DNA from: Parachlamydiales bacterium
GTDB lineage: Bacteria > Chlamydiota > Chlamydiia > Chlamydiales > JAJFMK01
DNA length: 34,028 nucleotides
Assembly (NCBI GenBank): GCA_963765145.1
Contig: CAVXVG010000025.1
Location: forward strand, 1 to 34,028
Direction: 5' to 3'
Part shown: positions 1 through 34,028 of the stretch, one piece after another
How positions within the stretch are numbered: the stretch's first letter is position 1
How the letters are laid out: each line of letters starts with the position of its first letter
Translations under genes and position numbers: made by a program
Notes under the pieces: generated by a model
What the model was told of the DNA's origin: nothing
What the model saw: only the letters and a program-made list of their open reading frames with translations
Database searches by the model: none

Positions 1-447
1 AACCAAGGTGCCCTTGAAGGGGTATACAAATTATCTGCAATACAAAATGAGAAGGGGAAGTGGGACTATCGGTTCAAATTGTCCGAACAGCTTCACAAAA
101 TCTCGAACCCAGGGTTTTTGCAGGTAAGGCGTTACTATAAAGATAAAAAGCCGATCGCAGATTTGATTTATGATGAATGGACAACCCTTGAAGAACAGCC
201 CATTTTATGCGATCTGGTCGATCCAACAAAGACCAAAAAGCTCTCTAAAACATTGACCTCTGTCGATCTGTTGCAACCGATTTTTAGAGCGGGAAAATGT
301 GTCTATACCTCCCCTTCCCTCCAAGAGATCCAAAAAATCGGGAAAAACAACCTAGCCGAGTTCCCAAGCGAGATCAAACGCTTTGTTAACCCCGATCTTT
401 ACTTAGTGGGTTTTAAAAAAACTATCATGAGCATAGACTATCATTAA
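1..447 (+). CDS. pncB: Nicotinate phosphoribosyltransferase, C-terminal part (5' truncated by the window edge; possible frameshift at the A7 run 415-421)
   Basis: Frame 1 is open from base 1: NQGALEGVYKLSAIQ...KLSEQLHKISNPG...LLQPIFRAGK...KRFVNPDLYLVG, typical of the NAPRTase C-terminus (GVYKL, K.SNPG). Lies directly upstream of pncA. Confidence 0.88.
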   Translation, partial: NQGALEGVYKLSAIQNEKGKWDYRFKLSEQLHKISNPGFLQVRRYYKDKKPIADLIYDEWTTLEEQPILCDLVDPTKTKKLSKTLTSVDLLQPIFRAGKCVYTSPSLQEIQKIGKNNLAEFPSEIKRFVNPDLYLVGFKKTIMSIDYH

Positions 448-482
448 TCAGGGACATTCGCAGTAAGCGAATGGGAAATGGC

Positions 483-1091
483 ATGACTGCGCTTATATTA
501 GTAGATATTCAAAACGATTTTTTGCCAGGGGGTGCCCTTGCTGTTCCTAAGGGAGATGAGATTCTTGTGGCAGTGGAAAAGGCTATTCAAATGCATTTCA
601 AGTTAAAAATTGCCTCAGTTGATGATCACCCAAAAGGTCATATCAGCTTTGCATCGACACACCACAAAAAAGTGGGCGAGCGTGTAGTCAATCAAATCCT
701 ATGGCCAGATCACTGCATTCATGGAACCAAAGGGGCAGAACTTAGTGTAGACACTGCCAAATTGGACAAAATTGTCAGGAAAGGAACTGACCCATCTATC
801 GATAGTTACAGTGCCTTTTACGACAATCACAGGCAAAAATCGACTGGACTTTCAGAATTTCTTAAAAGTAAAGGGATCAGAAGAATCGCCATTGGTGGCC
901 TTGCCACCGATTATTGCGTTCTTTGGAGTGTTTTAGATGCCCTTGCAGAAGGGTTCGAAGTTGACGTCATTCAAGAAGCGTGTCGTGGCATCAACATGAA
1001 AGAAGGTGATGTCACGACAGCTTTTAAACAAATGGAAAAAGGGGGTGCCCGCCTTTTCCCAACTGTTACTTCTTATCGATCTTTGATTTAG
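483..1091 (+). CDS. pncA: Nicotinamidase/pyrazinamidase (isochorismatase family); ORF track starts at 471, ATG 483 is the likely start
   Basis: ALILVDIQNDFLPGGALAV, D.HP.GH.SF, WPDHC..GT.GA, KG....DSYSAF and GLATDYCV motifs. Confidence 0.95.
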   Translation: MTALILVDIQNDFLPGGALAVPKGDEILVAVEKAIQMHFKLKIASVDDHPKGHISFASTHHKKVGERVVNQILWPDHCIHGTKGAELSVDTAKLDKIVRKGTDPSIDSYSAFYDNHRQKSTGLSEFLKSKGIRRIAIGGLATDYCVLWSVLDALAEGFEVDVIQEACRGINMKEGDVTTAFKQMEKGGARLFPTVTSYRSLI

Positions 1092-1314
1092 AGTTGCATG
1101 AGCAGCTATTTGAGCAACCGCAGCAGCAACAGCAGCAACCAACTAGATCCCAAATGGCTAGTAAACCGAAGATCACCAAGCCGATATAGCTTGCAGCCTC
1201 TGGTACCACGTTGGTTCCAATGATGATAGGAAATGGGTTGATCACTCTGTAAAGATGGACCAGGGCAAGTAAAAGAAAAACAAGCCCAGAAACGATTAGA
1301 CGTGCCTTGTGCAT
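1066..1314 (-). CDS. Small two-TM membrane protein with a Cys-rich C-terminal tail
   Basis: Two hydrophobic segments followed by GCCCCCCGCSNSCSCNSK. AGAGG-like RBS upstream on the minus strand (cctct near 1323-1327). Confidence 0.7.
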   Translation of the reverse strand: MHKARLIVSGLVFLLLALVHLYRVINPFPIIIGTNVVPEAASYIGLVIFGLLAIWDLVGCCCCCCGCSNSCSCNSKSKIDKK

Positions 1315-1400
1315 AGAAAAAACCTCTTTTAAGTTATAAAGTCACCCTAAAGGTTTTTACTAAGATGGTCAAGAGGGTACGTAAATCATTTATCCTAAGG

Positions 1401-1495
1401 CGCGAAGCGTTTGGAGTGCTCTACGCCCGTTTAGCTTTCACTTTTTAGTGATAAGTGAAAGCTAAACAGGAGTTTAGCACTCCAAACGCTTCGCG
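1401..1495. repeat. REP-doublet (REPIN)-like palindromic repeat 'A', intact copy
   Basis: Perfect 20-bp terminal inverted repeat CGCGAAGCGTTTGGAGTGCT (1401-1420 / 1476-1495) and inner IR GTTTAGCTTTCACT/AGTGAAAGCTAAAC. The right unit reads GGAG-T plus hairpin GCTAAAC-tcct-GTTTAGC on the minus strand. Related copies at about 5980-6355, 27811, 27925 and 31083-32914. Confidence 0.85.
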
Positions 1496-1504
1496 AAAAT
1501 GTTA

Positions 1505-1893
1505 TTATTTCTTACTGCTTTCAAACTGTAATAATTGGGCTTTTAGGTCTGACCCAAAGGCATATTGACCAACCCGCCGGCTTTTGGCACTACACGGTGG
1601 CAAGGCAGAAGAAACGGATAGGGGTTTTTGGCCATTGCAGTTCCCACAGCTCTTGCCGATTTACACCCAATACGATCTGCAAGCTCTTGATAAGTGATCG
1701 TTTCTCCCCAGGGTATATCTAACAAGGCCAAATTAGCCTTTTTCATAAACTCGGTCGGAAAGACAAATTTCTCCACCGGCAAACCAATCGGTTTTTTTGC
1801 CGCATAAGCTTTCAACCATTTTTCAAGCCACTCTTGCTCTAAATGGTTCGGCAGTTTCACAATCAAAGGTTTTAATGAGTCATACATGGGCAT
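1505..1893 (-). CDS. ogt: Methylated-DNA--protein-cysteine methyltransferase, apparent frameshift near 1570
   Basis: IPWGETITYQELA..IG..SARAVGTAMAKNP...LLPCHRVV active-site motif. An alternative frame continues GQYAFGSDLKAQLLQFE to a TAA at 1505-1507, the expected family C-terminus. Confidence 0.85.
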
Positions 1894-2365
1894 ATGGTGC
1901 GGTGATTACGCTTGGGTCAAAGGTTTTCCAGAAAAGATAACAGAAGGGAACATCTTTTTCATCTTGACCGATCCGTATGGAAAAAGAACGGTCATCGAAA
2001 GGCATCTCAATGGCCATTTTAAAAAATTGATTCACGACTCGAGTCTTTTCGACTACCGGAAGCTAAATCCCAGAGAAAAACTGGGGTGGTCACGCGAAGA
2101 ACTCCACGCCGACCAGTTCCTCATACGAGATCGAGACCATACCCCCGTTTTGATCGAACATCACACTTTTGTAGAAAATAAACCGCGAGAATGCCGCTAC
2201 TTCTCGCCCCACCTGCTTCCTCTCGGCCACCAGAAAATCTTTTACACCACTTTAGGAGACCCCTTTAACGGCGTCACCCTCTACGACCCTCTCGATAAAG
2301 TCGTCTTAGTCAAAAAATATGCCCTTCTCCCCGACGGCACATTTGGCGACCTCCTCGATGGCTAA
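1886..2365 (+). CDS. Hypothetical protein
   Basis: 159-aa ORF filling the gap before the paralog pair. Start is uncertain because it overlaps the ogt 5' end. Confidence 0.6.
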   Translation: MGIWCGDYAWVKGFPEKITEGNIFFILTDPYGKRTVIERHLNGHFKKLIHDSSLFDYRKLNPREKLGWSREELHADQFLIRDRDHTPVLIEHHTFVENKPRECRYFSPHLLPLGHQKIFYTTLGDPFNGVTLYDPLDKVVLVKKYALLPDGTFGDLLDG

Positions 2366-2412
2366 AAATTGGCCAGCCTAGTAGAATATTTCTTTTATTT
2401 TCGGAGACAAAC

Positions 2413-4092
2413 ATGGAAGCTGGTTCAGTCACATCATTCACACCGCAAGTACCCTCACTCGTCCGCAGTTTTAACTACACCTTCTCTGGAAAATGTGCTG
2501 ACCTTTTTGAAACCCATGTCGCCGGAAAAATAGAACACACTATAGGAGCCACTGCACTGAAAGTGGGTCGTGTGGTGGTTTACAACACCCTTTGGTTGCT
2601 AGCTCACATCGAGCAAAGCCTTTCGCGTAAAAACCACGCTCACCTCATCGCGTTTTTCTCCGATATGATGGCCGCTTCTCGCCTACTTCCTTTAAATACC
2701 GAACGACTTGTGAAGTGCCTAAACCATTTAGATCAGCTTAACTTAGCACCAGAGGGGAAACAGAGGATAGCCCAACTGATTTTGGATCAGATTGTGCCCG
2801 CCAAGCTAAGTAAAGATTTACTATTGGATCTCATGGTATTTTTAGGAAACGAGTCAGAAAAACAGCGCTCCTACCCTAAATTCATCCAAAATTGCTTCGA
2901 GCGATTGGATGAATTGAGATGGGGAAATAATCTACTTACAGGCACTGAAGCCTACCATCTTCTTTTCCCCATCTTGCAATTCTGCAAAAATGATACTAAA
3001 GACGACTTTAGGATCTCAGAATGTCTTTGGATAATTGAAAATAGTGAGTCTCAATTTTCTGAACAAGAGCTTCTTTCTCTTTTCTTTGCATTAATAGACT
3101 CTCGGAGAGAGTCGGCTGACCTGCGCCAAAACATCTTTCTTCCCCTTATCAAGTGGTTACCAAAGCATCTAACGCCCCTTACCTTCGATGAATGTTGCCA
3201 GCTATTGCCATTAGCTCTTCTTGATTATAAACATCATCTGAGGGCCGAGCTATTTTATCAAATTACTAGTCGCCTTCAGAACAAAGATTGTTCCATCACT
3301 CCCGAGCAGGCGGCAAACTTTTTAATTGAGCTAAGATTTCTCACGAGGAACATGGATGTTGATTTTTCAAAGCTTACGCCCGTTCTTGTAGAGTACTGGG
3401 AAAAAGAAGTAGCGCAATTAGAGACCATGAACGCTCAAGAACTTGTTGAGTTCATCAAATTACAATATCAACTGATTTACGCTCCATATGCTTTAAAGAA
3501 CGGCTATTCACATAAGACTTTCGACAATGACAACATATCGAGTGCCATCATTCGCAGAATGTCTTCATTAAATAAGCAGTTTACCCTTGAGCAAATAGGA
3601 GAGTGCCTCCCTCGTATTTCTTATTCCCTGCAGGAGGATCCGGTGTGGATGACTGAAATTAATGTTGCACTGCAAATTGAGCAGACAGTCTCTTGTGCCT
3701 CGATGTTTAACATCCTGCGACAATCCACAAGCCCGAGCCGCAATTCTTCCTGGTCTCTTCCAAACTATGAAGTGCAACCATTGCTTCCGCTTATAAAAGC
3801 TCAACTTTTAAAAGAGAGGACGGTTACAGGCCAAGAGTCAGCAGCCTGCATTGGCCTTCTTCTCTACATCCACGCTAATGGCCTTGGGGATGAGGAATGC
3901 TCTAAAATTGCAAAAGAGATCGTCCTACCTGTCCCGCTTCCAGATTTTTTAACTAGTAGCTATCGCGCAATTAACTTCTTTGAAAATGAACAACTCAACA
4001 GAGTCCACCTTTTTCTCTCAAAGCTCTTTCCACAAAACCACCCACAAAGGCAAGAAGTTTTAGAAGTTTACCCCTTCCATTCAAATTTATAG
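2413..4092 (+). CDS. Hypothetical all-helical protein, paralog 1 (possible secreted effector with degenerate helical repeats)
   Basis: 559-aa ORF with GGAG RBS. Leu-rich and clearly paralogous to 4312-5976 (shared VVVYNTLWLLAHIEQSLSRKNHAHLIAFF, FTLEQIGECLP, QESAACIGLLLYI). Confidence 0.85.
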   Translation: MEAGSVTSFTPQVPSLVRSFNYTFSGKCADLFETHVAGKIEHTIGATALKVGRVVVYNTLWLLAHIEQSLSRKNHAHLIAFFSDMMAASRLLPLNTERLVKCLNHLDQLNLAPEGKQRIAQLILDQIVPAKLSKDLLLDLMVFLGNESEKQRSYPKFIQNCFERLDELRWGNNLLTGTEAYHLLFPILQFCKNDTKDDFRISECLWIIENSESQFSEQELLSLFFALIDSRRESADLRQNIFLPLIKWLPKHLTPLTFDECCQLLPLALLDYKHHLRAELFYQITSRLQNKDCSITPEQAANFLIELRFLTRNMDVDFSKLTPVLVEYWEKEVAQLETMNAQELVEFIKLQYQLIYAPYALKNGYSHKTFDNDNISSAIIRRMSSLNKQFTLEQIGECLPRISYSLQEDPVWMTEINVALQIEQTVSCASMFNILRQSTSPSRNSSWSLPNYEVQPLLPLIKAQLLKERTVTGQESAACIGLLLYIHANGLGDEECSKIAKEIVLPVPLPDFLTSSYRAINFFENEQLNRVHLFLSKLFPQNHPQRQEVLEVYPFHSNL

Positions 4093-4311
4093 GCAATTCG
4101 TCAGAAGCACCGATACACGATAAACGCCCGAAGGGTATTTATTTTGACCATTGGTTGACTCGAGGATTTCTCTCTCGCAAGTTTCTAAAAGGCTCGACCC
4201 CTGCAATAAGGGCTTGGTGTTCACCATCGGCAACTTCTTGGGGAAAACTCTCCTCGATGGCTAAAAATCACTTCGCCCCATAGAATATTTCTTTTCTTTT
4301 GGAGAACAAAA

Positions 4312-5976
4312 ATGTCCGTAGTTGATTCAGTCACGTCATTCGCACCTCAAATATCCCCATTCGTTCGCAGTTTTAACAACACCTATTCGGGGAAATGCGC
4401 TGCTCTTTTTGAAAGCCATGTCGCCGGAAAAATAGAACACACTATGGGAGCCGCAGCACTGAAAATGGGTCGTGTGGTGGTTTACAACACCCTTTGGTTG
4501 CTAGCTCACATCGAGCAAAGCCTTTCGCGTAAAAACCACGCTCACCTCATCGCGTTTTTCGCCGATATGGTGGCCGCTTCTCGCCTGCTCCCTTTAAACG
4601 CCGAACGGCTTGTGAAGTTCCTAAGCCATTTCGATCAGCTTAACTTAGCACCAGAGGGGAAACAGAGGTTGGCTCAACTAGACAAAGACTTGCTCTTAAA
4701 AGTTATGATATTTTTAGGAAAGGAGTTAGCAGAAAAACAGCGTTCTTATCCTGAGTTCACAAAGCGTTGCCTTTTGCAGTTTGAACAATTGAAAACCAGT
4801 AAAAATCCTTGCTCTGGTGGCGAGGCTTATCAGTTTATTTTCCCCATCTTGCAACTCCAAAAAGATGACATTTCTGTCGGCTTGAATATCTCGGAATGCC
4901 TAAGGAGAATGGGCGATGATGAACGGGCGGGGAAAGTAACATTTTCCGAACAGGAACGCCTTGCACTTTTCTTTGCTTTAGAGGAATCTTGCGGCGAACG
5001 GACTATTCCCTATCTAGACCCTTACATTTTTTCTCCCCTCATTAACTGGTTACCAACGGAGATTGGGTCCTTCAACCTTGACCAACTCTTACAGCTATTG
5101 TCATTAGTGCGCATGCAGAGCAGTGACGGTCGCTCTCTCTCTTCTCCTATCATTAACGAGATAGCTACTCTTGTTCAAAAAGCCCCCCTAACTCCGGAAC
5201 AAGGAGAAAAACTTTTAACGTACTTACCCCCACAAAATATATTCGCCACCCCTATAAATCTTCGAAATGCCTTTACACACTGTTGGGATAACTCATTGAA
5301 GCTGTTAGACACCATGAAATCACAGGAGCTTGTTGCACTCATTAAATTCCAATATCAGCTGTGTAACTCCCAACATCCAAGTCAATTGCCCCAATATTTT
5401 GATAATGATCAAACATCGGAAAAAATCCTTACAAAGATGCGCTCATTAATCACATCGTTTACCCTCGAACAGATAGGAGAATGCCTTCCTCTTCTTCCTG
5501 AGAAAAAACAGGATAAGCTAATCGAGATCTGCTTAACTCAAACAAAGCTTGCTCTACAATCTGAGCAGTTAGTCTCTTGTGTTTCGATGCTTAACATGTT
5601 GCGACAATCCGCAAGATACGGCCGCCCTTTCTGCTGGTCTCTTCCAGACGATCAAGCACAACTATTGCTTCCTCAAATGAAATCTCAACTTTTAAAAGAG
5701 AGGTCATTTACAGTCCAAGAGTCTGCAGCCTGCATCGGGCTTCTCCTCTATATTTACGCTTACGATCTCGTGGACGAGGGATGCCTGAAAATTGTGAAAG
5801 CGATCGAGCTACCCAACCCGCTTCCCGACTTTCTAACTAACTACCATCAAGCGATAGTCTTCTCTGAGGAGGAACAAGCAAACAGAGCCCACAAATTTCT
5901 GTCAGAACTCCTTCCAGAAGACCACACGATGAGAGAAAAAGTTTTAGATAATTACTTCTTCGATTCGAATTTATAG
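4312..5976 (+). CDS. Hypothetical all-helical protein, paralog 2
   Basis: 554-aa ORF with GGAG RBS. The upstream sequence CTCCTCGATGGCTAAAAAT...TAGAATATTTCTTTT is duplicated from 2351-2397. Confidence 0.85.
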   Translation: MSVVDSVTSFAPQISPFVRSFNNTYSGKCAALFESHVAGKIEHTMGAAALKMGRVVVYNTLWLLAHIEQSLSRKNHAHLIAFFADMVAASRLLPLNAERLVKFLSHFDQLNLAPEGKQRLAQLDKDLLLKVMIFLGKELAEKQRSYPEFTKRCLLQFEQLKTSKNPCSGGEAYQFIFPILQLQKDDISVGLNISECLRRMGDDERAGKVTFSEQERLALFFALEESCGERTIPYLDPYIFSPLINWLPTEIGSFNLDQLLQLLSLVRMQSSDGRSLSSPIINEIATLVQKAPLTPEQGEKLLTYLPPQNIFATPINLRNAFTHCWDNSLKLLDTMKSQELVALIKFQYQLCNSQHPSQLPQYFDNDQTSEKILTKMRSLITSFTLEQIGECLPLLPEKKQDKLIEICLTQTKLALQSEQLVSCVSMLNMLRQSARYGRPFCWSLPDDQAQLLLPQMKSQLLKERSFTVQESAACIGLLLYIYAYDLVDEGCLKIVKAIELPNPLPDFLTNYHQAIVFSEEEQANRAHKFLSELLPEDHTMREKVLDNYFFDSNL

Positions 5977-5979
5977 GCG

Positions 5980-6355
5980 TTCGCGAAGCGTTTGGAGTGC
6001 TAAACGGCCTTGTTGCATAATTGTTCACTTTATTCCTGTAGCCTTACAGGCTACCTAATTTATTTTCCAACTTAACCCGGGGCGTTGCCCACGGGCTGTT
6101 GCAATTTTGGCCTTTCAGGCCTGTGAAAACGTGTATAGAGATTTTCCGGCTGAAAGCCGGATAGTTGCAACAGCCTGTGGGCAACGCCCCAGGTTAAGGT
6201 AGAAAATAAAGATAGCAGTCTGTAGGGCTGCCGGAAACTCGAAAGATCTCGAGGCAATTACACAATAAGGCCGTGCTCCTGAGCCCGTTTAGCTTTCACT
6301 TTCACTGATAAGTCAAAGCTAAACAGGCTCAGGAGCCTCCAAACGCTAGCGCGAA
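5980..6355. repeat. Repeat 'A' copy interrupted by an IS903-like MITE
   Basis: TTCGCGAAGCGTTTGGAGTGCTAAAC, then an insert, then GTGCTCCTGAGCCCGTTTAGCTTTCACT...AAAGCTAAACAGGCTCAGGAGCCTCCAAACGCTAGCGCGAA. Confidence 0.8.
6006..6272. mobile_element. Non-autonomous IS903-like MITE carrying a long internal palindrome
   Basis: Ends GGCCTTGTTGCATAATTG / CAATTACACAATAAGGCC resemble the ends of the IS5 at 32915-34028. Preceded by GTGCTAAAC and followed by GTGCT. Internal IR at about 6060-6210: CTTAACCCGGGGCGTTGCCCACGGGCTGTTGCAA / TTGCAACAGCCTGTGGGCAACGCCCCAGGTTAAG. Confidence 0.75.
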
Positions 6356-6356
6356 T

Positions 6357-8381
6357 TCAAAATTCGCAGCCTGCAATCAGCGTTTGGTGTTCTCGATCGA
6401 CCACCTCTTGGGGCAAAGTGTCCTCTTTCCCTCTGTAAACAAAGTGGAAAGTCACATTTTGTTTGTCGACCCCGAGTTTGTCGCTTGTAAAAATGGATTT
6501 CAGTGAAAAGCTTTCCAGATGGAGAGGCCTTGCTTTGAGTATGGCCTTTTCAAGCCGCTCGTAGCTAATCGCTTTGTCTAATGTGACAGTCCAGTCTCTT
6601 GTCGAGGAAGGGAAAATTGGAAGAGGAGTCATCCTCTCTCTGGATTTCTGCAAGGGGTAAAGCTCGTGCAGACTCAATTCTATCAAATAGATCCGATGGG
6701 GGTAGTCCAGCTTTCTCAAGATCGCCGGATGGACCTCTCCAAGAACACCTAACAAGCATTCCCCTACCATCATTGCAGCTTGTCTTTCCGGATGGAACAA
6801 AGAATGATTATGAGGTTTATAGGTCACTTCCGGAAGGTTCATCCCCTCAAAAAACGCTTCCGACACCCCTTTGAGGTCAAAAAAATCGATTCCTTCTTCT
6901 GCGGCGGCCCAACTTTTTGGGTGTCTCTGCCCTGTCATTAAGACCGCGGCCATCAACTCCTCTTTCATTTGCCCATCTCGCTTGAAATGGATTTTTCCTA
7001 CTTCAAAACTAGAAAGATCATGGTTGCCTTTGTCGTAGTTATGCAACGCGCACATCAAAAGACCCGGCAGTAAAGATGGTCTTAAAACAGAAAGTTCTAC
7101 CGAACTTGGGTTAACCACATGAACCGGTTCCCCCGGCATTTCGGTCCGATTTAGGATAAGTGATAACTTTTTAGGATCGATGAGGTCGCAACACATCCAT
7201 TCTTGCAGCCCTAACGACAATAAATTTTTACGGGCTTCCCTTTCCAACAAGAATACGGGGGCATTTGGGATGGTCGAAAGGGAAAATTGGGCCTCTTTCT
7301 TAGGCAAATTTTCAAGGCCAAAAATTTTTGCGACCTCTTCAATCAGATCAATCTCTTCATTGACGTCGTTTCGGTAGGAAGGGGGAACAACTGTGAAAGC
7401 CTCTTTTCCATCCCAGGTGAACTTCATATCAAGGCTTTTGAAAATGTTGCCAATCTGGTCTACACCTAAGTGCAGGCCTAACATTGACTCGATCCGCGCT
7501 AAGCGACAAATGATCTTTTTTGGTTGAAAGACGATATGTTCGATCTTAACGGTTTCTGACAACCCTTCTGCCCCCGCTATTTCTTCTAAAAGCATCACAG
7601 CACGATCAAGAGCAGCTGTCACTCCAAGAGGGTCGATTCCCCGCTCAAACCGTTTAGAGGCTTCAGTCGAAAGGCCAAGCTCCTTAGCCTGCTTCCGGAC
7701 CACACTTGGTTTAAAGTGAGCGGCCTCTATAATGATTTCGGTCGTTTCCGGGGTCACACTCCCCTTTTCTGCTCCAATAACGCCAGCTAAAGCCAATACT
7801 TTTTCTTGGTCTGCAATCACAAGGTGATGGGGTAACAGGGTGTAACTTTTCCCATCCAGCGCTGTAAATGTTTCCCCAACTTTGGCAAAACGGACATCGA
7901 TCCCTTTGACGATCTCTTTTGCATCAAAGGCATGAAGGGGCTGCCCAAGCTCCATCATCACAAAGTTCATCACGTCGACGATCAAATTGATGGGTTGCAA
8001 ACCACACTGCTCAAGCCTTTTCTTTAGCCAAGAAGGGCTCTCTTTCGACCGAATGCCCTTTACCCGTCTTGCAGAGTAGAGAGGAACGGTGTGATGAACG
8101 GTTAAATCAAGACCAAAGGGGGTGTCACCTTTTGGTGGCAGGTGTTGGATAACTGGAGGTGTAAAAGGGGCATCGACCACAGCTTTTAGCTCTCGCACCA
8201 CTCCGAGCATGCACCAGGCATGGCCCAAATTGGGGGTCAAAGAGATCTCAAAAACCTTTTCGCCACCTTCATCATGGATCTTATCGACCTCAATGCCCAG
8301 CTGTGTCAGTTTTTCAGCTATCTCTTCGGGGGTTTCTTTGACAGGTAAGTGGAGTTGTATCCAAGAAAGTGGTAAGCGCAT
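6357..8381 (-). CDS. pheT: Phenylalanine--tRNA ligase beta subunit, short form apparently lacking the B2 OB-fold
   Basis: MRLPLSW, EISLTPNLGH, INLIVDVMNFVMMELGQPLHAFD, TEASKRFERGID, PSYRND...EIDLIEEVAK, LRPSLLPGLL and a C-terminal FDX-ACB-like FPSSTRD. Confidence 0.97.
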   Translation of the reverse strand: MRLPLSWIQLHLPVKETPEEIAEKLTQLGIEVDKIHDEGGEKVFEISLTPNLGHAWCMLGVVRELKAVVDAPFTPPVIQHLPPKGDTPFGLDLTVHHTVPLYSARRVKGIRSKESPSWLKKRLEQCGLQPINLIVDVMNFVMMELGQPLHAFDAKEIVKGIDVRFAKVGETFTALDGKSYTLLPHHLVIADQEKVLALAGVIGAEKGSVTPETTEIIIEAAHFKPSVVRKQAKELGLSTEASKRFERGIDPLGVTAALDRAVMLLEEIAGAEGLSETVKIEHIVFQPKKIICRLARIESMLGLHLGVDQIGNIFKSLDMKFTWDGKEAFTVVPPSYRNDVNEEIDLIEEVAKIFGLENLPKKEAQFSLSTIPNAPVFLLEREARKNLLSLGLQEWMCCDLIDPKKLSLILNRTEMPGEPVHVVNPSSVELSVLRPSLLPGLLMCALHNYDKGNHDLSSFEVGKIHFKRDGQMKEELMAAVLMTGQRHPKSWAAAEEGIDFFDLKGVSEAFFEGMNLPEVTYKPHNHSLFHPERQAAMMVGECLLGVLGEVHPAILRKLDYPHRIYLIELSLHELYPLQKSRERMTPLPIFPSSTRDWTVTLDKAISYERLEKAILKARPLHLESFSLKSIFTSDKLGVDKQNVTFHFVYRGKEDTLPQEVVDREHQTLIAGCEF

Positions 8382-8392
8382 ACCCCAAGAGT

Positions 8393-9604
8393 TTAATAGA
8401 GAAACCCTAGAAGGAAAAGGGGAATTTCGTTCTTTAATGGGAGAAGGATATCATCCTTCACGAGATATGAAGGTTCTTTTAACTCTTTCAATTGGTCGGA
8501 AGTTTTATTTTTTCCCCCAATTTCAAAAATTGTCTGACGTGTTCTGTAATCGGCTTGCTTGGAATAGAAAATTTCAGTTCCGCTATTTTGGAGCGATTGG
8601 ATAAAAAATAGCTCTCTCTCAATTCCTTTAGAAGGGTTTTGACCTAAGTATTGCTGCAGGGTATGGATCAAATTGGTGTTATTTAAAAGGATTTTTGCGG
8701 GTTTTCTTAAGAGCGGACCTCCCCCTTCAAAAGGTCTCATTTCTCTGATCAAGCCAACCGCGGCCAAAATAGAGACATAATGTTCGACTGTCTTAGAATC
8801 GATCCCCAAATTTTTGGCTAAACAGTGCGTATTAAGCTCTCCCGGCGGTATGGAGGCAAGATAGGTCAAAAGCTGCTTAAAATAGTGTAGATTTGGGGTT
8901 TTTAAATTGTAATAGTTAGCGATGTCCTCAAACACTGTTTTATCAATGACTCTTGAGACTTTTTCATAGTAAGAGTGGGGATCTTCAAAAACAAAGGGGT
9001 AGTAACCCATTTTTAAAAAATCTGCAAAATGAGGAAGGATTCTTTCGACGCCTTTTAACTGCTTCAAAGAACCGGCCGTATCTTCCAATATCTCCTGCAG
9101 TGGAATCGGCTTTAGATCCGAACCCATCGTAAAGTTAAGATATTCCCTAAAAGAAAGCCCATGTAGACGAAATAATTTGGCTCGTCGAGACAGGTCATGG
9201 CTATCCTCTATCAGATCTAGCATAGAACTGCCGGAAAACACGATTTTTAGAGAAGGAAATGCGTCGTAGAGGTTTTTTAACTCTTGATTCCACCCGTGGT
9301 ATTTATGGATTTCATCTATAAAAACGATTTGATACCCCTCCACTAAATGAAGGTCACTAACAAATTTCAAGAGGGTCGTTTGTTGAAAATAGATGAGATC
9401 GGCAGAGAAATAAAAACTTTTACCCTCTTTAGAAAGCTCATTCTTAATGTATTGCAACAATAGAGTCGTCTTCCCAACACCGCGAGGCCCGACAAGGCCG
9501 GTCAATCGATTTCTTAAGTTAAAAAACGGGTAAAGATACCGAAAATGGGGAAAGGTGACACTTTCGAGTAGTCGATGAAAAGTTTCTTGGATGAATCGGC
9601 ACAT
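8393..9604 (-). CDS. AAA+ superfamily ATPase (AAA_14/DUF4143-like)
   Basis: Walker A GPRGVGKTT, Walker B VFIDEIHKY, FSGSS, LSRRA, GLSFREYL and a C-terminal FEIGGKNK. Confidence 0.9.
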   Translation of the reverse strand: MCRFIQETFHRLLESVTFPHFRYLYPFFNLRNRLTGLVGPRGVGKTTLLLQYIKNELSKEGKSFYFSADLIYFQQTTLLKFVSDLHLVEGYQIVFIDEIHKYHGWNQELKNLYDAFPSLKIVFSGSSMLDLIEDSHDLSRRAKLFRLHGLSFREYLNFTMGSDLKPIPLQEILEDTAGSLKQLKGVERILPHFADFLKMGYYPFVFEDPHSYYEKVSRVIDKTVFEDIANYYNLKTPNLHYFKQLLTYLASIPPGELNTHCLAKNLGIDSKTVEHYVSILAAVGLIREMRPFEGGGPLLRKPAKILLNNTNLIHTLQQYLGQNPSKGIERELFFIQSLQNSGTEIFYSKQADYRTRQTIFEIGGKNKTSDQLKELKEPSYLVKDDILLPLKNEIPLFLLGFLY

Positions 9605-9606
9605 AT

Positions 9607-9655
9607 GGAGTGTACTCCCAATTTTTGCCCATTAATTTGGAGTGTACTCCAAATT
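9607..9655. promoter_or_regulatory. Paired palindromic operator-like sites GGAGT-GT-ACTCC immediately upstream of the AAA ATPase
   Basis: GGAGTGTACTCC at 9607-9618 and AATTTGGAGTGTACTCCAAATT at 9634-9655. A third copy lies at about 10525-10545. Confidence 0.55.
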
Positions 9656-9716
9656 GGCTAATTTGTCACGGCAGCAAATTGTTTATGTGAAGGGATATCA
9701 CCAAAAAAACCCTTTG
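9631..9716 (+). repeat. About 85-bp imperfect direct repeat, copy 1 (copy 2 at 10522-10606), flanking the MNT-HEPN module
   Basis: Shared ATTAATTTGGAGTGTACTCCAAAT...CTAATTTGTCACGGCAGCAAAT..TTTATG.GAA.GGA.ATC.CCAAAAAAA(C)CCTTTG. Confidence 0.85.
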
Positions 9717-9862
9717 ACAATTCTAATATTGACCGACTTGCGATCGTTCAACCGCGAGAGCTTTCGCGTTTGTCAGAATGGGATTTTCAACTAGAGGATT
9801 AACTGCTTTATGATGCAATTAATTGAGTTCTTCAAGAAAATAAGAACGGAAAGAGGCTATCT

Positions 9863-10168
9863 ATGAAAAAAATTTATCACCCAATCCCCCTCGGAGAAGT
9901 AACCCTGTTTTGTCAAAAACATTATATCGAAAAAATGTCTCTATTTGGGTCAGTTTTAACCCCACAGTTTGGGCCAAAAAGCGATGTGGATTTCCTGGTT
10001 AAATTTAATAGAAATCACATTCCAAGCCTTTTCGATGTTGTAGATATGCAGGAAGAGCTTTGCCAAATTGTTGGTCGCCCGATTGATTTGGTCACCGAGA
10101 AAAGTCTCAGCCATTTTTTTCGTGAAGAAGTTCTGAACCAAGCTTTGAATATCTATGAGAAACCGTGA
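9863..10168 (+). CDS. Minimal nucleotidyltransferase antitoxin (MntA-like)
   Basis: LFGSVL..QFGPKSDVDFLV (GS-x10-DxD) and GRPIDLVT. Overlaps the downstream HEPN gene. Confidence 0.9.
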   Translation: MKKIYHPIPLGEVTLFCQKHYIEKMSLFGSVLTPQFGPKSDVDFLVKFNRNHIPSLFDVVDMQEELCQIVGRPIDLVTEKSLSHFFREEVLNQALNIYEKP

Positions 10169-10498
10169 CCACGCTCGCTTGGGCCACATGCTTGAAAGTG
10201 CTCAAGCTATCTAAGCTATATTCAAGGGAAAAGGCGTCAAGATCTTGATCAAGATAGACTTCTACGCGCAGCCATTACAAGAGAATTCGAAATTTTAGGT
10301 GAGGCCGCTAATCAGATTTCTGAAAATACAAAGAAATGTTTTCCAAACATCCCTTGGAAACAAATCATTGGGATGAGAAATCAGTTAATCCATGTTTATT
10401 TTGAGATAGACTACGAAATTGTCTGGGAAACAGCTTCAAAAGAACTCCCTCAGCTATCTTTAATGCTAGAAAAAGCAATTCAAAATCTTTTAACGTAA
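10155..10498 (+). pseudogene. HepT/DUF86 HEPN RNase toxin, frameshifted at about 10211 (absent from the ORF track)
   Basis: Manual translation gives MRNRDHARLGHMLESAQAI / LSYIQGK...REFEILGEAANQIS...FPNIPWKQIIGMRNQLIHVYFEIDYEIVWE...LLT*, with the R-x4-H-x-Y HEPN motif. One base restores the frame, so it may be a sequencing error. Confidence 0.85.
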
Positions 10499-10521
10499 TC
10501 CATTGAATGGGAGCTAGATGG

Positions 10522-10606
10522 ATTAATTTGGAGTGTACTCCAAATGGACTAATTTGTCACGGCAGCAAATCTTTTATGCGAAAGGAGATCGCCAAAAAAA
10601 CCTTTG
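10522..10606 (+). repeat. About 85-bp direct repeat, copy 2, overlapping the 3' end of ORF 10549-10896
   Basis: Matches 9631-9716 with few substitutions. Confidence 0.85.
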
Positions 10607-10896
10607 TGGACACGGCTTTTGACAAGCTCGATCTCGTCATCGATCACATCGAGGAAATAGAGCTTATGCTGCAGCTGGATTTGCATAGGGAAAAGGTCTC
10701 TAACGGAGGCCTTTTTGTCCAAGATATTCAGTGAAAGCTTGTGGAGTTGATCCTTTTCTACCCGAATTTCCTCTTGTAGCTTCTTTTTTTCTTCTTTTAG
10801 GAGGGCAATTTCCTCCTTTTGCTCAGCTACCCATGCCTTCTCTTCTTTCACTGTTGGATTGACAACCAAAAAAAGTGCACATAAATAACTAATCAT
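10549..10896 (-). CDS. Hypothetical coiled-coil protein with a short hydrophobic N-terminus
   Basis: 115 aa with E/K-rich heptads. AAGGA RBS upstream on the minus strand. Confidence 0.7.
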   Translation of the reverse strand: MISYLCALFLVVNPTVKEEKAWVAEQKEEIALLKEEKKKLQEEIRVEKDQLHKLSLNILDKKASVRDLFPMQIQLQHKLYFLDVIDDEIELVKSRVHKGFFGDLLSHKRFAAVTN

Positions 10897-11064
10897 TTTC
10901 GTCCTTTTTTAAAGAAGTGGAAAACTAATGATACCATATTTTCGACTAAAAATCGAGCAGTTGAGGGATGGTGACATATTACATTAACCAAGAAGGACTT
11001 GTCGAATCTTTATTATAATTTTAAAAGAAAGAGAGATAATATTTACTTAAAAGGAGAAAATGCC

Positions 11065-12024
11065 ATGTCTACAAATGCAATTACGGGGAATAGGCAGGGG
11101 CACTCTAAACCCACACCTCACGAGACGCTCTCTACCGGACTTTTAGCTCTTACCACGTGTATTGCTCTTCTGACCAATTTCTCATCCTTTCGACAAAACG
11201 CCTCTGTCGCTCTTCGCTCACTAGCCCTTATGTCTTCTTTGATCAAATTAAAGAATAATTGGGCAAAAGAAGGAAATGCAGGAAAAACGGCACAGATTGC
11301 AAAAGTTTTCGCAGTCGCTTTAGGATTGGCTGGAATCAAAAAAGCCTCCGTTCCCTTAATTAAAGCTTCTGTTATAGCCAATATCGCTACTCATATCTTT
11401 GAAATGGGAAATGCTTTTTATCAGAAAGAATATCTCAAAGGCAGCAGCCACTTACTGTCGACCACTTTAGACACCTCAGTTTTAGCAGCTCTTACGACGT
11501 CATCCCCTGTTGTCAAAGCGTTGTCATTTTATACTAATCTGGCAGCCATGGTGTTTTTTGCTATCAATGAGGCCGCGCTCTTTGATAAAAAAATAAAAGA
11601 GCATGCGTCCTCTCCCATACCACCATTACATCACTGCATTCAAATGGTCTGTTATGGGATTTTGGCAGCTAACAGCTGTGTCAACCTAATCACAACACTC
11701 CCTTACAAAACAAAAAAAGTCCTATCCGGACATTTTTCAGGCACAAACAATCAAACAAGCGACTTAACTATCTATGGTAGTAAAGGGAAGGTGCAACAAG
11801 TCGTTAAACCTGGAGGGTCGTACTCTTTTGACATAAAAGGTCAGGCACAACTATTGGCAGTACGTCTTATTAAGGGAAGACCTCGCGGTTTTCGGCTCAA
11901 AGCAACATCTATTGACACAGCAATTACTTATGAAAAGCCCTCTTTAACTGCAGGTCAATTTGCCACCTTCCCTGTCGGAAGGAATGTGATTGTCACGGGC
12001 AACCTCGAAGGACTCAATGAATAA
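11065..12024 (+). CDS. Hypothetical membrane-associated protein (possible secreted or inclusion-membrane-like)
   Basis: AAGGAG RBS before ATG 11065. S/T-rich N-terminus and several hydrophobic segments; no family recognised. Confidence 0.7.
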   Translation: MSTNAITGNRQGHSKPTPHETLSTGLLALTTCIALLTNFSSFRQNASVALRSLALMSSLIKLKNNWAKEGNAGKTAQIAKVFAVALGLAGIKKASVPLIKASVIANIATHIFEMGNAFYQKEYLKGSSHLLSTTLDTSVLAALTTSSPVVKALSFYTNLAAMVFFAINEAALFDKKIKEHASSPIPPLHHCIQMVCYGILAANSCVNLITTLPYKTKKVLSGHFSGTNNQTSDLTIYGSKGKVQQVVKPGGSYSFDIKGQAQLLAVRLIKGRPRGFRLKATSIDTAITYEKPSLTAGQFATFPVGRNVIVTGNLEGLNE

Positions 12025-12055
12025 GTAAGAAAATATGAAACAGAGAAGAAAATAA

Positions 12056-12082
12056 AAAAGGGCGGGTAAAACCCGCCCTTTT
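12056..12082. terminator. Bidirectional rho-independent terminator
   Basis: AAAAGGGCGGGT-AAA-ACCCGCCCTTTT between convergent genes, downstream of rpsI. Confidence 0.9.
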
Positions 12083-12105
12083 CGCATGAAATTGTGTTCG
12101 TAATT

Positions 12106-12495
12106 CTAACGTTTAGAGAATTGGAACCGCTTACGTGCGCCTTTGAGGCCGTATTTTTTACGTTCACGCTTACGTGGGTCACGTGTAAGGAACCCTTTTG
12201 TCTTGAGATCTGTACGACGCTCGCCTTCTTCACCTACAAGAGCACGTGCAATGCCGAGACGAGTTGCAATCACTTGCCCTTCAATCCCACCACCACGAAC
12301 CGTAACGATAAGGTCGTAGGTTCCGACTTTGTCGATCTCTTTAATAGGAGCTAAGATGGTGTCTCTTTGAATGGCCAGAGGAAAGTAGACTTCAAATGCT
12401 TTACCATTCACTTTAACTTGACCGTTGCCTGGACGGAGTCTAACCGAAGCTACAGCTGTTTTTCTACGGCCTACGCCGATCGTTTCTGTGATCAT
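12106..12495 (-). CDS. rpsI: 30S ribosomal protein S9
   Basis: [19 protein letters not shown] and [27 protein letters not shown]. Confidence 0.99.
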
Positions 12496-12503
12496 ATTTT
12501 ACC

Positions 12504-12953
12504 TTATAGCTCGACGGGGATAGGATTTTGTGCCTGAAGATCATGTTTGTCACCTGCGAAGAGGCGAAGACGTGTCATTTGGCGAGGAGTCAGCCTGTTA
12601 GAAGGCATCATGCCATTAACAGCCCGTCTTAAAATTTCAGTTGGATGTTTTTGCCGCATCACTTTGTATGGAATCTCTTTCATCCCACCGATCCAGCCGG
12701 TATATTCGCGGTAGATCTTTTGAGCAGGCTTTGCGCCTGTGAGGTGGACATCCCCGGAGTTCAGGACAATAACGCCATCACCACAGTCGGTAGATGGAGT
12801 ATAGTCTGGGCGGTGTTTACCACGCAGCACTTTGGCAATTTCACACGCCAAACGGCCTAACGTCTTGCCAGAGGCATCGATTAAAAACCACTTAACTGGA
12901 CGCGTGTTCGGCTTAAGAAGTGTCGTTTTGTTTTGTTTACTTTGTTCGCTCAT
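12504..12953 (-). CDS. rplM: 50S ribosomal protein L13
   Basis: WFLIDASGKTLGRLACEIAKVLRGKHRPDYTPSTDCGDGVIVLN and AVNGMMP. Directly upstream of rpsI. Confidence 0.99.
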   Translation of the reverse strand: MSEQSKQNKTTLLKPNTRPVKWFLIDASGKTLGRLACEIAKVLRGKHRPDYTPSTDCGDGVIVLNSGDVHLTGAKPAQKIYREYTGWIGGMKEIPYKVMRQKHPTEILRRAVNGMMPSNRLTPRQMTRLRLFAGDKHDLQAQNPIPVEL

Positions 12954-12996
12954 AATAAATACTAGAATACACCAGAAACTGCAAGAAGCATACCGC

Positions 12997-13467
12997 TTAC
13001 TCGATTTTTTGCATAGCTTGAACTACGATCTCCTGTCCATGGGCCTTATTCTTCCCGTGGATCACCAGCACGCTAAACAGTGCTGCAATCACTAAAAGAC
13101 CAACTCCCCCATGGTAAAGGCGGAATTTAGCAGGAGATGGCAACGAGCCTCCGGCCACCCCTTTTTCAATAGCCGAACCAAGTAAAAGATCGATCACGAT
13201 CAATAAAACAGAGGCAGTCAACTTCATATGGAGCCAGCCAAGCGACTTACCCAAGTCGGCCATCGTCAATAAAATCGCTCCAAATGAAAGGGCCAGCACT
13301 AAAGAGGGCAACCCCACAAAGAGGTACATCCGACGAAGTAAAGGAAGCAGCTCTCCCATCGCTCCGCTTGATAGTTTTTTTCGATAACCAAGAAGGCGAG
13401 TGAGGGCAAGAAGGTTCCCAATCCAGATCAAGAGAAAGAGAAGGTGGAGAAGTTTGATGTATTCCAT
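12997..13467 (-). CDS. hemJ: Protoporphyrinogen IX oxidase HemJ / CopD-like membrane protein (start reassigned to ATG 13467)
   Basis: YIKLLHLLFLLIWIGNL and WLHMKL motifs with four TM segments. Confidence 0.72.
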   Translation of the reverse strand: MEYIKLLHLLFLLIWIGNLLALTRLLGYRKKLSSGAMGELLPLLRRMYLFVGLPSLVLALSFGAILLTMADLGKSLGWLHMKLTASVLLIVIDLLLGSAIEKGVAGGSLPSPAKFRLYHGGVGLLVIAALFSVLVIHGKNKAHGQEIVVQAMQKIE

Positions 13468-13516
13468 AAAATTAGCTAACATTAACGCTAAAAATCTGAC
13501 AGACCGCAAGAAAAAA

Positions 13517-14842
13517 ATGGTAAAAAAACCCAATCCCCAATCTTTTTACATCCGCACCTATGGCTGCCAGATGAACGAGCTCGACAGCGACCTTATGGCC
13601 GGCGTCCTGCAAGAAAGAGGGCTGATCCGAAAAGATAATGAAGATGATGCCGACCTACTCCTCTACAACACCTGCTCCGTTCGTGATCTTGCAGAGAGAA
13701 AAGTGATGGGCAAGCTGGGCAGAATGGGGCGCCGTAAACACAACAATAAAATCATTGGTGTGACCGGCTGCATGGCCAATAACAAAAAGGAAAGTCTGTT
13801 CTCCAAGCTCCCAAACATCGATTTTATCTTGGGAACCAACAATATCCATGACCTAAACCCAGTACTCGACGAACTGTTAGGAACAGGAGAACAACAGATC
13901 CGAACAGATGGCACCTTCACTCACGAACTCGACTATTCAGTCGTTGACCGGGCCGACCCCCTAAAAGCCTATGTGACCATCATCCGTGGCTGCGACAAGT
14001 ACTGCACCTATTGCATCGTCCCCTACACCAGAGGCCCCGAGGTCTCGCGAGAGCCAAAAAGTATCGTCGACGAATGTCGCGAACTTGTAGCCAAAGGGAC
14101 CAAAGAAATCACCCTTTTGGGCCAAAACGTCAATAGCTACGGAAAAGACAAACCTGAATGGGGTGTTTTATTTCATGATCTATTGTACCAATTGGATCAA
14201 ATCCCCGGCCTTGAAAGGGTCCGGTTCATGACGTCCCACCCTTGCGACATCTCATTAGAGCTGATGCAAGCGGTCAGAGATCTCCCCTCACTTTGCGAAC
14301 TGGTCCACTTCCCTATCCAAGCAGGCTCCAACCGGATTTTGAAGAAAATGCACCGGATGTACACCAAGGAAGAATACTTCGAAAAAGTAGCCACACTGCG
14401 CAGTTTAGTGCCCAATGTCTCGCTTGGAACCGACATCATCGTTGGCTTCCCGACTGAAACAGAAGCAGAATTTGAAGAAACCTACCAAGCTATTGAAGAG
14501 ATCGGCTTTTCGGTCTCTTTCATCTATGCCTATAGCCCAAGAAAAGGGACGCCTGCAACCCGTTGGGCGGACGATGTGCCCGATGCTGAAAAACAGCGCC
14601 GCCTCCAAAGGCTGATGGCCCTGCAAGAGATGTTCTACATTAAAGACCGTGAAAACATGCTCGGCACCACCATAGAGGTGCTTGTTGAGAAACGAAACGC
14701 CAAAGAAAGTCAGTACCTAAAAGGGCTTACACGCTGCTGGAAAAACGTTTTATTTGCCGGCGACGATAATCTCATCGGCACTTTGCAAAAAGTAAACGTC
14801 CACTCGATCTCGCACCACACCCTAATTGGAAACAAAGAATAA
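13517..14842 (+). CDS. miaB: tRNA-2-methylthio-N6-dimethylallyladenosine synthase (start reassigned to ATG 13517)
   Basis: TYGCQMNELDS, NTCSVR, GCMA, radical-SAM CDKYCTYC, GQNVNSYG, TDIIVGFP and a C-terminal TRAM-like region. Confidence 0.97.
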   Translation: MVKKPNPQSFYIRTYGCQMNELDSDLMAGVLQERGLIRKDNEDDADLLLYNTCSVRDLAERKVMGKLGRMGRRKHNNKIIGVTGCMANNKKESLFSKLPNIDFILGTNNIHDLNPVLDELLGTGEQQIRTDGTFTHELDYSVVDRADPLKAYVTIIRGCDKYCTYCIVPYTRGPEVSREPKSIVDECRELVAKGTKEITLLGQNVNSYGKDKPEWGVLFHDLLYQLDQIPGLERVRFMTSHPCDISLELMQAVRDLPSLCELVHFPIQAGSNRILKKMHRMYTKEEYFEKVATLRSLVPNVSLGTDIIVGFPTETEAEFEETYQAIEEIGFSVSFIYAYSPRKGTPATRWADDVPDAEKQRRLQRLMALQEMFYIKDRENMLGTTIEVLVEKRNAKESQYLKGLTRCWKNVLFAGDDNLIGTLQKVNVHSISHHTLIGNKE

Positions 14843-14869
14843 GTCTTGCTTGAAAAAGATCGCCCAATA

Positions 14870-14899
14870 TGATATCAATAAGATATCATATTGATATCA
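14870..14899 (+). promoter_or_regulatory. Putative TA autoregulatory operator: three (T/A)GATATCA boxes at 11-bp spacing
   Basis: TGATATCA 14870-14877, AGATATCA 14881-14888 and TGATATCA 14892-14899, overlapping a TATGAT -10-like hexamer just upstream of an RHH antitoxin. Confidence 0.7.
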
Positions 14900-14915
14900 C
14901 TCAAAAGAGAGTCCT

Positions 14916-15161
14916 ATGGAAAAAAGACAAGAGCAAAAAACTCAAGATTTCCTCATTCGAGGAGTCCCAGCAGATGTACTAAATCTCCTGCAACAATTAG
15001 CCAAAGAAAATCATAGAAGCAAAACCCAAGAGGCCATCGTCATTCTATCTGAAGGTGTAAAAATGCGCAGCGGGACTGTGAAACAGCCAAAACCTTTTGC
15101 ATGGAAAACGAAAATAAGCAATGAATTCATACAGAAAGCGATTGACGAAGGTAGAGAATGA
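14916..15161 (+). CDS. Ribbon-helix-helix (FitA/Arc-like) antitoxin
   Basis: FLIRGVPADVLNLLQQLAKENHRSKTQEAIVIL and a C-terminal IDEGRE. ATGA overlap with a PIN toxin. Confidence 0.85.
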   Translation: MEKRQEQKTQDFLIRGVPADVLNLLQQLAKENHRSKTQEAIVILSEGVKMRSGTVKQPKPFAWKTKISNEFIQKAIDEGRE

Positions 15162-15607
15162 TTATTGCCGACACATGCCTTGTCGTCCATTTATTCAATG
15201 AGACTGAACTCACTGAAAAAGCGCAAGAAATCTTAGCCATTGATCCAGAATGGATTCTCCCCACTCTCTGGCGTGAAGAATATGCAAATGTTCTTTCTAA
15301 AAAAGCGAGGAAAGAACAAAAGGAATCTTCTGAGGTCATTGAATTTCTGACTTTCACAATAAACGAACTAAAACACTGCGAACATCATGTAGAAATCCAA
15401 AAAGCCCTCCAAATCTCAATAGAAAAAAAGATTAGCGTGTATGACGCTCACTTTATTGCACTTGCCGAACGCTTCCGAGAGCCTATGATCACAGAAGATC
15501 AGGAAGTCATTAAAAAATGCCCTGCAATAGCAATGAGAATGGAAGATTTCATCCTTCATCACAAAACAAAGAAATCTAGGGTCGTTTCCAGAAAAAACAC
15601 TCAATAG
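15158..15607 (+). CDS. vapC: PIN-domain (VapC family) toxin
   Basis: MIIADT, E..NVL, ISVYDAHFIALA and ITED acidic PIN motifs. Confidence 0.88.
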   Translation: MIIADTCLVVHLFNETELTEKAQEILAIDPEWILPTLWREEYANVLSKKARKEQKESSEVIEFLTFTINELKHCEHHVEIQKALQISIEKKISVYDAHFIALAERFREPMITEDQEVIKKCPAIAMRMEDFILHHKTKKSRVVSRKNTQ

Positions 15608-15657
15608 CATCTTGCATGACCGCAATCCCCTGGGCACGAGCAGAGATCGGCTGCTTT

Positions 15658-15707
15658 TTGACATTTAAATCAGTTTAGACTAGTTTAAATTATAGACCAG
15701 TTTAAAT
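15658..15707 (+). promoter_or_regulatory. Putative promoter/operator of the second TA pair
   Basis: TTGACA at 15658-15663 and direct repeats TAGAC(T/C)AGTTTAAAT at 15676-15690 and 15693-15707, ahead of the GGAGAGG RBS. Confidence 0.6.
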
Positions 15708-15718
15708 GGAGAGGAACT

Positions 15719-15961
15719 ATGCGTCAGTTCGGAGCCTTTGAGGCAAAAACACATTTTTCAGAGCTGCTTGCAGAGGTCATCAGTGGAGAAAGAATTGTAA
15801 TTACCAAGCATGGGAAACAGGTCGCGATGATCGTTCCTTATATCCAAGAAGAAACGGACTCTATCCAAGACGCCATAGAGTCAATAAAAAAACTTAGAAA
15901 AGGGACAACCCTAGGAAAAGGACTTTCCATCAGAAAGATGATGGAGGAGGGAAGAGCATGA
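15719..15961 (+). CDS. Phd/YefM-family antitoxin
   Basis: GAFEAKTHFSELLAEV..GE.IVITKHGK.VA.IVP. ATGA overlap with the toxin. Confidence 0.92.
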   Translation: MRQFGAFEAKTHFSELLAEVISGERIVITKHGKQVAMIVPYIQEETDSIQDAIESIKKLRKGTTLGKGLSIRKMMEEGRA

Positions 15962-16386
15962 AAAATAGTGGGTATGATTTTGTGCTCGACTGCTCAGTCA
16001 CAATGGCTTGGTGCTTTGAAGACGAGGGAAATGAAAAAACAATGGACGTTCTACAAGCACTCAAATCTTCTAAAGCAATAGTCCCCTCCCTTTGGCCGCT
16101 TGAAGTTTCTAATGTTTTGCTGATTGCAGGACGCAAAAAAAGGGTAACAGAACTACAGGCAGCAAGATTCATCGATGCCTTGGCCTCATTACCCATTGTT
16201 GTGGATCAAACAACTGCCTCAAAAGCGATGCACTCTATTTTTTTATTAGCAAAAAAAACAGACCTCACTGTTTACGATGCAGCCTATTTAGAGTTAGCCA
16301 TTCGAGAAGAAATACCCCTCGTTACTCTCGATGCTCAATTGATAAAAGCTAGCAAAAAGATGGGTGTACCTGCTTTTTCATATTAA
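15958..16386 (+). CDS. vapC: PIN-domain (VapC family) toxin
   Basis: FVLDCSVTMAWCFEDE, VPSLWPLEVSNVL, LTVYDAAYLELA and LVTLD. Confidence 0.92.
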   Translation: MKNSGYDFVLDCSVTMAWCFEDEGNEKTMDVLQALKSSKAIVPSLWPLEVSNVLLIAGRKKRVTELQAARFIDALASLPIVVDQTTASKAMHSIFLLAKKTDLTVYDAAYLELAIREEIPLVTLDAQLIKASKKMGVPAFSY

Positions 16387-16475
16387 GCGGTAATTCCTAA
16401 TCGTATATTTGTAGGTGCTTTTCTTAAATTTTTGGTTTCGCCACACTCCTTGCAATTTAAATCTAAGGAAAAATC

Positions 16476-17679
16476 ATGAGCAGTCTTTTTGGAGTAAATC
16501 CATCTTTAACCCCTCAAACTTCTGGGGGAACGCCTTCTTACACTAAGTTAACCAAAGTGGAAGTCTTTGCTGAGCTAAAAAAAAATATCTGCTCGGTAAC
16601 AATAGATGGGACTAAGTCAAGTGGCTTCTTTCTCAGCAATGATGTTGCGATTTCCACCTTCCATTCTGCCACCGGAATGTTCATGCATCACCATACGAAC
16701 GGCAAGGTATCGGTTGATAATGAAGCCATTTCTGTCCGATATGACGGAGAAGGCTCTGCGGGTTCTGTTTACTATGCGGATCATGAACCTAAAGATATGC
16801 TCGAGAAGTCGATGCAACTCGATTTGTTAGGCATTAAGGTGGAAAACACGAAGGACAAGAAGGTTTTTCCACTGATCGACTTTGAATTGAAAGAGGGGAT
16901 GACTGTCTATTATGGCGGATTTCCGCTCTCTCAAAATGTTGTTACTCTGCACAAAGGGACAATTTCTTCCATTGACTCGACAAAAGATGGTGTAAACTAT
17001 TTCACAGTTGACGGAACCGTGGTTCCAGGAAATTCTGGAGGACCTGTTTTAGTTCAAAAAGATTATGAGCTATATCTTGCAGGCGTGATGGTGGCTGAGG
17101 TGGCAGATCTGAGACCCGGAGTTTCATCCAAGGAGTTCGACTTTTAGTTTCTTAGCGGATCAAGATTCCCTCGGGGATCAAGATGAGATGGAATATAGTG
17201 ACGGAACTTTTCAAACATTCTCCAGAGATCAACAGATGATGCAGGCCATTCTGCAGATTCAAAAAAACATCTCCACAGGCATAGGCAAGGCTATTGACGC
17301 TAGAGCCATTCAACTTTTATTCGATAAGAAAGTTGGTCCAATACACGCAAAAGACTCTGCAGATGATATTCAAGTTGGAAAAAAGAAAGACGCTGTCCGA
17401 AGGACTTATGGGGAAACAGCCTCTAACTGCTCTAAATACAGAGAATTAGCGGCTAGCGGAAAAGGACCAAGAGCGATCCGCGTAAACATTGATGGTAAAC
17501 CCAAAGAGTATAAGGTTAAAAATCCGCATCAAGGAAAAAACTACAACAAATACCAAGGAAATTTTTATTTAGCAGCTGCTGAGGCAATCGAGGCCGCCTA
17601 TTTAAAAAACAGCAGCACATTCGTTCCCACCCTTGTATTCAACTTTGATTCTGATCAGCATGAATTGGAGACAAGGTAA
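16476..17679 (+). CDS. Trypsin-like serine protease with C-terminal extension, split by an apparent frameshift near 17110
   Basis: SSGFF, STFH (catalytic His), LDLL (Asp), GGFP and VVPGNSGGP (Ser). The frame of ORF 17188-17679 is open back to 17113 (DPEFHP...), so the two ORFs are probably one gene. Confidence 0.8.
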
Positions 17680-17683
17680 TTAA

Positions 17684-20630
17684 ATGACTTCTGCTCTTTT
17701 TACCTATTCTCCTATTCGGTTAGTTCAGCGAACTTGCGAAGACCTGCAACTCGGAGTTTTTTGGAAAGCCGGAGAGGGGCTCATTGGTCGGATCGAGCAA
17801 TTGCATGGCTTCAAGGATGTCCCTCTTAAAGGGCTTCAAACACATATTCCAACCTCCGAGCTTCGAAGAATTTACAAAGTATTGCAAGAGGGGACGCTAA
17901 CCTGGAATGGCAGCGCAATTGTTTTTCATCGCAAACTCGGGTTACGTGGAGGCGGAGACCAAGAGCTGGATATTCCTGCCCTTTCTGCTCCCCAACCGGT
18001 TGCATTCACCTCAAACAAAAGTGTAGCTTCTCCTCAAAGCATACCTTGCTTGACAGGTGACTTTGTTGAAAGAAAAGAGCTCGTGGGAGAGTTAGAAAGA
18101 GGCCTTTTGCATCAAGGCTTTAAGCAAGGATCAACGCTTAAAGCCCGCTTGCTCTATGGAAAGGGCGGGATGGGAAAAAGCGAGCTTGCCGTCCATTTTG
18201 CAGAAAAACATCAACAAAAATTTTCCTGTATTTGGTGCTTTGATTTAAGCAAAAACGACTTGTACTTTGAATATCAGATGCTTGCCGATGAATTAGGATT
18301 AGCGCGCATCGAGAAGGAAGATTTAAAAAGTTTGCGCACAAGGGTGCACCGCAAACTCGAGCGAGAAACGCAAAAACCTTGGCTTTTTGTTTTTGACAAT
18401 GTCGAAAGAAAAATCGGGGTGGATGAATATCCTGCAAGAGGTGGCTCCCTACTCATGACCTCTCAAGATCGATCTGTCTGGGACAATCGAGGGGGAAAGG
18501 ATTCGCGGTTGAAAACTTCACTAAAATGGAGGCAACTGAGCTTGCTAAAAAGACGCTCGGAGGAAGGCCTCTTGATGAACTCGAGCTTTTGCTAGACAAT
18601 TGGGGGTATTTTCCTTTCGCCATCCATCAAGTCTTGAGATACATCGCAAGCGATCCCGGAATGACGATCAAAAAGTACAGAGAGATCTTTCCAAACCCTT
18701 TGGATGGGGCCATATCAGAACAGGAAAGATACAAAAAAGCCCTCCAAACGGTATGGCAGCCGGCAATTGAAAAATTGGAGTTTGAAAATCCTCAGGCGCT
18801 CCGCTGGCTTGAGCTTTGCGCTTTCATGGCCTCAAATGGAATCCCTGAAAGCCTGCTTTTAGCTTCACTTGATGGGGACGAAGCTGTTTTAACGCGTATT
18901 CGTGCATCGATTGCTAAATTTTCACTAGCTAAATACTCGTTCCAAGAAAAGAGTTTTTCCCTACACAAACTTTTCCAGCAAGTTTTAAGACAAAGGGAAA
19001 ATGATTTAGAAATATGCTTTCAGCTCCTTGAATTGTTTGCTAAAGAATGGAACTTTGACTTTGAAAAAAGTGAAACATGGGAAAAAGCCAATGAGTATTT
19101 TGTGCACCTAGAAGAGCTATCTTCACATTTCAGTTCTGCAGGTTATGACAATCCGCTATTGCTCAATTATGTGGGCGATTTCGCACTGAAAATGCGTTAT
19201 GACTTTGAGAAAGCTTTTCAGTGCCTTGAAAAAGCTGCAGCCATTTTACGCATCCTGCCTGAGTGCCAAATGCAGCTTTGCACTGTGTTACATGGGCTTG
19301 GCTTAGTGAAATCGGGCCAAGGTGATGAGCGAGCAGCTATAGATTATTATGTGGAGGCGGTCGAAATTAGCAAGGCCATTGACAGCTCCTTTTGCTTGGC
19401 TTTTGTGAAAACAGTTTAGGAGAAGCTTATAGAGTGCTGGGAGAGTTGGACCTTGCTATGGAGCATCACCTAAACGCGCTTTCGGCAAGAAGCAAGGTCG
19501 CCGAAGAGTTCCCAGGTTCTTTAGCAAAAAGCTACAGCAATATTGGTCTTGTTTACCGCGAGCTTGGGCAGTTCGATGCAGCCATTAAGCACTTTGAGGA
19601 AGCCATCGTCATTTCAAAAAAAGCTTTCGGTGACAACCATTTTCATATTGGAACTATCTTAAAAAATATAGGCAACGTCTATTGGGACCAAGGCGTCTTT
19701 CCTCTGGCAGAGGCTAAATTCAGAGAAGCATTAGCCATGCATCTAACAGCTTTTCAAACGGAGGATCATCCCGAAGTTGCCATAACAAAAATGAGTGTGG
19801 CCCAATCTTGCTTTCAGCAAGAAAAGCTTGAAGATGCAAAAGAGCTTTTAGACCAAGTCCTTCCAGTGCTTATTTCAACTTTTGGAGAACATCATCATCA
19901 AGTAGGAACTTGCCGTACGAACCTTTCGAATGTTCTTGCCAAACAAGACAAGCTGAAGGAAGCCTATGATGAGGCTGAGCTTGCTTTGGTGATTTTCAGT
20001 AACGCTTTTGGTGAACAACATGTTGAGTATGGGTTTGCTTTATGCTCTAAAGGCGCAGCTAGTCTCTTTTCAAGCCGCATAGATGAAGCAATCACTTGTT
20101 ATGAAAAGGCAGAAGCAATTTTTAAAAAATCGAATAAAAAATCGATCCATATTTCGAGCGGTCAAAATTTAGGGGTTGCCTACGCATTGAAAGGAGAAAA
20201 GCTTTGTAGAAAGGGTGATTATGATCCGGCGTTAGATTATCTTAATCGTGCAATGAAGATACCGGAATTTAAAGATGAGCAACCGTTTGAGTATGCAAGA
20301 GCTTTAGACTTGCGAGGGTCTGTCATCTCAAACAAAGGGGATTTAAAAAAAGCATTCGACGATTATGGAAGTGCTGCAAAGATTTTCTCTAGCAGAGCCA
20401 CCAGAAGCGACAGACAGACTTTGTTTTATGGGTGCAATCAGCTCAATCTAGCTTGTGCATGTATACATCAAAAGAAAAAGCCCGCAGATGTTTTAAAACA
20501 TCTAAACTTGGCCTACAATGCCTTCAAAAAGGGTTTTGGAAAAGAACATACTAAAACCCTTGAGTTGTCAAAGCAAATCCAAAATTACAAGCGAACAGGC
20601 AGTTTTGATCATGAGGCGCTAAATGGATAA
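17684..20630 (+). CDS. NB-ARC (STAND) NTPase plus TPR-repeat protein, in three frameshifted pieces (breaks near 18500-18530 and 19410)
   Basis: FVERK.LV, Walker A GKGGMGKS, Walker B WLFVFDNV, GYFPFAI, HKLFQ and many TPR_12-like repeats (SYSNIGLVYRELGQFDAAIKHFEEAI). Confidence 0.85.
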
Positions 20631-20642
20631 GTTTTGTCAAAA

Positions 20643-20930
20643 GAGCCACTTGCAAAATTCGAATAGTTGGTTTTTCTCTAGAAAATAGGTCCGAAGGACC
20701 GAAATATGAAAGCCCAGCGCCGAAGGCCTGGGTTACAAATGTGAAATATAATTGGAGTCCTGAAAGGACGGCATAATTGCCTTCTAGACTATTTATAGAA
20801 CAGGATATGTCGTCCCTTCAGGACTCCAATTTCTATTTGCAACTCTTACCCAGGCCTTCGGCGCTGGGCTTTCATAATTTCGGCCCTTGCGGGCCTATTT
20901 TAAGCTTAACCTGATTTTTGCAAGTGGCTC
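20643..20930. mobile_element. 288-bp MITE-like element with a long internal palindrome, between convergent NB-ARC/TPR genes
   Basis: 15-bp TIR GAGCCACTTGCAAAA / TTTTGCAAGTGGCTC, flanked by AAAA on both sides. Perfect 25-bp inner IR AAAGCCCAGCGCCGAAGGCCTGGGT (20709-20733 / 20848-20872) plus GGAGTCCTGAAAGGAC / GTCCCTTCAGGACTCC. Confidence 0.78.
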
Positions 20931-21050
20931 AAAAGGCTAAGTTACTGCATTCCCCAAATTAAGGCTGCAAGATTGGTTTCTTGAAGCGTCTTCTGAACGG
21001 AAAAATAAAGATTGGTGTAGTTGCGTCAAGAATCTGGGTCTGGCTCCTTT

Positions 21051-23415
21051 TCAAGACTCTTCGCCTATTTCAAGTGCTTTTAAAAAACACCTCGTTGCCT
21101 TCGTGAACTTCTCTTGATTGTAGTAAGCCGCTCCCAACTGGCTATACATTCTAGATAGATCTTCCCGCCCTTTATCGGTAGTGCCATATGTTTTGACCCT
21201 AATCTTTAATGACTGGTAAGACACTGAGCGGCTAAAACCCAATTCTTTTGCCGTTCATAGACGTGATAGAGGTGATAGAAGCTATTGCCTACATCAGGGC
21301 TCTCCTCTCCGCCAACTTTCTTGTAAATATCAAGAGCTTTATTGTGAAATGTGATCGCTTTTGAAAACTCCCCTGCGTCATCGTAGGCTAGCCCTAAGTG
21401 ATTTTGGGCGACTGCGATGCGAGTGTGGTCTTTTTTGTAGAGCTTTTCCAAGATAGCATGGCCTTCCTCAAGAGACCCTAATTGCTTGCAGAGGCTCCCC
21501 TTTCTCTCTATATGTATCACCTAAATTGATTAGGCTGTCCGTTATGTTTGGGCCTTCCTCCCCGAGACGCCTTCTGATGGCTAGGCTTTCCTCTGTGGAG
21601 TTCAATTGCTTTTGGAAAATCCTTTTGAGCTGCATAGATAAGGCCCAAGTTATTCAAGGTATGAGCAACACTTGCGCCTTCTTCTTTGAGATCCTTTTTG
21701 ACCTCAAGGCTCCGCTCATAAAACCTCATTGCTTGAGCAAGATCCCCTTGGGCATAATAGTCAGTACCTAAGTTGTTCAAAGCGGCGCCAATCATCTGCT
21801 CATCTCGCTGGAATCTTTTCGTAGACTTCAAGACTATTTGTATGCCAATCAATCGCCTCCGGGTAATTTTTTTGAGTTTGGTAAACTGTGCCCAAGTTAT
21901 TCATAAAGGCAGCGGCACTAGGACATTCCTCCCCAAAAGCCTTTTTACTAATCTCTAGACCTTGTTTATAATAACCAAGCGATCGCTCAAGATCAATTTC
22001 TAGACTGCTTGAATATTCCCCTAGGCCGTTCAACAGATAGATTAAGCCGCCCATCTCATTTTGGCTGTAGGTGCAGCGTAAAGCAAGATGAAGCCCTTCA
22101 CTTATTGAAGCCGTCCAGTCCCCTAATTCATCCACAAACCAGGCAAAATGGCCTTTTTCTTTTGCTACAACTGAGCAAAAAGCGGCAACATGAGGGAAAA
22201 GCATCTTGGCTTTCTCCCAAGTTTTTGGGTCTTCAATTTTAAATTGCCAATCTTTTTTCAGACGATTTAACAGCGTTCTTAGGCTGGCCTTCTTTTCATG
22301 CGGAGATTGTTGATCCCGAACAACCAACTGGATTAATCGATGGATGGAATAACTCTCATTTGAAAGGCTTTTCAATAGGCTAAATTCACTTAATCTTCGA
22401 AGAAGTCGGTTGAGGATAAGCTGAGATTGTCCTTCTGAGGCAAACAGGCTTTTTGGAATGTGATCAGGAGCAACGTAAGCTGCAAGAGAAAGAAGCTCAA
22501 AAGCACCAGGAGTTCCCTGTTGGATTTTATCCATCGAGATTTTCCAGGTCGTTGCAACTGTGTAGGGATAATTTTCAGGCGCCTTTTCTTCTTTCCAAAG
22601 TGCAGACCTTTCTTTGTAAAAAAGCAAGAGATACTCGGTAAAAGATGTGTTTGTCTGTTGCATGTAGGCTCCTGCCTGCATAAGAGCAAGAGGAAGATAG
22701 CCAAGTTCTTCTGCAAGAGTATACCCGCCTTTTAAGTCGCTGTGCCCCGTGATGGTTTTAAGAAGCTCGAGAGCGTCGCCTGGAGAGAGCAGAGGAACAG
22801 GCAGATCCCATTGTGAGTGAGGATTGCGCGAAGTAATGAGAATAGTTTTTTCTCCCGGAGGAAAATAGCCTTTAAGCTTGTCCGGTTCGTCTGCATTATC
22901 AAAAATGAGGAGACATCGACCTTTGTCGGTAACCCATGCTTGAACTTTTTGTAAAACGTCTTCAGGCTTATCCTCAGGTTTGATCAGTTTGAGCTGTTCA
23001 CCTAAGTCTCGATAACTTCTCTGGGGATCTTCTCCTGAAAGCCACCAAACAAATGGATATTCCTTTTGATGCTCATAGGCATATCGGAGCGCCAAGCTCG
23101 ATTTTCCTATCCCTCCATCCCCGAAAGGACCACGACTTGTCCATCTTGAACTCTTTCTTCGACCCCCTTTAAAAGATCCTCTCTTCCGATGAAAAACGGG
23201 TCTTTAGAAGGTAGTTGATAGGTTTTCAGCGAAATGCCGGGGACCTCCCCTAAGCTTGCCACTTTTCGAACGCCTACCGGTTGTGGCTGCTTAAAAATGG
23301 GAAGGGAGATCCCTTCAATTTCTTCGATTTGTACCGACGCCTGAGAAACAGGCAAAAGGCTGCTGGCAGTACACCCTACAGGTAAACCGGTGTTTTGAGA
23401 AATGCGATTAGACAT
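21051..23415 (-). pseudogene. NB-ARC (STAND) NTPase plus TPR-repeat protein, fragmented into five ORFs
   Basis: FIGREDLL, P-loop split at about 23110 (SGM.G/IGKSSLA), LLIFDNAD, LITSR, LGYLPLALMQAGAY, IHRLIQ and TPRs (NNLG..Y..Q). The 3' end is uncertain and the breaks may be sequencing errors. Confidence 0.8.
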
Positions 23416-23551
23416 AATTGCAGCCTAATCTACCAAACTGGATTGGTCCTTTAATAGGAAAAAGCAATTACTTTCGCGCAGCACTTTATAAGCAGCTTTT
23501 GACTGGCAAAGTGTGAGATTCAGAATGAAATTCAGCGTTTTTTACGGGGCC

Positions 23552-23596
23552 GTGCCTGATTTTTCGGCACAGCTAGGGAGTGTGCCGGAAAATCGC
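23552..23596. repeat. Intergenic hairpin
   Basis: GATTTTTCGGCACA-gctagggag-TGTGCCGGAAAATC. Confidence 0.5.
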
Positions 23597-23663
23597 ATTC
23601 GCCTAGGTGTTTTCTTCTAAAAATGCTTCATCTTCTTCAAAGCCGTGCTCTTCAAGAAACGCG

Positions 23664-24116
23664 TTAAATGCATTGTTTACTTCTTCTTGAGATGCTCGAG
23701 TAAGAGGCTCTAAACGATCTCTTAATCCTCGACCTCTTCCACGCTTCTGACATCCATAGCATAGCTGCATTCGATATAGCTTCTATGGAGGGTAGATCAA
23801 GACCAAGCAAATGTCTTTTTAAATTTTCAGCTTTTCCTGATGTGAGAAGAGAAGCAGCTAACAAGTTGTCAACAAAATCTTTAATAACATTTTCTCTTAC
23901 CTCAATGCTAAACGAGTCGCCATTAACAAGCATTCCTGCCACAAATTTTCTTTTCTGCTCTTGAGAAAGGACATTTCTGGCAGCATTAATAAATTCCTCT
24001 TTCATTTGATCAGGTTCTACTTGAAAAGTGCTAGAGACGAGAATATCTTGTACCTGATGCTGATTCACCTCAATTCCCATTTGAGACATCGAATGGACTA
24101 GCATCCCTGTTGCCAA
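23664..24116 (-). CDS. Hypothetical protein; both ends uncertain, probably frameshifted
   Basis: 150-aa ORF with TTG start. An acidic tail (FLEEHGFEEDEAFLEENT*) continues in another frame toward about 23600. Confidence 0.5.
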   Translation of the reverse strand: MATGMLVHSMSQMGIEVNQHQVQDILVSSTFQVEPDQMKEEFINAARNVLSQEQKRKFVAGMLVNGDSFSIEVRENVIKDFVDNLLAASLLTSGKAENLKRHLLGLDLPSIEAISNAAMLWMSEAWKRSRIKRSFRASYSSISRRSKQCI

Positions 24117-24232
24117 GCTGTTTGTTGTAATAACCTTATCTAAGTTACTTTAAAAATACATATAGAATGCATGTAAAAAAGGCGCGCAGAGACGCAAAGA
24201 AGTTTTCAGGTCCGGATACGCAGTGTTTATTT

Positions 24233-24652
24233 TTACTGGATTTCGATGCGACCACAGGAGGGGGGGATGTCTTGGAGGCCGACCGAATGGAGGACAAGTG
24301 AATGACCTACGATTGAATCGGAACCTGAAAGATAGATCCCTTCTAGGGTGGAGGCAATGGTTGCCTTACCTTCCGGGGATGCCTCAAATTCGGCTAATTC
24401 GACGATGGCAAGAGAAGAGTCACAGCCTTGAGTCGGAATCGGATTAAAGTGGGCACCGGCCGCTTTCTTGAGGATGGCAGAGCACCCTTCGGCATGCAGT
24501 TGCAAGACATGACGACCGGGGGCAAGCCCCTCGAAAGAGCCATCCAGAGTGACGACGCCCTCTTGCCGCTCGGACAGGAGCACCTCTCCCTTCCCTGAAG
24601 GAGAAATCAAGTGGGAAATAGCTGTTGTTGCAATGCAGATAAAATAAAACAT
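24233..24652 (-). CDS. Cu/Zn superoxide dismutase-like protein with degenerate metal ligands
   Basis: EGLAPGRH.L.LH, C......AGAHFNP, G.A, LSG.DSIVGHSLVLH and CGRI match the SodC fold pattern. Hydrophobic N-terminus. Confidence 0.75.
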   Translation of the reverse strand: MFYFICIATTAISHLISPSGKGEVLLSERQEGVVTLDGSFEGLAPGRHVLQLHAEGCSAILKKAAGAHFNPIPTQGCDSSLAIVELAEFEASPEGKATIASTLEGIYLSGSDSIVGHSLVLHSVGLQDIPPSCGRIEIQ

Positions 24653-24764
24653 TAAACTCTCACTTTATACCAATCGTAAGCGCGTGAAAGCGCCCGAGAT
24701 TCAAAGATCTTCGAATCTACCACCATCCCTAAACTATAGCAATAGTTGGCAGCAAATGTACATT

Positions 24765-27700
24765 TTATAGGCGGCTTTTGGTGGGGGGAACAAAGTGGGA
24801 AGCGTATTTTTCTTCCATGAGCTGCCTTGCAGCCTCTTTCTCCCTGTTATAGCTGATCACTTGCTCAAAGGAAGTTTCCGGCTCTTTGGTTGTATTTAAG
24901 TTTTTGTAAAAAGTGTCGCTTGCTTCTAGCTTGTCAAATAGGTGGTGGGGGTCGCTTTTTAATGCACGAACGAAGCGCCCCAATTCCTCTTTAGACAGAT
25001 ATTTAAAAATATAAAGCTCTGATGGGTCGATGCTATTTGGATCCGCATTCCTTAATTTTTGAAGTTCTGAAAAAATGGGTTTTGCAATATAGATTTTCTC
25101 AATATTTTGGTGGCCGACGGTGTCATAGAGCGCGTAGTGAGTAGATCCTTTCTCTCTTTGCTGTCTAACTCTCCGCTTTTGTATGGCCTGATTGACATAA
25201 TCCCCTTTGATGACAATGAAAGCACCCAATTCGCCAACGTAACTTTGCACATACTGTTTATCGAGAGCACAAAAGATTTGCCCAACCTTTGCCCATGTCC
25301 CAGAATCTGCACTAGCTTTCGTCAATTCGCTATCGCCAGCCCCTCTTTCAAAAAGATCTAACAATCCATCAAGAGCACGTGTATCTCCTTTCCTACCATT
25401 AATCCCTCGAAAAACAAAAGATCCGTTAGGCAAGTAGAGAGGGTCAAAATAGCGAACGCCTTTATCCTTAATGGTTTCTAGGCTAGATTGAAACGCCGAG
25501 AGAGCACGCAGCTTATCCGGCCTGCGTTCGTAGAATTCTTTAAAGAGCTTAGGAATATCTTCATTTTGGAGATTGATCTCAGCCAAGAGATCCAGCATTC
25601 TTCTTTTGATCACCCCCCTATTCTCATGCAAATGAAGAGGGAGAGCACTAAAGAGATCAGAAATCTCCATATATTACCTTCTTTCTTCTCCTTCATCATG
25701 TTGCGCATAACGGTCCCAAAGCGGTCCTTTGATCACATTCCAAGCACTTAAGAGCGCTGGTTCATATTTTATTGTTGACAACACTTTAGCCAAGGAAAAT
25801 TTCATCTCACCTGGAGTGCTCTCTCTTTTCATAAGAGGAATAAGAAAGTCTAGAATCTCCCGGTCCTCAATTTTCGAAGCATCGTAAGAATAGAGACCAA
25901 GTGCATGTATAAACGCATTTAAAACAGTAGGGTCGGCCCGACCGTTACTTACCAACGTCTTAAATATTTCAAAGATCCCGCTCCGATATTGACTTTTTAA
26001 ACGGGCAAAGTCGAGCTCCGAAAGAGCTAAAACAGCTTCCCCTAGAACATGCTCCATTTCACGATGGTCATTCCCGCTCGTAGAAATCCAAAGGGAAAAA
26101 ATCAGATTGAGAAGATGGGTTTCATCAGCATCTGGATCGTGAAGGATTTGGGTTTTCTTTAATAAGGTCAGGGCGCTTTTAAGAACTGGTGCTGCCACCC
26201 TCCCACCGCTAGCATGTTTTAACAATTCACTGACCAATTGCAACCCTTTTCTGTCTCTGAACAAAACAAAACCATTCAACAACCATTGCTGCTCTTCTAC
26301 AGGTAAAGATAAAAATTGATCAACGGTCTCCGGCATTCGCGTTTTTTTATCATCTAAAAATTGGTCTTCAACATCTTTTATATCATCACAATTTTGTATA
26401 GCCACTAACAGTTTATTGAATATTTCGTTATTTTTCTCGTCGCCATTGCCTGGGTTGCATGAGTGAAGAATGAGATGTAACACTCTTCTCATCAATTCGC
26501 TAGAAATGTGCAATTTATGGTTCATTTTAATGGATTCTAATATACAAGATACATCATACAAGCCACTGTAATCGGGTAAAGATGACATATCTAGCCGTTG
26601 CTTAGCAGCAAACCTCTTAACAGAAAAGCAATAATCTAAGCACACATCAATAAAAGAATTTAAATCGGCATTGTCAATAATCCGCTCTTGGAAGTTCTTA
26701 GAACAAAAGTTGAGGACTAATAACAAGCTGATCTTGCGGCTCTCTTCTGACCCCAATTGCTCAGACCCATGATACGGCGTATTCATCCACCGTACATCTT
26801 CTGATTCAACATATTTCTTTCCGGATGGCGTATTTAACCATGAGGCTATCCCTTTGTAGATAGGCGCCTCAATAAAGGGCTCTAAACAACGCAACAATCC
26901 ATCTGTCCCTTGAAAATCAAGAAATCGATTATTATATACTAAACGGTAGGCAATACTTAATCCGTCTGTATCTACTCCCAATGCGATGATTTTTTGGATA
27001 TTATCTATTGAAACATAAGGTGAATCGCTACAATACTCAACTAAAAGATCCGTAGGCGCATTCAACCATTCTTTGACATTTTCTTTATTCAAATGTTTAG
27101 CCATCTCAAAAAATTTATCCACACTTTCTAGAGGCCCATCACGTGATATTTCAACAAAGAGTCTGCGAAAAAAAACGCGCTGCGAACCTTTTGGAACTGA
27201 ATTAAACAGGCTTAACATCAATTTTTCATCGCCAACTGTCGCACCATCTCTAAGAAACTTTGCAAAAAAACTAATCTCCAAAGAACTATGAAAATTGTAC
27301 GAATAAAAACTAAAATCACCTAATTGCTCTACATTTAAAATAGGAGAAAACAACTCGACAATTCGTTCTTCTGAAAACCCAGGAATACTTAAGGCCTCTT
27401 TAAATAACGCATAAGCTGCTTGCCCCCCGTTTATTTTCTCCTTCTCTGCAGAAACTACAATTTTTCTTATCGCATCTTTGAGCACATCCTCAACCAAAGC
27501 AAATTGTGAGGAAGAACTTTGGGACTTTGGAAACATCTGGGCTCGGAGTTTTGCACATGGGCATCTGTTCCCACCAAATCTCTGAGATGAAGCTGCTCAA
27601 TGTCTTTAATAGCAAGCATCTCAGAGTTAGGAGCTTTAGAAGCTAAAGCAGATTGCAAGTGGTTCCAGATTTCCAATTCCGAACTTATTTGCTTGTCCAG

Positions 27701-27766
27701 AGGATCGATCTGCCCAAAAGGCTGACCATTCCACCAAGAAACTAAATAATTAAAAATCCCTGCCAT
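24765..27766 (-). CDS. Large orphan protein, paralog A, in three pieces (frameshift near 27550, in-frame TAA at 25674-25676), with possible ART-fold C-terminal domain
   Basis: ORFs 27467-27790, 25674-27536 and 24765-25670 together are colinear with 28106-30968. Likely start MAGIFNYLVSWW at 27766. Confidence 0.75.
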
Positions 27767-27897
27767 GGTTTTATATTCAAATAAAACCATTAATTTAATG
27801 TTAATTACCTCGCGAAGCGTTTGGAATTATTGCAATTTGATGGGGGCGCAGGAGGGCCTTCTTGGCCCACGGGATAGTGGACTAAGTAGTGGCCGAT

Positions 27898-27960
27898 TAA
27901 GGTAAAATTGCCTTTACTCCGCAGCGCGTTTGGAGTGCTAAACGACCTTGTTGCGTAATT
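27898..27960 (+). repeat. Empty IS1111 target site: left arm of repeat 'A' followed by an orphan IS903-like end
   Basis: TAAGGTAAAATTGCCTTTACTCCGCAGCGCGTTTGGAGTGCTAAAC-GACCTTGTTGCGTAATT, essentially the joined flanks 31055-31093 + 32619-32642. Confidence 0.85.
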
Positions 27961-27981
27961 AAGTTTAATTTGGACAAATAT

Positions 27982-28087
27982 TGTAGCTTAGGCTTTAGCC
28001 TGAGCTCGTTACCACGGGTTTTAACCCGTTGCAGTGATTGCAGGTTAAAACCTGCAAAAACAAGCTCAGACTAAAGTCTAAGCTACA
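27982..28087. repeat. GTAG-type REP doublet with a second hairpin pair inside
   Basis: TGTAGCTTAGGCTTTAGCCTGAGCT / AGCTCAGACTAAAGTCTAAGCTACA (GTAG plus hairpin, inverted). Inner ACGGGTTTTAACCCGT and GCAGGTTAAAACCTGC. Confidence 0.75.
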
Positions 28088-28105
28088 TTTCTTAAAACGT
28101 ATATT

Positions 28106-30944
28106 TTATAGGCGGCTTTTGGTGGGGGAAACAAAGTGGGAAGCGTATTTTTCTTCCATGAGCTGCCTTGCAGCCTCTTTCTCCCTGTTATGGCTGATCA
28201 CTTGCTCAAAGGAAGTTTCCGGCTCTTTGGTTGTATTTAAGTTTTTGTAAAAGGTGTCGCTTGCTTCTAGCTTGTCAAATAGGTGGTGGGGGTCGCTTTT
28301 TAATGCACGAACGAAGCGCCCCAATTCCTCTTTAGACATGTGTCTAAAAATGGAAAGCTCTGATGGGTCGATACTATTTGGATTCCGCATTCCTTAACTT
28401 TTGAAGTTCTGAAAAAATGGGTTTTGCAATATAGATTTTCTCAATATTTTGGTGGCTGACGGTGTCATAGAGAACGTAGTGAGTAGATCCTGCTTCTCTT
28501 TGTTGCCTTACTCTTCGCTTTTGTATGGCCTGGTTGACATAGTCCCCTTTGATGACAATGAAAGCACCTAATTCGCCAACATAATCTTTCACGTAGTGTT
28601 TATCCAGGGCACAAAAGATTTGCCCCATCTTTGCCCATGTCCCCGAATCTGCACTAGCTTTCGTCAACTCGCTATCGCCAGCCCCCCTCTCAAAAAGATC
28701 CAACAATCCATCAAGGGCACGTGTATCTCCTTTCTTCCTATTAATCCCCCTAAATACAAAAGATCCTTTAGGCAAGTAGAGGGGGTCAAAATAACGCACA
28801 CCGCCTAATGGCATAACTTCCAGGCTAGATTGAAACTTCGAGAGCGCACGTAACTTGTCCGGGTTACGTTCATAGAACTCTTTAAAGAGCGCAGGAAGGT
28901 CTTTGTCTTTGAGATTAAGTTCAGCAAGAAGATCTAGTATTCTTCTCTTTATCACTCCTCTATTCTCATGCAAATGAAAAGGGAGAAAATTATAGAGATC
29001 AAAACTCCCACGCATCACCTTCCTCTCTTCTCCTTCTTCGTGTCGTGCATAACGATCCCAAAGCGGGCTTTTGATCACATCCCAGGCACTTAAGAGCCCC
29101 GGTTCGTACTTGATGGTGGCTAACATCTTAGCTAAAGAAAATTTCATCTCAAGTGAGGTACTTTCTTTTTTCATAAGAGGAATAAGGAAATCTAGTATTT
29201 CCCGATCCTCTATTTTAGAAGCATCATAAGAATAGAGACCCAATGCCTGCACAAATACATTTAAGATAGAAGGATCAGCCCGACCACTATTCACCAACGT
29301 CTTAAATATTTCGAAAATCCCACTCCGGTATTGGCTCTTTAAACGAACAAAGTCGAGCTCGGAAAGAGCTAAAACAGCTTCGCTTAGGATGTGCTCAGTT
29401 TCGCGATGATTGCTTTCCTCCGTAGAAATCCAAAGGGAAAAAATCAGATTGAGAAGATGGGTTTCATCAGCATCTGGATCGTGAAGGATTTGGGTTTTTT
29501 TTAACAACGTCAGAGCACTTTTAAGAACCGGAGCCGCTACCTTCCCACCCCCAGCTTGCTTTAACAGCTCGCTCACCAATTGCAAGCCTTTTCTGTCTCT
29601 GAACAAAACAAAACCCGTCATGAGATGCTGTTGATCTTGAACCGGTAGAGATAAAAATTGATCAATAGTTTCCGGGATTTGTTTCTTTCCTTTATTCAAA
29701 AAATAATCTTCAACATCTTTTATGTCGTCGCAATTTTGTATTGCAACTAATGAAACATTGTAGTCTTTAATCCTTTCTCCGTGACACGATTCGATGAGAT
29801 CCAGTACTCTTGCAAGCAACTCACCAGAAAGCTTCAATCTTTGATTCATTTTTATGGCATTTAACGCATCAATCGATAATAATTTACGCCCACTACGGCT
29901 AAAAAAATAATCTAAATAAACATCAATAAACGAATTGACATGGTCATCATCGCGAATTCTTTCTTCGAAATTATCAAAAAAATCGTAGATCAATTCCATA
30001 CTCGCATAGCGCGTAGCTTCTGACACCAGGTATTTGTTCTTATTAGCACAGAAGGCTTCCATCTTGTGGGCAGTTTTATCACCGAGGCATTTTAAACATT
30101 CAATAAATTCAACTATTCCTATAGATTTGAGTAAATCTCGACGTCTTTTCAAGTAAGATAAACAATATTCCATTGTGTAAGACGACTTATAATCTTTTGT
30201 TGAATCTATGATTTTTTGAAGATTCTTCGATGAAGAATGAGGTGAAGTGCAATAATTTACTAAAACATTATCCGAATCCGAATTAATCCATCCTCCATCT
30301 AAAGAAAGAGACATCTCTAAAAATCTATGCATTCTTTCCGGTGACAGCTGACTTTGTGCTCCAAAGAATACTTTCATTAAAAAAATACGACGTGAATCTT
30401 CAGGAACTAATTTAATAAGATTAAACAACAAATCACTTTTACCACCTGTCACATCATCTAACAGCAAATGTACAAAAAAATAAACACCGGAAATCGAATC
30501 ACGATCAAGATATTCATTAAATTTAGTTATTATAGGCGAAAAAAGTTTGGCAATTTTTTCTTCCGGAAATCCAGGAATCTTTAAGACTTCTTTAAACAGA
30601 GCAAGCGCGGCATTGTCTGTATGAACCGAAGCTACAATTCTCGTTATTACATTTTCGATGACATCCTCAACCAAAGAAAATTCTGAGGAAGAACTTTGGG
30701 ACTTTGGAAACATTTGGGCTCGAAGTTTTTGTATGTGGGCATCTGTTCCAACAAAACCGCCAAGATGAAGCTGTTGAATGTCCTTAGCAGCAAGCTCATC
30801 AGAGTTAACACGGCGGGAATTTAAAACGGATTGCAAATGCTTCCAGATTTTCAATTCGGAACTGATTTGTTTGTCTAAGGGGTCGATCTGCCCAAAAGGC
30901 TGACCATTCCACCAAGAAACTAAATAATTAAAAATCCCTGCCAT
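28106..30944 (-). CDS. Large orphan protein, paralog B (about 940 aa if the frameshift near 28380 is repaired), with possible ART-fold C-terminal domain
   Basis: ORF 28374-30968 plus 28106-28390. Paralog A reads KLRNADPNSIDPSEL straight through this junction, which shows the frameshift. Confidence 0.8.
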
Positions 30945-31129
30945 GGTTTTATATTCAAATAAAACCATTAATTTAACATTAATTACCTCGGGAAGCCGAT
31001 AATTAAGTCGGTACCTAGGGCGTTGGATCTAAGGCGATTTCGCTCTCAAAAAATTAAGGTAGAAATTGCCTTTACTCCGCAGCGCGTTTGGAGTTACTAT
31101 GTGGATATAGGGCATAGAGCTTGAGAATG

Positions 31130-31185
31130 AACCCCCTCACATTTAGGTTGTTGTTTCTAACCACAAACAATCTAAGAGGGGGGCT
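31130..31185 (+). promoter_or_regulatory. Left-end hairpin overlapping the transposase RBS
   Basis: AACCCCCTC..TTAGGTTGTT...AACAATCTAA-GAGGGGGGCT directly before ATG 31188. It could sequester the RBS (inference). Confidence 0.55.
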
Positions 31186-31187
31186 CT

Positions 31188-32276
31188 ATGGTAGACTATA
31201 CAGGCCAATCCATTTTTATTGGGATTGACGTCCATAAGAAAACTTACAGTGTAACTGCCATCTTTGATGGCACGCTCATAAAGAGGGATAAAATGGCTGC
31301 TTGTCCTCAGAAGTTAATAGAATACTGTCAGAGGTTCTTCCCTAATGCTAAGATTTTTAGCGCCTATGAAGCTGGCTTTTGCGGGTTTGGTCTTCATCGC
31401 CAATTGGTAAAAAGTGGTATCCATAACATCGTTGTACATGCCGCCTCTATCGAGGTTAAAGCAAGAGATAGAGTGAAGACTGACAAACGTGATTCTTTAA
31501 AAATCGCAACGCACCTGTCGCGTAACCAGCTAGAGTGCATCCATATTCCATCACCAGAAAGAGAAGCGACTCGGCATATATCAAGGCTGAGAGAAAAGTT
31601 TGTTCGGGATAAAACTCGCCTGGGAGTACAGATAAAAGCTTTCATGAACTTGAATGGGCTGCTTGCTTATGACGATGAAAAAAGAGTGAACCGGAAATGG
31701 ATCTCAATTTTGCTAGGTGAACTTAAAGATGATTCCGATGGATCGTTTTACCTAAGAATGATGGCCTCTAGATGGGTAGAGCTAGATGAAAGAATAACAG
31801 AGGTTGAAAAGAGACTACATGTCCAGGCTGATAATGATTGGGAACTGGAGAGAATTTATCGAAGCGTGCCAGGTATAGGTCCAATAGTCAGCCGAACACT
31901 AATCAACGAACTTGGAGATATGTCGCAATTTAAGAACGACAGGTCGTTATACAGTTTTACAGGCTTAACCCCTCAGGAATATTCATCAGGGGAGCATGTA
32001 AGGCAAGGGCACATTAGTCGCCAGGGTCGACCAGTGCTGAGAAAGATACTAGTGCAAGCTGCATGGAGAGCAATCAAGGAAGATGAGGCTCTAGCTGAAG
32101 TATTTGAGAGGATTAGCCAAAGGACAGGAAAGAAAAAGGCAATAGTGGGCATGGCAAGACGGTTAATAGGGATAATTCGAGCTTGTTTACGAGAAAAAAG
32201 GGAGTATGTATGGAGAAGAGGAACAATAAATAACATTGTTCGACCAACAGTTAAGAAACGTGTCACAGCCCTGTAG
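31188..32276 (+). CDS. IS110-family DEDD transposase/recombinase, intact
   Basis: GIDVHK, YEAG and KTDKRD RuvC-like DEDD residues. SVPGIG, GL.P..YSSG (catalytic Ser) and GHISRQG in the C-terminal Tnp domain. Confidence 0.97.
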   Translation: MVDYTGQSIFIGIDVHKKTYSVTAIFDGTLIKRDKMAACPQKLIEYCQRFFPNAKIFSAYEAGFCGFGLHRQLVKSGIHNIVVHAASIEVKARDRVKTDKRDSLKIATHLSRNQLECIHIPSPEREATRHISRLREKFVRDKTRLGVQIKAFMNLNGLLAYDDEKRVNRKWISILLGELKDDSDGSFYLRMMASRWVELDERITEVEKRLHVQADNDWELERIYRSVPGIGPIVSRTLINELGDMSQFKNDRSLYSFTGLTPQEYSSGEHVRQGHISRQGRPVLRKILVQAAWRAIKEDEALAEVFERISQRTGKKKAIVGMARRLIGIIRACLREKREYVWRRGTINNIVRPTVKKRVTAL

Positions 32277-32415
32277 ATGCGCACTTGCGGCTGCGAGAGC
32301 AGGCCGTGTTTTGGAGTTTAGGGTGTGACTTTTATTAAAAGCGTTTCGGAAGAGTAGCTTGTGGAGTCTCTGATGAGATGGTCACGAATAGCAGATTGAG
32401 CCTTTGAGCTTTAAG
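32260..32415 (+). ncRNA. Predicted bridge RNA / seekRNA with target-binding and donor-binding loops (ends approximate)
   Basis: Two stem / internal-loop / hairpin units. Loop 1 carries GCACT (32281-32285) and TTTGGAG (32310-32316), matching the two target strands. Loop 2 carries AGTAGCT (32353-32359) and ATAGCAG (32388-32394), matching the two strands of the circle junction. Confidence 0.8.
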
Positions 32416-32595
32416 AGCAATGTTAGTCTGAAAAAAATTAAGGCGATGAACTTGCCGGGTTTTGTGCTGTCAAAATTATGGTTTTAAGGGGTTTATTAAG
32501 AAAAATAAGCCATTAATTTTACATGTTTTAAGTTGATGACATACTGGTTAAAATAGGCGTGAGAGCAGGTTTTTGACAACAATCTGAGGTGGGAC

Positions 32596-32618
32596 TTGCA
32601 AAAATATCCACATAGCAG
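32596..32618 (+). promoter_or_regulatory. Outward-facing -35 box (TTGCAA) that forms a junction promoter on circularisation
   Basis: TTGCAA at 32596-32601. Joining the right end to the left end places TACTAT (31095-31100) 18 bp downstream. Confidence 0.7.
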
Positions 32619-32626
32619 TGCTAAAC

Positions 32627-32849
32627 GGCGTTGTTGCACAATGCAGAATCGAAGCAAATAAGTGAATTTTAAAGGTTTAAACCACAGAGAACACAGAGAT
32701 CACAGAGAGAGTGTAAAAATGAAACCATGCTTTGGCAATATTTTTAAGCCTATTCAGGTTTTCCGACTCTCCTCTGTGGTCTCTGTGCTCTCTGTGGTTA
32801 ATCTTTTATAATCAGAGCCTTAAATAAAAATGAATTGTGCAACAACGCC
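32627..32849. mobile_element. 223-bp IS903-like MITE with a perfect 9-bp target duplication
   Basis: TIR GGCGTTGTTGCACAAT / ATTGTGCAACAACGCC and TSD GTGCTAAAC (32618-32626, 32850-32858). Cargo is inverted tandem 9-mers ACCACAGAG-AACACAGAG-ATCACAGAG / CTCTGTGGT-CTCTGTGCT-CTCTGTGGT. Confidence 0.9.
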
Positions 32850-32914
32850 GTGCTAAACTCCTGTTTAGCTTTGACTTATCAGTGAAAAGTGAAAGCTAAA
32901 CAGGAGTTTAGCAC
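32850..32914. repeat. Core of repeat 'A', both arms hit by IS903-like insertions
   Basis: GTGCTAAACTCCTGTTTAGCTTT...AAAGCTAAACAGGAGTTTAGCAC, matching 1429-1480. Confidence 0.85.
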
Positions 32915-34028
32915 GGCGTTGTTGCACGATACCCCTGACACGCTGCTAAAAGGCATGTCAAAAAAAAATGCATGAAGTAATCTGTTTTCGACTAAAAAAA
33001 GGGAAACTACTTCATGCAAGCTAGCGCAAACTATCAAATTCGCAACTGGGCCGATTATAACAAAGCTCTGATCCAAAGGGGAAGCATAACTATTTGGATC
33101 GAGGAAAACGCTCTAGGAAAGTGGCTGTCTCATAAACATACAAAATCTGCTGGAAGACCGGAGACATACTCAGATGACGCCATCCTGATGTTGTTGGTTT
33201 TAAGGGAGCGATTCAACCTAACATTGAGAAGTCTGCAAGGTTTTGCCGCATCCATATTCTTGCTAATGAGGTTATTTCTAACAATTCCTTGTTATTCACA
33301 AATCTGCCGAAGAGCAAAGACTCTCCATAAGAGCATTAAACGCCTAAGTAATGGGCCTGCCAGGCACATTATTTTAGATTCTACCGGCCTTAAGGTGCAT
33401 GGAGAGGGAGAATGGAAAGTTAGGACTCACGGCAAAAGTAAACGACGTATTTGGAGAAATTTCATATTGCGATTGACGCTGAAACACAAGATATAGTTGT
33501 TTGCGAATTAACAGATCATAGTACTGGAGAGGCAGAGCCAGCAGTAAGGATGCTCGACAAGATCCGAGGGAAAATAGATACGGTGCGTGGAGATGGTGCT
33601 TATGACCCAAATGTAGTGAGGGAGAAAATACATCAAAAAGGGGCCAGAGCCATTATTCCTCCACCAAGACACGCAAGGATTAAGGGAGCCAAAGAAGGAT
33701 GGGTAAAGGATCGAGATACAGACATAGCGAGAATACATGCTCTGGGGGATAGAGATACTGGTAGGCGACCCTGGAAAGAGGAAGTTGAGTATTACAAAAG
33801 GTCATTAGTAGAGACTTCCATGTTTCGAGTAAAAACGATGTTGGGTGATGAACTAAAATCACGCACATTAGAGACTCAACGCACTGAAGCGTTTTGCAAG
33901 TGCCTAGTAATCAATAAAATGAATAGTCTAGGAATGCCGAAGGGCGTTTGGGTAAAAAAATAAATTAGGATAGAAAAAGACCTTGTAAGGGGGTCGAAAA
34001 TTGTTTTACTTAATTGTGCAACAGGGCC
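32915..34028 (+). mobile_element. IS5 family, IS903 group insertion sequence (about 1114 bp; right flank outside the window)
   Basis: Ends GGCGTTGTTGCAC / GTGCAACAGGGCC resemble IS903-type GGCTTTGTTG termini. Preceded by GTTTAGCAC, the reverse complement of GTGCTAAAC. Confidence 0.9.
33014..33963 (+). CDS. IS903-group DDE transposase, frameshifted near 33458
   Basis: YQIRNWADYNKALIQRGSITIW, GRP..YSD.AI, DSTGLKV.GEGEWKVR.HG, WR/KFHIAID, DGAYD and YYKRSLVETSMFRVK. Confidence 0.92.

Follow-up and report, generated by a model that had tools for sequence, protein, structure and literature searches.

An IS1111-type insertion sequence, here called IS-A, sits at an AG dinucleotide in the arm of an abundant intergenic palindrome of a Parachlamydiales bacterium and has very probably been placed there by its DEDD recombinase in conjunction with a guide RNA that is predicted from the non-coding region downstream of the recombinase gene. 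The case is built on the element with its ends and AG core, on the family of target repeats, and on the covariation of guides with flanks across the relatives of IS-A. A guided mechanism, the targeting of REP by IS1111 members and the sharing of one REP position by two IS110 elements are already known; new here are an unnamed clade of elements and the repeat itself, together with a guide that fits the repeat variant of another host and three unrelated tenants of the repeat. The window, the whole stretch of 34,028 nucleotides that has been analysed (Table 1), corresponds to contig C25 in an assembly of 2.68 Mb (84.8% complete), in which IS-A is present as a single copy.

Table 1. Coordinates of the features discussed, in the window unless another contig is named
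Feature	Position	Strand	Remarks
IS-A, IS1111-type element	31092..32616	+	1525 bp including one AG core copy at the left end
Second AG core copy of IS-A	32617-32618		right junction
IS-A recombinase ORF (DEDD, IS110 family)	31188..32276	+	362 aa, intact
IS-A left subterminal inverted repeat	31097..31108	+	CTATGTGGATAT, 12 bp
IS-A right subterminal inverted repeat	32604..32615	+	ATATCCACATAG, 12 bp
Stretch spanning both predicted IS-A target guides	32264..32327	+	
Predicted donor-binding loop	32345..32400	+	
Left target-arm part	31074..31091	+	CGC-NNN-GCG mini-hairpin, then TTTGG
Right target-arm part, GTGCTAAAC	32618..32626	+	also the first of the two 9-bp duplicates that flank the miniature element
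223-bp miniature inverted-repeat element	32627..32849	.	ends as in the IS5-family element
Remainder of palindrome	32850..32914	.	second GTGCTAAAC, inner stem, loop, mirror arm
IS5-family element (NF033579)	32915..34028	+	to contig end; mirror position of the same palindrome
Neighbouring 864-codon gene	28374..30968	-	no known family
Empty paralogous repeat arm	27911..27954	+	upstream of the other tandem gene copy; a different miniature-element end follows
Complete empty palindrome of the target family	1401..1495	.	two arms, sites at 1410 and 1486
Empty repeat arm, then miniature-element end	5980..6022	+	
IS-B copy (L288)	C18:60087-61697		
IS-B copy (L303)	C27:238112-239722		
IS-B copy (L306)	C29:27679-29289		
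IS-B copy (L308)	C29:48882-50493		
IS-B copy (L310)	C29:153242-154852		

IS-A and the palindrome that carries it

An insertion spanning 31055..32642 had been noted in a sequence-only reading of this DNA; the element is real, and its exact extent has been measured as 31092-32616. At the left junction the flank ...GCGTTTGG ends at 31091 and is followed by AG at 31092-93, and at the right junction AG at 32617-18 is followed by TGCTAAAC, the position in the target being TTTGG-AG-TGCT within a ~95-bp intergenic palindrome. The recombinase matches PF01548 and PF02371, scores 213.8 bits with NF033542 (cut-off 140), combines an N-terminal DEDD domain with the C-terminal PF02371 domain and its SG motif, and possesses the residues D14, E61, D99, D102 and S266-S267-G268, which are invariant across 38 homologues. 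The subterminal inverted repeats form a perfect 12-bp pair with starts at 31097 and 32604; with a 10-bp repeat core, the extensions amount to 7 bp on the left (31092-31098) and 3 bp on the right (32614-32616), which is the geometry described for IS1111 (PMC11187229). Non-coding DNA comprises ~95 bp upstream and ~340 bp downstream of the gene. Judged from these characters, the assignment of IS-A to the IS1111 type is supported by recombinase domains, inverted-repeat geometry, the downstream non-coding region and the order of the predicted guides described below, and the same assignment in the earlier reading agrees with the recombinase profiles, the 12-bp subterminal repeats and the 7/3-bp extensions.

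The target belongs to a large repeat family. The motif TTTGGAGTGC, the outer arm of the ~95-bp palindrome with its CGC-NNN-GCG mini-hairpin cap, occurs 287 times in the assembly as compared to ~10 occurrences expected from an order-4 model and is preceded by G in 280 of these 287 sites. The base that follows is T in 232, G in 51 (GC in 23), A in 2 and C in 2 cases, with the TGCTA variant alone accounting for 178/287. With up to two mismatches allowed, 414 repeat arms are found, of which 146 are paired and 84 of those spaced by 80-99 bp. Open reading frames of at least 150 codons make up 81% of the genome by crude ORF calls, and 264 of 280 GTTTGGAGTGC sites are located outside of them; a position between convergent genes is the commonest arrangement (102/260). 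Insertion into a multicopy intergenic palindrome, as previously proposed, is thus borne out, and the empty sites that had been listed at 1410, 1476 (minus strand) and 5991 are all present. IS-A occupies one site, while 287 TTTGGAGTGC sites are empty including all 23 TTTGGAGTGCGCA (TGCGCA) sites. Matches to an 18-base arm are largely restricted to this genome, with 218 matches here, 4 in genome G001 and none in the remaining 59 of the 61 genomes searched.

Since the sites are intergenic, the repeat may provide a safe harbour for the element. IS-A lies ~120 bp upstream of the divergently oriented neighbouring gene, which is not interrupted, and could still affect its expression. In its intergenic location, its size of ~95 bp, its two inverted arms and the presence of hundreds of arms the repeat resembles REP doublets (REPINs/BIMEs); it differs in that none of the six Y1 transposase hits in the 84.8% complete assembly has a target-repeat arm within 900 bp, and no cognate RAYT flanked by the repeat has been recognized among them. 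Three of the Y1 genes judged RAYT-like by eye are located at C5:119344, C28:46907 and C29:104647, equally with no target-repeat arm within 900 bp. Two additional repeats have been observed in the window. A repeat of ~65-80 bp directly left of the target arm (31013-31078) recurs at ~10 places (on C2, C7, C8, C18, C19, C20, C21 and C29), often beside a palindrome arm, and an 84-bp direct repeat (9631-9714 and 10522-10605) contains TTTGGAGT as a perfect short palindrome, which is empty and a possible near-target for both guides.

A near-identical empty site at 27.9 kb had been considered the pre-insertion site preserved 3 kb away. The empty site exists and matches the rejoined flanks of IS-A in 42/44 bases, the best among 308 TTGGAGTGC sites with enough flank, although all 26 bases of the left flank are equally found at two other sites. 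The match is part of a 314-bp alignment of 79% identity which reaches into the start of the paralogous gene, and the site is therefore a paralogous copy. A literal pre-insertion allele has been rejected, as the similarity extends for only 19 bases beyond the junction on the right and then gives way to a different miniature element. The 223-bp miniature element adjacent to IS-A has an identical copy at C28:18-240, which also follows GTGCTAAAC, there without IS-A and 17 bases from the contig end. As to the genes of the neighbourhood, the long tandem pair (24765-27790 and 28106-30968, minus strand) gives no Pfam or NCBIfam match and weak HEAT-repeat leads below 0.9, and both copies are fragmented, with breaks at around 27500, 25670 and 28380, owing to decay or assembly error. 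A second tandem pair (2413-4092 and 4312-5976; ~555 aa) has no Pfam match and is 76-90% alike in blocks.

Core dinucleotide and predicted guide RNA

Relatives of IS-A in genome contigs were searched with an alignment, as a single-protein query gave no match, and the end survey covered 162 loci, namely 160 relatives, the copy in G001 and the copy in the window. Ends were located by end motifs; inverted-repeat scoring missed most loci because the repeats of the clade are bulged. A left-end motif like AGTTGCTATG was present in 134/162 loci, a right-end motif in 74/162 and both in 69/162, with AGTT(G/A)CTATG and CATAGC(A/G)G as the recurring left and right ends, respectively. The left AG is constant in the relatives, the right end shows AG or GG, and the following base is variable. 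Both junctions of IS-A contain AGT, and the boundaries had earlier been fixed to within this shared AG(T); they are now exact to the base, and the core is AG, because in the relatives the AG is retained and the base after it differs. An AGT core has been rejected, the T common to both junctions being a coincidence.

Among named elements, no relative of the IS-A recombinase above ~30% identity has been found, and unnamed copies on cyanobacterial plasmids are 45-53% identical. The relative in G001 (52% identical) lacks the left end and has a different guide and target. Further members of the clade reside in other repeat families (L118, L142, L121-L127, L146, L147, L177 and L139); target types include a CCCTCTCCC-type in gammaproteobacterial MAGs as well as a GATAGGCAGGAT-type and a CACAGAG-type in chlamydial MAGs, and in one genome seven copies occur at one common site.

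Downstream of the recombinase gene, the predicted guides are arranged in the order right target (32277-85), left target (32310-16), right donor (32353-32359) and left donor (32388-32394), such that the top-strand (right) match lies 5' of the bottom-strand (left) match, as in the IS1111 guide order. The putative left donor guide matches IS-A's own right end in 7/7 positions, and the putative right donor guide pairs in 6/7 positions including one G-T. Whether guides follow flanks has been assessed in the 69 loci with both ends; the flanks were long enough in 66 of these, anchoring succeeded in 64, and 48 distinct loci remained. Before any selection by hand, the left guide matched its flank in at least 6/7 positions in 38/48 loci and the right guide in at least 5/6 positions in 39/48, with shuffle maxima of 10 and 16. 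Regex-anchored guides were present in only 38/67 loci, and counts from an alignment were used, for which L042, L075, L076, L084, L085, L103, L135 and L147 were dropped as off-register or redundant and L037 was added (n=41). In this set, the left guide agrees with its own flank at positions -5 to -1 in 28, 37, 34, 37 and 38 of 41 elements (shuffle means 10-12, maxima 21-25), and matches at -9 to -6 are at background. The right guide, counted for data as well as shuffles in whichever of two registers matched better, agrees at +1 to +7 in 38, 35, 35, 33, 29, 22 and 19 of 41 elements as compared to shuffle means of 19, 18, 14, 13, 13, 10 and 11, whereby +7 does not exceed the shuffle maximum. These shuffle tests overstate the signal, since the aligned elements are kin.

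A consensus fold of the 41 guide regions consists of two stem-loop modules with 24 pairs, 19 of which show compensatory changes. Taken alone, the IS-A guide sequence is no more stably folded than its shuffles (z -0.7; -1.1 and 0.2), a search of the region against Rfam gave no match, and the guide pattern was encountered 0 times in viral contigs. From guide order and covariation, the target guides of IS-A likely steer insertion into the repeat.

By analogy to the work on IS621 and ISEc11, IS-A would excise as a circle with its ends joined, and the joined ends would form a promoter. The donor loop of the RNA would pair with the joined ends ATAGC-AG-TTACT and the target loop with TTTGG-AG-TGC, upon which recombination at AG would proceed in one orientation with no bases added; in this way, IS-A would have entered the more frequent TGCT variant, with five base pairs formed on the right side. 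A junction promoter of the type TTGACA-17/18-TANNNT is found in 69/71 predicted circle junctions of the clade, in part as a result of the way in which ends were selected. The canonical TTGACA-17-TANNNT is absent from the joined ends of IS-A and L037, and only TTGCAA-18-TACTAT can be discerned by eye in IS-A. In the contigs of four public runs, neither a circle nor a joint across IS-A was seen, and no contig spans the locus.

Repeat variants and the choice of target

The right guide of IS-A reads AG-TGCGCAT, whereas the occupied site reads AG-TGCTAAA, with mismatches at +4, +5 and +7. Position +4 normally counts, because 25 of the 29 elements that match at +1 to +3 also match at +4, which IS-A does not. 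As IS-A is a single copy in its assembly, multiple copies were assessed in other genomes. L037 (65% identical to IS-A) and L078 (51%) have guides that read TGCG and sit at TTGG-AG-TGCG in arms of related repeats. In G251, a genome of the same order and another family, with a relative 69% identical over residues 1-145 (a truncated copy), TTTGG lies before five left ends and TGCGC after five right ends (TGCGCA in four cases); these junctions come from different loci, each at the end of a contig. A sixth, truncated copy follows CCTGG. The guide region of the G251 element has not been found in its assembly. Occupancy in G251 follows availability, since TTTGGAGTGCG (TGCG) occurs 30 times and TTTGGAGTGCT (TGCT) 3 times there, as compared to 51 and 232 times in the genome of IS-A. 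In run X2, one contig (depth 2.9) contains a right end of 90% identity, after which come GTGCTAAAC and a plain repeat arm. With the occupied TGCG arms in L037, L078 and G251 on one side and the GTGCTAAAC of X2 on the other, both variants are therefore used.

Thus, a guide that reads TGCG(C), as had been read from the window, is supported by the guide-flank covariation and by relatives with the same guides. Equally, the suggestion that a related repeat variant might be the preferred site has gained ground in other genomes through L037, L078 and the five right ends of G251 in TGCG, with IS-A itself located in TGCT with a mismatch. The guide of IS-A fits TGCGCA best and was probably adapted to a host in which this variant prevails. 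Tabulation of flanks shows the same junction in L037, L078, G251 and X2, and the sixth copy of G251 after CCTGG departs from it. Counted by copies, IS-A (1/1), five of six left ends and five right ends in G251, L037, L078 and X2 are located at one position of the repeat, as are, at their own position, all five copies of the second element IS-B, described below; this is the pattern of a type 1 REP-targeting IS in the scheme of Tobes and Pareja. When the left junction pattern was sought in 401 genomes, 12 had matches, and those in 10 of the 12 were judged chance (single hits with no transposase nearby); the right pattern matched in 14 genomes, in 12 of which the matches were likewise judged chance.

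The acceptance of a mismatched arm would be explained if target choice depended not only on the guide but also on the mini-hairpin 5' of TTTGG as a structural gate, a possibility which we regard as doubtful. A triloop hairpin with a 3-5-bp stem directly precedes the left target in the window, in L078 and in 5/5 full left ends of G251, a hairpin gate has been reported for ISPpu10 (preprint 10.64898/2026.03.19.712850), and the rejoined targets of the clade fold better than controls (z of -2 or lower in 12/42 versus 1/29). The association is, however, confounded, because nearly all matching sites are repeat arms with a hairpin (280/287 after G); moreover, the 102-bp target of the window has a z of 0.4, 30/42 clade targets are not strongly folded, and in IS-B the hairpin is located on the opposite side of the target.

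Alternatively, IS-A might have arrived together with its flanks through duplication or gene conversion between repeats or tandem paralogues. The region is in fact a tandem duplication with mosaic repeats, and the occupied site is a poorer match to the guide than 51 available sites. This route is nevertheless improbable: both junctions are exact to the base with flanks that are not rearranged, the site upstream of the paralogue is empty, the X2 relative precedes TGCTAAAC at a different locus, and the first insertion would have been guided all the same. That the association of IS-A with the repeat reflects chance or an assembly artefact, which a single copy near a contig end in repeat-rich DNA with no public run spanning the locus might bring to mind, is hardly credible, as there are ~290 sites in 2.68 Mb, as IS-A's own guides spell the site, and as the same junction recurs in four other data sets. 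Guided insertion into the arm hence remains the preferred reading.

Other tenants of the repeat and known systems

A second IS1111-type element, IS-B (1611 bp between end motifs, 366 aa), is 26% identical to IS-A and is present in five copies of at least 99.9% identity, one of which (C29:48882) has a broken frame; an orphan right end is located at C21:174149. All five copies sit at TTAGC-AC-TCCAAA, which is the opposite strand of the arm used by IS-A, with an AC core offset by one base. The predicted guides of IS-B lie downstream in the same order as in IS-A, with a stable fold for the target loop (z -3.6). The left guide of IS-B reads TAGC, equivalent to the TGCTA variant at which 5/5 copies are found (chance ~0.09). 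Relatives with 43-57% identity keep the AC core, and their guides, as judged by eye, follow the flanks in most of the loci that contain both parts, with L301 as an exception. One relative with 48% identity, L292 (G431:C145), precedes TCCAAA and has a matching guide with a different left flank, flanks that suggest a related repeat in another family. Genome G053 (L305-L315) contains ~24 IS-B-like matches, several with common flanks, and at L313 another transposase-like sequence is inserted in an IS-B-like guide region.

The third tenant is an IS5-family element, recognized by matches to NF033579 and PF13737, terminal inverted repeats and the 9-bp duplication observed here; its reading frame in the window is split into two parts (33014-33496 and 33451-33963). 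We take the window element to be IS903-like and assume the 9-bp duplication to be an IS903 feature. Ends of the family, miniature derivatives included, number 130; GTGCTAAAC precedes 43 of them and its reverse complement another 26 (69 in total), further ends follow variant arms, and 3/3 full-length copies abut a repeat arm. An intrinsic site preference is the simpler reading for this family, since ends outside the repeats often follow similar 9-mers. According to Tobes and Pareja (PMC1525189), IS5 is only a loose (type 2) associate of REP, whereas here 69/130 ends abut GTGCTAAAC or its reverse complement. The arm might thus be seen as a contested landing pad, in which repeat variants are divided among guided parasites (TGCGCA for IS-A, TGCTA on the opposite strand for IS-B and the adjoining 9 bases for IS5) and a shift from TGCG to TGCT reflects guide-repeat coevolution with IS-A as a recent arrival with a lagging guide; we consider this scenario unlikely.

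Sharing of a repeat by guided elements has a precedent in ISPpu9 and ISPpu10 of Pseudomonas putida, all copies of which are reported at the same position of one REP, with an AG core for ISPpu9, a CT core for ISPpu10, a common preference for paired REPs and 57.8% similarity to each other (PMC1525189; PMC12288879). IS-A and IS-B differ from this pair in being only 26% identical, with downstream guides in both and with AG and AC cores offset by one base and on opposite strands. Closest in architecture to IS-A are ISPa11, ISEc11, ISKpn4 and ISPst6, which as described share the DEDD recombinase, subterminal repeats, 7/3-bp extensions, a long downstream non-coding region and the order with the top-strand match first (PMC11187229), and of which ISPa11, an IS1111-family element with a seekRNA, targets REP (Siddiquee et al. 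2024, PMC11187229). IS1111 proteins are given as 330-350 aa in the same source as compared to 362 aa in IS-A. In contrast to the ISPa11 group, the inverted repeats are short and bulged in many elements of the IS-A clade, and the repeat and the host are others. IS621 equally resembles IS-A, according to its description, in having distinct loops for target and donor, a core of 2 bp that takes part in all four pairings, a REP target, a natural target mismatched to the guide and a right guide that can be lengthened from 4 to 7 bp (Durrant et al. 2024, PMC11208160), but belongs to the IS110 group with the RNA upstream, the left guide first and a CT core (PMC11208160), and its recombinase shows sequence likeness to that of IS-A in the C-terminal part only (E 1e-10). 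In the literature no report on this repeat or these elements has been found; supplementary target tables could hold the clade.

With IS-A and its relatives, the pool for genome editing gains a compact AG-core bridge-recombinase clade with readable guides of 5+2+5 to 7 bases, for which natural covariation serves as validation, and the occupied arm provides a natural test of the tolerance of a +4 mismatch and of the hairpin gate. The convergence of three unrelated elements on ~12 bases within a single repeat broadens the precedent of ISPpu9 and ISPpu10 to recombinases that are much more distantly related and, probably, to environmental chlamydiae.

Follow-up and report, generated by a model that had tools for sequence, protein, structure and literature searches.

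The window, by which we mean the whole 34,028-nucleotide stretch of DNA that was analysed, carries near its right end an intact IS110-family element (31094-32616) with an AG core at both ends, whose bridge-type RNA has two loops and spans about 32262-32401. The features of this element, of the host repeat that surrounds it, and of other loci in the same genome are collected in Table 1. Elsewhere in the window, NB-ARC-like/TPR proteins are encoded at 17684-20630 (+), spread over three overlapping open reading frames that possibly represent a frameshifted gene, and at 21800-23095 (-). Six open reading frames of 301-864 aa (28374-30968, 25674-27536, 24765-25670, 2413-4092, 4312-5976 and 10999-12024) have no Pfam match.

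Table 1. Features of the element, its target repeat and associated loci. Positions are those of the window, except where one of our contig handles (C3 to C29) precedes the number.
Feature	Position	Strand	Remarks
Left part of host palindromic repeat	31076-31091	+	ends in TTTGG, the target half read by the 3' target guide
Left AG core	31092-31093	+	flank reads ..TTTGG, AG, TTACTATG
Non-coding left end, 94 bp	31094-31187	+	first bases are the donor half for the 5' donor guide
Left sub-terminal inverted repeat, 12 bp, perfect	31097-31108	+	motif otherwise only at 32604
IS110-family DEDD recombinase, 362 aa, intact	31188-32276	+	Pfam PF01548 and PF02371; NF033542
Target-binding loop	32262-32329	+	outer stem 32262-73/32319-29; inner hairpin 32287-32307
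5' target guide	32277-32285	+	complements core and right flank of top strand; GCACT of the sequence-only reading at 32281-85
3' target guide and handshake dinucleotide	32310-32318	+	TTTGGAG (32310-16), identical to left flank and core; TT (32317-18)
Donor-binding loop	32344-32401	+	weak closing stem 32344-48/32397-32401; inner hairpin 32360-86
Donor-loop guides and handshake dinucleotide	32351-59; 32388-94; 32395-96	+	5' guide (AGTAGCT at 32353-59); 3' guide ATAGCAG; AT
Right sub-terminal inverted repeat (32604-15) and right donor half CATAGC	32604-32616	+	
Right AG core (32617-18) and right target half TGCTAAAC	32617-32626	+	flank reads ..CATAGC, AG, TGCTAAAC
IS5-type miniature element, 223 bp	32627-32849	.	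later insertion in the same repeat; 9-bp duplication 32618-26 and 32850-58
Remainder of host palindromic doublet	32850-32914	.	
IS5-family element in mirror-image repeat arm	32915-34028	+	transposase in two overlapping frames, 33014-33496 and 33451-33963
Second IS110-family element, five copies	C18:60087, C27:238112, C29:48882, C29:153242, C29:29275 (minus)		
Six Y1_Tnp genes	C21:219036, C24:56771, C29:104647, C5:119344, C28:46907, C3:73		none near the palindromic repeat

The encoded recombinase reaches 213.8 bits against NF033542, for which the cut-off is 140, and it retains D14, E61, D99, D102 and S267-G268, residues that are invariant in 70 homologues. Its predicted fold (pLDDT 88) finds its best matches in IS621 and ISCro4, with TM scores of 0.66-0.69. 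A DEDD RuvC domain and a Tnp domain with catalytic serine, combined with site-specific insertion around a short core and a lack of terminal inverted repeats, place the element in the IS110 family in its broad sense. The stop codon occupies 32274-76 and the 5' arm of the outer RNA stem falls within the last codons, so that the RNA would begin inside the gene. Such overlap is common in relatives without being the rule; the outer stem begins upstream of the stop codon in 12 of 70 elements.

The AG core predicted by the sequence-only reading was found at both boundaries. Ends are conserved among homologues, where they were located by end motifs, the left one reading AG and then TTNCTATG. The left non-coding end has a clade median length of 108 bp (n=66), and the right non-coding end, 340 bp here, has a clade median of 339.5 bp (n=62). 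The sub-terminal repeats agree at 12 of 12 positions in this copy and, compared without gaps, at no more than 8 of 12 in 54 of 58 clade elements; judged by eye, the left arm in the relatives has one additional base. A total of 6 bp would separate the two repeats in the predicted circle. Among nine public runs none was listed as RNA data containing the element, and contigs from four DNA runs showed no circle joint; we give neither result evidential weight.

Public contigs from soil and peat hold near-identical pieces of the element, one of them identical over 32210-32423. In a contig from a near relative (17 differences in 177 nt; a single contig of low depth), the right end continues directly into the remainder of the repeat, and the miniature element is absent. 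Another contig of low depth has C-to-T variants at 32280, inside the 5' target guide, and at 32329, in the outer stem; either may be a strain variant or an error.

Rebuilding the empty site yields TTTGG-AG-TGC, the target that had been proposed from sequence alone. That proposal stands, but it had missed that the target belongs to a palindromic repeat found across the whole genome. The 10-mer occurs 287 times against 4.7 expected, and GCG precedes it at 95-98% of those 287 sites. Allowing one mismatch, we counted 332 repeat arms, 95 inverted doublets (mostly 82-83 bp apart), and only 10 of the 332 arms within open reading frames of at least 150 aa, though such frames cover 77% of the genome. 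High copy number, intergenic placement and inverted doublets are the marks of a REP/REPIN repeat. A search for a cognate RAYT beside the repeat gave none, with zero of the six Y1_Tnp matches in the 84.8%-complete assembly having a repeat within 1.5 kb. The repeat 13-mer is present in 270 copies here, in 7 in one congener and in 0 in another. The element itself is present once in this 84.8%-complete assembly, with hundreds of repeat sites free. The host is probably chlamydial, as had been suggested; within the present analysis one sub-threshold match to PF03504 weakly favours that assignment.

Direct inspection placed all eight RNA segments described by the sequence-only reading where it had put them. 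Of 20,000 dinucleotide shuffles of 32255-32600, one contained all four guide words. Folding gives the outer stem and the two inner hairpins pair probabilities of 0.89-0.99 in four of four windows, and the single-sequence fold as a whole is unremarkable (z = -1.34, with 20 of 200 shuffles equally stable). The exposure of the guides holds in part, since in these folds of naked RNA they are partly unpaired (mean 0.66 for target guides, 0.36-0.87 for donor guides); the donor guides are partly paired because the two can pair with each other. Rfam gave 21 matches at E<=1 within 30900-33100; all fall short of the gathering score, leave 32260-32415 uncovered and sit in the flanking palindromes.

Two details of the original description had to be amended. 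The hairpin and guides of loop 2 stand, and to them is added a closing stem that is visible only through homologues; we added it by eye, and it is weaker than the other stems (73% of cells paired). The 5' target guide GCACT is correctly placed and too short, since the matching word TGCGCACT (32278-85) is longer. This word fits a 23-copy variant of the repeat over 8 nt. The element occupies the 177-copy variant, which the 5' guide fits less well: it matches the occupied site over only 5 contiguous nt, with mismatches at three of seven non-core positions. The donor-loop handshake base of this copy pairs with neither substrate.

The protein search gave 3,561 matches, of which the best 119 after the query are 53-84% identical to it, and locus scans covered at least 79, at least 80, and 58 loci. 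We analysed 119 loci (L001-L003, L031-L066 and L110-L189), of which 96 had an RNA anchor and sufficient flank; 14 near-duplicates were dropped, 70 were aligned, and 12 were held out. Viral loci, all at most 36% identical, served only as tree rows and model controls. One locus with a long linker (L151) was misaligned, right ends were doubtful in three others (L128, L139 and L156), and all four were counted as misses.

The consensus structure of the 70 homologues reproduces the stems first read from the single copy. Stem cells are paired in 91.1% of 2,099 cases, against 32-47% in slid controls, and two-sided changes occur in 26 of 30 pairs, which makes the stems compensatory. The guides covary with the DNA that they are supposed to read. 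For the 3' target guide, 65 of the 70 rows were usable and were collapsed to 54 distinct guides, which agree with the left flank at 215 of 270 bases (71.4+-7.9 when permuted, with 0 of 20,000 permutations as high); 41 of the 54 match at four or five of five positions. The 5' target guide, in 61 rows with 56 distinct guides, agrees with the right flank at 273 of 392 bases (141+-8.3 when permuted, 0 of 5,000), two registers being allowed in both test and null, and its match declines from 89% beside the core to 41% at position 7. Controls with the guides swapped are flat (62 against 61.6, and 72 against 65.5). In 59 of 62 rows, kin included, the 3' donor guide is identical to the right end (permuted 32.6), and the 5' donor guide, at the three non-core positions nearest the core, matches 177 of 198 bases, again with kin included (permuted 145). 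Its distal part barely matches in the clade, with agreement at position 6 in 1 of 66. Covariation across homologues, a check that the sequence-only reading had itself suggested, strongly supports the claim that a bridge-type RNA reads both the target and the element's own circle junction. Guide programmes differ among elements along with the flanks, which would amount to natural reprogramming.

A further regularity crosses between the loops. In 50 of 61 elements the base that follows the 3' donor guide is identical to the first base of the target (permuted 22.5; rows include kin), and in 0 of 66 is it identical to the donor base of the element itself; the base that follows the 3' target guide is identical to the first base of the donor in 64 of 66. 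No signal was seen at the second handshake position (13 against 10.0). Because kin were left in the donor and handshake rows, the statistics on those rows overstate independence. In IS621, the handshake bases pair with the non-cognate DNA (PMC11208158; PMC13626964), and the pattern in this clade reads as a handshake of that type. Target and donor both have T at the handshake position in 7 of 61 elements, all of which use A in loop 2. The present copy is one of the seven and, since it shares the base in target and donor, cannot discriminate the rule.

A covariance model was built from the 70 sequences, and its match in this copy (32243-32414) belongs to its training set; searched against 78 sources, it brought up 14 more elements at E<=1e-6. 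In the held-out set, all 13 elements with a readable right end have a TG core together with a donor guide ending in TG, and the donor guide is exact over 7 nt in 12 of the 13. By this comparison, AG-to-TG is a natural core change. The TG-core subclade (L049-L053, L062-L065, L164, L168, L172, L185 and L258) is mostly cyanobacterial; in it the 3' guides follow the core change and the core-facing bases of the 5' guides do not. The model gave only weak matches in the sister group of 30-36% identity (three, E 6e-4 to 0.5), and none in the named references.

On the evidence of these comparisons, the limits and core of the element can be defined, its recombinase is intact, a two-domain RNA is conserved downstream of the gene, the guides track the DNA, and the target is palindromic. 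The element is very probably an autonomous member of the IS110 family whose movement depends on recombination guided by a bridge RNA. The steps are proposed by analogy with IS621 (PMC11208160), ISEc11 (PMC11187229) and CazIS110-1 (10.1101/2025.10.25.684509). The RNA would be co-transcribed with the transposase gene or processed from its transcript, and would bind the recombinase. The ends would be joined into a circle reading CATAGC-AG-TTACTATG, a joint that in most relatives would create a sigma-70 promoter. Loop 1 would open the target TTTGG-AG-TGC(GCA) and loop 2 the donor, strand exchange would take place at the core, and the element would land in fixed orientation at one position of the repeat. 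Excision may be cut-out or copy-out.

How active this copy may be is a separate matter. A promoter of the form TTGAC[AGT]-17/18-TATGNT spans the predicted junction in 44 of 58 elements, and a junction promoter has been described for the IS110 family (PMC12288879). The consensus is absent from this copy, at whose junction a weaker, shifted TTGCAA-18-TACTAT may be read; a promoter scan of the linear element gave 4 sites against 3.3 expected. The copy is probably a weak mover, low activity being plausible because the consensus promoter is missing, the guide fit is imperfect, and the element is present once. The earlier description of the system as complete is right as far as the sequence goes. 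It is possible, at a probability that we put clearly below even, that the same system has been crippled in this copy, which would have inserted once and now be largely silent through a decayed promoter and imperfect guides. Such decay would fit a junction without consensus -35 and -10 boxes, an imperfect 5' guide and handshake, and a single copy where another IS110 element on the same repeat has five. However, the frame and catalytic residues are intact, the shifted promoter may be readable, near-identical pieces are found in the soil and peat contigs, and IS621 excises on read-through transcription alone (PMC13626964). This account is compatible with the best explanation and concerns activity alone.

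It is improbable that only the target loop works, carried on a short processed seek RNA, with the protein recognising the ends through their inverted repeats and the second domain serving as structure. Target-only RNAs of 70-100 nt are dominant in four IS1111 elements, and an 82-nt form is enough for ISEc11 (PMC11187229); a pathway using the target loop alone has also been reported for CazIS110-1 (10.1101/2025.10.25.684509). Because the donor is nearly palindromic, symmetry of the repeat could account for some of the donor match, and linker length between the loops is highly variable, as L151 illustrates. Against this reading, the donor guide tracks every donor variant, the AG-to-TG core change included, and the handshake signal between the loops (50 of 61) requires that loop 2 meet the target strand. 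In L151, where the linker between target and donor loops is unusually long, the donor variant is mirrored in its guide. Bridge-guided movement with both loops reading DNA is the explanation that we prefer. That the words arose by chance or as degenerate copies of the element ends, and that no RNA functions here, is extremely improbable: their shortness (5-8 nt), the modest fold score and the lack of an Rfam family at gathering score speak for it, but the four words are jointly rare, and compensatory stems, guides that track dozens of different flanks, and the held-out TG-core set refute it.

The element is not alone in exploiting the repeat. A second, unrelated IS110-family element, whose 366-aa protein is 26% identical to that encoded at 31188-32276, is present in five copies, one of which (C29:48882) has an internal stop. 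All five lie at GTTTAGC-AC-TCCAAA with an AC core; this is the repeat arm that the first element occupies, read the other way round and with the core shifted by one base. A stem-loop downstream of its gene holds TTTGGAGT and TAGCAC, found jointly in 6 of 20,000 shuffles, and a 46%-identical relative in another genome (G053) has different guides, which by eye fit its own flanks. Two members of the first clade, L110 (65%) and L151 (51%), also lie in this kind of site, with guides that match; in L151 they match its own flanks. Inverted-repeat ends of IS5 type occur many dozens of times genome-wide, by an inexact count, immediately following the same 9-bp palindrome word. Insertions of this type in the repeat are mostly miniature elements of 170-390 bp with varied interiors.

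The sequence-only reading called the element IS1111-type, which holds for its layout and guide order and fails for family membership on repeat spacing and phylogeny. A long downstream non-coding region is present, and the guide complementing the top strand lies 5' of the bottom-strand match, as in IS1111 elements in the strict sense. Sub-terminal repeats in that family measure 11-13 bp and match perfectly or nearly so, to be set against 12 of 12 positions in this copy and at most 8 of 12 in 54 of 58 clade elements. The terminal extensions of that family (7 or 6 bp left, 3 bp right) are not seen, the circle having 6 bp in all, and the transposase falls outside a 100/100 clade of seven references that includes IS5075 and ISEc11. 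Of these, only IS5075 and ISEc11 are named as IS1111-family in the literature consulted; the other five references, taken here to be of IS1111 type, were grouped with them by the tree. The tree of 31 proteins, from which 9 of 24 attempted loci without usable reading frames were omitted and in which IS1111, IS110, IS621 and ISEc21 are absent, gives the present clade support of 100/99 and places it nearer a Bacteroidota-type group and ISSso6. A union of the clade with the IS1111 cluster, picked after the tree had been seen, has an AU p of 9.7e-5. The element works like IS1111 and is not a strict member; "IS1111 group" would be acceptable in the looser usage of Durrant, which asks for right-end RNA and repeats.

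The mechanism itself has been known since 2024, and no new one is revealed here; insertion of IS110 elements into REP repeats is likewise known, including cases of two in one genome, and IS110-family elements with a downstream region have already been noted (PMC11187229). New here are the host palindrome as target, the second IS110 element with guides in opposite orientation, and the crowding by IS5-type elements. Tentatively, and at somewhat short of even probability, we read the whole as a third bridge-recombinase architecture (a downstream-RNA lineage apart from IS1111, with a conserved, near-palindromic donor that is also the junction promoter, an IS621-like handshake and an AG-to-TG switch), together with two 26%-identical recombinases that would have converged independently on one 12-bp palindrome site, in opposite orientations and one base apart, in competition with IS5-type elements. 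By the comparison across the clade, the handshake mechanism extends to a distant downstream-RNA lineage. Bridge recombinases are under development as genome-writing tools, and a screen of 72 orthologues in human cells focused on the IS621-like clade (10.1101/2025.05.14.653916). In the present clade the scaffold can be read, natural target programmes number more than 50, two cores occur naturally and the handshake rule is visible, so that orthologues could be chosen and reprogrammed rationally. The shared target is a ready test of the convergence of guide RNAs on host repeats that serve as harmless landing sites.

We found no paper on this element or clade, in a search that subscription literature largely lay outside, and none joining IS110, Chlamydiae and bridge RNA; the parts consulted of the literature on chlamydial REP and insertion sequences do not describe the repeat. 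Rows 598 and 992 of Supplementary Table 1 of Durrant 2024 give domain alignments with motifs of this clade (by eye) and have an empty ISfinder column. The searched parts of those supplements hold no RNA, ends or activity for the two rows, and none of five exact motifs or terms. The lineage therefore figures in the Durrant 2024 tree but has no ISfinder name, and the branch appears to be unnamed. Bridge RNA systems as a class have been mined intensively. A preprint of October 2026 reports 32,190 bridge RNAs and 86 covariance models (10.64898/2026.10.21.760802), so that this RNA family may already be modelled.

Among named elements, the best-scoring relative is ISSso6 (31%, E 1e-40), a name taken from RefSeq annotation. 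By eye its group shares sub-terminal repeats and a long right end, but the RNA model has no match there and the ends differ; the literature that we located naming both ISSso6 and IS110 is a genome resource. With the IS1111 family (ISEc11, IS5075/IS4321, ISKpn4, ISPa11), the element shares the long downstream non-coding region, the guide order, a 12-bp sub-terminal repeat (in this copy), the GL-P----SG motif and, in its relatives, a junction promoter (PMC11187229). It differs in circle spacing, which is 6 bp here and 7+3 or 6+3 there (PMC11187229), in repeats that in this clade extend over the donor guide sites and, for most relatives, are imperfect, and in a protein that shares only 23-30% identity with theirs and falls outside their clade.

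ISPpu9 and ISPpu10 of Pseudomonas putida KT2440 provide the precedent for two IS110-family elements in the REP/BIME repeats of one genome; ISPpu9 recombines at AG, and a stem-loop in the target aids ISPpu10 (PMC12288879; 10.64898/2026.03.19.712850). However, ISPpu9 belongs to the IS110 group and has no inverted repeats (PMC12288879), and the parts of these reports consulted do not describe unrelated guides that read one site in opposite senses. IS621 and ISCro4 (IS622) share the two-loop, four-guide RNA, the 2-nt core, the handshake, a palindromic-repeat target and the fold (PMC11208160; PMC11208158; PMC13626964). Their proteins are 18-21% identical to the one described here, their RNA lies upstream of the gene whereas here it lies downstream, and the element is inverted relative to the target. 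Read on the bottom strand, the geometry is that of IS621, with a CT core and the left guide before the right, and only orientation to the target and position of the RNA differ.
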